A stretch of 64,000 bases of DNA, taken from NCBI GenBank assembly GCA_040285825.1, contig JAUPSS010000012.1:372001-436000 (forward strand), read 5' to 3'. The notes beneath the pieces were generated by a model, which was not told the origin of the DNA, did no database searches, and saw only the letters and a list, made by a program, of their open reading frames with translations. The stretch is from Eukaryota sp. TZLM1-RC (lineage: Eukaryota > Protista > Metamonada: BaSk clade). Made by a program: the position numbers and the translations under genes. Shown here one piece after another: positions 1 to 64,000 of the stretch (position 1 is the first letter of the stretch; every line of letters begins with the position of its first letter).

Positions 1-438
1 TGTTGTCACTGTTGATGTTTGTAAAGACTCAGCAATTGACTTTGCTGAAAAGAGCAAAATCAAAAAGTACAATGAACCCTTATCTCAGCTAGGACGTGTT
101 GAGTATGTTAAGTATCAGTTGGTTCCATTTGCTGTTTCTCTTTTTGGTAACATTGGAATATCTGGCATTAAATTTCTTGAAGGTTTCAGAAGTTTAATAA
201 AAGAAAGAGCAGGAAAAGAATTGAACTTCAATTTCTGGCACAATAGAATTGTTTTCAGTATTCTTAAAGCAATTCCAGAAATGTTGACCAAAGCACTGTT
301 ACAATTAGAAATAGAGTATGAAAATCGCGCGCTTAAAAGATTTGATGATGTTGATGCGTGTATTGAGGATATTGAGTTCTAGTTTTTTGTTTAATGTTTT
401 GTTAGCGTTGAAAATAAATTTATACCAATCAAAAAAAA
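1..438 (+). mobile_element. 3' end of CRE-like non-LTR retrotransposon (RLE domain, 3'UTR, A-tail)
   Basis: ORF to 382 reads VVTVDVCKDS..KYNEPL..VPFAVSLFGNIG..FWHNRIVF, the C-terminal endonuclease tail shared by many copies in the window. A-run near 430. Confidence 0.85.
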
Positions 439-903
439 GATATTACCAAGACGCTATACGACCAGCAACTAGAAGCTCAACGACAACAAAATTTGCGAGT
501 TATTAGTATTGAAAGTCTTCAGAGCATGCACAGTACACTGAGCCTGTCAACTCAAGGTTGGGTTGAGTTCAAAATGCTTTATGAAAGCAATAAAATTGCT
601 GATCTCTACATTGTTCCTGAAAACGTGCTCAGATTCAAAATGTTGAAGAGTTCCAAATACGATATTGAAGAAGTCTCAATGCTCGATGACCAGATCGTAC
701 AATTTATCAAAAGAAAAGAAACACAGCTCGAAGAAGAGGTCAACTCCTTTAGAGAGGCTTTGAAAACAAAATATTCTGCTGAAATTAGTAATTTTGTTCG
801 ATCAATGTTGAACTCAGCTCCGGTTCCCACACAGCTTAATGCTGATGCAGAGCTCATGTTTGACAGCTGTAGAAATGTTAGTGATCCTCATGCGAAACTT
901 TAG
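439..903 (+). CDS. Hypothetical protein, 5'-truncated by the adjacent retroelement
   Basis: The frame stays open upstream of 493 (DITKTLYDQQLEAQRQQNLRVIS..) up to the retroelement A-tail. No recognisable motif. Confidence 0.4.
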   Translation, partial: DITKTLYDQQLEAQRQQNLRVISIESLQSMHSTLSLSTQGWVEFKMLYESNKIADLYIVPENVLRFKMLKSSKYDIEEVSMLDDQIVQFIKRKETQLEEEVNSFREALKTKYSAEISNFVRSMLNSAPVPTQLNADAELMFDSCRNVSDPHAKL

Positions 904-955
904 TTTTTGAAAAATTACTAAACGATAAAAATTTAATTATGTATTTTAGAAATCA

Positions 956-1894
956 TTAATCAGTTGACACAAATTTTTTCAATCTTTCACTGTGCAAATA
1001 AGGAGACTTGTAGTTTTGTTGTTCAACGTAACCAGAGTGATTAAAGAGCGAGTTACAGTTATAGTTACGTAAGCTCTCAAGACAAGAAAAAATAATTTGG
1101 GTAGCAGGCACGTCAGGATAAAGTTTAGCTTCGTTTCGAACTCGTCTTCTTAAGATAGAGAAAAAACTCTCGATAAGATTACATTCTGGGCAGTATGGGG
1201 GCAAAAGAATGTATTTAATACCGGTTTTACTTACAGCTGCAAAAATTTCAGGTGACCTATGAATTCGACAGCCATCTAATATCAGAACAGAGCGTGGACC
1301 TGGAAATCGATACGTTACACCATCTCTGATTAAGTCTTTTAAGAAGCCAACAAAATCTGATCTGCTGAAGTGACCTTCCTTCATATGTGAGATCACATAG
1401 CCAAACATGTTAATACAAACGACCAGTGATATTTGGCGTGCATTAATTTTTCCAGCTTTGGCATGAATAGGAACTTTCTTTTTAGAATATCCTTTGTTTC
1501 GATGAAAATGTTCGTTTCGAAAACTCAATTCATCAATAAATAGTAGTGAAGACTGAATAATAGATCCCACTTCTTTCAAAAGAAATGCGTCATAGTTACG
1601 ATGCAGACTCTCTTTACACTTGTAGAGGACTGTTGATGCAACTTTATTTGAATATCCTGAATCAACAAGAATTCTTCGGATTGTTGACACTGAAGAAGCG
1701 ATACCAAACATATTCCTACAGAGAGTCTCCATTTCATGTACAAACATAAACGGATCGTTATCAACTATCTTCAACAAAATGTCAACTTCTGTGCATTTGA
1801 ACTTTTTTGACCGTTTACGTTTGTGTGTACCCCATTTAGAGGCGTCAAAGGAGTGTTTTAACCATCGAGATATCGTTGATTGTGATATAATCAA
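956..1894 (-). mobile_element. IS630/Tc1-mariner transposase (DD34E), N-terminus apparently missing
   Basis: HTH-like ISQSTISRWLK and SVSTIRRIL. Catalytic motifs LFIDE, LILDGCRIH and LPPYCPECNLIE, with 34 residues between D and E. No ATG start and no TIRs found. Confidence 0.9.
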
Positions 1895-1899
1895 CTAAA

Positions 1900-3650
1900 T
1901 TCCACAAGTCAACTCTATAAAAGTCAATTGTCAAAAAGAACTTGCCGAAGTTTGGCAACCACAAAGTCTGAGAACTCTATCAAAGTTGCTGAATTGGCAG
2001 CAAACGCAGATAATTCGGTGTTTGCGTCTTCAATTGTCATTTCGTTAGACTCTATCAATTGGTTCCTGTCGTAACCTACCTCAGTATATTTTGTAGCCCA
2101 TCGTTTTTATTTTTCATTCATGCTACTTTTCAAAGAACAGGACATCTGAGTCATTCTCAACCATTTGTACTTCTTGTCTTGATTCATCACCCGACTATTT
2201 CTTTGCTGTTCAATTTCATGCTGAGGAACCATGGCTAGTTCTTGATCAGTCTTTTTACTCCCAAAATACAATAAATCACATTTTCCAGGATCACAAACAA
2301 CAATTCGTTTGTCTTGAAATGTATCAACACCAACATCATCAATATATAATCCGAAATACTGGCCTTGTTTCCTGGCTCACATTTCTGACCTCGTAAATGC
2401 TGACGAACAAATTCTACTGTAATATTAAACATATCTGTGTGGATAATGTTGTTGAATTTATAGCCTTTCTGTTTGAACATTGGTTGGTTTAAATCGAGAA
2501 TATTAGACCAAAAGTCAAATTGCTGAGGTGGTTTGAATTTCGTAATTTGGGGTAGTGTATTCGACATTTGTCATCTCTGATCAGGCAACAAATCGTCCGT
2601 CAATGTTTGTCTAATAATTGTCCATATTCTTCTTGTATCAATAAAAAATATCCAGGGCCTACAGTGGTTGAAACAGGAGAAATATGATAAGGTTTTTTCT
2701 CTACTGGAGATATATTGGGCAATTGTAATTGCTGTGTTTTAGGAATATTTGAGGATCTTTTTCAACAGCGTCTACAACAAAATGTATATCCACTGGAAAT
2801 ATGTTGTCAACTAAATTCTCGTCAGTGACCAAATTCAATCAATAATTTGACAAGTGAATGGCTCAATAGGACTTTCAAATATGTCTGTAAGTTCATTATT
2901 TCTCATATCATGTTGTTCAAATAAATCGAAACAATCGTCATTCAGAAGGTCTGAAATATTTTCTGGATGATGAAACAAAGAACTCAAGCAATCTCTATCA
3001 TCAATTAAAAATAAGTAATTGAATTGACGAAGTCTAAATCTAAATAGTGAAATAATTGTAGATAATGGCGTTGAGTATCCACCCAGCTTGTGCATTTCCG
3101 ATAACACATATTCCACAACTACTTTGTCAAAGTCAACATTACAAAATTGATTAATATGTTTTTCATAATACAGTTTCAAATTATTCAACATTGGCAAATA
3201 TTACTGCGGCCATATACTGAGGTGGTCTACTGAAGCCATCAGTTGGAAATCGTGGAAAAAACTCCGGCCTTCATTTCAAATGGTCTACATAACCTATAGT
3301 TTTGTTCAACTTTTGTTGTTCAAAGGTAGTCGATGATCCATAATCTCCTTCACCATAAACAAAGTTTTCAAAGTCCTTTGGAAATGCACTTTTTCGTTTC
3401 ACCATTTCTTGTCCATAATACCCAGTTGAAATATAACGAGTTCTGGCCATTAATGATTCATTTAATTGGGCAGATATTCGTGGTGGTATAAAACTACGTT
3501 CAGAACAAGACTGTAAATACAGCTTTAAGCAACAAGTTGTATGAATACGTAACTGTTGAAATTTTACCACAGTTCCTTCAATTTGAGTATCGCGTTTGAA
3601 CGTTTAACCATTGAGTTGACGGTCGCTCGAATGGTTTTATAAGATGATCA
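1900..3650 (-). pseudogene. Fanzor1 (TnpB-like RNA-guided nuclease), N-terminal two-thirds, frameshifted
   Basis: Colinear Fanzor1-like blocks across frames: YKTIRATVNSMVK..VVKFQQLRIHTTCCLKLYL; YMAAVIFANVE/NNLKLYYEKHINQFCNV; DPQIFLKH; SPVSTTVGPGYF/IDTRR; FWSNILDLNQPMFKQKGYKFNNIIHTDMFNITVEF; RuvC-I RIVVCDPGKCDLLYF (D at 2290-2292); NTELSAFAANSATLIEFSDFVVAK. Ends before RuvC-II. Confidence 0.85.
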
Positions 3651-4508
3651 AATCAATTTGCCTTTCTGAAACAGCACGAAAAGTTTCAGACAAAGGATAC
3701 AATCATGAAGCCCATATTGAATCGAATTTTGTATTAGAGGAGAAATAGCTAAACAATCAATTGGCAAAATATGGTAAAATTCCTGATAAAGTTTGGTTTT
3801 CTTTGCATTTATCATTTTATATGCCAAATTACCTAATCCATGTCCGTAGAATATTTTAATAGTTTTTTGGCAAATAACAAAGTATCTAAAAGGAAAAAGC
3901 CGTTGCTGATTATCAATAAGGCGTTTTCGTCAGAGAATATTTCTGCCTGAACATTCATATCAATGTCTGGTAATCTGATTTGAGGACTCATTCTCAATAT
4001 AAGTGAATATTTACTCTCCAAAAAGTAATTATGGCGATCAAACTTACCAATAATAATCAAAAATACACTTTTTGATCTGAAATACACTCACCCATTTGCT
4101 CATCAGTTTTCTTTTTCAAAAGATTTGAACCTTCTTTTCTCTTTTTGTTGATAATATTGGCAATAGGGATAAATTGGCCATCATGATTTTGGTAAAGATG
4201 CCATCCTGATAGGTTTCAAGTTTAAAGGACTCAACAGTGGGAAATTTTGATTTGGGGTAATTGATGTGAATTGAAGCAATGAATCAGGCTTGAAGCCACT
4301 AGGACCTGGCTCAATTTTTTGGACCATACTCGGTTTCAATGGTTTTTTGTCGAAATCTTCTTGTTCTCGATATTCAACATTATTTTCAACACAAATTTCT
4401 CGGCTCAGTGATTTTTGTTGTTTGTTTCGCTTACGCTTTGATGTTTGTTGGTCAAAAATCGCTTTTCTTTTTATTTTTGATGGAGGAGTTGATTTAAAAA
4501 TGGATGTT
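3651..4508 (-). pseudogene. Degenerate N-terminal extension upstream of the Fanzor (basic segment plus possible DEDDh exonuclease remnant)
   Basis: 4508-4280 reads SIFKSTPPSKIKRKAIFDQQTSKRKRNK. 3850-3650 is in frame with the Fanzor core apart from one TGA (HGLGNLAYKM..LHDCILCLKLF..LI*SSYKT). LLDTLLFAKKL lies just upstream in another frame. Confidence 0.45.
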
Positions 4509-7500
4509 TGATGCCGTCTGTGTCATATGATAACAAAGAGTAAGGATAAATTTTTTAGAATTTCACCGGCCCTTATAAAGGCCATCACTAGTGAACTATA
4601 CTATATAAATACAAATGTACTAGACTAATTGTCCACAGTATAACACTACCTTTTCCCTCTCTTAGATCTCGAACGAGAGCTACGAGTACTGATTGCGGGG
4701 GAATTAGTCTTAGGTTTGGAATTAGAAGATGCCTTCCGTTTCCTGGTAGTGCGAGGGCTAATAGAGCGCAAATATGTTTGATATTCCCCAGTGCTTTTGA
4801 CGTCAGCAACTGGGACAGACGAAGTCTCGCCGTCATACCAAACTGCGGTACAATAAGGAACTTTATTATTGTTCGAATCTACGTAATCAAAGTGATCTAT
4901 AATTTTAACGATTACAGATTCTTCCATATCGCCAGCAGCAATATTCTTATGCCAATCAAGATTTTCTTTAGGGAAGTCTGAAAGGTATAATTTACAATGT
5001 TTTATACTAGCTGTAGATAACGAGCCAGTGACTAAGTTCTTGAGCAATAAGCTTTTATTGGATTTTACTTCTTCAATGAGAAAAGGGCCAGCGTAGCAAC
5101 CATGGAATTTACCATTAGTTTTTAATCGCAAAACCAAGTCACCTTTATTAAAAGGGTTCCTATGTTTGTTAACTTCAGGCAGTTGTTGAGCTTGCCTGAG
5201 CTCTGCCTCTTCTCTCTTCTTTGAAATCCTTTCAAGTTTTGCTTCGAGATCTTTAACAAAGGGAATATTAACATTAGCTGATTTTATTAGTTCAATCATA
5301 TTATTAGGATCAGCTCTAGGGCTGTGGTAGCTACCAAACATTAAATTGTAGGGCGAATGACCAGTAACTCTACTAATAGTTGAATTGATTTGAAGTTGTA
5401 CAATTGGGATGTATTCACTCCAATTGCTGTAATCGCCAGAGTCCACCAAAATCTTTCTTAGACTTTGACTCTGTGTCGTCTTTTTACTAAACCATTGCTT
5501 TGTGAAAAGCTAGTTAGTGAACGACTTACTTCAATGTTTAATAAATCGCATAACTTTTTGAAAATGGCATTTGCAAATTCAATACCATTGTCATTTTAAA
5601 TCAACAGTGGGAACTGCATTCAATTCCTTTACAGGGCAAATGATCGTATACCTAATGAATGAATCTACAAAAACTATTAAATATTTGAATCCATTATCAT
5701 CTTGATGTAATGGTCCAATAGTGTCTGCATTTAATCGTGCAAAAGGTCGATCAGCCCAAAGAGAGCCAGATGATTCAATGATATTTTTAGGTACATGTGC
5801 CGTCTTTTGACATGCTGGGCATCTCTTAATATGATTAATCATGTTTTTGCGCATGTCGGGCCAAAAGTAATCACTATTGAGTAATTTCTTTACGCTAGCC
5901 GTCACACTAGGATGGCCAACATTTGCATGTCCATGAATGAAAGTTAAGGTCTGCTTCTTTAAACTATCTGGGATAACAATCTTCCCACGGTTGTTGGTAT
6001 ACAATCGAATATTTGAATTATATTTGTAATCTTTATAATAATCTGGGTTTGAATCAACATCTATAAGTTATTCTTGCCTAATCTTTGAGATCCATGTGTC
6101 AAATAAATGAAATTTAATATCCTCAACTGCTTCTTTTAAAGCAGGTAAGCTATTGATCGTGGGTAGCTCAATTGTGGACGGTTGAGTAATATCATCCCTT
6201 AACAAATTCACTCTAGTTAATGAATTTAAATAGGGTAATTGTTCTTCAACTCTGTGAGGTGCCAAGTTTCTCACTTGTTGAACTCGAGGAGTTTTGGGTT
6301 TAGTATCAACCAATCTAGACAACATGTCTGCCCAATAATTCTCCTCGCCTGCAGTGTGGACTACATCAAAATTGAATTCTGACAATATTGGTAGCCACCT
6401 CTTCACAATTCTGTTCTTTTCAGGAGCTGATATAAAGTATGCTAAATTTCTATGGTCAGTGAATATAGTTAATTTCCTCGAAATTAAATAATTTTCTAAA
6501 CTACTGTCAGTGAGAATTAGTAAAATTGCATACAACTCTTGCTGAAGTACAGACCAATTCTTCTGTGCAGTTGATAATAATCTGCTAAAAAAGGCAATAG
6601 GTACAACCTTTCTCTTAATTAGCGGTGTCGTAGGATCTTTAGGTGGGTTAGCTCCTTGCCATATTACTCCACCTACAGCCACATCGGACGCGTCAGCACT
6701 AATAAAAATATGCTTGTCTTCTGAGGGCAATTCAAGAGGGATATTTGTTTTAATAAGATTTATAATCTTATCAAAAGCCTCGTCATGATCAGGAGTCCAC
6801 TTGATTTTTGACGGTTTGTTTCTGGTTAATTTGTTGATTGGTTCTATCAAATCAAAGAAATTCGGCAGTTTCGGCAACCATTCACGTATTTAATTGATCG
6901 AACCTACAAAACTCCTTACTTCAGCTAATGTCCTGGGTGTGGGTAGGATGATCAGTTTCTCTATCCTAGATTCATCTCCGTAACGGGTTTTGTTTACAAA
7001 AATTGTACCTAGAATTTTTTTTCATGTTTGCAAGTGGTAAAGCTTCAGTTGGGTAGGTCCACGTTAATTCTAAAACGTTTTGTGCATTCTAGGCCCATAC
7101 CTACTCTGGATAGAAATTCATCCAAGGTTGAAGCTACTAATATAATATTATCGATATATATATATTACCGTTCGTGATGTGACATATGAGATGTTCAAGT
7201 GTTACAATTTTAGTTGCAAAGTAGAACCTTTGTTGAAGCATTATAGTGATGATAATCTTTTTAATTCACGTCGAGGTGATTTAATTGCTCCTTTTGTGGA
7301 TTCCTCTCAAGTTGTTGTTGATTTCACTACAGTTGATCCCTTTGCTTTTGTTTATCGCGATGATGTTTTACTTAGTACTAATGGTCATTTAAACAAGGCT
7401 GAAGATCGTAAGAGAGATAAATATACTGAGATATTAAATGATTTGAATAACCTTTATTCGAAGTTTTCGTTTGTTCCTTTTGCCTTTTCGATTTTTGGCA

Positions 7501-10500
7501 ACATTGGACAATCCGCCTTGAATTTCATCAATGATTTTGGTAATTTATGTCGTTCAAGTGGTAAGAATTTTGCAGAGAATTTATGGAAAAATCGTATCAT
7601 TTTCGCTTTGTACAGAAGTGTTCCCAAGTACTTGAGTTTAATGATGTCTAAACTTTATAAGGATTCATCAAGAGTTGGCGTGGAGAATTTCGTTTCTTAT
7701 GTGTTTTAGTTTGTTTTGTTTTTATTTGATTCTTTATATAAATGGTTTGATTTAATAAATAAATTATCGATATATATATATAAATAAATACACCTTCGGA
7801 ATCAAACATTTCCATCATCATGTTTTGGAAGACTGCAGGAAAGTTCTTCAAACCAAAACAAGCCCTTTTTAAACTGATCGACATCACGGGAATTGATACG
7901 GTAGATTTATCAATGTCCTCTTCTGCAATTTTGAGCTGCCAAAATGCCTGAGGTAAATCTAGAGTTGCTATATAGTAAGCTTTACTTAGAAACTCTAAAA
8001 TGTCGCTAATCCTGAGCAAATTTGCCTCTACAGGTTTAGTTAAATCATTTACTCCACCAATACCATTAAAATCGCCAGTTAATCGTGGTTTCCTGTGATC
8101 AGGGTAAATCACAAGACAGATGGAACTACTGAATTGAAACTTTGCGGGCACAGCAAATCCATTACGGATCAATTCGTTAAAATTTCCTCGGCTACCCGTT
8201 GTTTTCCTGGGTTTAATCTTCGAGGTTTCCTTTTGACGATCTTACTTTCGTCGTAAAATGGAATGGTCATCGGCTGACAATCTATTCCATCCGGGTGAGG
8301 TAGCCCACTGCACACATCTCTGTATTCTTCTAGTAGCAAGACTAGGCGTTCCTCGTCCCTAATGTCATCCAGGCATATTCTACAGCCCAACTCATCTAAA
8401 AAATGTTTGAATGTGGAGTGTCCAATACTATTACCTAATATAGTTTTATTCTGTATTAAATCAATACAATTAACAGGTTGACAGGTTCTGTTATCAAACT
8501 CACATTCTGCATTCAAGATGGTGCGATGTTCGCGGTCTAAACTAATATTAATACCGTGCTCCATGCGCAGCCCCAAGGTTTGTAAAAGGTCTCTTCCAAT
8601 CAAAAAATTATTGGTACCAGGTATGATCTGGAACTCGATCCTTAAATACACGTGAGTGGCCAAGCTACCCACATTGAGAGCAAGAACACCATTCGCACTT
8701 CCTAGGGTCGTGGAGGGATTACCATTTGCTGATAGGTATTCGACGGTTTTATTCTCGTCAATTGTCATTCGACATTTTAAGGCTAGATCCATCGATAATG
8801 CTGAGAATGCAGCTCCACTATCGATTTCGCCTTGTACTTCCACGTTATTTATTGAGCAGGTCAACAAGAGTTCCCTGTTAGAACTTACTTGGTCTCCTGT
8901 CACCCTGGATAGTCTAACACTGTGGATAGAACCCACAGGATTGGATGACTCTCTAAATCTTTTTAAAGGCTTTAGATGTTTATAATTCGAGTCAATTTTG
9001 CTCATTTTATTGATAGAACTACGTTACCACGTTTACTACCATCTCCTCCTCTTCGTTTCTTACTTCCAGGTCTGCCAACGACGGAGAAGAACTTTTCTTC
9101 AGCATGTTTATCTGTGTTACAGATGCCACACCATTGCCCAGATGGGGTTTGCTTGGGGTGATGTTTACCTCTACCGCCACCTCTAGATCCTCTAAGATGA
9201 TCTCTGGAGGGACGTCTTGACTGGCTAGGTCCTCTGAACGAAGGGTTGTTCCCAAATAATATTTTAACATTGGACAGTTCCAAATTTTGGTATTCTGTCA
9301 TCTTCTGAATAAAGGCTTGCCCTAAATCGTAGATCGCATCGCTAAGTTTCCTAACATTTGCTTTCCTGGAGGAAATTCGTCAATCCAAATTGCATAGGTA
9401 TTGACTAATTGGTTGTTAGTCTTCTTATTAATCTCCTGTAGAATCAATCTAGCAGGGTAAACAACTGAGGGCTGCCCATCGGTTCCCGGCATAGCGGTTG
9501 ACCGTCTTATGATATAAACAAATTGTTGGATGAAAGTGTTCTAAATTACCTCCACAGGTTTGCGACTAATCTCGGGTGGTTTTGTGGCTGATATAGCAGC
9601 ATGAACTTCAGAAATTCTTCTGTATTGGGTGCTAAATAGCAAAAATTCCCAAATCTCGTGGTCGGTTGCATTCCTATCTAAAGGTTCTTTGCGACCTCCA
9701 AGACGAGTTTTCCATTGGTCCATAACTGTGCCCTCGATCATTTCGCTCAAATATAGGGGGTAGATTTCATAAAACATCGAACGTACGAAATCAAATTCGT
9801 GGATTGGCTCCCCATATTTGGTGATCGGCTGAAAAGGTCTCATAGGTCCATCTCGGTCCCTTTTGGTTTTATCCCAATTCGCAAAATTTACCACAAAATC
9901 GAAAACTTTCTTGGAATCAAAACCATCATCCAATTTCTTTAGTTGTCTTTTCCTTTCTTCTATTATCTTGATGAGCTTTTCTTCATCAGTGAATGGTTTG
10001 TTGTACACCAGAGGAAAGAACCAAAGGGTCTCATGGTATGTTAGTTGAAGGACTACTAGCTACCAAGGGAATAGTGGGAGGGACAGGACTACTTTGTCCA
10101 GAAGCTTGTGCAGATGATCGTCTTCTTCTTAGATACGGTGCTACTGAAGGAGTCGAGAATAATAATTGATTTGCTTCTTCAGATGGTAGCATCTCGCTCA
10201 AGTCTAGGATTTGGCGATGTTTGGGTGGATCATCCTGCTCAGGCAACTTCTGAGTATCAGGTTTAAAAGTACCCCAATCTGGAGCATTTTTGGAACCTTG
10301 AGGGATTCCATCCACATCATGTTTATAAGGGAGGCAACTACTTTTGACCAGGATATTTTCAAAAACTCTCTGATCTGGGTAGCTGTCAACCCAAGCTTTG
10401 AGCTTAACTATCCAAGGATCTGGATAAACCAGTTTTATATTATTAGGTCCTACCCGTTGTTCAACTAATTCAATGATCTTGGTTCCCTTTGTTCTCACAA

Positions 10501-11763
10501 AGGTTTCCTTGCGGTGAAATTGAATTGTATCTCCGCGATCAGCAACGAACATACTACCTAATAGCGTTAACACATCCGTCATTCTATCACTTGGATGAAT
10601 GTTTTCAACAAGGAAGTGTCTTACTGTTCCTCTCATCATACGGCCTGCATGGTGATGAGGGTACATTTTGGCAATCCAAAACATACGATCATTTTCCAAC
10701 TCGTTGCCTCCGGAATACTGGTTCCTAGCACGGATCCGTTGATCAGGAATGGCATCTCTGTGCCAAAACTGTGGTTTTGGGGTAGCAGCCTGGTATTTCG
10801 AACGTGGGTTGTCGAAGCAACAATTCTCAGGATCTTCTGCTACATACTGGACTACACTCTCAGCACATTGATCGAGCCTAGTTGACATATCCGGGCCTTG
10901 ATCTTGTTCTTGGTGAACTACATCGTCCATGGTATAACCACGCGAGCTACCAAAGAGGAGGGGCCATCTTTTCTTTAGAAATTCTTCCCTGTCACCTACG
11001 TAACTGGGGTCCGAGACAATATTTGCCTCTGTCTCAATGGCCTTGACGAATTCGTCATCACTCAAATCCCTAATATCATCGGGTGAAGAAGCTCGAATAT
11101 TTAGGAGGAACTCCTGAACGAAAAGGGTTACCTTCTCTTTTAAATGTTGACGGTACCACTTTTGAGAGGTGCGGTATTCCGTATCTGTCCAATCTGCAGA
11201 AAAGGATGGGCGTCTGGGTGGTTCATCACCATTCCGTCACCGTCACCGTCGTTAGGGTTGTCCTCGCCCAGCTGAGATGTATCCGTAGTAACTGGCTGAT
11301 CTTCTTCTTCTTTAGGTTTACCAGTATCAGAAAGAGGAGGGTTTGGATTCGAGGAACCCGTGCCTTCCCCATCAACTGGCTTGACGAAAAGCTTAGTGTT
11401 GGTTCCTTCAACCGGTACAAGCTTTGCTCCATTAGGAAGCGTGTTATTGGGGTCTTACCCGGGGAAAAGGTTCCCATGGTTACTCTCATTTTGAGGGGAC
11501 GCTCTCTTCCTCAGGGAGGTTACTCACCGTGGGTGGTGACGGATTGTTCTCCTTCAAAGAAGGGACATTACTCTTCCTCAGAGAGGAAGGAGAGTTATCA
11601 TTGTGGCCTTTCGGGCCATTAATTAATGATGCCGTCTGTGTCATATGATAACAAAGAGTAAGGATAAATTTATTAGAATTTCTCCGTCCCTTATAAAGGC
11701 CATCACTAGTGAACTACACTATATAAATACAAATGTACTAGACTAATTGTCCACAGTACAACA
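4509..11763 (-). mobile_element. Full-length, decayed Ty3/Gypsy chromodomain LTR retrotransposon
   Basis: 137-bp LTRs at 4509-4645 and 11627-11763 (TG..CA, 5 differences); 4-bp TSD tgtt/tctt; PPT AGAGAGGGAAAAGGTAG. Domain order: gag knuckle (CGICNTDKH), protease (IDSGA), RT, RNase H (ADASD..TDHRNL), integrase (HHCC, ADTIGP, GPF), chromodomain. Confidence 0.95.
7166..7762 (+). mobile_element. 5'-truncated CRE-like non-LTR copy nested in the Gypsy RT
   Basis: RLE motifs RRGDLI..VVVDFT..AEDRKRDKY. 19-bp TSD attatcgatatatatatat at 7147-7165 and 7763-7781. Confidence 0.9.
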
Positions 11764-12174
11764 TCTTCTCTTTCTGGGACCAGGATTTGCTTCAACATCT
11801 CCAATTATTGTTAGAACAACAGTAAATGGGTTTGTTGGTACAAGATTTTGGCAGCTACTGGATTGAAATGGTGAATTATAAACATAATCATCAAACTCAA
11901 CATTATTAAAATAGCAACATCCCATATCTACAGTACAAGTACCTAACCACAACAGACAACAAACTCAATAACATTAAGATAACAATTTAAAACAAAAAAT
12001 AAACAAACAAACATCCATATCTAAGGGGATTAGCACCATAACTGATTCAGCACCAATATCATGACTCACATGATTACGGAAAACAGTACTCTGCTGTTCT
12101 GTTAAGAACAGGTTAAAGGAGGAGGTGGGAACCGGGTCCGTAACCTCGTCATCCTTTTTCTCCTCTCGATGCAT
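11764..12174 (-). pseudogene. Leader ORF ending in a 2A (StopGo) motif; 5' part of the gene interrupted by the Gypsy
   Basis: VVLTIIGDVEANPGP, motif at 11776-11802. Continues in frame into 4508 and below once the Gypsy and one TSD copy are removed. A possible 66-nt intron (12008-11943) would link it to ATG 12174. Confidence 0.6.
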
Positions 12175-12811
12175 GATGTTAGAAGAATGGGAAGAGTCAA
12201 AATAATCTCGCTGTCTGACACGACGTCTGACATGCTGATTGCGATATCAAAATGATTGCTAATTTCCACAATGGTATCAAATGCCCATCCACTGTATCTC
12301 TATTAGTGGTCATCAACATCAGCTCGATTTACCTTGTAGCTGTTTTGATCGTTGTTACTCCGTCTTACCTTTATTTTTTTTCATTTACCATCTTTTTCCT
12401 TTACCTCTTGTCCTTTTCCCATTCAGCTATCTTAACAAATCTCTTTCCCTCTCTGTTTCGACGGGACCTAAACGAATGCTTGTTTCCATTTGCCATTTAT
12501 GGAGATGTAATAAATCATATCAAGAACAGCATCGAAATTATGATTCCAATATGATCTTTCATGTGATATGTGATATTATCTCCAATATGGAGATAATTAG
12601 GTATTTTAATCAACAAAAAGTTTCCCATGTTATTAATCTGGATGGGTTTCACCATTTTGGCCTATCGTCGTCGCCCATCCTCTGATGTAATGAGTATGGC
12701 CAAGAAAAAAGCCTTGGAAGAGCTGCTGAAATAGGTAAAATCTGTTAATTTTATATACACTGAATCAAGATTCATCTTTGGTCACTGATTTTGCACAAAA
12801 GTTATAAAAAA

Positions 12812-13704
12812 ATTTTGAACCGTATTTTTATTGAGAAAAAAAATTCTATCCATTCAATATCTACTGTATTCAATATCCTGTAAATAAGCGTCACTTTTAC
12901 TAAACCTACTCACAGCATTTCGTTCATATTCTACACCAATAGCTCCAAGAGCCTTAGAAATCATTGTTGTTGGATTACAGTTGAAAACGCAAAAAAACAA
13001 TTCTATTTAACCAGAAGGTGCAATTCATTGTTTTACCAGACCTCTTCTGTAAAACTTTTTCGAAATTCTCAAAAAATGTAACCCTGAAGGTCCAATATTG
13101 CCAAAAGGAGAAATTGCAAACGGCACAAACTGATATTTCACATGTTCGACTCTAACTAACTGTGCCAATGGTTCTTCATATTTTTTTATTATCGGCGTTA
13201 GATAACGGCGAATCAGCGGAATACACTAAACCAGCAGCAGAATTTTTGCAAACATCAACTGAGACAACATCTACAACATTGAGAACACTATCGATCCCTC
13301 GAGCTACTAAATCTGCCCTTCTTTTACCAATGAAATCATCAGTTTGATCTGGAGACAGCTTATGCACTAATGGTTCAATAAATGCCTCTATATTGAAACT
13401 TTTGCCTATGTCATATAATTGATCACGAACTGAGTCATGAACAATTGAGCGATAAGTTATACAATATTTGCAGTTTAAAATATGGGAAAGCGTAACAACA
13501 CTCTTGCAGCGACAAATTAAATCATTTGGTAATGTACAAAACCATAGGAAACATCTCATTGTCATTACAGTGGTCCATTGGTGATTGTTGAGTAGAGGAC
13601 CGTAATTGTTAGGAATTTGGGAGATGAGGCAACTTGAGCAACTGTCTTCAAGATCAAGCAAAAAGTTTGCAAATACGGGAATTTATTCTTTAGCCAAGCA
13701 AAAA
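12812..13704 (-). mobile_element. 5'-truncated CRE-like non-LTR copy
   Basis: CRC..HILNC..HDSVRD knuckle and RRADL RLE motif. 17-bp TSD acaaaagttataaaaaa at 12795-12811 and 13705-13721. Confidence 0.85.
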
Positions 13705-14639
13705 ACAAAAGTTATAAAAAATGGGGGTTATTGTTGAGAAAATTTTACACAACAACTGAACAAAAGGACCAAAAAATGGTTGCTTATTAGTCGTCAATTT
13801 AAAGTTTCTCGACATCAATCCATAAATGTCAGCACGCTTGTGAAGTCTCCCAATATGAGTTTATTTCTACGGAAACATGGAGCATTGATTAGCGTGATGT
13901 CCGTTACTCATTATCATTTGATAACAACAATGGAGATTGTTGTGCAGAAATGAGGGTTAACATATAGACTTGAGAAAATTAAATGTTTACGTAGTAAAAA
14001 CCAACATGTGAAATTGACAAGAAGGCCACAAACCTCATCTCAATTTTATAATGATAACACATAGACAATCTCCCATGTTGCAGTCATAGTTCGATGGTAA
14101 TTGTGTAATACAGGAAGACAGTGAAACATCGCAAACACACACCAGGTTTTGTTTAAAAACTATTTGAAGTCAGATATTTAGCGAGTTTTGGCACGTTATA
14201 CTGTTTTGTAGTGACCATAACTTGTGGTTTTGATGACTAGAACCAAGGGATTCCCAAAACTGTTGATGAAATTGAAGCATGTTGTAAAGGAGCTAGATCT
14301 GTAGCTAAAATGTAGTTGTGTTTGTCTTTATCTCACACAAAACCAACAATTTATTTATTTTATGGATTTTATTTGATTACTGAGATTGTTTTGACCAATC
14401 ATCAGCTCCATTTTCTCCTGAAAATTGCTGAAAGTATGTGGCAAAAAACAACTCACTAGACCCTCTGAATTTACGCAAAAAGATGAGCTCAAGACGAATT
14501 GAACTTCACCACGGGTCTATGGAAAAATCATTTTTATAGAAGTTCATATATTCCACCGAGAAACTAAACAACAAAAATTCAAATTCTCAATCTTCATATC
14601 CCAAATCAACCAATGGAAAATTGACTGGAAGTTTTTCCT

Positions 14640-14950
14640 TCATAAAAACGACCAAGGAATAATAGAGCAGTAGACAATAAGGGATCAACACCTTTAAAAA
14701 TTGAAAATACAATTCTGTTCTGCCAAACTGTTTTGTCAAAAATTCTTCCTGCACGTTGTTTTACAATTTCAAAAAATCATCCAAGAAAGATAAAGCAAGT
14801 AGTTTAAGCGTGCCATGTAGTGAAAAGCAGAGGACATCATGAGTATGCGATTCAGAATTTCAATGATAGCAACTTTGCTTTGTATTCATCAGTTTTAGTG
14901 TTTTCAAAAACAAATGACGGATTCCTATATTTTGCTTGCGCTGGAATAAA
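14640..14950 (-). mobile_element. Degenerate CRE-like 3' fragment (approximate limits)
   Basis: Nucleotide similarity to 38990-39200 (cacctttaaaaattgaaaatacaattctgtt..tgccaaa). Confidence 0.7.
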
Positions 14951-15039
14951 AGAAATAGAGAATCCAATTTGATTGTTCAACTCTCCCCCACTTCCAAAAC
15001 TGCCATCTCAAATTTATATTCTAATCATTTTGTACTTCA

Positions 15040-15624
15040 ATGACAGTGTCTCCTAATGAAGCACTGATCCGTAAACGGAGGCGGCGATCATCTCCTAAAA
15101 TCTTTACTGGTGACCACGTAGACGTTTCCAATATACCTTCCTTTCGCAAGCTTATGCACAAGTTTGGAGACTCTCTTGTTCTTTTCTCATCCAACTGTCA
15201 CAAAGTCAACAAGAGAAACAAGACACAGGAACGTATAGTCGTAGTAACAGATCAGGCTGTCTACAATCTCATCCCAAGATCATACAAATGCAAGAGAAGA
15301 ATACCGTTATCAGACCTGACTGGAGTTTCACTCTCCACCCTGCCCGATAACTTCATTTCACTGCACTGTGTAGACTATGACTACCTCTTCATGTTGTCCC
15401 GCAAGACTGAGTTTGTCCACGTTATCCTCTCGAACGCCGTCACCCTTCCATCCAGTTTTAAGGTCAACCTCAACGACACCTTCATATACCGGGCTGATAA
15501 GACGAATCTGTTGAGAGAAGTGGTGTTTGAACCCGTGGAGACTGAGAATGGGAATGGGGTATCAACTCTTATTTTTACTGTTGCTGGAGTTCCAAATGCT
15601 GAAGAAGGGGGTGATTCTGAGTGA
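15040..15624 (+). CDS. Stand-alone myosin-I tail (TH1, PH-like) domain protein
   Basis: RRRSS..FTGDHV, KVNKRNKTQERIVVVTDQAVYNL, KRRIPLSDLTGVSLSTLPDNF and DYLF..KTEF are TH1 motifs. No motor domain or upstream exon seen. Confidence 0.8.
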   Translation: MTVSPNEALIRKRRRRSSPKIFTGDHVDVSNIPSFRKLMHKFGDSLVLFSSNCHKVNKRNKTQERIVVVTDQAVYNLIPRSYKCKRRIPLSDLTGVSLSTLPDNFISLHCVDYDYLFMLSRKTEFVHVILSNAVTLPSSFKVNLNDTFIYRADKTNLLREVVFEPVETENGNGVSTLIFTVAGVPNAEEGGDSE

Positions 15625-16295
15625 ACCCAATTGATCGGATATCTTGTGTATATTGTTTAGTCTTTGATTTATTGCATTAAAAAAAGTTTTCTTGATAAAA
15701 ATGGTTTTTATTTTATTTTTCAATTTTAGAGTTTATTATAAACCAACTGAAAAACAAAACCTCTGACAATACCAATCTTTGTTCCATAGCGAGTTATCAA
15801 CAATTTCATTAATGGGCAGAAGAAACAACATCATTTTTATTGTCTTTCACTACACAAAATAGGGTTTCGTATTATATACAAAAATATAGTTCTATTGTGG
15901 GGGAAAACTTAGCCATCGTACTTGGTTCATGGAGTTGCCATCCGGTTAAATAGCAGGGAGATCATTAAGCTGATTTTGGCAATTTGAGTTCAAATGAGAA
16001 CCCACTTCTCATCCATCTCTTTTAAATCCTTCAAATGTCAAATGCATTTACCCATCTCAAGTGAGTTTAAAATTTTGTGTTGGAAGAACCATCAAAGGCT
16101 TCAAACATACCAACTTTCTATCGATGTCTGATACATTTAGGAATTGTATAAGAGCAGCACATACGTGTGTCACATACTTTTACAATTACCCAAAAAATAT
16201 TCAAAAAAAGAAGGAAAAAACTATAAGTTTATGCTAAAAAAGACTAAAGTCAATAAATTCAAAAAAAATCCGCAAAAAACCAATCACAAAACTAA

Positions 16296-17560
16296 TTAAT
16301 TACTATTTCTTCTGGTCAATACACCAACAATAATCAAGAATAAAGGTGCAACCAACTCCAATCCAGCAGATGCCAAAAACGAAGCTCTGCCTCCCCCAAT
16401 ATCGTATAACCAACCTGATAAGAGTTGGCCACAAACACCTCCAATTCCCATGACAAACAAATTATACATGCTTCTCCCGGTCGTTCGTAACGAAGCGGGA
16501 ACTAAATGCTCCATGTACTCAATGCTTCCACAGTGGAATGTAGCAAAGGTCGCAGCGTGGAGGAACTGTGCAACGACGATGAGTAATGGTAAAGACGTAA
16601 AGATTGCCGTGATAAACCATCTTACAGCGCCCAACAACATGGATATACCAACAATACGTAACCAATTGGTTCCCTTTTTAAACCTTGAAAACAATACCAA
16701 TAACAAAATTTCACCAAAAACTGCCTAGAATAAATGATCTCGAAAACAAAACCTACCATTGACCAACCGTAAGAAGCAAAGGCCCCGGGAGACTCAATGT
16801 CCCGCATGTGTACAGAGAAAAGAAGAATATAAGATTGAAGGGAACACCAGTGGATGCTACCCGCTACAAGAAACAAGACTAGAATCTTATTCGAAAGTAA
16901 CCTCTTCGCATCCTGTAGTGACGGGATTTCGACACTTCCATGACTTGATTTTGAGTCTAGAAAAATTGCCACTATAACAGAAACAGCCAAACCAACCAGA
17001 CCAAATAATGGAATAGAAAGAGGTTTTTCGTAGCGAGAGTAGTATTGGCCGAAGGCAAGGTTAACAATGACGAAAAAGACAGAACCATAGATTCTGAGTG
17101 AAGAGTAAGTCTTGTTTGTTTGACGGGCTTCAGCGATGGCGAGACTATCAGAGAGAGGAATCAGCATGGCATTGAAGAGAGCGTATGCGCCGTAGCCTAA
17201 AATGAGAGTGACAACAGTATCAGCAAATAAAAGAAATGAAAGAAAGATCGTAGCAAGAGTAACACAATAGAGAAGTACTTTGTTGGCAGATTTGTTCTTG
17301 TCAGCCAGAAAGCCAACTGGTATGGTAAGGATGGAAGACAAAGGTCCCAGCATGATGGCAATGCTCATTTGGAAACCAGTGAGGTTGAATGAACTGAGAA
17401 ACACTGGACTATTAGGGATGAGGATACCTTGGGCAGCATAATATATAGAGTAGAAAGGCCTGATACCCAGTTTGTTGAAGGAAGATTTCTTGGGGGATTC
17501 TGTGGAAGTAGGGACATCGGGATGGTCTGATGTAATTTCAGGGAGTTGAACGTCAGCCAT
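16296..17560 (-). CDS. MFS transporter (MFS_1-like, HcaT/nucleoside:H+ symporter type); exons 17560-16757 and 16724-16296
   Basis: About 12 hydrophobic segments; motifs GFLADK, YSSLRIYGS, QFLHAATFA and LRTTGRSMY. A 32-nt GT..AG intron (16756-16725) joins the two ORFs in frame. Confidence 0.9.
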
Positions 17561-19098
17561 GTGTTGAAGTCAGAGAACAACCTAAACCTAGGTTGATTGA
17601 CCCAAAGGATATCGGATATCTACTTTTGCAATTTAAAATTCTCAAAAATGAGCTTCAAAAAACACAAATACTCTTAATCATACTTTGAATTCAAATTTTG
17701 TAGTAGGTTTTGCTGCAGTTCTACTTTGACACAAAATTCTACCGTCTCCAATTTAAAAATTTAGAATTGATACATGATTTTTAGAACAAAATTGTTGCAA
17801 TAGAAACATTGACAGCATACCTTTAAATCTCAAAAGTAAGCTCTCAATCCTCAAAAACAGACAAACCTAATCGTAATAGGTGTGATCTGCTGATGAACTA
17901 AATTCTACACATAGTCTAGTTATTGATAGTTAAACTTTCAACTAAATCTATGCTGATAATGGCGATTATTATATAATAATATAATAATCTATATTATATT
18001 GTTATATTATTAAGGGTTAATGGCGCTTAGTTCGATTGCTATCGATGTGAGACCAATTGGTCAAATTATTTTCTCACTTTCAAGTAACCAGATGGCACTT
18101 ACGATGAATTGGTGTTTCAATGGTACTAAGGCAGAAGAACAAGGCAAGTGAAACGTACATGGCGACATCAGTAGCTGATGTGATCAACTTGTTTCCAAGG
18201 TACTTAATGTTTACGAACCATCATCATTTATTATCTTAGTGATTCTTTATCACAAATAGCATATCTTCCTTGCACTATTTTGTTGCAAACTCAACACTCC
18301 TTTAACGATTATCAGCCAACGTTTCGTTACTAAATCAAGAGGAAAAGCAGCCAAAACAACACAATTGTTGGCTCAAAGCCATATTTAGTTAGTGTTTACA
18401 GTCATCACGTGATGCCACGTCATCAGTGATTCAATTAGATTCTTGTAAAATTTTTTTGCTTTATTCTCCCTCCTTGTGATAAACCTCTTGTTTTATTTGT
18501 CTGTTTATACAAGGATTCAATGCTAGCGAACCCAACACAATATTTCAATTGAAGACCAACTAAGTGACAATTTGATATTTCTGTAATTTCGTTATTCTAA
18601 AAATTCACTACTTTAAAATAACATTCAAGCTCGACAACAACATTTATCCAAAAAGCAAGAAAATAAACCAAATCTAACACTCAAGATTGATATTTTAGTC
18701 TATATCAACAAGACAGTGTAGTATCTGCAGAAAGGAAGGTCACAACAAGGCCCGTCGTCCAAAGAGGAAGTGAAAGTCGATTGACGTAATATGATTTTGT
18801 CTTTATGATAAAAAATTCAGTTATCAAGACAATCAATCAAATATAATGAGGTGATGGATTTGGAAAAAGACAACATAGGGTGGCGGAAAGAGAAATAATT
18901 GTGTCCAAAAAGTTGGATTTGAGGGAATTTTTAGTCCTACTGCCAGTAGTACTTTTAATCTCTTCCCATGTAAATGGAGACTCATCATTGTTTGATCACT
19001 TGACTTCTTTTCTGTGTTCCGAAATTCACCAATCAAAATGAGAAGATTCACGAAAGCTTGGACCTTAAACCACAAATTATTTTCACATAAGCTCATAA

Positions 19099-19138
19099 TT
19101 AATTAACTTAAACAACGACCGTTGTTTAAGTTAATTAA
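19099..19138. repeat. Perfect 19-bp inverted repeat with 2-nt spacer
   Basis: ttaattaacttaaacaacg-ac-cgttgtttaagttaattaa. Confidence 0.95.
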
Positions 19139-19799
19139 CTACGGTTCTTGTAGATTTTTAAAACACATTTGAGGTGATGTTTCATTACCTTTCTTTACTA
19201 CGCCATGACATTTGGTATCGTTATGAGAAATTGTGAATGTGTGGTAAATATGAAATTGAGTGTCAGGTAGTCTGTTGGTTTTTCGCATGATACTAAATGT
19301 TGTAGTTTTCCTACAAGCACTAACTTTCACCACGTTGTTATATGTTCTGAATATTTAATATCGACCAATGCCTGATAATAAACATGGTGAATGTTGTTAT
19401 AAAATGTGCAAGAATTTGAATTTCTTGCAAAAAGAAAACATGCACTTGTTTATAGCTCACAGTATGCAAATTACAAGAGATGAGGTGAGTATATTGGCCG
19501 TTGGACAGATCATCAAGATATCGTATTCAATTTGAAGTTGAATCACCGTGTTGGGATAAAAGTAATATGACAACAAGATCTAAAACCTCTTGTCTTCCAA
19601 GCCCCTTGAAATCTTTTATTCATGAGTTTTGTTTTGATTATTTCACTTGTTGAGAATCCTTTCCAGGTTTTAAATACCTTTTCATGAATGATGATGAAAA
19701 GTGCAAATTAAACCGTATTTATTAAATTATTGATTGCAAAAGAATGACATTAATTACTTTGTGAAAATTACTCATTTAATACATTGTTTATTAATTTTT

Positions 19800-20465
19800 T
19801 TTAAAATAAATCTTATTTATTGAATTTGCACACTTAATTAAAATAACTCATAACTAATAGGACGACTATCATTGAACCAAGATTTCCTCTACAAAATCTT
19901 GATCTGCTTGCTGTCTAGCTAAAGCTTCTCTTATTCGATTGGAAAACCGTGGTAATCTATTAATAATGGCAAATTGAATCCGTGAACGCCATAAAAAAAT
20001 ATCAAATCTTTTCATTGTTTTTTCTTGCACCATTTTTTGGAAGTCATTCAAAAAAGTTTCTGCTTCAACTGATAATCTTCCATTTATCGAAAATGGGAAA
20101 GCAATAAAAACCAGCTGTGTATTTCTATCGACATTAGACTCTTCAATATCTTTATTATATTTTCTATGTTTCTCTTTTGCTTTAAAATCCAGAGCAGCCA
20201 CAGGATTAAGTTTTCTTCTGTGAACCAAAGTATCATTTGCAACATTACATGAGACAAAGTCAACAATAGCTTCAGAATTATCAATCCAATCACAGTATAC
20301 ATCACCTCTATCATCAGAACCAAAATTATTCAGAGAAAGTGTTTCCTTCAGCAGGGGCTCTTTGATGCACGATATCCTTGCAGTTTGCGCCATATTGAAA
20401 ACAATGTCTCTAACAGCATCATGTAATGAAGAACGATATGTTATCAATTTAGAGCAATTCAGAGT
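19800..20465 (-). mobile_element. CRE-like non-LTR 3' fragment (family ending ..EEILVQ)
   Basis: HDAVRD, DDRGDVYCD..VDF, KEKHRKY, FPFSINGRL and WRSRIQF motifs. 3'UTR shared with 30600 and 45770. Confidence 0.85.
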
Positions 20466-20779
20466 TTATTAATACAATATAATCATTCATAATTTACCAA
20501 TACCTAATTCGAAAACCTGAGAGGATCAAAGAAAACACAAGCAGTGAACCGTCGTTCTCTTTAGCAGATGACGTCATCAACCCAGCCTTCCACGTCATCG
20601 TAAGCACCCTAACCCCAACCACATGCTGAGCAGACATGTTTCGATGGGTAGAACTCATCAGCTTTTGGCAGCCCCAGTAGACTATCATCCACAATGGTGT
20701 TTAGATACCTTATATAAATGTAACCCAGAACATGAATAAAAAGAGGAGAGGAGAGTCGCTGAGAGAAATAGTCAACTTA

Positions 20780-23700
20780 TGAAAGGACTGATAGTGAAAA
20801 TGATTTCCCAGAGGAGTTCTTTTTGAGAGACAAAAAGAAATTAAGGTTTTAAGGCGTTAATCTCGGCAAAGGCGGATTTGGGATGTCTTAAAGCAGAAGG
20901 GTGAATTACTTTAGCAGCGTCCTTATATGACAGGTTGTACCAGGTTATTGGTCCTAATTCTAAATCGGCTAAGTTAAGGTCGTTGAACAAACTAGAGAGG
21001 GAGTTTCCATGAACAGAGTTGGGGCGGAGTAGTGAACAACATTTTTCGATAGTGTTTTTTGTACAAGGAGTACTATTTCTGGTCTTTCTTTCTTTCTTTC
21101 CGGGGTTTTTCTTAGGAGAATCCAGGTTAGTACAAGATAAGTAATCAGCCCAAAAGTTTTTGGGACCTTCGATATGTACTATGTCGAATTCGAAAGATTG
21201 AAGGACTGGAATCTAGCGTAAGACTACGCGATTTTCATTGGGAGAGGACAAGAGATAAGATAAATTTTTATGATCGCAGAATATTGTGAGGTGTTTAGTC
21301 ATCAAAAAGGAGGAAAGGTTAGGCTGGTTTAAGGTCATCACTATGGCAAAGAGTTCTTTCTGCATAGTGAACCAGTTTCGTTGGAAGGCGGTTAAGATCC
21401 GGGACTAAAAGGATACGGGTGCTATTTTGCGTTTGGATAGGCAAGTTCCAGGTGGTGAAGGTTCAAGTTCCTTCCAAATGATTCCGGCGATGGCTTTATC
21501 AGAGGCATCTGTTGAGATCAGAATTGTAGAATTAGCGTCTGGTAAGGCAAGAGGGGTACTGTTAATTAACATGGTTTCAATGTTTTCAAAACATTTGATT
21601 TCTTTTTCACCGAGTTTAATCTTCTTCGGTTTCTTTTGTAAGACAGCGGTCAGGGGAGCAAGTTCAGCACTGACAGAAGGTAGCCAGTCGCGAATAAAGT
21701 TAATTGAACCTACGAAGGAACGTAGTTCAGGAACAGAAGTTGGAGGAGAAAGCTTGCTCAAGGTTTCGATTCTAGAAGGACATATTTTTCGAGTTCCATT
21801 CTCAAAAATGGTTCCTTAAACTTTGAAGTGGTCTTTAGTTTGAAAGGCGCATTTTTGGAGTCCTATGCGCACACGGTACTTTTGAGCTTATGCGAAGAGT
21901 TTGTCGAGTCTAGCAAGGATATCAGGTTTGGAGTTTGCGGCAAGAATTAAATCATCCATGTAGATAAATATTACATCTAAGTTCAATATTCTTTTCAGCA
22001 GATTTTGAAAAAACGCAGGGACATTCTTAAGTCCAAAGGAGGCGCGAGTGAACATCACTTTTCTTCCAGGTATTGAGATAGCAGTCTTTGGTTGATCGTC
22101 GGGATGAAGGTTTAGTTGCCAAAAGGCTTTGGGTAAGTCTAGGGCAGCAATGTAAGTTGCGTTTGAAAGAAATCTACATACATCAGAGATTCTAGGGAGA
22201 TCAGCGGGTATAGGTACGGTTTTGGCATTAATTCCGTCTGAACCAGAGTAATCGCCAGTGAGTCTGGGTGGTTTTCGTGGGGCTTGCACCAAACAGATGG
22301 GAGAAGAGAAGGGTCCATCGTAAGGGACGGCGAATCTATGTTCAATGAGTAAGTCGATCTGTTCGTTAGCGATGCGAAGCTTGTCGGGAGGTAAGTAGCG
22401 GGCGTTTTTCGAGACTATTTCAGATTCGTCATAGAATTCAATAGTCATTGGGGGGCAATCAATCCCACGGGAGTCAGGAAGTTTAGAAAAGATTTGAGGA
22501 TACCTTAGAAGGAGGTCTTTAATATTGTGAGTTAAAGATGAGTCGTCTAGCAGGAATTTAGCCTTGTTAAGGTCAGGCAAAGTTATATCAGTGGATACAG
22601 TGAAAGCAGGAGGCATGAATTGGTCGGGTACAGCGTTTTCGTCTTGAATAGATAAGTTTCTTTCTGTTAAGTTTATGAATTGGTAATTGTTGGTGAGTAA
22701 TCCAAGTGATTTCAAAAGATCACAACCTTTTAGGCAGGAATTAGGGCACTAAAGGACAGCTAAAGTAGTAGAGACATAAGTTAGTTTGGCAGTTCCACCG
22801 AAAGCGAAGGCAAGGGTTCTGGAGACTAGCTGGCATTCCACTGAGTTGTTATCAGCTGAGTTGAGTTTCAGAGAACTTCCAGTTGGTTTCAATCGAGCTA
22901 CCTTTACAAGGTCTCGAGGTATACAGGATATTGTTGTACCAGTATCGATCATTCCATAAATGATCTGATCTTTTTCAGCGAAGATTCGTAAGTGTAAGAG
23001 TTTCCGGTCCATGGGTTTATTAAGTTCTTTAAGAGGAATGAATATCTTCGGATTTGGAATAATAACAGAGGCATGACAACAATCAGAGGAATGGCAGGGA
23101 TTAGTGGTTGTTGAAGGAACTTTATTATCGTGATGATTTATATTACTCCTCTTAGTAAAAGAGCTTCCAAGCTCAGTTACTCCACCGTCGTGTTGAGCAC
23201 AGTCAGCGTACACCGGTTCCAAATCAGAGTCGAGGTCGGGATTAGCTTCCAGCGACAAGGATTTGTTGGATGAACCAGGAGCTTTTCCTAGCGGTACCAG
23301 AGAGGATGTATCTGTTCTAAGAGAAGTTGGTCTAAATTCATCAGATAAAGAAGCTTCCTTGGCAACACGAGATAAGGGTGTAAAAACAAAGGACGAGGAA
23401 GGATTAAGACAAGATGGTTTCGTCGGAGATTCAGGAACAGAAGAAGGATAAGAAGGGCAGGTAATGAGATCTAAGTTCTCAAAAAGTTCAGCGAATTCAA
23501 AGCAGTCCGAGTCAGAGAAATTTGTCTTGGGATAGAGGAGATGAGGGGAGACCGGATGCTTGTGTTTCTACGGTCGTCAGCTTGAGGCTTGTACTGGTCA
23601 GTAGGGATTTCAGCCTTTTCAGCTTCGGCGGAAAGAGGACGGGAACGGGAACTGGAACGGGGACGGGAACTAGCATGGGAGGCCATGCAAACGGCATAGA

Positions 23701-23946
23701 CCCTAAGCTCTTCATCAAACCGGGAGACAGCTTCTCGACCGGAGGCACGGAGGAAGGGAGCAACTAGGGTGAGATGATCCTTGGGATCCACAGTAATTAT
23801 TGTTGTGTTATGTGCACGAGGGAATAGCATAACAAACGAGGACATATGTTTATCTATGCAACACGGAAAATCAAGGATAAAATTACAACAATCTAATTAT
23901 AGCAGTGACACGTCATCACTTAAACTACTATGGCTAAGAGCCAACA
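20780..23946 (-). mobile_element. Truncated Ty3/Gypsy element (5' LTR, partial gag, PR, RT, RNase H; no integrase or 3' LTR)
   Basis: 146-bp TGTTG..CAACA LTR at 23801-23946; protease MIDTGTT; RT LDLPKAFWQ..FGLKNVP..YMDD; RNase H STDASD. Left limit approximate. Confidence 0.85.
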
Positions 23947-24950
23947 CATCTGAAGGATTAAGATTGTTTCGTTGAAACAAAGTGGCATTTGCAACATTAC
24001 AGGAGACAAAATGAACAACAACTTCAGAGTTGTCAATCCAATCACAGTAAATATTCCCTCTATCATCAGAACCAAACTTGCTTAATGACAGTGTTCGTCT
24101 AAGCAAATGCTCCTCAATACATGAGATTCTTGCATTTCTTGCCATATTGAAAACAGTGTCCCTGACAGAATCATGTAATGAAAAACGATAAGTTATCAAT
24201 TTTGAACAATTAAGAGCATGTCGCAAAGCGAGCGTTAATGAATTAGAACAAATACATGCTTCTTTCTTTAGAAGTTGGTCAATGGTAATATTCAAATATA
24301 ACCTCATATTTGTCACAAACGACTTATTATAGGCACATAGCCCAAATCTTGGTGGCACAATGGTGATAAATAGTGATGAGTCTCATGACTTATTCTCGCA
24401 GACGTCTCTTTCTTATAGTAATGAATGAGGATCATTCAGCCGACCTGTGAAAATTTATGACAAGATCATCTTCATACATCTTGGTCATCGTTTTTGTAAT
24501 GTTCAAAGCGTGTATTTTAGAATTATACAGTTCTTTTCTGGAGTTATACTATTGAATGATTGGGGAAAATTTTGACTATATTTTTATGAATCATTTTTTT
24601 AAAATTACTTCATTATATTGCAAAAAAAGTTGAACTTTGAGTTGTCACAAGTTTGCCTTCCTCCACAGTCCATTATCCCACCTATTTGCATTTTTTAGAT
24701 TGATTGTTACATTGAGTGAGTTGATGATGTTTTTTGGGGTTAACTTCTTCATCTCTTCAACAGCTACCCACTGTTTTCACAATCAATCTCATAAAATAAT
24801 TATATCTTTTCAAAGCTTTACTTAGTGTTCAATCAATTTTTGATGCAAACAGAAAAGTTTTCTTCAATTCTGCACGGAAGTCCATGTTATTTCAAAAGCA
24901 AAAGTTCAGTGGACTTGAAAATTTTGAAGTTCAAAATAGGACCAATTTTT
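23947..24950 (-). mobile_element. Degenerate CRE-like fragment cut by the Gypsy LTR (right limit approximate)
   Basis: CIC..HALNC..HDSVRD..DDRGNIYCD; similar to 47100-48050. Confidence 0.8.
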
Positions 24951-25102
24951 CAATTATTTTTTAATGCTTCGCATATTTATATATTTCGCATATATTTATA
25001 TACATAAATTGTGCTACTGCAAATCTTCTTCAAAAAAGCGTTAAAAATCATACAAATTCAGAAAAATTGAAGAAAAAACATTTATAATTAAATTTATTTA
25101 CA

Positions 25103-25639
25103 TTACTTTATATCAAATTTGACACCATATTCATCTAATGTTTCCTCCTCAATCAAAGTCGCCTGACCTCTATTGACTAACACGTCTACAGCTTTCAAAA
25201 TAATTTCATGGGGAACATTATGCAAAGGTGTACCCTCTCCTAATGAACCTTGGCGAAGTTCGTAAAGGGTGCAAATAGAGTTGTTATTACCAGAAGAAGT
25301 GATAATGTCTGTCACTATAGAGGCCCATTCATCAGGGGATTTGAAGAAAATGAGCAAGGTTTCTTTATTTGAGTCCAGCCATTCTGCTCTTTCTTGGGAG
25401 ATAAGGTGGCTGAAAACTTGTGAAATGGCTTCTGGAGAGAGTCGTCGGTTGATGGACGTGTTGTGAAAGAGTTCTGTATCAGAGGATTGAGAAATATTGA
25501 GGGTGAAAAGGGTATGATGTTTGCAATAATCAAGAATGAACTGGCTCCACAGGTTGAGCTGCTTAGTCAGTGAATCTCTTATGGGTTGTAACGTAAAGAA
25601 TGGTGGAAAGTTGTAAAACGAGGGAAACTCAAAGCTCAT
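25103..25639 (-). CDS. VPS25: ESCRT-II subunit VPS25
   Basis: FEFPSFYNFPPFFTLQP N-terminus, LFHNTSINRRLS, SPDEWA, CTLYEL and C-terminal GVKF. Confidence 0.95.
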   Translation of the reverse strand: MSFEFPSFYNFPPFFTLQPIRDSLTKQLNLWSQFILDYCKHHTLFTLNISQSSDTELFHNTSINRRLSPEAISQVFSHLISQERAEWLDSNKETLLIFFKSPDEWASIVTDIITSSGNNNSICTLYELRQGSLGEGTPLHNVPHEIILKAVDVLVNRGQATLIEEETLDEYGVKFDIK

Positions 25640-26706
25640 TGAAACGAAGATGGAGGATTGAAAAAGAGTGATTAACTAAGGTTTGTGTGTTTATCACGTC
25701 AAATACTAAAATAATGATTTGCTGATTCTTTCAATTTCCGATGCTCCAAGGCTTAAATCTTTCGGTCAACTTTCTCCTCGTCAAGCTATGCCGCTCTCCT
25801 TTCATCAATTGTCAGTAATATCAACTTCAGAGTTTTTAAATGAGGGAAAATTGGGAAGTAGCTATTTGTGGTTTTGACAAACAGGATTCCTGTTTTTGGA
25901 TTTTTGCATGAACATTACTATTATTGTTATTATTAAGAAGATAAATGTTTGGTTAGTTTAAGAGATTGAATCTCTTGTGTTTTGTGATAAGTAGATCTGA
26001 CACAATATTGGCTTACATGGTGAGCCAGTTTGTAATTTTGAAAAAGATCTTGAAAATCATTCCTCACTTACAGATGAACTGGTTTCTCAATTATTTTATT
26101 TATTATTTTGTTTTATTTATTATTTTGTTTTTTTGCAAAAATATGTGTGCATTGAAGATTGAAGAAGCGACTATGTGAAAACTAAAACAGCATTCATCTC
26201 CTATTTTGAGTCGAATGTATTTAAAAGTAATGTGTCATTTGATTGTTTCTGATGCTTCATTCCATCCAAATGACTGGGTAAATTTACAACTATCATTCAT
26301 ATTGTATTATTTACTTGGACATTTGATAATTTTGCATGGTTTTTTCCAATCCCTTAGGTGGTTTTTGTAAAGTCATTGTCTTGTAACTTATAAGGATAGC
26401 AAATTAAGCAATTCTTTTTACTGCCACTAATGTTTGTCATAACTAAAATCAATTTCTAATAAATGAATAAACTTTTTCCTTTGTCATTTACATTGGGCCA
26501 AACATAAGAATCAAATTTGAAAGGGAAGAAATTACAAGATTTACAAATCGTTATTGGTAGATCAAAGACAATTTCCAAGTAATCAAAGTTATCCAAATTT
26601 CCCATATCATGATCGAGATAAACACTTCAAACCACATTGTGCATTGAAAATGTAAATAAAAAGGACATCGTTAAACAAGATTTTATAAATAAGAAAAAAC
26701 TACAAA

Positions 26707-29279
26707 TTAATGGCGGCATGCCTTCAATTGTTCCTCAGTGCGGTCAACCATAGTAATAGAATCAGTGGGACAGAGGGCTTGAGCACAGATGGAACATCCG
26801 ATACATTTGGAAGCATCAGTTTCAAGTTTTCCATCAACTAGAGATAAAGCCAAATAAGGACAGCGGGTACAATTCAAACATTGAATACAGCTATCATTAT
26901 TGACAAGAGAAATCTTCTTGACTGGAGTGAGTTCCATAAAATCGGTAACTGGAGTGGGTAAGAGACATCCAATAAGCTCTTCAACAGAAGAGAAACCTCG
27001 GGCAGCCAAGTAATGAGATAGGCCATTTTCTAATTCATCCAAGATCTGAAGACCATATTTGGTGGGTAGAGTACAGAACTGCACTGTAGAAGCACCGAGT
27101 GCCATAAAATCAGCAGCAGAACGATAATCCATGGCACCTCCACTAGCAGAGAGTTCAAAGTGGTTTCTCTTCCATGGAGTTTCAGCGACATTAGCCAAGG
27201 TAAGATTAGAAATGGCAGTGATTCCTTTGCCATGAATACCAACAATACGTGCCTGTCTGTACTTGCCATTAGCAGAAACCTTGTCCTCAACCAATTCGAG
27301 AGATGGGAAAGAGTTTGCTAGGGTGACACCAGCCTTTTTATCAGGATATTGTTCAAAAACTTCAACAGCGGCTCTCATCAAAGTCATAGGATCCTAAGGT
27401 AAATGTGATTAAGCAACACATACAGTAACGGCACCAGTGAGCTTGAAAAGTTTGGGGATTTCAGGGTTAGAACATTCCATGACCCAACCAATAACCTTTC
27501 GGGTAAGTCTAGCTGATTGAGAGACCATGGAACCTTCATTACCTTGGCTACCTTCAGCACCTTGAGGGCAAGAAAGAGAGTACTCAATGAGTTGAGTTCC
27601 AGCATCTTCAAGCATCTTGGTGTGTTTCTGCCATGAGGCGCGATCAGCTTCATCATCACCAGTCATGCTACCACCACTGGAAGCACCGATGAGACGATCA
27701 GGCCATTCCTTACGGAGAACCTTTACATCAGCAATGACTTCAGAAAGATCACGTCCAGAGACGTTGTCACAGTTACCATAAGTGTTTTCATCAATACAAG
27801 CCTGAAATAAATATTAACCAAACCAAAACACACCATATATTCATTAGGAATATGAATGGGAACTTCATGGAAAGCAGTTTTCATAATGACACCAGCCCAT
27901 CCCTTGTTGAAGGCAGCTCTGACTTCCTCAACACCATCAGTAGAAGGAGCGGCAGAGAGGATGAAAGGGTTACGGATAGGGATACCAAATGTGGTAGTGG
28001 CTAGTGAAATAGGTTGGTGAGAATACCCAGGAATATGTTCAGCGCAACCTTCTTCACAAAAGTTCTTTTTACAGTATTCCAAAGGCTTACCTTCCAATCG
28101 CTCAAATACTTCAGCAGCAACTTTCTTACCCTCTTTAACACATTCAATAGCGGTGGAAGGGCCTGTTTTACTGTCTCCGCAAACAAACACATTTTCAGGA
28201 AGGTTTGGTACATCAGGAGAAGAACCAAGAGCAAGAACAACAATATCAGCGGGAAGCTTAGACTCTGTACCTTCGACAACAGATGATTTGGAACCAGAAG
28301 CTCTGTTACCCATTGAAACACGGACTGTGTGAACGATATCATCTTCAACAGCGGTTAGGACAGTTCTAGGTATGACATCAGCATTGGTGGCCATCAACAT
28401 TTCTCTTTCATGTTTGGTGATTGGCATATCTACCAATCCACGGCGATAAACAAGCGAAACATTAGCGTCAGGGTTAGCTTGGCGGGTCTTGATAGCGCAG
28501 TCCACAGCAACGGCACCACCTCCAACAACTAAGACTTCCTTGGCTTGGGAAGCAAACTTGTCTGGGTTGCGGAGGTATTGGGAAGCTAAAACACACTTTT
28601 CAGAGCCCTGAACATCAAGAGAGCGTTCCTTTTGAGCACCAGTAGAGCAAATGACGGCATCGTATTTCTTAGATACTTCAGTAATATCGGCAGTCTTGGA
28701 GGTCATTAAATAAATGAAGGGGTGGTCTTTGATAGCGGCGACATCATTATCAATGACAGAGGAAGGGAGGCGGGTTTCGGGGATCAAACGGAGAGAACCA
28801 CCGGCAACTTCCTCCTTTTCGTAAACATCAACAGCGATGTTACGTTGAGCAAGGGACAATGCAGCAGTCAAACCAGCAGGGCCAGCACCAATAACGGCAG
28901 CTTTGTGGGTGAAAGCAAGAGGGGTGTTCAATTTGGGCAAAACTTCGAGTTGGCGTGCACGGTGAATGATTGAGGCCTGAACAGCAGGGATATCGATGGC
29001 GCAGTCAATCTTTGATCTCTTACAAGCAGCTTGGCAGAATGTATCAGGACAGATGGATCCACAAACGCCACCAAAGGGGTTGGCGGACAGGATAAGCTTG
29101 GCAGCTCTGCCGAAATCACTGGGAAGGAAGTTTTCCAGGGCAGTGATGAAGTCTGCTGGAGAACAATGAGCTGGACAAGCATCACGGCAAGGCTTAGCTT
29201 CACAGTTTAGGCAACGTTTTACCTGGGCCTTTAATTGACCGTCTGTTAAGAATGAATAGCAGTTTTCAATGTCCAACAT
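26707..29279 (-). CDS. DPYD: Dihydropyrimidine dehydrogenase, fused PreT-PreA type, 836 aa; exons 29279-27834, 27801-27424, 27393-26707
   Basis: RCLNC..PC..ACP Fe-S motif, GAGPAG and GGGAVAVD nucleotide-binding motifs, NPFILSAAPST, catalytic SCP, KLT, and C-terminal 2x[4Fe-4S]. Introns of 32 nt and 30 nt give phase-0 joins. Confidence 0.92.
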
Positions 29280-29399
29280 AATGAAGGTAGAGTAGAAGTA
29301 CTTTTCTCTATTAATTTATTAATTTTTTTGCTGTATGTTGTCACTCTATAATAATAATATTTGTTTAAAAATTAATAAACTCAATTTTTTAATCTACAA

Positions 29400-30650
29400 T
29401 TCTATTTATTCAACATTATTTTTTTTCTTCCTTCGTCTACATAAAACCGTTTAACTTAAAACCTGGCTGAACCGCGATCATTGCTTCTATTCTTTCTTGT
29501 TGATGCCTGAATCAATTTCTGATTCTAATGGAGTCAAAAGAAAGAACGATAGACAACAAGATGCTCAAGACGTCCTTTTTACCTCTCCTCCTCAACCTCT
29601 TCTCTCTTCATTTTTGGACAAAAAAATTCTGATCAAGAATTTTTAGAAAATCACGATGAAAACAAAGTTTGTTCAAAAACAAAGTCACGCTCCTACAGAT
29701 GCTCAAAGTGTCGACAGCAAGGACATAATGCTCGAACATGCCCTAATGTTGGAAAAGATGATGTGGCAAATTCTGAAACAAATTGTAAACGAAAAGTTAT
29801 TAGAAGAAAAGAGTCTAAGGTAGAACCAATCAATGCTGCTCCACAAGTTGTTGCAAAACCAGTTAGCAATCGATTGAAGCAAAAAACTTGCAACAATTGT
29901 GGTATTTTTTTAGAAACAATGCAAAAGGAAAAACTTCTGATCGATGCTTGAAATGCCGCATAGTTGGTAACTACCATCCTCCCATAAGAATACCTCAAGA
30001 AATTCATCCGACCAAATGCAAAGAATTTGCTTTCGTTTTTCAAAGATTTTCGGATCAATTCTGTAAAGGAAAGTATGCTATCAATATTATTTGGGAATTC
30101 TTGGGTTCTTTTTGTCCTCCTTTTGAACAAAATTGCGTAAATAATTCCGAAGAGTTGACTAATACAGCACCGAGAAATCAATTATCCGAGAAATTAAGTT
30201 GAATTTTTGAAGACAAATGCTTTGACAACAAGTGGTCCAAGGCTTTGTCAGCTTTAAGTCCCGGAGTTAAAGCACTCAACAATGAAAATACAATAGATAA
30301 ACTAAAAATACTTCATCCTTATGAAGACCCTATAAATAGGAATACCCGGCTGGTTTTTATTGCTTTCCCATTTTCGATAAATGGAAGATTATCAGTTGAA
30401 GCAGAAATTTTTTTGGATGACTTCCAAAAAATGGTGCAAGAAATAACAATGAAAAGATTTGATATTTTTTTATGGCGTTCACGGATTCAATTTGCCATTA
30501 TTAATAGATTACCACGGTTTTACAATCGAATAAGAGAACCTTTAGCTAGACAGCAAGCAGATCAAGATTTTGTACAGGAGATCTTGGTTCAATGATAGTC
30601 GTCCCATTAGTTATGAGTTATTTTAATTAAGTGTGCAAATTCAGTAAACA
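29400..30650 (+). mobile_element. Internally deleted CRE-like element (5' zinc-knuckle region joined directly to the 3' RLE tail)
   Basis: ATG 29503 and CSKCRQQGHNARTC knuckle. ..KLKILHPYEDP joins INRNTRLVFIAFPF..QEILVQ, so the whole RT is missing. Confidence 0.75.
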
Positions 30651-30654
30651 AAAA

Positions 30655-32190
30655 ATTTATTCAACAACGAATATGAAAACATAAAATACACAATTAATAC
30701 TCCACATCCTCAAAACCTGCCTCCCCTACATCAAAACAATTAATCGCCAACGATTCAGAAAATTTCCCAAACGAAGACAGTGAAACAGAAATGAGTTTTA
30801 CTATTCCCTTAAAAATAGAAAAGAGACTCCTGTTTTGCCAGTAAACACGATTGAAAATTCTTCCAGTTCTTTCCTTTACAACTACATCAAAATCCTCAAG
30901 GAACGCCATAGCAGCCTTACCCAAAGATCCACGCAAAGAAAATACAAAGGGACATAAATTATATTGAGCATGAGAATTTTCATTAATCGAGGAAATGGGT
31001 TTCGCATATGTAGCAATTTTATATTTTTCGCCTGCAAGAAGGGGATTATTTACATCCGAGTTAATGGGATGTTCGTTAGAGGAATTACAAGGGTCAATAG
31101 ACATGGCGTCTAAAATAGTAAAACTACCATTTAAACCGGGAACAACTAGATCACCTCTTGTCAGACCCATAGAAGCTCTGTTGAAACGCGTACTATCAAT
31201 ATTGGGATTATCAAGAATGATTTTTAATAACAGCGGTTCTAAAATGGAATCTACTCTTTATGATTTGCACATTACATAAATTTGGTCCCTGACGTTATTA
31301 TGCACTTTGCTTCTAAATACAATGAAATGTTTACAGTCCAAAAGATGAGTAAAGAGAAGAAGTGTACCACATTTACAAGTTAAATGATTGGGCAAATTGT
31401 TTGGCCACTGATAACAACGAAAACGCAAGTTTAAAAGCCATTCATTGTTTTTTAACAAAAGTCCATAAACAGAGGGAATATGTGTTACTAAAGCAGCAGC
31501 AGAGCCATCATGAATATCCCTTGAATAATTACCGAAAGCGGGATTTTTAGTTTTGGCCAAGCCAAGTCTTACTTCATAATTCAAGCCTTCTTATAATTTA
31601 ACCAGATGGTGCTGAAGCTTTTTTAAGCAAAAACGTAAATTTGGAAGTGATCGGGTGGGAATTTCTTGAATATTTTGAGGAAAACACTGAATCCAGATAT
31701 CACTAGGCAAATTATTGAATTTAATTTGAAGATGATTCAAATAAAAATTAGATTCACCATGGATCATATGAGCATCATAAGGAAACCTTTGGAAAAATTC
31801 AAAAACAAAATCTTTTCTACCTCCAAAAAAAGTGCTTCACATAAAATCGAAGATTTCGTGAAACCAATTCCACCTAAGTCAGCAGAACAAAAAACATGAC
31901 TTCGAATTAAAGATTCATTTACCTCCAATAATGAAAAAAAATTGACCCGAAGTTTGTTGAAAGATCTACAAAAATCAAGAGATACGGAAGGAGGAGTTGA
32001 CCTTAAAATATGAGTGAATTTACCAGAATAACAAATTTTTTAAATACAAAATTTGATGTGTTTTTCAATATCAAATTCAGCAACAAAACTTAGATCCTTG
32101 TCAAAATTTTCCAATAAATTGTTCAATTGGGAAGAAATTTCATCCAAATTAATTAAGTTGGTTGGAAAAATTCTGATAATAACTGACCTT
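30655..32190 (-). mobile_element. 5'-truncated CRE-like copy (same family as 57797-59014)
   Basis: Near-identical translation (TRGDLVVPG..LDAMSIDPC..YWQNR) with frameshifts. Confidence 0.9.
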
Positions 32191-33171
32191 TTGTTACTTT
32201 CGGATTATATAAACAATAGCTTTCACTCAAAACCAAATTACTTATTGCTGTTCGAAATGAAGTTTCTTGTAAGCATATACAATCAATTTTTCGCAGTCTT
32301 ATGATATTAGTCGATATCGAATGTCGGTCATGTGAATCAACAGCTGAGATTCAAAATAGATAGACGAACCACTTTTTTGTCGCAAAATCGTCTCAGAGTA
32401 TGATTTAGAAATGAGTTTTCATGATGCCATTGAGCATCATTCAGATTCACCATTATCCACTGTCCCTTCCTATTTTGGTTTATACCTGGATGTAACTAGA
32501 ACAATATTGAGAAATCAAGAATTATTTTTAAACGAAGTTGAAGGCGACGTCAAGACAAATTATTAATGGATTGTTTTGAGATTTTTCTAATTGAGTGATT
32601 TCTAGTTAATTACTCAAAAACAATCTTCTCAAATCAATCATTCTTTGATTAAATCATTTTCTTTGATAAAATTATCATGTCTTGAAACTCAGATTGATCA
32701 ACAACAAATCAATTTCTGATGAAGAATTTTCTAGGGAATTGTTTGAAGTGGAAATAGCGGAAATCTGTCTTAAGGAGAAACAGAGTGACAATGATTAACT
32801 TGTTATAGAAGAGCAAATAATAGAAATGAGTGTTGGAGTAGAAACCAATTGTTGTTTGAAGGAGATAACTCCTGTGTTGGAGAACTATCCTATCTTTCGA
32901 AACAAAACACCCTAGACTTCTGTGATGGTATGTTTGGATTGGTATTCTATCATTTTTTTGATTGATGATAGATTATAGAAATCAATTTGTGAAAAGTGAA
33001 CACCTTCTAAACACACCACTGTTTTGACAACATTATTTCTATATAATTTTTGAAACACCAACATGGAATCATTGTATTTTTGATCGAATCGTTAATTTGA
33101 TCACTTATTTTGCATAATCATACCAATTAAATACAATTAAATACTAAATTTTATTCCCAACCAAAAAACCT

Positions 33172-34776
33172 CTAAAAATCAGCCTCAATAACAAAAGCTT
33201 CCTTCTTTTCCTTTTTCTTTTCCTTCTTTTTCTTTCCACCCTTATTACTTTGCAAATACTCCCGAGTAACACCTGGAGGCAACCTACCGCCACCACCAAC
33301 TGAACCACTCGGAGGTACAATCACCTTTTCCCCACTCAAATCACTTAAGCTAGTAGTGGTTCTTTCTGCAACAGATTTTCTCAAATGCGGAGGCACATAA
33401 GCACGGGTTTCCACCTGGTGTTGTTTAGCAACTTCATTACTCAAAGGCAGCAAAGTGTCAATAACTTTGGAAGCGTCGCCTCGTGGTGGTCTTGGTACTG
33501 CACAGTAGAGGACATCATATTCAATTGTTGAAAGCAAAGCTCCATTGTTTCCTAGAATAGAAACCTGGTTTCCGACCCTCAAACGTGGACACGTGGTTGC
33601 CATAACGATTCCAGAACCATCATTAAGCCATTCCCAAGTGGTGATGTTTTCAATGGAAGGACAATCGATTCTTTTGTTAAAATGGTCATTTGTGAATTTA
33701 TAGAAAATGAAGCCACTTCTCAAATTACCGAAACCAGAAACGGCAAGTAACTGACCGCCAGGTGAAAATGACAATTGTGATTGATTCCTCTGCGGCAACT
33801 GATTAGGTTTCCGATTACCTTGACAGTCAAAAACATACCCTACACAGGGGTTATAACCTGCCAAAACGATAAAATCACCATTCCTCCTCACCGACACATC
33901 ATGTGTCGGGCCTTCTGGTAGTGATAACCTCTTTGGCTCTTTGCCTCGCTCCTTGTTCATTATCAGAGGGACATAAAGCGACCTCACTGTACCATGATAC
34001 GAAGCGTTGGTCCGGTCTACATCAAACACCAAGAGCACAACAGCGTAGTTAACAAGGTTGTTGATGACTGGACCATATTTCACACTGATGGAGCTACAAG
34101 CACCTACGACTTGCCTAAACAGAACTGTTGGACCTACGCCAGTTAAGGCAAGATGGGAGGGAATAGAGAGAACTACAAGGGTGTGGTTGGCTTGCTGGGG
34201 TTGTTTGAGAAAGACAAAGAGATGATAAGCACCAAAGGAAGGAGAGATGTCCACCGTAAAGATGTTTGCCTGCTCATATGTGTAAATGACACGGGAGAGC
34301 GGTTCAGAGGAAGATAAGGAGAGGAACTGGATTGATGAAGGAAGGACACGGAGGGCAAAACGTTCGTCAGCACTGTACTTTATAAGGGGCCATTTATCCT
34401 GGTTGTGGTGTTCAAGGTGAGAAGAGTAAATGGGGGTTGAGTCAGAAATGCGGTAAATACGAAGGTTCTTGTCGGATTTAGCTGGCTTGTCAGTAGATGG
34501 GCGGCAAAGAGTAGTGACGTATGCTCCAGAGGGTGAAGGGGAAAAAGTGGCAAGATTGGGGAGGGAAATAGAGGCTGTTGGGGAGAGAGAAGTACCAGAG
34601 AAGACATGAAGTGTGTCATTAGTAGAAATGAAGAGCGTACTGCCATCAGAGGACCACGAACAGTCTGTAGAGTTTGGTATGAAAGGATAGTGAGGTGGTT
34701 GGTTTAGTGTTGTACCATTCCATGAGAGGACTCCTGAGCCCTCTTTGGTTCTTATGAGGATTTGGTGCGATGTCAT
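33172..34776 (-). CDS. EIF2A: Translation initiation factor eIF2A (WD40 beta-propeller)
   Basis: GPTHDVS, FSPGGQLLAVSGFGNL, ATTCPRLRVGN and AYVPPHLR. Likely start is MTSHQ at 34776; the longer ORF runs into the neighbouring retroelement. Confidence 0.9.
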   Translation of the reverse strand: MTSHQILIRTKEGSGVLSWNGTTLNQPPHYPFIPNSTDCSWSSDGSTLFISTNDTLHVFSGTSLSPTASISLPNLATFSPSPSGAYVTTLCRPSTDKPAKSDKNLRIYRISDSTPIYSSHLEHHNQDKWPLIKYSADERFALRVLPSSIQFLSLSSSEPLSRVIYTYEQANIFTVDISPSFGAYHLFVFLKQPQQANHTLVVLSIPSHLALTGVGPTVLFRQVVGACSSISVKYGPVINNLVNYAVVLLVFDVDRTNASYHGTVRSLYVPLIMNKERGKEPKRLSLPEGPTHDVSVRRNGDFIVLAGYNPCVGYVFDCQGNRKPNQLPQRNQSQLSFSPGGQLLAVSGFGNLRSGFIFYKFTNDHFNKRIDCPSIENITTWEWLNDGSGIVMATTCPRLRVGNQVSILGNNGALLSTIEYDVLYCAVPRPPRGDASKVIDTLLPLSNEVAKQHQVETRAYVPPHLRKSVAERTTTSLSDLSGEKVIVPPSGSVGGGGRLPPGVTREYLQSNKGGKKKKEKKKEKKEAFVIEADF

Positions 34777-34831
34777 TCTTGAATACAAGAGTGCCAAGAT
34801 CAAAAAATGGAAGATTATTTTAATAGAATTT

Positions 34832-37800
34832 GATTTTTTTTCTCTACATACATCATACATGACTGTCCCTGAGACCAAAAAATCTCGTGGCCGTAAGAAA
34901 GGTTCTAAGCCGACCTGTTCCTTTTGCCATGTATCTGGTCATACTATTCGTTCCTGCTCAGCGAGAAAAGAAGCTGGTGTTTCCGCCTCCATTGATAAAC
35001 TGTCGCTGGATTCTGATGCAACTTTGTTCTCTCCTTCGGTTGTAGATACACCTGCTCCTGCCGATCTTAATGCTTCTCGTTTGATTGCTTTGGAAAAACC
35101 TGGTGGTGGTGTGCGTCCTATTGCTATTGGAGAGACAGTTATGCGTCTTTTGGCTATTTTTGTTTTAGAAGAATTAAATCAATTTCAATTAATTTTTTCA
35201 GACCCTTTCAGTTTGCTATTGGGGTCCCTGATGGTACAACGTGTGCTTCATTATCGGCTAATTTCTTATTTCACCGTTCTGCGTCCAATTTTTTGTTAAG
35301 TATTGATTATAAGAATGCCTTTAATTCTGTATTTCGTCATAGTATTTATGATCAATTGCAATTATATTTTCCTGAACTATTGCCCTATTTTCGATTGCTG
35401 TATGGTACGCCATCTAGCCTTGTTTTTGATTCTTTTACCCTTACCTCTGCTAGAGGTGTAAAACAAGGTGAGCCTCTTGGCCCTTTTTTCTTCTGTTTGG
35501 CATTGCACTTTGTTTTTTTGAAGTTTAAGGAACGCCATCCTCATGTTGACCTGTGTGCTTATGCTGATGATTCGTCGTTGATTGGTTCTCTTGATGATTT
35601 TGAATGTTCTGTAGGTGATTTCGTAGAACTTTCTAGATCAATTGGTTTGGATATTAACTTTAAAAAGTGTTTCCTTATTGGTAGAGTTGAGAAGCATTTT
35701 TCTTATGATGGTCAATTAATCAAATTTGTGAATTATAATACTCATTCTTTTAAATTTTTATGTACATATTTTAGCGACAAAAATGACATTTTGGAAATTT
35801 TGAACGACTTTCTTGATAATGTTAAGTCCCAGTTACAGGATATCTTGGATCTTGGAATCAAAAAGTATTTGGCATTTGCGGTTCTTTCATTTTGTTTCAA
35901 TTCCAAAATTAATCATTTCTTGAGGTCTATTCCCCCTTCCATAACTGAATCAATTGCTCAAAGATTTGATAGTATCAAAACTAATTTTTTAGCTTGTTTG
36001 GTTGAGATTAATCCATCAACAATTCCTTACCGCGCTTTCTTTTCGGTTTCTTTGGGTGGTGTTGGCTTTTCTAGAGCAGATTATCTGTGTAAGAGTGACT
36101 ATATAGGGGGTTTTAAAAATTTCCTTTTTGAGTTTAATCTGCGCTTTCAAAAGGTTTATGGCTATTTGCTTAATGAGAATTCATGGTCATCTTCCCTTAG
36201 TACTGTAATTCAGGAGTTGCCCATTGAAGTTTGGAATAAGTGCTTCCCATCTAAGATTGATGATATTCCTGAGAGATCTGTTGATTCTTTACGTTTTTCT
36301 GTTGTTAAATTACAAAATTCTATCTTACATAGTCTTGAGGACTTGGATTTTGCTAAACGTCTTAGTGTGACTAAGTCAGAGAATCCCGTCTTTGCAGCCT
36401 TTTTGATTGCTTTACAACAAAGTAGTGCTCTTATCACACAACAGCCTAGACCATTTGGGCTTCATCTCGACAATGATGCGTGGAAAATAAATATGCGACT
36501 TGGCCTTGGATTATTTCCCTCAGAACTATTGGTTAATAGTGTTTGTTGCTGTGTTAAAAGAACTAAAGCTGATTTCAAACATATTGTCAGTTGTAAAAAG
36601 TTCCTTCAGTTCAGGTCAATCTTACACAATTCAGTTCTTGATGTGACATATGAGATGTTTAGGTGTCATGGTTTTAATGGGAAAACAGAATCTCTACTGA
36701 AACATTACAGTGATAACGATATTTTCAACTGTCGTCGTGGAGATTTGATTGTACCCTTTACTAACTCATTTCAGGCGGTTGTTGATTTTACTATTGTTGA
36801 CCCTTGTGCAAAAGTGTACTTGTCTTCAGTTTTTAATGATGAAAATTCGCATCTGTGTCAGGCGGAGGCACGTAAGAATCAATTGTATGATGAAGTAATG
36901 AGGAATCTTAATCAAAATTTATACTCTTCTTTTGTCTTCATTCCGTTTTGATGCCGTTAGGCAGATGAACACACGAAGGAGAGAGAGAGAAATCTGAGTT
37001 TATTCATAAAACTGATTCATAAACGAGTATCACGTCATCAGTCAAAATACAATGAAACCTACTAATTCAATTTAAGTTCGACAACAACACTACTTTTTCC
37101 CATTTTTCTGAGGACAAATACAGTACTGGCTCAATAGAGGGGAGATATGGGATTTGTTAAATTCTTCGGTGTATCGTTGGTATGAGAACGTTGGAGACCT
37201 ACGGGAAGAATTCCTCTGGCAAATCGGTTCAGAAAAGCTATGTCTGGCAACTTCAGTCCGGAAGCCCTACTCTTTACCTGGAGGAAACGTCGCAGGTAAC
37301 AGGACATGCGTTCTCGGACGTCACCAATACGGACATCAAGCTTCAGTTCTGACATAGCCAGACTAAAATCTTCGTACGTGACGAACGATACGACAGATTG
37401 TAGATGTCTGAGAAGAACATCGTCACTGGATGAGACGTCGGATTTCTGGAGAGATAGGACTCTAACAGAAAAGAATCGACCAATAGTCTTGCTGGAACAA
37501 GCTCTTTCTTAGGAGTCACCGAAGAATAAATCTTTCACTCCTATAGGAACAGAAGAACACTTTCAACTTTCATGGAAGAAAGAGACGTCAGGTTAACAGA
37601 GAGAACAGTCATCTGAAATAAGAAGGGCCAATAATTATTGATGCCGTTAGGCAGATGAACACACGAAGGAGAGAGAGAAATCTGAGTTTATTCATAAAAC
37701 TGATTCATAAACGAGTATCACGTCATCAGTCAAAATACAATGAAACCTACTAATTCAATTTAAGTTCGACAACAACAGTTTGCAATTTCGATTTTTGGAA

Positions 37801-38050
37801 GTATTGGTAAGATAGGTCAAAAATTTCTTGATTCTTTTGCCAAGTTATGTCTTGAACGTAACAGATTATTTAACATTTCCATTTGGCGTAATAGAATCAT
37901 CTTTGCTTTATTTCGAAGCTTTCCCAAATACTTGTCTCAGATATTCAAAAAGTTATATAGAAGTGTAAAGGTAGATGTGGAGAATTTTTCTTCTTATAAG
38001 TTCTAGTTTCAGCTGTATGTTGTCACTCTATAATAATAATAAATAATATA
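34832..38050 (+). mobile_element. Near full-length CRE-like RLE non-LTR retrotransposon (deleted, frameshifted, with TRIM inserted)
   Basis: ATG 34859; CSFCHVSGHTIRSC; ASRLIALEKPGGGVRPIAIGE; SIDYKNAFNS; QGEPLGP; YADD; CCHC-like finger; RRGDLI RLE. Frame resumes after 37781 (PFAISIFG..WRNRIIF) to a stop near 38006. Confidence 0.9.
36949..37777 (-). mobile_element. Non-autonomous LTR element (TRIM-like, 829 bp)
   Basis: LTRs 36949-37089 and 37639-37777 identical apart from one GA unit; perfect 4-bp TSD gttt; PPT AAAAATGGGAAAAAGTAG; 549-bp interior with a gag-like scrap. Confidence 0.92.
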
Positions 38051-38070
38051 TTATAGAATTTAAATCTATC

Positions 38071-38852
38071 TATTGAATTTTGCTAAATTTGTACTTACAT
38101 TTTTGCTAAACTTGTACTTTCTAAAATTTTGACATGATACAAGATCCTGATGGCGATAGTGCTAGAGTGAATGATATCAGTCCACGACAATGAAGTTCTT
38201 CCTTCAGGGCCCTCTTGGAATCTTGGAAAAGATGGAGTAACGAACAAGGCTTTGCTTTTCACTTATATGCTCATAAACCTGGTGTCTCCGTGTATTTCCG
38301 ATGTTCCTGCTGTGCTAATCAATGAAACCTAATCCTCAATGACACTTTTATTGAACGATTTCCTATTCACTTACAAGAACTTAATTTGTGGAGCAACTAG
38401 TTATTTCAAAAAGCTGTTCATTATATCGAGCAGAGTTTACTTCCAGATGGAACTGAATTTTTACATTGCTACATAGACCAATTCACTCATTTCCATAGCT
38501 ACACCACATCTCGTGTTGAATCAAATCATACAGAGCTGAAAAGGAATCGATTTATGGCAAAGAAGGACTTGACAGTTGGAAAAAAAAGGCAAGAAGATGT
38601 GGTAATTGTGGTAGAGAAGGGCACGACTAAGGGACTAAGTGTACGCTCCCTTGCGGTATATGTGGTGTAAGCGATCATAAGAAAAAGGATTGTCCAAAGA
38701 ATCAGAAGCATAACAAGAACATAGCATGAGAGACTATCTGAAGTGTTCTAGTAGTTTGAGTTGTTATAAAGAGTCTAAGTTGATATGGTACAGGGTTAGA
38801 CATTTTCAGTACAAGTTTGGCAAAATTTATTGGTACAAGTTTAGCAGGACCC
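38071..38852 (+). mobile_element. Possible MULE-type DNA transposon derivative
   Basis: Imperfect TIRs built of two TGCTAAACTTGTAC units at each end; flanking aaatctatc/aaatctatt repeat (8 of 9 nt); degenerate C-terminal knuckle CGICGVSDHKKKDC. Left terminus does not match the right exactly. Confidence 0.5.
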
Positions 38853-38869
38853 AAATCTATTCCATCAAG

Positions 38870-39465
38870 AAACTAAACAACACAAATTAAAATTCTAAAT
38901 TTTCATGTGCCAAATCGGCCGAAAAGAATTGACTTGAAGTTTTTTCTTCATATAAGCGACCAAGAGATAATAAAGCAGAAGACAATGGGGGACGACACCT
39001 TTAAAAATTGAAAATACAATTCTGTTGTGCCAAAACGTTTCGTCAAAAACTCTTCCAGTACGTTGTTTCACAATTTCAACAAAATCATCCAGAAAAGATA
39101 AAGCAAGGGGGTAAACGTTCAATAAAGAGAAACTGCAAAAGGACAGAGGACATAATGAGTATGCGATTCTGCTTTTAAGGATTCCAATTTTGCCTTATAT
39201 TTGTCAATTTTGGCTTTTTCGAAAACAGCTAAGGGGTTTTTACACTTTGATTGAGCCATTGGAACAAAGGAATCATTACAGACATCAGTGGGTCTCACAT
39301 CTGTAATAATGGTAGTGCCTTCAAGACCTTCAAGCATTGAATCACCTCTATTTCGATCAAACGAATTCAAAGTATCTTCATCAACCAAACGGGAAAATAA
39401 TGGTTCCAAATAGGAAACAATTCTATGTGATTTTAACATACAATAGAGTTAATCCCTAACTACAT
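38870..39465 (-). mobile_element. CRE-like 3' fragment
   Basis: VRD..EPLF..RNRGD..TDV..EKAKIDKY..CPFAVSL..FWHNRIVF. Confidence 0.85.
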
Positions 39466-39779
39466 TAAGTTGAAAGATGAATTTTTTCCTCCTCAAGTTT
39501 TAAGTTTGCTGGTATTTAGCATTCTTTTTTGCTTCCAAAAGTACCAACACATTTAATTTATCATTTGGATCTCTATTCCGACATGGTCATCATGTCGTGA
39601 TTCAGCTTTATTTCTGAGACATGCACATTTTAAAATTCAACCGAAAACCTTAACTAATACTTTTATCTACTATAAACCCATCAATTTAATGACGGGAGAT
39701 TTTCGCTATCCACTTGGATGACTTCAGTAGGTAATACTAATTCGCGCTTCATAGTATTTAATATTGGTGATTAAGTCTT

Positions 39780-40404
39780 ACGTAAAACCAAACAAAATAA
39801 TAAACTGCATGGATCTTGGAACGGACCATTTTTAGGTTATTCTTAGGTTATTGACATTCCTTCCAAATCCACTTTATTAAAGAATCTTACCGCTGCCTCC
39901 GAATTATAGGCTGCTAACAAAGATTGTAAAATCTTAAACGCCGAAAATCCTCTGGATATCGAATTCCTCAAGGCAGTCGCAGCAGGCTATGCTGAAAAAC
40001 ATGTTATAGAGAAAATCCTCTCAAAATATAGTTCTGACTCAGGTAGTTTCTGTACTGTTCAATGGTTTGGCGGTAAGACTACTGAAGAGCCTCTACATTT
40101 AGTAAGACATTCAGAAGCTTATAGGTTATTGAGTAAAGACGAGAGAATTAGCAAAGTTGGAAAACATACTTCTAATGGAAAAGGTCCCTTACAACGAGTC
40201 TAGCGCCATTGAACGGCCTAGGCGTAGCAATAGATATAAGAATTAGTTTAGTTTGTTAGTTATTTGTATTAGTTGTATATTCGTTATAAAGCCGATTGAT
40301 TTTGAAAAAGGGAAGAAGCAGCGTTGGCGCCCTCAGGCTTTTAGAATATGAATATGAAAATAAATCATCTTTATCCAACCCTTCCTTTCCGACCTACGGC
40401 AACA
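39780..40404 (+). mobile_element. Gypsy remnant: integrase GPF region, chromodomain, PPT and 3' LTR
   Basis: HGSWNGPFL; EKHVIEKILSKYSSDSGSFCTVQWFGGKTTEEPLHLV; PPT aaaaagggaagaagcag; 83-bp LTR-like segment 40322-40404 ending acggcaaca. Confidence 0.7.
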
Positions 40405-40857
40405 CTCAAACCTAAACATAATTCATCAAACAGACGTTCTAAACGAACTGGATGATGAGCATCTAGTTTACATTGTAATTAGTTCAGCATTGTTTTAAAT
40501 TCAAATTGTTCTGTACATTGAAATATAGTGCAGTCTTCGAAATTGATTGTAATGGAAGTAAATATTTGAATTAATATTGTGAATTAAGATGAAACAATGT
40601 GACAAAGAGACTCTGCATAATCTTCAGGAAAATTGCTGTTCATAATGAAATGGAGATGGTCATTTTTTGGAACTTTAAAAAATTACAAACCAAGTAATAT
40701 CTGGTATTACCAACTATGATATATAGTAGGTCAGATACTTATTCAAAAGAGAGACAAATCAACTCAAAAACAGATTAATGAATATGAATTTATAAAACAA
40801 CAATCCTATGCAAAAATTTACTCAGGCTAAAGAACAATTTTGTTAATTGACATGAAT

Positions 40858-42217
40858 TTACTTCTTCTTCTTGACGGCTCCCTTGGGTTCAGCCTTGACA
40901 GTCTTCTTGATAACACCAACAGCAACGGTTGATCTCATATCACGGACAGCGAAACGACCAAGTGGTGGATATTCAGTGAAAGCTTCGACACACATTGGTT
41001 TTTGGGGAACAAGTCTGACAATACCGGCGTCGTTCTTCTTGAGGAATTCGGGGTTTTCTTCTTGGAGGGCACCAGAACGTCTATCGACCTTTTGGAGGAT
41101 TTGAGAGAACTTACAAGAGATATGGGCGGTGTGACAATCAATAACGGGAGCGTATCCAGCACGGATTTGACCAGGATGGTTCATAATAATAACTTGGGCA
41201 TCGAAAGATTCGGTTTCCATAGCGGGTTTGTTGGCGTTGTCAGAAGTAACGTAACCTCTCTTAATATCCTTAACAGAGACGTTCTTGATATTGAAACCAA
41301 CATTGTCACCGGGGTAAGCTTCAGCAACAGATTCATGATGCATTTCAACAGACTTGATTTCGGCACAAACACCAGCGGGGGCGAAATTGGCAGTAATACC
41401 AGGACGGAGGATACCGGTTTCAACACGACCGACAGGGACGGTACCAATACCACCAATTTTGTAAACGTCTTGAAGGGGGAGTCTGAGGGGCTTGTCAACG
41501 GGACGCTTGGGAGGAGTAATGTTATCAAGAGCTTCAAGCATGATTGGTCCCTTATACCAGGGCATGTTCGAGGAGCGTTCAAGCATGTTATCACCATTGA
41601 AACCAGAGATGGGAATGAATGGGATCTTTTCAACCTTGAATCCAATACGCTTCAAGTAGCCAGATACTTCGTTCTTGATTTCAGAGTAACGTGATTCGGC
41701 GTAAGCAACAGACTTGTCGTCCATTTTGTTGATACCAACGATCATTTGCTTGACACCAAGAGTGAAAGCGAGGAGAGCATGTTCACGAGTTTGACCTTGT
41801 TCAGAGATACCAGCTTCGAATTCACCAACACCAGCGGCAACAATGAGAATGGCAACATCGGCTTGAGAGGTACCAGTAATCATATTCTTGATGAAATCTC
41901 TATGGCCTGGGGCATCAATAATGGTGAATTGGAACTTGGCAGTTTCAAACTTCCAGAGAGCAATATCAATGGTGATACCACGTTCACGTTCAGCCTTAAG
42001 CTTATCGAGAACCCATGCGTACTTGAAGGATCCCTTACCGAGTTCGGAGGCTTCCTTTTCGAACTTGGCAATGGTACGTTCATCGACACCACCACACTTG
42101 TAAATCAAATGTCCAGTAGTAGTAGACTTACCGACATCGACGTGACCAATAACGACGAGGTTGCAATGAATCTTATCCTTACCTATTATGAGAATGAATC
42201 GAGATGAACAAACCCAT
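40858..42217 (-). CDS. EEF1A: Elongation factor 1-alpha, copy 1 (31-nt intron 42213-42183 after ATG-G)
   Basis: [25 protein letters not shown] and [10 protein letters not shown]. Splicing restores [10 protein letters not shown]. Confidence 0.98.
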
Positions 42218-43984
42218 GAGAACCGAAACAAAAAAAAGTGTCCAGATTCGATTTCATTTTCAAATTGAAATGCCTATTTCAAGCATCAATCAAACTTATT
42301 CCAAGAAATAACATTCTTGGTGACATCGTCCACAGACGATCTAGAATCCTCGAATAATTGGCCACCAATCTCAGTGAGCCCATTTCTCCTCTAACCCCTT
42401 TTAGCTGTCCTTCTTGTCTTGAAACTAGACATCTGAATACTTATTATTACCTTGTCTCTCTTATTCACACTCTTTCTACTCATCTTTCCGCCATGTAAGA
42501 TGTTCCTCCTGTCTTCACGTGTATTACCATCAGTTATCAATTTACACCCTTACACCTCTGGTATCGTTTGTTCACTCTCTACGAATCAACTCACTGCAAT
42601 CTTAATCTACTTCAGTCTAACCTACTGCTGATATACATGAACTTCTAAAGTCTAATGAGCAGAAGACTTTTGCACTTCCTGAACTCCAATCGAAACTGCA
42701 TTGAAAACACTGGTAATGTTAGTCAACATGGCTTCCTTACAGAGATTGATTATGACTAATTTCATATTAATGTAGTGTGATACGATGATAAGTCTGAAGA
42801 CATCCACGCTGCTATGAGTGAAACCTATCCCCTTGAATTCAGTTTGGACTCTTGAGAAAGAAGATTTTCTGGTTAATAACCTATTTCTGAACCTTCACTG
42901 TTTTGAATGTGCGTGGTTGATAATAATTTGTGTAAATACTAGGGAATAATATTTATACAATATAATAAATATAATATTATATAATATTAGTGACGGTAGT
43001 ATTATAGGTGATTTAAATTGTAACTAAAAGTGCTAATACTCACCACATAACTAATAGTTCTTAAATAAAATATTATCGATTCATGTTTTAATATAGTGTT
43101 CGATCAAGTCTTGTTAAAAAGAATAGTGTTGGTGAAAGAAGTGGTGTGTTGAAAGAGGATTTAATAACTATGTGCACAAAACGAAAACCACATTCTGAAT
43201 TTACGGGCTCTATCGCTCCGTTTTTCTTCTTATCTCATATTATGTTCCTTGAGACACTTCGATTGTTTCAAAGAATACTTTTAAAATCTTCGATAGTGTC
43301 AAGGAGAATTTTTCTCTAAGAACACGTCCACTTGTCACGAAATTTGGAAAGGAGCTTCGATTACGTCAACAGTTATCGACGAATTAATTTGTGATTCTTG
43401 ACAGTTTTATTTGTTTGAGGTGAGTCCAGTCGTTCCTCAGCTACAAGGATGTGTAATATTCTTGATTTTTTATTTTCAGTGTATAATGGCAAGTGCGTTG
43501 AATCATATTCGCTTAATCACAAATACAAGGATTTCGTATTTCAAATAAAGTTTGATTTTGTTTTTATATTTTGTATTTATGTTTATTTTAACATATAAAG
43601 TTTGAACACACCGTTGTGAATCGTTTAATTAATCAGTATGAATCAGATTTATCTGAAATAATCAGCACTTTGACAAGTTGCAGTGGTGAAAATGCTTTTC
43701 ATGCTACAGCTGTTGCAGAAATAGTTAACCTTATTGAAATTTTAAAACGCTACAGGACGGTTCTGTTTGCGAAGTTTTAAAACCTTTTGGGGATTTTTTT
43801 GGGGGATCTAACTATGACATTTCCTGTTTGTATGTGTTTGCTTACTAAAAAATAATTAAATTTAAGGTGGTCTGAAGATGAGAAGCAGGTTTGGTTACAG
43901 ATTGTTAATAATTGTTTTTGAAAATTAAAGATTGTTTTGAATGAAATGTCACAAAAAAATAACTTTATTAGATGTTTCTACTTT

Positions 43985-44815
43985 TGTTTATTCTACAAAA
44001 CAACAAACTAAAACACATAAGAAACAAAATTCTCCACGCCAACTCTTGATGAATCCTTATGCAGCTTGGACATCATTAAATTGAAATATTTGGGAACACT
44101 TCTGTACAAAGGAAAAATGATACGATTCTTCCAAAGATTCCCTGCAAAATTCTTACCACTTGAACGACATAAATTATCAAAATCATTGAGAAAATTCAAG
44201 GCAGACTGTCCAATGTGTGTTTTCAAAGTGTACAATGAATTAAACAGATTATTATCGCTATGATGCTTCAACAACGGTGCTACTTTGCAACTAAAATTGT
44301 AACACTTAAACATCTCATATGTCACATCAGGAACGGCATTTTGAAGAACTGACCGATATTGAAGAAATTTCTTACAACTTACATTATGACGGAAATTTAC
44401 AGTCAGTTTTTCGTTACAAATACAAACAGAATTATTCTAAAGACCACTTGGATACAGCCCTAATCTCAAACGCATGTTTTGTTTCCAAGCTTCATTTGTT
44501 AAGTGAAGACCAAATGGCCGTGGTTACTGAGATATTAAATTAGTGCAATTCTTGATGTCTGATAAAAGGGCAGCAAAGACGGGATCATTAATCTTTGTCT
44601 GACCAAGACGTTGAGAAAAATTCAGGTCTTCAAAACCAATTAAAACAGACTTCCGTAATTTCACAACAGCAAGATGAAGATTAGACAAAGATCTCGAAGG
44701 TACAGAAGGCAAACCTGAAGGAAAACACTTATTCCACATATCACTAGGTAGTTCCTGTACAATGTTCTGGAGTAAAATTAATAAAGGATGTGATTCATTC
44801 AAAGGAACTTGATCA
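43985..44815 (-). mobile_element. CRE-like 3' fragment (family of 7166 and 34832), with internal deletion
   Basis: Translation nearly identical to 7179..7709. Confidence 0.85.
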
Positions 44816-45214
44816 AACTTATTAAATATTAAAAAATTTTAAAAAAAATGAAAAATAATAAACAATATCTTCAAAACAAGCTTCCACACCATCAAACCGT
44901 ACAGCAGCAATGACATCAAAGCTTTCGAATTAATTTGATATAGTGTATGTATCTCTAGGTTTAACAAATTTTTTCAGGGTCAGTTTGCCATGATTTTAAA
45001 GATTCAAAATATAAAATTTTAGAGTTTAATTACTCTGCTTGCTCAGATCTATAGACTACTTTTAAATGACAGTACACTTTCTTGTTCAATGCGGCTTCGA
45101 TATTTCATATGTCCTAATTAAGTGCTCCGTATTTTGATTTATTAATGGATCAAAAATTTCTCAAAGTCATATTTTTTTAGTTGTAAATACTTTATTACTT
45201 TCCAATCAAAACTT

Positions 45215-45975
45215 CGCGATGCAGTTAGGGATCAACTCTATTGTTTGTTCCTGTGGTCGAAATAGAGGTGATTTAATACTTGAATGTCTTGAAGGGACGA
45301 CTATCATTACTGATGTTATATCAACTGATGTGTGTAATCATTGTCCTTTACCGTTAGCTTAATCAAAATATAAGGACTCTTTATCTGTTGCCGAAATAGA
45401 TAAAATTGATAAATATAAAGCACAGTTGCTATCCTCCGAATACCGAATCGCTTACTCATCATGTCCTCTGTTCATTTTCATTCTCCTTACGTAAGTCCCT
45501 TAAACCAATTGCTTTATCTTTCTTGAAAGATTTTTATTCAAATTGCAAAACAACGCACATAAAGAATTTTGGCAAGATGTGTTTGTAGAACAAGATTGTA
45601 TTTTCAATTTTAAAAGGTGTTCTTCCCTTATTGATTTCTGCTTTATTATTTCTCTTTCGTTATTTTGAAAGAAAAACTTTCAGTTATTTGTTTGGTTGAT
45701 TTGTAATATGAAAGCATAAATTTTCCAACTTTGTTGTTTAGTTTTTCATCAGTTTAAATATATTTATTGAACATGCACACTTAGTTAAATTAATTCAAAA
45801 CTAATGGGACCACTATCATTGAACCAAGATTTCCTCTACAAAATCTTGATCTGATGCTGTCTAGCTGAAACTTCACTTATTCGATTTAAAAACCGAGGTA
45901 ATGTATTAATAATGGCAAATTGAATTCGAGAACGCCATCAAAAAAGATCAAATTTTTTCAGTGTTTTTTTGCACC
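45215..45975. mobile_element. Two tail-to-tail degenerate CRE-like 3' fragments (+ 45215-45760; - 45765-45975)
   Basis: Similar to 38870-39465 and 19800-20030 respectively. Confidence 0.75.
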
Positions 45976-46759
45976 ACCATTAGTATAGATAAATTTGTTA
46001 AACTACAATTTTCATCTTGCATCTACAACATTTTAAACAAGCAAATTGAACTTGTTCAAATTTATTAATGAGTTTCTTATTGAACTACAACACTTAATAC
46101 AATTAAACAAGAACTAATGATACTAAATTCAATGAACCAACATTTTTTTCTGATCCTCACAACAAGTGTAAGAAATACGAAAATATTGAGGAAACTAATG
46201 CTACCATGTTTTCTACCAGTGCTTTGGCTCGTAAAAAGAAAATGGTTGGTAAACTTGCCAAGTTCGTCAAGTCCGTCAAGTCTGCTTGAATGTAAGTAAT
46301 TTTTTGTTTTATAAAGTGTAAATTTTCATCTTGTTGTATAATGGTTCTGAACTTTCACCTCTGAAAATCACCTTATTAGTGTCGTGAGATCAGTACTTCT
46401 CAACAATTATAAAAACATCACAGAAACTCAGGTACAACAGCATAAACACCCCAGTGTTCAGCAAAACAAATCTTCTAAACGATTTAAAAGATTTAAAGGA
46501 ACATACATATTGTTCACATCTACTCATTCAGAATATCGTATTTATTGATTTGCACACTTGATTAAATTAAATCATAACTAATCATTCAGAATTCTAACCA
46601 AATAATATTGATAATTTTGCCAGATCCTCGTTATCCAATAAATCATCAGACTGACTAAATGTGGACTCATGTAAATATTGATAATAATCTAAAATGCTTA
46701 CACAATTTCTACCATATTGCCTTGCTATTGCTTCTGTTATTCGGTGGAAACACTGTGGT

Positions 46760-49690
46760 TATCTATCAAGTATGGCCAAGTCAATTTGAGACCGCCACAA
46801 AAAAATTTCAGATCTATTGATTTTTCATAAACCATTTTTTGGAAATCAATCGAAGAATTTGCTGTTGTCACTGATAATCTTCCGTTTTTTGAAATTGGGA
46901 AAGCGGTAAAAACAAGTAGTCTATTTCTGTAAGCATTAGATTCTTCGATAACTTTATCATATTGTCGATGTATTTTTAGGTATCTGACTAGTGAGTGGCA
47001 TCATATAGAATAGTATTTTATAAAATTAGCTTTATTTTAAACCCCTTTACTCAACACGTTCTAACATACAGCTAGCAGATAAGTCTTGAAATAACATATA
47101 TATTTTTGCATTGACTTCAAGCACATCTGAAGGATTTAGTTTGCTCATTTGAACCAAAGTGTCATTTGAAACATTAAAGGAGACAAAAAGAACAAGAAAT
47201 TCAGTGTTGTCAATTCAATCACAGTAAATATCTCCTCTCTCATCAGAACCAAACTTGTTTAATGACAGTAATTCTCTAGGCAAAGGCTCTTTAATACATG
47301 AAATTCTTGTAGTTCTTGCCATACTAAAAACAGTGCCACTGATAGAATCATGTAATGTCGAGTGATAAGTTATCAATTTCGAAAAATTCAGAGCATGTCG
47401 CAAAGCGAGCATTAATGAATTAGAACAAATACATGGTTCTTTCAAGAGAAGTTGTTCAATAGGGTTATTTGGATATAATCTCATTTTTGTTGCAAAAACA
47501 CCATTATAGGCACATAGCACAAACCTTCGTGGCAAACACAGTTCAGATACATCTGTGTACAGACAGTGATAAATCTGATGACTTGTTCTCGCACAAAACT
47601 TTTTCCAATAACAATGAATGAAGATGTTGAACAAAAACAGCCGACCTGCATAAATTTATGAAATCATCATATTCATGCATTTTGGTCATTCGTTTTTGTA
47701 ATGTTCAAAGCGTGTATTTTAGAATTATATAGGTGAAGAACCTGAAGATTGTTTTAAGAAACACCCTTCTCCAATAACAATGAATGAAGATGTAGATTTA
47801 GAACAGCCAAGCTGCATAAATGTTTAAACAGTCATCTTCATACATTCCAGTCAATCGTATCTGTAATGTTCGAGGTGTGTATATTAAATTCAAAAAATTC
47901 TTTTCAGGAACATTACCATTGAATGTTTGGGAATGCATCGACTCCATCTATCTACATCCATTTTGGAATTTCTTCATTTAATGCAGAAATAGTAGAACTT
48001 TGCGTTGTCATTAATAAATCTTCCCAATTGGCAAAACTTTCAGAAAACTCAAATATTGCATATCTGCATGCACCGATAAAAGCACATGGAGTAAGAATAT
48101 AGGCCTTTGTCCATCCTGTTAACTGCCATAATGTGGACTAAGATAAGCATGATCAGGAATTTGGAACATTTTACATACCAGTAATTGTGAGAAGAACGTT
48201 TAGTACGTAATCACAACGATTTTAGTACGTACCACTAGGCCAAAGGCCTAGTGATAAGACAACATGTAGTTAGAAATATATCATTAAAGTTTAAACTAAA
48301 ACACAGTCTTTAAAATGTAAATTTTATATGTTTCTGTATATCCAATCTCATTATTTGGTAAATTTTTTCATAATTGAGTTCAACTGTTTAAACTTTTTTT
48401 TGGTAACTTCAGCATAATTTTCTGAAAACAAACCCAATTGACGATTAGCATCAATTGAATATAAATTTGCTGGAATTTCAATAGATTCAACTATTGTAGA
48501 AATTGGAGAATTCGAAAGTGAAACACATTTCAGTAAATTAATTGGAAGGCCAATTTTGTTAAATAATTATTTGAAACATACAGTTGCTTCTCTGACAATC
48601 TTTAAGTCAATAACTCCAATTAAAATCTCTTTGCATTTGAAATGATTAGATGCTGAGCTTCGATGATTCAACTGAGTTAGGACAAGTTGGAACTCAAAAG
48701 ACTTGACTTAACCATAATGCAATAGCTGAAAAATTGAAAACATGATGAGATTTGTTTAGCAGTCAGTGAAAAGAATAATTTTATGTGCAAATCTACTAAT
48801 TTGAAATGATAAAAATCACTTTAAGTGAGTCCTATTTCATACCGAATTTCTATTTTTGAAGTTGAAGTCGAATGGGCTTGCAGAATTACATCTCAAACAA
48901 ATAGTTGGAGTGTAGTCAGATGGGTCATATTTGGGTCATTTTAAAAATTCAAATATTTAAATTCAAATATTTTTTCAGGAATATTGCAATCAAAAGATTG
49001 AACAAAACATCGATTTCATTTTTAATTATCAATCTCTTACATTTCTTCATTTAAAGCAAAAATAGTTCAACTTTGAGTTGTCATTAATAGATCTTTCCAA
49101 TCTGCATATCTTTCAGAAAACTCAAGTATGGCATTTCTGCATTCAACGATAAAACCACAGGAATAAAGAATTTTGTCCAACATAAACCGCCATATGTACG
49201 AATGGGAAGTTGGGACAATTTGCACCCAATCAGTTGAGACAAGAATTTAGCACGCAATTTAAATTTTTGGGCCAAAGGTCTAGAGATAGGAGATTAATAG
49301 ATCGAAACATATGATTGAATTTTAAATTGAAATACAGTCTTATTACATTTATTTTCATCATTTGGTCAATTTTTTCAGAAATAATATTCAAGTATTTAGA
49401 TATTTGTTGGAGATTTCATCATTATTGCCTGAACACGAACCTAGTTCACGAATTGCATCAGAAGAATATAACTTGGATTGAACTTCCATTCCATCAACTT
49501 TTGTTGAAATTGGAGAATTTGAAAGTAAAACACATTTCAGTAAGTTGAGTCTAAGACCAATTTTGACAAATAATTCTTAAAAACATAAAGTTGTTTTTTT
49601 ACCATCGTTGAGTCGCCTATTGAAACCACATCCTGCATATAAGCAATCATCTTCAATGATCGAAACATATCACATTTAAAAATCATTTAT
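46760..49690 (-). mobile_element. Two degenerate CRE-like segments (RT to RLE), approximate limits
   Basis: 47215..47634 ORF (CIC..HALN..HD..RGDIYCD); IGLPINLLKC RT-type remnant near 48530; 48950-49690 parallels 47880-48620. Confidence 0.7.
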
Positions 49691-49844
49691 AATTGCTGTA
49701 ACCACAAATGACATTTTAGTAAATCCTAATTATTTGTTTGTACAATATTCAATATTGTTGATGAATGTTGGTCATAAAGCAACTGAATTTATAAACTCAC
49801 GAAGCATACAATCTAAATAAAAACAAAACTAAAACAAGACAAAA

Positions 49845-51204
49845 TTACTTCTTCTTCTTGACGGCTCCCTTGGGTTCAGCCTTGACAGTCTTCTTGATAA
49901 CACCAACAGCAACGGTTGATCTCATATCACGGACAGCGAAACGACCAAGTGGTGGGTATTCAGTGAAAGCTTCGACACACATTGGTTTTTGGGGAACAAG
50001 TCTGACAATACCGGCGTCGTTCTTCTTGAGGAATTCGGGGTTTTCTTCTTGGAGGGCACCAGAACGTCTATCGACCTTTTGGAGGATTTGAGAGAACTTA
50101 CAAGAGATATGGGCGGTGTGACAATCAATAACGGGAGCGTATCCAGCACGGATTTGACCAGGATGGTTCATAATAATAACTTGGGCATCGAAAGATTCGG
50201 TTTCCATAGCGGGTTTGTTGGCGTTGTCAGAAGTAACGTAACCTCTCTTAATATCCTTAACAGAGACGTTCTTGATATTGAAACCCACATTGTCACCGGG
50301 GTAAGCTTCAGCAACAGATTCATGATGCATTTCAACAGACTTGATTTCGGCACAAACACCAGCGGGGGCAAAATTGGCAGTAATACCAGGACGGAGGATA
50401 CCGGTTTCAACACGACCGACAGGGACGGTACCAATACCACCAATTTTGTAAACGTCTTGAAGGGGGAGTCTGAGGGGCTTGTCAACGGGACGCTTGGGAG
50501 GAGTAATGTTATCAAGAGCTTCGAGCATGATTGGTCCCTTATACCAGGGCATGTTCGAGGAGCGTTCAAGCATGTTATCACCATTGAAACCAGAGATGGG
50601 AATGAATGGGATCTTTTCAACCTTGAATCCAATACGCTTCAAGTAGCCAGATACTTCGTTCTTGATTTCAGAGTAACGTGATTCGGCGTAAGCAACAGAC
50701 TTGTCGTCCATTTTGTTGATACCAACGATCATTTGCTTGACACCAAGAGTGAAAGCGAGGAGAGCATGTTCACGAGTTTGACCTTGTTCAGAGATACCAG
50801 CTTCGAATTCACCAACACCAGCGGCAACAATGAGAATGGCAACATCGGCTTGGGAGGTACCAGTAATCATATTCTTGATGAAATCTCTATGGCCTGGGGC
50901 ATCAATAATGGTGAATTGGAACTTGGCAGTTTCAAACTTCCAGAGAGCAATATCAATGGTGATACCACGTTCACGTTCAGCCTTAAGCTTATCGAGAACC
51001 CATGCGTACTTGAAGGATCCCTTACCGAGTTCGGAGGCTTCCTTTTCGAACTTGGCAATGGTACGTTCATCGACTCCACCACACTTGTAAATCAAATGTC
51101 CAGTAGTAGTAGACTTACCGACATCGACGTGACCAATAACGACGAGGTTGCAATGAATCTTATCCTTACCTATTATGAGAATGAATTGAGATGAACAAAC
51201 CCAT
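49845..51204 (-). CDS. EEF1A: Elongation factor 1-alpha, copy 2 (31-nt intron 51200-51170)
   Basis: Same spliced protein as copy 1; only a few synonymous differences. Confidence 0.98.
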
Positions 51205-51338
51205 GAGAACCTAAACAAAAAAAGTGAGGAATTTATTAACATTTTTCATAATGAAGTTCAACACGTGTTGACACGTCTCTGTTTGTGTGAACCAAATGTA
51301 AGAATTAGCGCCTATAGTCTAGGCCCTCGACTAACATT

Positions 51339-51983
51339 ACAAACGTATTCTTTTTAGAAGTAGGGTTCACGATGTGGTTAGAGACCAATTATTTTGTATG
51401 TGTAAGTCTCAGAGAATTGAATCTTTTTTGGAACCTCTGATGTCAAATCTGTTTGATACTGAATATGATTTTCATAAGAATAATACAGGGGATGTCGAAT
51501 TACCCGGATTAGATGGAACCTTCATTTTAGTAATTGTAACGTCTGATGATCCTTGTAATGTCTCAAATGAAAGGCTTGCTAATTCTGCAATTCATCATCC
51601 TTTTGCAAATGCTGAAAATTTCAAAATCAAAAAATACAGTCAACCTTTGTCCAAATTGTCCACCCAACAGCATGCAAAATACAATTTGTATGTATTTGTA
51701 TTTTCTCTATTTGGTTCGCTTGCTCCCAATACTATAGGTTTTTTGGCAGATTTTGAAATGACTGTAAAGAGAAGAACCAATAGAATTTTCAACAGAATGT
51801 TTTGGCAAAATAGAATTGTGTTTTTTATTTTTAAGGGGATGTTGAAGATGGTTTCTGATGCTTTGCTTTATCTTGGATCTCACTATGGGGGAGTTGCATA
51901 TAGTTGTTTTGTTTTGGGAGAGATGAATTATTTAGATGTGAGTTACAAGTTTTGCAATAAATAAATAAATATTAATAAAAAAA
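51339..51983 (+). mobile_element. 5'-truncated CRE-like copy
   Basis: RLE tail, A-tail and 10-bp TSD gactaacatt (51329-51338 and 51984-51993). Confidence 0.88.
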
Positions 51984-52550
51984 GACTAACATTTTGGAAG
52001 CCAATTTCAGAAGTCTTTATTCCTCTATTGAGTTAACTTCAATGTTTGTGGTTTTTTCTCGTTGATCTTTTGAATCATTTCTTCAGACTCTTGTATCAAA
52101 TAGCGTGCACAACCAGCTACAACCTATCACTGTACTTCTGTTGCTTGCTTTTTTGTTGTGTCCAATCAATTCACTTTATGCTGTTGATTGCGTATAACTC
52201 AAAGTGCAACACTTTGATGTATATTGAGGTAACAGTATCAACATTCTATATAGCCTGACAGTCATTGACATCTCAATGTTTTGATGATCCTAAAATCAAA
52301 ACAAGCATATGCATTGATTTCGATGTGATGTACGGACATTTGGGATTATTTCTTGGATAAAGTAGGTACTGTTATTGCTATTACTCTCCATAATTGATGA
52401 TCTACTCACTGTGCGTTCTCTTAAGCCATGATTACTTCTACAACTATAATTATTGTAGTTTATAGACTAAAATAAGAATGGGTGGTTTCTTTACCGTTAT
52501 TCTGTTTTCAAATTATAATTATAAAAGAATTATAACCCAGTCTTTGTCAT

Positions 52551-53666
52551 GAATTTTCTCGTAGATTTCCTGATGATTCTCATCTGTTAGTCCCCAATTG
52601 TAGTCCCTATTTGTATGAGTTATCTTGTGAACTTGAAAAATTACCGCCACAAATTTGGACCAAATGTTTTCCTCAATCAATTCAAGAAATTCCAAACCGA
52701 TCTCTATTTAATTTACAGTTTTGCTGTAAAAAGCTTCAACAAAAATTGTCAAAGATTTTTGAAAGCTTGGATCTTGATGTTAGACTTGGCTTGGCCAAGA
52801 AAAAGAATCCCACTTTTGCAAATCTTTTACAAGATATGTGTGACAGTACTTCCTCTGCCTTAGTAACAACAATTCCACAAGTTTATGGTACTCTCTTATC
52901 CGATTCTGCTTGGACTCTGAATATGAGATTTCGTTCCTTTATCTGGCCTGATAATTTACCTCATAATTTAATTTGTAAATGTTCTCGAGAAATTACAACT
53001 ACTCATTTGTTAAATTGTAAACATTTTATTACTTTTAGAAGCAAGGTTCATGATGCTGTAAGAGACCAGTTATATTGTATGTGTAAATCTCATAGAATTG
53101 AATCCTTCTTGGAACCTTTGTTGTCAAATCTGTTTGATGCTGAAAATGATTTTCATAAGAATAATAGAGGTGATGTCATATTACCTGGATTAGATGGAAG
53201 CTTCATTTTATTGGATGTAATGTCTGTTGATCCTTGTAATGCCTCAAATGAAAGGCTTGTTAATTCTGAAATTCATAATCCCCTTTCAAATGCTGAAAAT
53301 TTTAAATTCAAAAAATACAATGATCCTTTGTCCAAATTGGCCAGTCTACAGCATGCAAAATACAATTTGTATCCATTTGTATTTTCCCTTTTTGGTTCAC
53401 TTGCACCAACTGCTTTACGTTTTTTGGATGATTTTGAAATGATTGTAAAGAGAAGAACTGGCAGAAATTTCAACAGATTGTTTTGGCAAAATAGAATTGT
53501 GTTTTCTATTTTTAAGGGGATGTTGAAGATGGTTTCTGATGCTTTGCTTTCTCTTGGATCTCACTATGAGAGAGTTGCATCTAGTGTTTTTGTTTTTGTT
53601 TTGGGAGAGCTGGATTTTTTAGATGTTGATTTATAGGTTTGGAATACAATTAAATTTTTAAAAAAA
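52551..53666 (+). mobile_element. 5'-truncated CRE-like copy with intact 3' ORF
   Basis: CKC..HLLNC..HDAVRD, NRGDV..LDV, AENFKFKKY; A-tail; 12-bp TSD agtytttgtcat (1 mismatch). Confidence 0.9.
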
Positions 53667-54779
53667 AGTTTTTGTCATATTTCGTTCAATTCCATACCTT
53701 TGAAATGCACCATTTTAATCCTTCATTTGAATAGCATCTCACTTCCAATTGCTGCTGATGGGCTATTTCAGAAAATAAAATGTAATTTTCACATTTTCCA
53801 AATTTGCAAAAATAATAATATTAAGACTAATAATTATGATCAAATGAATTTTGAAAAATCTCTATGGTTTATGTACATATTAAAGTTCAATAAATAAAAC
53901 GTTTGTACGAATAGACACGTGTTCATGTTTCAACAACAGCTTCAAATAAGCTATTTAAAACATTACTTGAAACCACAAAATTTAGTGCATAAAATTCAAA
54001 ACTGAATAAATTAAATTAAATTGAATAACATAAAGAAATAATCAGAATCAAATAAATTGAATAATAAACTAGTGTGAATCGGCTGAGTTAAATTTAGGTT
54101 TCAAACATAAATCTTTATCATTTTAATCATTATGTAAATTTACCTTTGGATGTGACTGAGTTAAAAAGTGACCTTATTCTTATCACAAACAATACAGATG
54201 AATCAAGACGGAAGCCAGACTTGATTTGTAAGTTGAATTCACCAATGAAACAATTTTTATGTCGTAGACTAACATTAAAAAGTACGAAATATCGGAGTCA
54301 TGATAATATATTTTTAAACTGTGATTTTTTGGTTGACATATCTCCTTTTGAATTTTCAGCAAAAGGACTAGTTGTTAGTAGCTGCTGTTTATTGATGAAA
54401 ACATTACTCATTCCGAATTCTAAAACATAAACCATCTCCAAAGAGATAGAATTTCAAGCTCTCAAGTTACTTGTTCCGCATTTTCCCTGCTGGAGAATTT
54501 CGTGTATGGATGTCTGATCGAGTAAAAGTACACCATGTGCGGTCGCTTATAAATGTTGCAAGCTCAGTATTTCAAGTTGATTGTTGATAGGAAAAAATGT
54601 ATTTTCATTACTAAAACATATGCTATAAAACAAAATACATAATTATTGTTGTTAGTTTTTTCTTGTATAATGTTGCAACTTAACCTTTGATTACCAAAAT
54701 ACAAAGAAATTTTTGTTGAAGCTCTTGAATTCAAGATAATGGATTGAAGATAAAATAATACTGACAAAATATGACAACT

Positions 54780-55000
54780 TGGTTTGATTGCTTTCAACAG
54801 AAGAGTATCAGTGGCTCCGGGAAATGTTTGGAGTTATTTCGAAAGATTGGTGCAAAAAACATTGAGGAGATTTGATGTATTTTTGTGGCGCTCTCAAAAT
54901 TTAACGATAATTTGTGATTTTTGTTCAACCGAATTAGAGAAGCTATATAGAGAAAGAATGCAGAATAGGACTTGGTAGAGGAAATCTTGGTTCAATGTAT
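54780..55000 (+). mobile_element. Degenerate CRE-like 3' scrap
   Basis: RRFDVFLWRSQ and gaggaaatcttggttcaatg match the EEILVQ family end. Confidence 0.7.
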
Positions 55001-55189
55001 AGCTTATTAGATTAAACAAGATGAGAATAAGACGAATGACGTTATGAAGAAAACCAAGGAAGAAAAATAGGTTTTATTAACAGAATGAAAAAAAAAACAA
55101 AACAAAAGATTCTAAACTTCGGCCCAAAACAAAATCCTCCTCCTTGAAGGATCACTGAGCCTCTTGAAAGTATATTCCTTTAGTTTTGT

Positions 55190-55861
55190 TTTCTTGTTTT
55201 CATATGGAAGAAGAACTCTGAAGAAAGACCATCAAAAATTCTATAAGGATGGCAAAGAATCATGGATTTATCAAAACATAACTGTAAAGGAGTGGGAAGA
55301 AGAACGAAAGCAAATTTCAAAAGCAAACTCTAGATCATGAAAAATTCCTAAACTACTGCAAGGCAAAAAACTACTGTTCACTCCATGTTGGAGCTATTTG
55401 CTTTAATAAAGAATTATGGAACTGCGAAGATTTATGGTTACAGAGAGGTTTAAAGCAAATTGGATGAATTAATTTGAAAATAAGCTTGGAGGTCGTCCAG
55501 AAGATAACATTGTAGTGATGAGTGATTGGAAGCAAACCAATTTTGAACAATTATTACCTATAAAGAATGTTGGTTATCGAAAGATGTTTAAGAAACGTAA
55601 CTTACCTCTATTGCTGCTGGACGAATATAGAACAAGTTGTAGATGTCATGCATGTGTAGTCGAGAGAAAACAACCTAAAGAGTACCTAAACCAAGACCTT
55701 ACAGGAGAGCAAAGGCTCCAACAGTCCTTAGATGTGGATTACTCATTTATAAAAAGTGTGGATGTCTATGGAATCGTAATGTCAACGCTGTTCTTGATAG
55801 GATTCATGTTGTGGATCAGTATCTCAAAGGAAATGAAAGACCTCAAGTTTTGAGAAGATGA
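55190..55861 (+). pseudogene. Fanzor1, C-terminal half, frameshifted
   Basis: TVKEWEEE; TLDHEKFLNYCKAKN; NIVVMSDW; GYRKMFKKRNLPLLLLDEYRTSCRCHAC (RuvC-II plus zinc finger); KCGCLWNRNVNAVL (RuvC-III with D to N); terminal ERPQVLRR*. Confidence 0.88.
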
Positions 55862-56148
55862 TTCAATTCATCTTCATTTTCCACCAATTTTGTTTGATAC
55901 ATATTTCACGGAGTAATAAATTTTTAAAATAACGAATTTGATATGTTTTTCTGTTTCTAATTCAGACATTGATTGAAGCTAAGTACCAAGTTTTGCAACA
56001 ATTTCATTAAGATTTTGAGTTATTTCATCAATTCCTAACCAACATTCTAGAAAACGAAAAGTTTCTTGCGAACAATTGGTAAAAGGAATTTACTATTCCA
56101 CTAATCTCAACAGGTTACTACTATTTGGCATTTTTGTGCTATTAGCTG

Positions 56149-57621
56149 ATGTCTACCAATCTCCGTGGTAAAGAACGTATAGGTTACTGCATCTTACTTG
56201 TTCTCAACCTTGTTCTTGCTCTCTTCTTACGTTCAAGAACTGTTCCATTTTTTGACATACCTATTTTTGGGCCGTTAGCTGTCTTTCGTGTTTTCTTTGC
56301 CGCTGCTCTTTTCTACACTTTTCTTGCACTATTTGTCCTGAAATACCCGGAAATCCAAGAAGGCCACTGGAAGATCAAGGTTCTTATGCTCATCCTCTTC
56401 ACCATGATGTCTGCATTCATGCCTTCCAATCTATTTGTCTTTTACGGCCGCATCTCTCAATTCGTAGGTGGATTCTTCCTTTTCTGTTCAATTATCTACC
56501 TCATTGACTTTTCCTACACCATTAACCAGAAATGGATCTCCAAAGCAGAAGAAGAGGAAGCGAGGTTTGGTCAAACACGTCACTATCTTTACAACTTTAT
56601 CCTTTCTTCACTTATCATTCTTGGATCGCTCATCTTTATTATCGTTCTCTTCAACCTTTACGAATCCTGTCAGAAGCTCTCCACAGTGTTGGTTTTTGCA
56701 ATAATATTCATTGTGATTTCAGTAGTTTCATCAATTACTTCTCCTGATGCTTCAATTTTTGGTATCTACATTCAATATCCTAACCTCAGGTGGTGCCATT
56801 GTCATTTGCTATATCGCCTTCCTCTCCTTCTCATGCATGTCCGCTCTCCGTGAGCCTCACTGTAACCCCTTCTATAACGATGAAGAGGGAAACAAGGTAG
56901 CTTTTTACACATCCGTTGCTATCGCCATCTTCTCAATATCCTATTGTTGTATCAACACTTCCTGGAACTCTGCCAAGCGAGACTCTGATGGTGGTAAAAG
57001 GTTTGGTTTTGTTTGGTTAACTTTAGGTATACTAACTTGAATTTTGTTGCTGACAATAGGTAATTTCAATAATCTCCTTCCCCTTCTAACTCTAGGTACG
57101 GTACAGCCACCATGGGACAAGCTGATGAAGTAGAATCTCAAAGTGAAGACAGTGAAGAAGAACCTTGTTATAGCTACACTTTGTTCAATTCTACGATGAT
57201 TGCCGCTTGTTCTTATGCAGCAATGATCTTGACTGATTGGTATGTTTAAGTATATTTGGTTCAAATGAGTTCAATTGGGAATGGTTGTTTTCAATGTTTT
57301 TTCTGTGAATAAGTTTTTTTTGCTTTTAAGAGGTTTATTTATCGTACTTGTCATTAATTTCTTTATTACTGGTTTTGTTATTTAATTCTCTCCACTCAAT
57401 TAACAACCCCCAATTCCAATCATTTATTCAATCATTTTCTCAATCATTCTTACCTCAGGAAATACGATAGTGATCATTCTTCTGCTCAATTTGGGTTTGG
57501 TGACACTGCTTTCTATGTTAGAGTTGCTTCAATGGTCGCCACCTTTGCTCTTTTCCAATGGACTTCATGGGCACCTACCTTATTCCCAGATCGGGAGTTC
57601 AAGTGGTCAGTTAAGGAATAG
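56149..57621 (+). CDS. SERINC: Serine incorporator (SERINC/TMS1) family membrane protein, 387 aa; exons 56149-56761, 56790-57000, 57027-57059, 57096-57239, 57459-57621
   Basis: IQEGHWKIK, LIDFSYTINQKW, YSYTLF..YAAMILTDW and WTSWAPTLFPDREF. GT-AG introns of 28, 26, 36 and 219 nt keep the frame. Confidence 0.9.
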
Positions 57622-57796
57622 TGTTTTGTAAATAGCTTTTTGGTGGTAATAAATGGTTTGTGTTTTTGATTGTGTTTTCTAAAGTATTGAGTGAGTGTAT
57701 TCAGTTTCTCGAACTAAAACTAAATGCAAGACTAAAATACTTAGAAAAGAAAGGATTGTAAAAGACGAATTACGAATTTGATCATATTTTATGTAT

Positions 57797-59014
57797 GATC
57801 AAATCTTCGATTCTGTGTAAAGCAGCATTTTTGGGAGGTGGTAAAAATTTTGTTTTTGAATTTTTCCAAAGGTTCCCTTTTGATGTTCATCTGATCAATG
57901 GTGAATCAAATTTTTACTTGAATCAACTGCAATTTGAATTAGAAAATTTGCCTAGTGATATCTGGATTCAGTGTTTTCCTCAAAACGTTCAAGAAATTCC
58001 CACTCGATCACTTCCAAATTTACGTTTTTGCTTGAAAAAGCTTCAGCACCATCTGGTTAAATTATATGAAGGCTTGGATTATGAAGTAAGACTTGGCTTG
58101 GCCAAAACTAAAAATCCCGCTTTCGGTAATTTTTTAAAGGATATTCGTGATAGTTCTGCTGCTGCTTTAGTAACTCAAGTTCCCTCTGTTTATGGACTTT
58201 TGCTAAAAGACAATGAATGGCTTTTTAAACATGCGTTTTCGTTGTTTTCTGTGGCCAAACAATTTGCCCAATCATTTAACTTGTAAATGTGGTAAACCTC
58301 TTTTGTTTACTCATCTTTTGAACTGTAAACATTTCATTACGTATAGAAGCAAAGTGCATAATAACGTCAGGGACCAAATTTATGTAATGTGCAAATCATA
58401 TCGTGTAGATTCCTTTTTAGAACCGCTGTTATCAAAATTAATTCTTGATGATCCCAATATTGATAGTACGCGTTACAACAGAGCTTCTATGGGTTTGACT
58501 AGAGGTGATCTAGTTGTTCCCGGTTTAAATGGTAGTTTTACTATTTTGGACGCCATGTCTATTGACCCTTGTAATTCCTCTAACGAACATTTCATTAACT
58601 CGGATGTAAATAATCCTCTTCTTGCAGGCGAAAAATATAAAATTGCTAAATATGCGAAACCCATTTCCTCGGTTAATGAAAATTCTCATGCCCAATATAA
58701 TTTATGTCCATTTGTTTTTTCTTTGCTTGGATCTCTAGGTAAGGCTGCTATGGCTTTCCTTGAGGATTTTGTTGTAGTTGTAAAGGAAAGAACTGGAAGA
58801 ATTTTCAATCGTGTTTACTGGCAAAACAGGATTGTATTTTCTATTTTTAAGGGAATGGTAACACTAATTTCTGATTCACTATCTTCTTTTGGGAAATTTT
58901 CTGAATCTTTAGCGATTAATTGTTTTGATGTAGGGGAGGCAGGTTTTGAGGATGTGGAGTTTTAATTGTGTATTTCATATTTGTTGTTGAATAAAAATAT
59001 TCTAGAAAAAAAAA
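57797..59014 (+). mobile_element. 5'-truncated CRE-like copy
   Basis: Knuckle and RLE with one frameshift; A-tail; 13-bp TSD atattttatgtat (57784-57796 and 59015-59027). Confidence 0.92.
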
Positions 59015-60079
59015 ATATTTTATGTATCTAAAATGTTTTGAATCTCCCAACGCATGAAAAAGAAAAAGAACATTGTGGATGATGTCATGGCTGATGAGAA
59101 ACGAATAGGATAACTGTTACTCATACAGAAAAATCTTTACACTTTGCCTCATGTATCAGTGCCCATTCTGCAGTTTTTTGCAGTTTCTTTGTTTCATGAA
59201 TAATCACCTCATATCACTTGTTCTTGCTGTTCATTTTTCGCAATTCATTGAATTTTATCAATTCTAAACAAACAAATATGAATTTTATTATAGTCAGGAT
59301 GTTTCTTCATCCTATTTATGAGCAGGTTTCCAAGAACACTCCCAAAAATAGATAAAAGATGTCGTGATGAGAGAGGTCGCATCACGTTAACACGAAGTGT
59401 TAATTTTCAAAATGTTAGTCTTGAATAGTAATTATAGTAATAGTTGTAACATTATAGTCCATTATAAGAATTTTTCCCCGTAGGGTTGAGAGGAAGTTTT
59501 ACAGTGTTTTTCATTCTTACTTCTCCTTCTTATTACACTAACACTAACGAGTCAAGATTATCACAAGTGTTTGATGGAAATTCATTATCAAACAGATCAT
59601 AAATATGAGATGAATTGACAGTTATAATTTTGAGAATGTCTAAACAGAATTGAGCAAAACGAGAGTATAAAATAAATGTCAATATTCTTCGGACAAACCA
59701 ATTTTACTAAAGCAATTCTCTTGGTCCTTATTCTTTCTTCTCTATAAATTTTCGTTTACATAATCATGTTCAAAAAAGCCAATCCCAGCAATTTTGGGTC
59801 GACCAAACAAAGCAAACCAACGTATAGAATCAACCCTTCGATAACACCATTTACGCGATAAGTTTTTAAAATTAATTGAAGACTTGAAACAATGATGACA
59901 GGGATAGTATCGTTTCATGGTATTTTGAATGTTAAATTCATTTTTATTTCTGTAACAGTCCCTCCTTACAACTCAACCAAAAACCTTTTCTTATGCTTTT
60001 GACTACTCAAATTCCATTACTTGAATGACGGGAGAATTTTCGCTATTCACTTGCATAGCAACTCGCTAGTTTCAAAACT

Positions 60080-61390
60080 CCATAATGTTATTCAAAATGG
60101 AGTTAATATAAAGAGGAAGAGCTTTGAATAACGAAAATACAAATTTGTTCTTCCAAATCAACAAAAAAAGGAAGTTTTCCAAAATCATCTTAAAAATGGA
60201 AATTTTCAGTTCCAGTGGTACCAAAAACTGAATTAGTAATTGGGACTAAATTTTTTTTCTGCCTCTTGCTTCATTGAAACGTTGAAGAACAGCTTCGTAT
60301 TATGATTTCTTAGAAAGCTCGGCAACTTTGAGTGATTGTTAAAAGTAGGAATAGGGACTCCTTCTCCATGGAGACATGGTAGTACAATCGATAACGATTA
60401 CCATATGGTATATTCCATTATTAGTTCAGTTTCAGCATACCGTGCACAATCTATGTCACCTCGTTTTTGGCTCAAGCTGAATTTTAATTCATCAAACAGT
60501 GGCTCTAAACAAAATACATGATGGACACCTTTTAACAGATCATAAATACAATCACGAACAGTATTGTGGATAATTGATCTTTTTTTAGTGAATTTACAGC
60601 AGGAAATAAGGCGATCAAAAGATGCATTAGCACCACATTTACATTTCATATTTGATGAGCAGTGAAGAGGAAGCGGATTAAGTCTGATTCACATGACTGT
60701 CAAAAATTGTATATATGAAATCAGTAAACTACGATGAACTTGTGTTATCAAACATGATGAACTGTTTCAAAAAAAATTTAAACTACACAAAGAAGACACA
60801 GATAATTTCAAAGAAAAATCACCGGAGTTGTTAGCCATGCTAATTTGATTGTTCAGTGATTCCGTTTCTAAATAATTAAATAATGAATAATCTTCTTCTG
60901 AGGTTTAGGAACAGTACTTAGAAAGTTTGCTATATCTTTAGTTTCAATCAAGGAATAGTAAATTTTTGCAGAAAATAATGATTTCCGGAAATCATTGGAA
61001 CAATTTTCCAAGAAAGTACGTAAAAATTTCATTGCAACTGGAAACAGGTAAACGGTAAATAAATTCATTGATGTTGAAACCTTAAAGCAAGTTCATACAG
61101 GAAGTTTTTGATTTCACCTACAAACGCAGCACTTGATAAAATTGATGAACGTATTAGGCACATACCGTCACGCTTGTGTGCTCTGAAATCATGAAGGGGA
61201 ATATCACAAATATTACTGGTGTTGAGTACAGAACTCAAAAATTGAGTTCTTTCAGTCAAATACTGTTTGACATAGTGAGTGGTCAAAGGTGGAAGAATGC
61301 ATTATGCCGATTTCATCAGAATTTCCTCAAAAGCGTAGAACAATATTTTTCCCTTTCACATGGCATCAATTGCATTTTCAACGTCTGATC
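60080..61390 (-). mobile_element. Old degenerate CRE-like copy of another family (approximate limits)
   Basis: CKC..LISC..HNTVRD..EPLF..KRGDI. Confidence 0.7.
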
Positions 61391-61489
61391 CATTTGTCAA
61401 TTGCAATGAAAATTACTCTATTTTTAATCTGGATTTGAAAATTGTATTCCATTCAGTGACATGAGAGTCAATTTGAACCCCATGTAGAA

Positions 61490-61915
61490 GATGATTTTCA
61501 TAAAAATAATAGAGGTAATATATTATTACTTGCATTAGATGGAATCTTTATTATGTTGGATATAATGTCCTGAAGATGCCTCAAATGAAATACTTGCTAT
61601 TTTGAAATTCGAAGTTCTCTTTCAAATGCTGAAAATTTCAAAATCAAAAAATACAGTCAACCTTTGTGCAAATTGTCCACCCAACAGCATATAAAATACA
61701 ATTTGTATTCATATGAATTTTCTCTATTTGGTTTCCTTATTCCCACTGCTTTACGCTTTTTGGCTTATTTGGAAATGATTGTAAAAAGAATAACTAACAG
61801 AAATTTCAACAGATTGTTTTGGCGAATTAGAATTGTGTTGTTTGTTTTTAAGGGATTTTTGGAGATGATTTCTGATGCTTTGATTGCTCCTGTATCTCAC
61901 TATGGGAGAGATTGA
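61490..61915 (+). mobile_element. Degenerate CRE-like 3' fragment
   Basis: Similar to 51460-51890. Confidence 0.8.
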
Positions 61916-63203
61916 TTATTTACCATTATTAAGGTGTATAATAACAAAATATTATTGAAAATAAATAAGATTTGAAACCACAGTAGAAGCTTAAAGCTTT
62001 AATCAGAAAAGCATCGAATTTTTTTCTGATGAAACAATGTTATGATGAAAAACACCCTTCATTTACATCGATCTTTGCATCATTGATTCATAATTTCTGA
62101 AGAAAATTTGACTAAATCAAAAATGATTAACAAACACCTTATGTGCAAATCAATCAACTTATCATTGAACGGTTAATGTTATTTTCCATCCAATGACCCA
62201 TACTGTTGTCATAGACATCTCGTAATTTAGTGGCAAAGCAGATGTTAACCGTAGGCATAGTAATTGATCTAGAATTGATTGAGCCGCATAAAAGAATGAT
62301 TATTGTTTATAAAAAGCTTCATTGTATATATTGAAAACTCGTAGAAAACAAAAATACCAAGAACGTTTCTATGGGAATTTTGTTTGGAAATTTCCAAAAT
62401 GTGACAAAATTCACTGACGAAACCCAATTTTCGCCAGTAAAAGCAGTCCAAACCAACAATATGAATCAACTTATTGGATCTTGTTGGTATTCCCTGTTTG
62501 GTAATACAAGATCTAAACTCGCAGGTGAGCATATTGTACCTCGGTCTAATAATACAAAACACATGCGCCGGTTTGTGTTCAAGATTGCTCAGAATTTAAT
62601 AAATGTAAAAGGATAAACCAGTAATTCAAGTTAGGTGAAGACCAGGTTTCGACTAATAAACAGTAATAAAGAATATAAATAATTAATCAAAATCCACAAT
62701 GTGACATCAGCTTTGGGAATATAGAATCAATTTCCTTGTTGTAAGCACTCTCCTGTAGTCACAGAGTGATAGAACCGAAGACAGTGATTTCGTAAAGGTC
62801 GAATAAGATGACTTTAAGGTATGGCGAGTTGTTTCACGAAGTTTGATGCCTTTTAAATTAAACAGTTGAAAGTTTTAATAACTGTGAAGGATCTGGAATG
62901 GAGATTTTATTTTTGTCTCAAGATGCTTCATGGCTGCATGGATTCTGGTTAAATAACTTAGACATCAGAGGAGTTCAAGAGACAACAATCTCACACCAAT
63001 GTTATGGAATCCAGTGGTCAAAGAATAGAAGTTATTGGGAAAGATTATGAATGTGTTGACACACTGATGAGTCCGATTTTTCAACCCAAACTCACTACAT
63101 CACCACGAATGGCGAACGAAGAAGTGGAGAATTCAAAATGTAATTGAACAGATCCAATCATTATAGGGATTCAATCATATTTGATTTTGATCAAGTTGTG
63201 ACC

Positions 63204-64000
63204 ATGTCCAAGCTTTCATCTTGGATCCTAGGGTTTTTGTTTTGTCTCTTTGCTCTTTCTCAATGTCAACGAACCACTCCAGCTACTTGTCACTCTTGGA
63301 GAGGTGTTGTCACATTTGATACTCCATTTATCGGAAAGTCCAGCTCTATCTATTATCATGATGGGAAGTTCAACAGAGCTCGAGTTGAATCTCGTCATGT
63401 TGATTCTGATAGTTTGTCATTTTCCAAGCATTCATCGTAGTCATTCAAATCCATCAATTTTATGATTCTACAACCCTCTATATCACACCTTATAGAGACC
63501 ACTATCTATGTGACAAACATGTAACAAATATTCCACCCTTTCCTGCAGCTGTTGACACCAATGCTCAGTTTGTCTGTGATACTGTTGTCAACTACATCCA
63601 AGTAGAGCATTGGAAGCTTGAATCCGAGAACCACTCCTATTCTTGGTTTATCCATCGCAGATCCCTTCAATGTGATCAGGTTGTTAGAGTTATTCTCCAT
63701 TCTAATGCTGGTAACATTGTGTATGATGTTACTGGTGTGGAGGAAACCTTCCACTTCGACGATCCTCTTTTCAATGGTCTCTCCTTTGGATGTCCACTCG
63801 AACCCATACAAAAATTCACCATATCTGGTATGATCCGAGACAGCAACACATCTTCACCAATAGCCAATAGCACAATAAGGTTGGTGGGTAAGGAGGGCGA
63901 GTTTTCATCATTCACAGGAAATAACGGTATTTATACAATTCCTTCTGTTCCAAAAGGCGACTACTACCTCTTCATGGACCATCATGATTATTATACCAAT
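63204..64000 (+). CDS. Secreted or surface protein (signal peptide, ependymin-like N-domain, carboxypeptidase-regulatory-like beta-sandwich), 3'-partial; 29-nt intron 63412-63440
   Basis: MSKLSSWILGFLFCLFALSQC signal peptide; IYYHDGKFNRARVE. After splicing the frame stays open to the window end: ..QVEHW..FDDPLF..CP..TISGMIRDSNTSSPIANSTI..TGNNGIYTIPSVPKGDY. Confidence 0.7.

Follow-up and report, generated by a model that had tools for sequence, protein, structure and literature searches.

Fanzor1 proteins are compact RNA-guided nucleases carried by eukaryotic transposons, and 2A (StopGo) sequences occur in RNA viruses, non-LTR retrotransposons and a few animal genes. A locus of Skoliomonas litria TZLM1-RC, a free-living metamonad (GCA_040285825.1), raises the question of whether the two have been combined in a single gene. 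An earlier note on the stretch of 64,000 nucleotides analysed here (the window) had described a 2A-linked Fanzor1 gene split by a Gypsy insertion, and had pictured its product as a polyprotein from which an NLS-rich nuclease is released. We have found that positions 12335-1900 of the minus strand hold one dead copy of a mobile-element gene that S. litria carries in multiple copies, with at least 61 annotated fragments in the genome; no further copies of the family occur within the window. The worth of this copy, a fossil, resides in its family, where the modules follow each other in the order Cys-rich leader, 2A motif, basic NLS-like stretch, PolB-type 3'-5' exonuclease domain and Fanzor1 body. 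The layout of the window copy and of the elements lodged in or next to it is as follows (L numbers denote paralogous loci and P numbers paralogous proteins):

12175..12335, minus strand: 5' region of the repeated element, common to L004 8097-8248 (89%) and L004 19730-19621 (81%)
11926..12174, minus strand: upstream leader with an ATG at 12174 and a degenerate, broken Cys-rich repeat unit; the homologous stretch is open in L007
11779..11925, minus strand: leader ORF of 49 codons, which opens at its first ATG (MGCC...) and runs as far as the Gly of NPG; homologous leaders in L003, L007 and L001
11764..11778, minus strand: PRKRR, the first five codons downstream of 2A, with AAGA, the upstream copy of the target duplication, at 11767-11764
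4509..11763, minus strand: Ty3/Gypsy LTR retrotransposon within the gene, LTRs at 11763-11627 and 4645-4509
4184..4508, minus strand: basic NLS-like N-terminal stretch, stop-free, colinear with L003 7333-7759 and L007 3800-4144
3651..4173, minus strand: remnant of the PolB-type 3'-5' exonuclease, with about 200 nt deleted at about 3925-3904
2350..3603, minus strand: N-terminal part of the Fanzor (REC/WED-like), spread over several frames and broken by in-frame stops, similar to open paralogous proteins
1900..2349, minus strand: RuvC-I motif CDPGK (Asp codon 2292-2290) and about 130 further codons, matching P0001-P0005 and, in the profile of alignment A2, proteins of the PDB
959..1899, minus strand: unrelated fragment of a Tc1/mariner-type DDE transposase (Pfam DDE_3, E 1.6e-21)

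The 5' limit of the family element, at about 12335, has been drawn from two copies only, and the element ends about 50 nt past the stop codon. Neither terminal inverted repeats nor a hAT-like end were found at its ends. A fixed association with the CRE-like fragment located upstream in the window and in L004b was ruled out, as there is no such fragment upstream of L007. The window region is a dense nest of elements, with the Gypsy, the Tc1-like and three CRE-like fragments found in 14 kb.

The element that splits the gene is 7.25 kb long, is bounded by LTRs of 137 nt that are 96% identical, and encodes protease, reverse transcriptase (RT), RNase H and integrase in this order, which together with the LTRs and the target duplication places it among the Ty3/Gypsy elements. 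Its RT is itself interrupted at about 7458-7722 by a nested repeat (L003 8782-9046 corresponds to window 7722-7458). The gene reads ...AGAAAGAGAAGA up to the first LTR and AACATCCATT after the second, and the target duplication comprises 4 bp with one mismatch, AAGA upstream and AACA downstream (4508-4505). The minus-strand ORF 11952-11746 ends with ...VVLTIIGDVEANPGPRKRR, and a basic ORF resumes at 4504. The prediction that excision of 4509-11763 and one copy of the duplication joins both ORFs in frame has been borne out: the junction becomes PGPRKRR-S-IFKSTPPSKIKRK..., open for 112 codons more, to 4184, and exactly this sequence is carried by L003 and L007. The alignment of L003 passes without interruption from window 12087-11763 to 4508-3925. 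Because the empty sites of L003 and L007, free of the Gypsy element, read AAGA followed by TCC, the ambiguous residue of the PRKR(R/T) junction is resolved to R. The sequencing runs found were three of DNA from one sample and none of RNA; the DNA reads gave short contigs from paralogous copies, none of which bridged the Gypsy site.

Apart from the Gypsy insertion, the window copy has suffered the deletion of about 200 nt of exonuclease sequence, at least nine frame changes and several stops. The frame breaks are real frameshifts; introns in their place were ruled out, since paralogues cross every break in one ORF. The region 2350..3603 shares 61-75% identity with the open paralogous proteins P0030, P0059 and P0014, and P0005 spans the Fanzor N-terminal region as a single ORF. 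Homology to the family (L003) stops at 1900, about 130 codons past the RuvC-I Asp, where the Tc1-like fragment abuts; this fragment is present in none of the paralogous loci, has no inverted terminal repeats around it, and is not part of the family element. Of the Fanzor1 core anticipated past the frameshifts, the window copy thus retains the part as far as RuvC-I and lacks RuvC-II, the zinc ribbon and RuvC-III.

The body of the family is assigned to Fanzor1 by profile comparison. Among proteins of the PDB, the profile of alignment A2, built from paralogue pieces together with window pieces, retrieved only the Fanzor1 proteins of Parasitella parasitica (9cf0, E 2.1e-22) and Spizellomyces punctatus (SpuFz1, 8gkh, E 2.6e-12). 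Pfam searches with ten window pieces gave no Fanzor signal, and single-sequence PDB searches with two of the window pieces returned chance matches only. In a protein atlas, one window piece (piece F) showed low recognition and fell among unnamed clusters. As in the Fanzor1 proteins of known structure, the RuvC-I DPG, the RuvC-II Glu, a CxxC...C..C zinc ribbon and a C-terminal RuvC-III block can be aligned: CDPGKCDLLY of the window, with the RuvC-I Asp present, corresponds to MDPGRRDLLY of 9cf0, and the paralogues contain the RuvC-II Glu and the zinc ribbon in LMINEAFTS.KCPVC...CHGLLAC..SC, which aligns with 9cf0 as well. Five proteins also match the Pfam family Cas12f1-like_TNB weakly (E 0.003-0.06), each at the same positions of the profile. 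Further features shared with Fanzor1 are a basic N-terminus and a multi-copy, transposon-like occurrence. On the other hand, the S. litria family differs by its 2A leader, by the N-terminally inserted exonuclease domain, by having neither a transposase inside the unit nor detectable terminal inverted repeats, and by the RuvC-III motif, which is NRN instead of NRD. The Asn in place of the catalytic Asp is found in nearly all copies and in both homologues from the sister isolate TZLM3-RCL, with NRD, NRE or DRN as exceptions in single copies, and judged from this distribution it is a substitution at the level of the family and not a product of decay. Where Fanzor1 elements encode their omegaRNA, at the 3' end of the ORF and of the element, seven copies are predicted to fold into a common structure, with covariation almost nil (term -0.62); the window copy has no 3' end.

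Between the NLS-like stretch and the Fanzor body we have identified a PolB-type exonuclease domain, which the description of an NLS-rich nuclease had missed. L003:7763-8374 matches Pfam DNA_pol_B_exo1 (E 5.7e-9, 36.2 bits against a cut-off of 23), and its best PDB matches are family-B polymerases throughout, with weak E-values; a piece of the window gives a faint hint of DNA_pol_A_exo1 (E 0.028). The window remnant has no counterpart of L003 7929-8134, so that the ExoII motif (NxxxFD) is gone; an ExoIII-like YxxxD is kept. Both ExoII and ExoIII are legible in L003 and L007. The presumed ExoI, placed by eye, is D-R-H (V-H-H in L007), with the Glu of DxE apparently replaced by His. Because of this replacement and of the RuvC-III Asn, the enzymatic activities of both the exonuclease and the Fanzor are uncertain. 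As for the word nuclease, the profile supports the identity of the protein as Fanzor1, but the family carries the RuvC-III Asn and most of the catalytic core has been lost from the window copy.

The 2A nonamer GDVEANPGP (11802-11776, minus strand; 11802-11764 with the PRKRR that follows) contains the one NPGP that a six-frame translation of the window yields, and its predicted skip site lies between 11779 and 11778. It conforms to the consensus D[V/I]ExNPG/P and, upon removal of the Gypsy element, reads in frame into PRKRRS.... By chance, D[VI]ExNPGP should occur 3.7e-5 times per window, or 0.06 times in 100 Mb of sequence translated in six frames, at the composition of the window, and its occurrence is far beyond chance. 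The motif has been found in four copies, as GDVEANPGP, GNVEANPGP, EDVEANSGP and GNVDANHGP. Only the window copy has kept the full consensus, and in L003, L001 and L007 the motif is degenerate; two of the four copies have Asn at the position of the Asp, so that either residue may be ancestral, and the Ser and His that stand for Pro are each one nucleotide away from a Pro codon. One NCBI gene model, of 312 aa, passes straight through the 2A remnant.

The leader consists of tandem Cys-rich units of about 31-34 codons, approximately five of them in L007. Candidate translation starts are the ATGs at 12174 and 11925; the former lies in frame with the 2A ORF yet is cut off from it by stops and by two frame changes that compensate each other, and an intron linking it to the leader was ruled out, as both candidate acceptors give stops. 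Searches among proteins of similar length revealed no homologues of the NLS piece or of the L003 leader. The term polyprotein overstates these copies, because what stands ahead of 2A is a short leader of Cys-rich repeats, 49 codons long in the window copy, and not a recognisable second protein.

None of the 11 copies examined (the window copy and 10 paralogous ones at nine loci) is intact, nor did an intact one appear among the annotated proteins. However degraded, stop-free pieces of different copies tile the whole ancestral ORF with overlaps, and the ancestral gene, as reconstructed by this tiling, is a single ORF of roughly 1,100 codons, its Fanzor1 body comprising a REC/WED region, RuvC-I, RuvC-II, the zinc ribbon and RuvC-III. 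No stop conserved between the 2A motif and the Fanzor body was found in the copies compared, and four copies uphold the earlier note's proposal of a repeated element in which one ancestral frame joined the 2A leader, a basic N-terminus and a Fanzor1 body. Pairwise dN/dS is below 1 in the REC region (0.17-0.50), the RuvC region (0.46) and the exonuclease domain (0.45).

We therefore regard it as probable that the window holds a dead copy of an ancestral single-ORF gene for leader, 2A, NLS, PolB-type exonuclease and Fanzor1, the argument for ribosomal skipping being the motif itself. The ribosome would skip the Gly-Pro bond at NPG/P and free the short leader, and continued translation would yield a Pro-initiated, nucleus-targeted exonuclease-Fanzor protein, whose NLS-like stretch would begin with PRKRRS in the ancestral product. 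By analogy with other N-terminal 2A sequences, the leader may set the dose or the N-terminus of this protein. The Ty3/Gypsy element inserted five codons past the predicted skip site, in a copy that also lost exonuclease sequence and gained frame changes and stops.

The 2A leader could instead be a passenger captured from another element or virus, which never acted in translation; translation would really begin at an internal ATG, leaving the motif as a relic. This is compatible with the decay of the motif in three of the four copies, with the variable tandem repeat of the leader, which resembles a minisatellite more than a protein, and with the two homologues from TZLM3-RCL, both devoid of any 2A or exonuclease module upstream. 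Because these homologues have no such module, the N-terminal module, whose function is putative, is taken on the present comparison to be a recent and lineage-specific addition. However, the leader, 2A, NLS stretch and exonuclease domain share one unbroken frame in L003 and L007, the stops are private to individual copies, the repeat periods of 93 and 102 nt preserve the frame, and the motif directly precedes the NLS-like stretch in every copy that carries it. Pairwise dN/dS of the leader with 2A is also below 1 (0.31-0.69), on just 54-62 codons. A passenger origin without a role in translation is thus unlikely.

Far less probable still is an ancestral gene for a larger polyprotein, with 2A between two real proteins and the present copies as its deletion derivatives. 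Internal-deletion derivatives do abound in the family (L001, L004b, P0020), and in L001 the 2A remnant with PRKRRS is fused straight to RuvC-I in one open ORF (KAL0205218.1); yet no Ulp1-like sequence separates the leader from the NLS stretch in the window copy, L003 or L007, and the insert of 1.46 kb in L001 is not an Ulp1-like or any other protease. A mere accident of nested insertions, with an unrelated 2A-bearing ORF upstream of a Fanzor remnant, might be suggested by the crowding of elements around the locus, but is refuted by the recurrence of the same order and junctions at four independent loci on different contigs, with 81-88% DNA identity.

The single-ORF gene with a 2A leader also has counterparts outside the Fanzor proteins. 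N-terminal 2A sequences are present in L1Tc/ingi of trypanosomes (Heras et al. 2006) and in animal APE-type elements (Odon et al. 2013), both as cited in PMC12338488. As in these non-LTR retrotransposons, a mobile-element protein follows a short leader with D[VI]ExNPGP at its end, and the enzyme would start with Pro; unlike them, the S. litria gene encodes a TnpB-family protein with an exonuclease instead of an endonuclease-reverse transcriptase, and its host is a metamonad. Animal NLR-like proteins bear N-terminal "2A-like" signal sequences (Roulston et al. 2016, PMC4981915), which likewise are short hydrophobic leaders ending in 2A and make two products with different destinations possible, but there the 2A is a signal sequence, whereas in S. 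litria the downstream part carries an NLS-like stretch. A catalogue of 2A-like sequences from viruses (PMC8623073) lists GDVEANPGP itself, in a fungal hypovirus and in a picorna-like virus. Compared with the 2A of picornaviruses, iflaviruses, dicistroviruses and others, the nonamer is identical and a hydrophobic stretch lies just upstream, but it heads a cellular mobile-element gene and does not separate viral proteins. Among the papers searched, none was found to link Fanzor with 2A or ribosomal skipping, in agreement with the statement of the earlier note that such an architecture was not known to be described; large 2A surveys contained no TnpB or, where sought, Fanzor. Of the papers naming both Fanzor and an exonuclease domain, which include one on the engineering of SpuFz1 and a commentary, none appears by title or abstract to report a natural exonuclease-Fanzor fusion, and the commentary contains no such report.

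More tentatively, and with considerable doubt, one may envisage an active system, in the past or in another copy, in which a StopGo-released nuclear exonuclease-Fanzor1 would act, owing to its RuvC-III Asn, mainly as an RNA-guided DNA binder or nickase, with the exonuclease processing the target; such a system would parallel in nature the exonuclease-Cas fusions that have been engineered. If the reading of the gene is true, this would be the first 2A heading a TnpB-family gene and the first Fanzor naturally fused to an exonuclease domain of the proofreading type, and the use of 2A would be extended to a free-living metamonad. A working version would make it possible to test the dosing of a potentially genotoxic enzyme by a mobile element, the cutting of DNA by a Fanzor with Asn in RuvC-III, and the effect of a natural exonuclease fusion on editing outcomes.

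The minus-strand ORF of the window at 11952-11746 ends with ...VVLTIIGDVEANPGPRKRR, beyond which it enters foreign sequence, and directly downstream of it lies a Ty3/Gypsy element (4509-11763) with 137-nt LTRs of 96% identity, the domain order protease, RT, RNase H and integrase zinc-finger, and a flanking 4-bp target duplication (AAGA at 11767-11764, AACA at 4508-4505). When the element and one duplicate are removed, PGPRKRR is joined in frame to S-IFKSTPPSKIKRK..., and the frame remains open past the Gypsy site for 112 more codons, to 4184; the insertion point is five codons past the predicted skip site. The earlier note had proposed this excision, leaving one residue at the join as Arg or Thr. 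A Gypsy-free copy at another locus of the same genome, L003, is colinear across the site (L003 6995-7337 with window 12087->11763, and L003 7333-7928 with window 4508->3925), and the empty sites of L003 and of a further locus, L007, both read ...AAGA|TCC..., so the excision correctly restores an in-frame ORF of 2A and basic stretch, and the ambiguous residue is Arg.

The first ATG of the 2A ORF (11925) starts MGCC and is located 49 codons upstream of the Gly of NPG. NPGP occurs only once in six frames of the whole window. For D[VI]ExNPGP the expected number at window composition is 3.7e-5 per window, and 0.06 per 100 Mb of six-frame translation. The nonamer GDVEANPGP has been catalogued with viral 2A-like sequences (PMC8623073). 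The region is present in four of the copies:

2A region of the window and of three paralogous loci
window, GDVEANPGP
L003, GNVEANPGP
L001, EDVEANSGP
L007, GNVDANHGP

Since the Ser and His codons each differ from a Pro codon by a single nucleotide, the predicted ancestral 2A motif of the family had NPGP; Asp and Asn at the second position are divided two against two. Ahead of 2A, the leader consists of Cys-rich hydrophobic units of ~31-34 codons repeated in tandem, with ~five units in L007:3209-3790 (where two of the repeat offsets, 93 and 102 nt, are frame-preserving), one in the window (11926-12060, minus strand) and one in L003:7040-7160. The window unit upstream of 2A is frame-shifted from ~12011 to ~11946.

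An 89-residue piece of the window with a candidate RuvC-I motif, used as a phmmer query, matched five proteins, all encoded in GCA_040285825.1, the assembly of TZLM1-RC, type isolate of the free-living haloalkaliphilic anaerobic metamonad Skoliomonas litria (PMC11603281). The family comprises at least 61 annotated protein fragments in this genome, and all ten paralogous copies examined (at nine loci) are broken, as is the window copy. In L003 and L007 the leader, 2A, basic stretch and the following 200-residue domain share one frame, whose stops are all private (six in L003, four in L007), with no conserved stop between 2A and the downstream ORF, and an NCBI gene model in L007 (312 aa) continues through the 2A remnant without a break. 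In the internal-deletion copy L001:9929-10940, one open ORF (GenBank hypothetical protein KAL0205218.1) carries the 2A remnant and PRKRRS joined directly to the RuvC-I region, and the entire C-terminal half is retained in two open pieces. Stop-free pieces of different copies form an overlapping series that starts in the leader and reaches the terminal stop codon, and therefore the breaks of each copy are bridged by another. None of the copies examined contains a Ulp1-like protease module. The paralogues thus bear out the 2A-linked Fanzor1 architecture of the earlier note in its module order and, as reconstructed, its single ancestral frame. The ancestral ORF is ~1,100 codons long (L003, ATG 7163 to stop 10817-10819, minus a 295-nt insertion). 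The family element stops ~50 nt past the stop codon (L003:10820-10872, with six other copies matching). In its 3' tail GUUUUUGU pairs with ACGAAAAU to form an 8-bp hairpin, which is kept in six of seven copies (one mismatched pair in L006) and shows no covariation among the seven.

The segment L003:7763-8374, which separates the basic, NLS-like stretch from the Fanzor body, matches Pfam DNA_pol_B_exo1 (E 5.7e-9, passing the curated cut-off), and the best PDB matches, with weak E-values, are all family-B polymerases in the ExoII region. ExoII (NxxxFD) and ExoIII (YxxxD) are readable, and the presumed ExoI, positioned by eye, is D-R-H in place of DxE. By these matches, the domain is probably of the PolB exonuclease type:

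Probable PolB-type 3'-5' exonuclease domain, positions
window 3651-4173, minus strand
L003:7763-8374
L007:4148-4860

As for the body, a profile of alignment A2 (pieces of the paralogues and the window, from RuvC-I to the C-terminus) matched only two PDB entries, 9cf0 (Parasitella parasitica Fanzor1, E 2.1e-22) and 8gkh (Spizellomyces punctatus Fanzor1, E 2.6e-12), and the RuvC-I DPG, RuvC-II Glu, zinc ribbon and RuvC-III block align with those of solved Fanzor1. Five proteins matched Pfam Cas12f1-like_TNB weakly, all of them at the same positions of the profile. The body is accordingly assigned, by homology, to Fanzor1. The RuvC-III block reads NRN in the family (L001 ~10880, L003 ~10740, proteins P0006-P0041) versus NRD in solved Fanzor1, with single copies having NRD, NRE or DRN. 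The Asn is common to both distant homologues from the sister isolate TZLM3-RCL, P0052 and P0055 (34-36% identity), and so is a conserved substitution and not decay. No 2A or exonuclease module was found upstream of the TZLM3-RCL homologues; the N-terminal module is a lineage-specific addition.

Pairwise comparison of the copies gave the following values:

dN/dS between copies
REC, 0.17-0.50
RuvC, 0.46
exonuclease domain, 0.45
leader with 2A, 0.31-0.69 (54-62 codons only)
basic stretch, ~1 in two comparisons and 0.55 in one

These suggest that master copies were under selection during part of the divergence, and point weakly to the same for the leader.

In the window copy, a ~200-nt deletion takes out ExoII (L003 7929-8134 is unmatched), and between 4519 and 1900 the reading frame changes at least nine times and is interrupted by several stops. 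Introns at the frame changes are ruled out, as the homologous proteins P0005, P0014, P0030 and P0059 are single ORFs there; the changes are real frameshifts. Of the Fanzor1 core that had been read through them RuvC-I is present, but RuvC-II, the zinc ribbon and RuvC-III are absent because family homology stops at 1900, where an unrelated, truncated Tc1/mariner ORF starts. The latter (959-1894, minus strand) is open for 312 codons, with DDE_3 (E 1.6e-21) and HTH domains; its N-terminal end is missing and no terminal inverted repeats were detectable. The exonuclease domain, this truncation and the RuvC-III substitution escaped the earlier note. The copy in the window is a fossil, and the interest rests with the family.

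CRE-like non-LTR retrotransposons are also dispersed over the region as 3' fragments (a CCHC motif, then a restriction-like endonuclease domain), which Pfam did not recognize. One of these sits within the Gypsy RT, another interrupts a Fanzor copy of L004, and one is just 5' of two Fanzor copies:

CRE-like fragments
window 13661-12890, minus strand
window 119-382, plus strand
window 7179-7709, plus strand
L004:10486-11983
L004:20540-19820, minus strand

A short repeat, 88-90% identical between copies, is found at window 7458-7722 (in the Gypsy RT, overlapping the CRE-like ORF 7179-7709), window 43997-44215 and L003:8782-9046 (in the Fanzor copy). A host ORF of 194 codons (15040-15624, plus strand) has a myosin TH1 domain (precomputed Pfam match).

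No literature linking Fanzor with 2A terms and no description of a natural exonuclease-Fanzor fusion were found in searches covering part of the journals, and three large surveys of 2A peptides do not mention TnpB, or Fanzor where it was looked for. What sets this predicted Fanzor1 apart is a pair of N-terminal modules not reported before, together with a RuvC-III that is altered. Ribosome skipping at NPG|P would free the leader (49 residues in the window copy, ~190 with the expanded repeat of L007), and translation would go on to make a Pro-initiated protein; three basic clusters within the first 40 residues of this protein are compatible with nuclear import. Analogues for such a leader are the N-terminal 2A of L1Tc (Heras 2006) and of APE-type retrotransposons (Odon 2013), both as cited in PMC12338488, and the 2A-like signal leaders (PMC4981915); by analogy, the leader may adjust the quantity or the destination of the enzyme.
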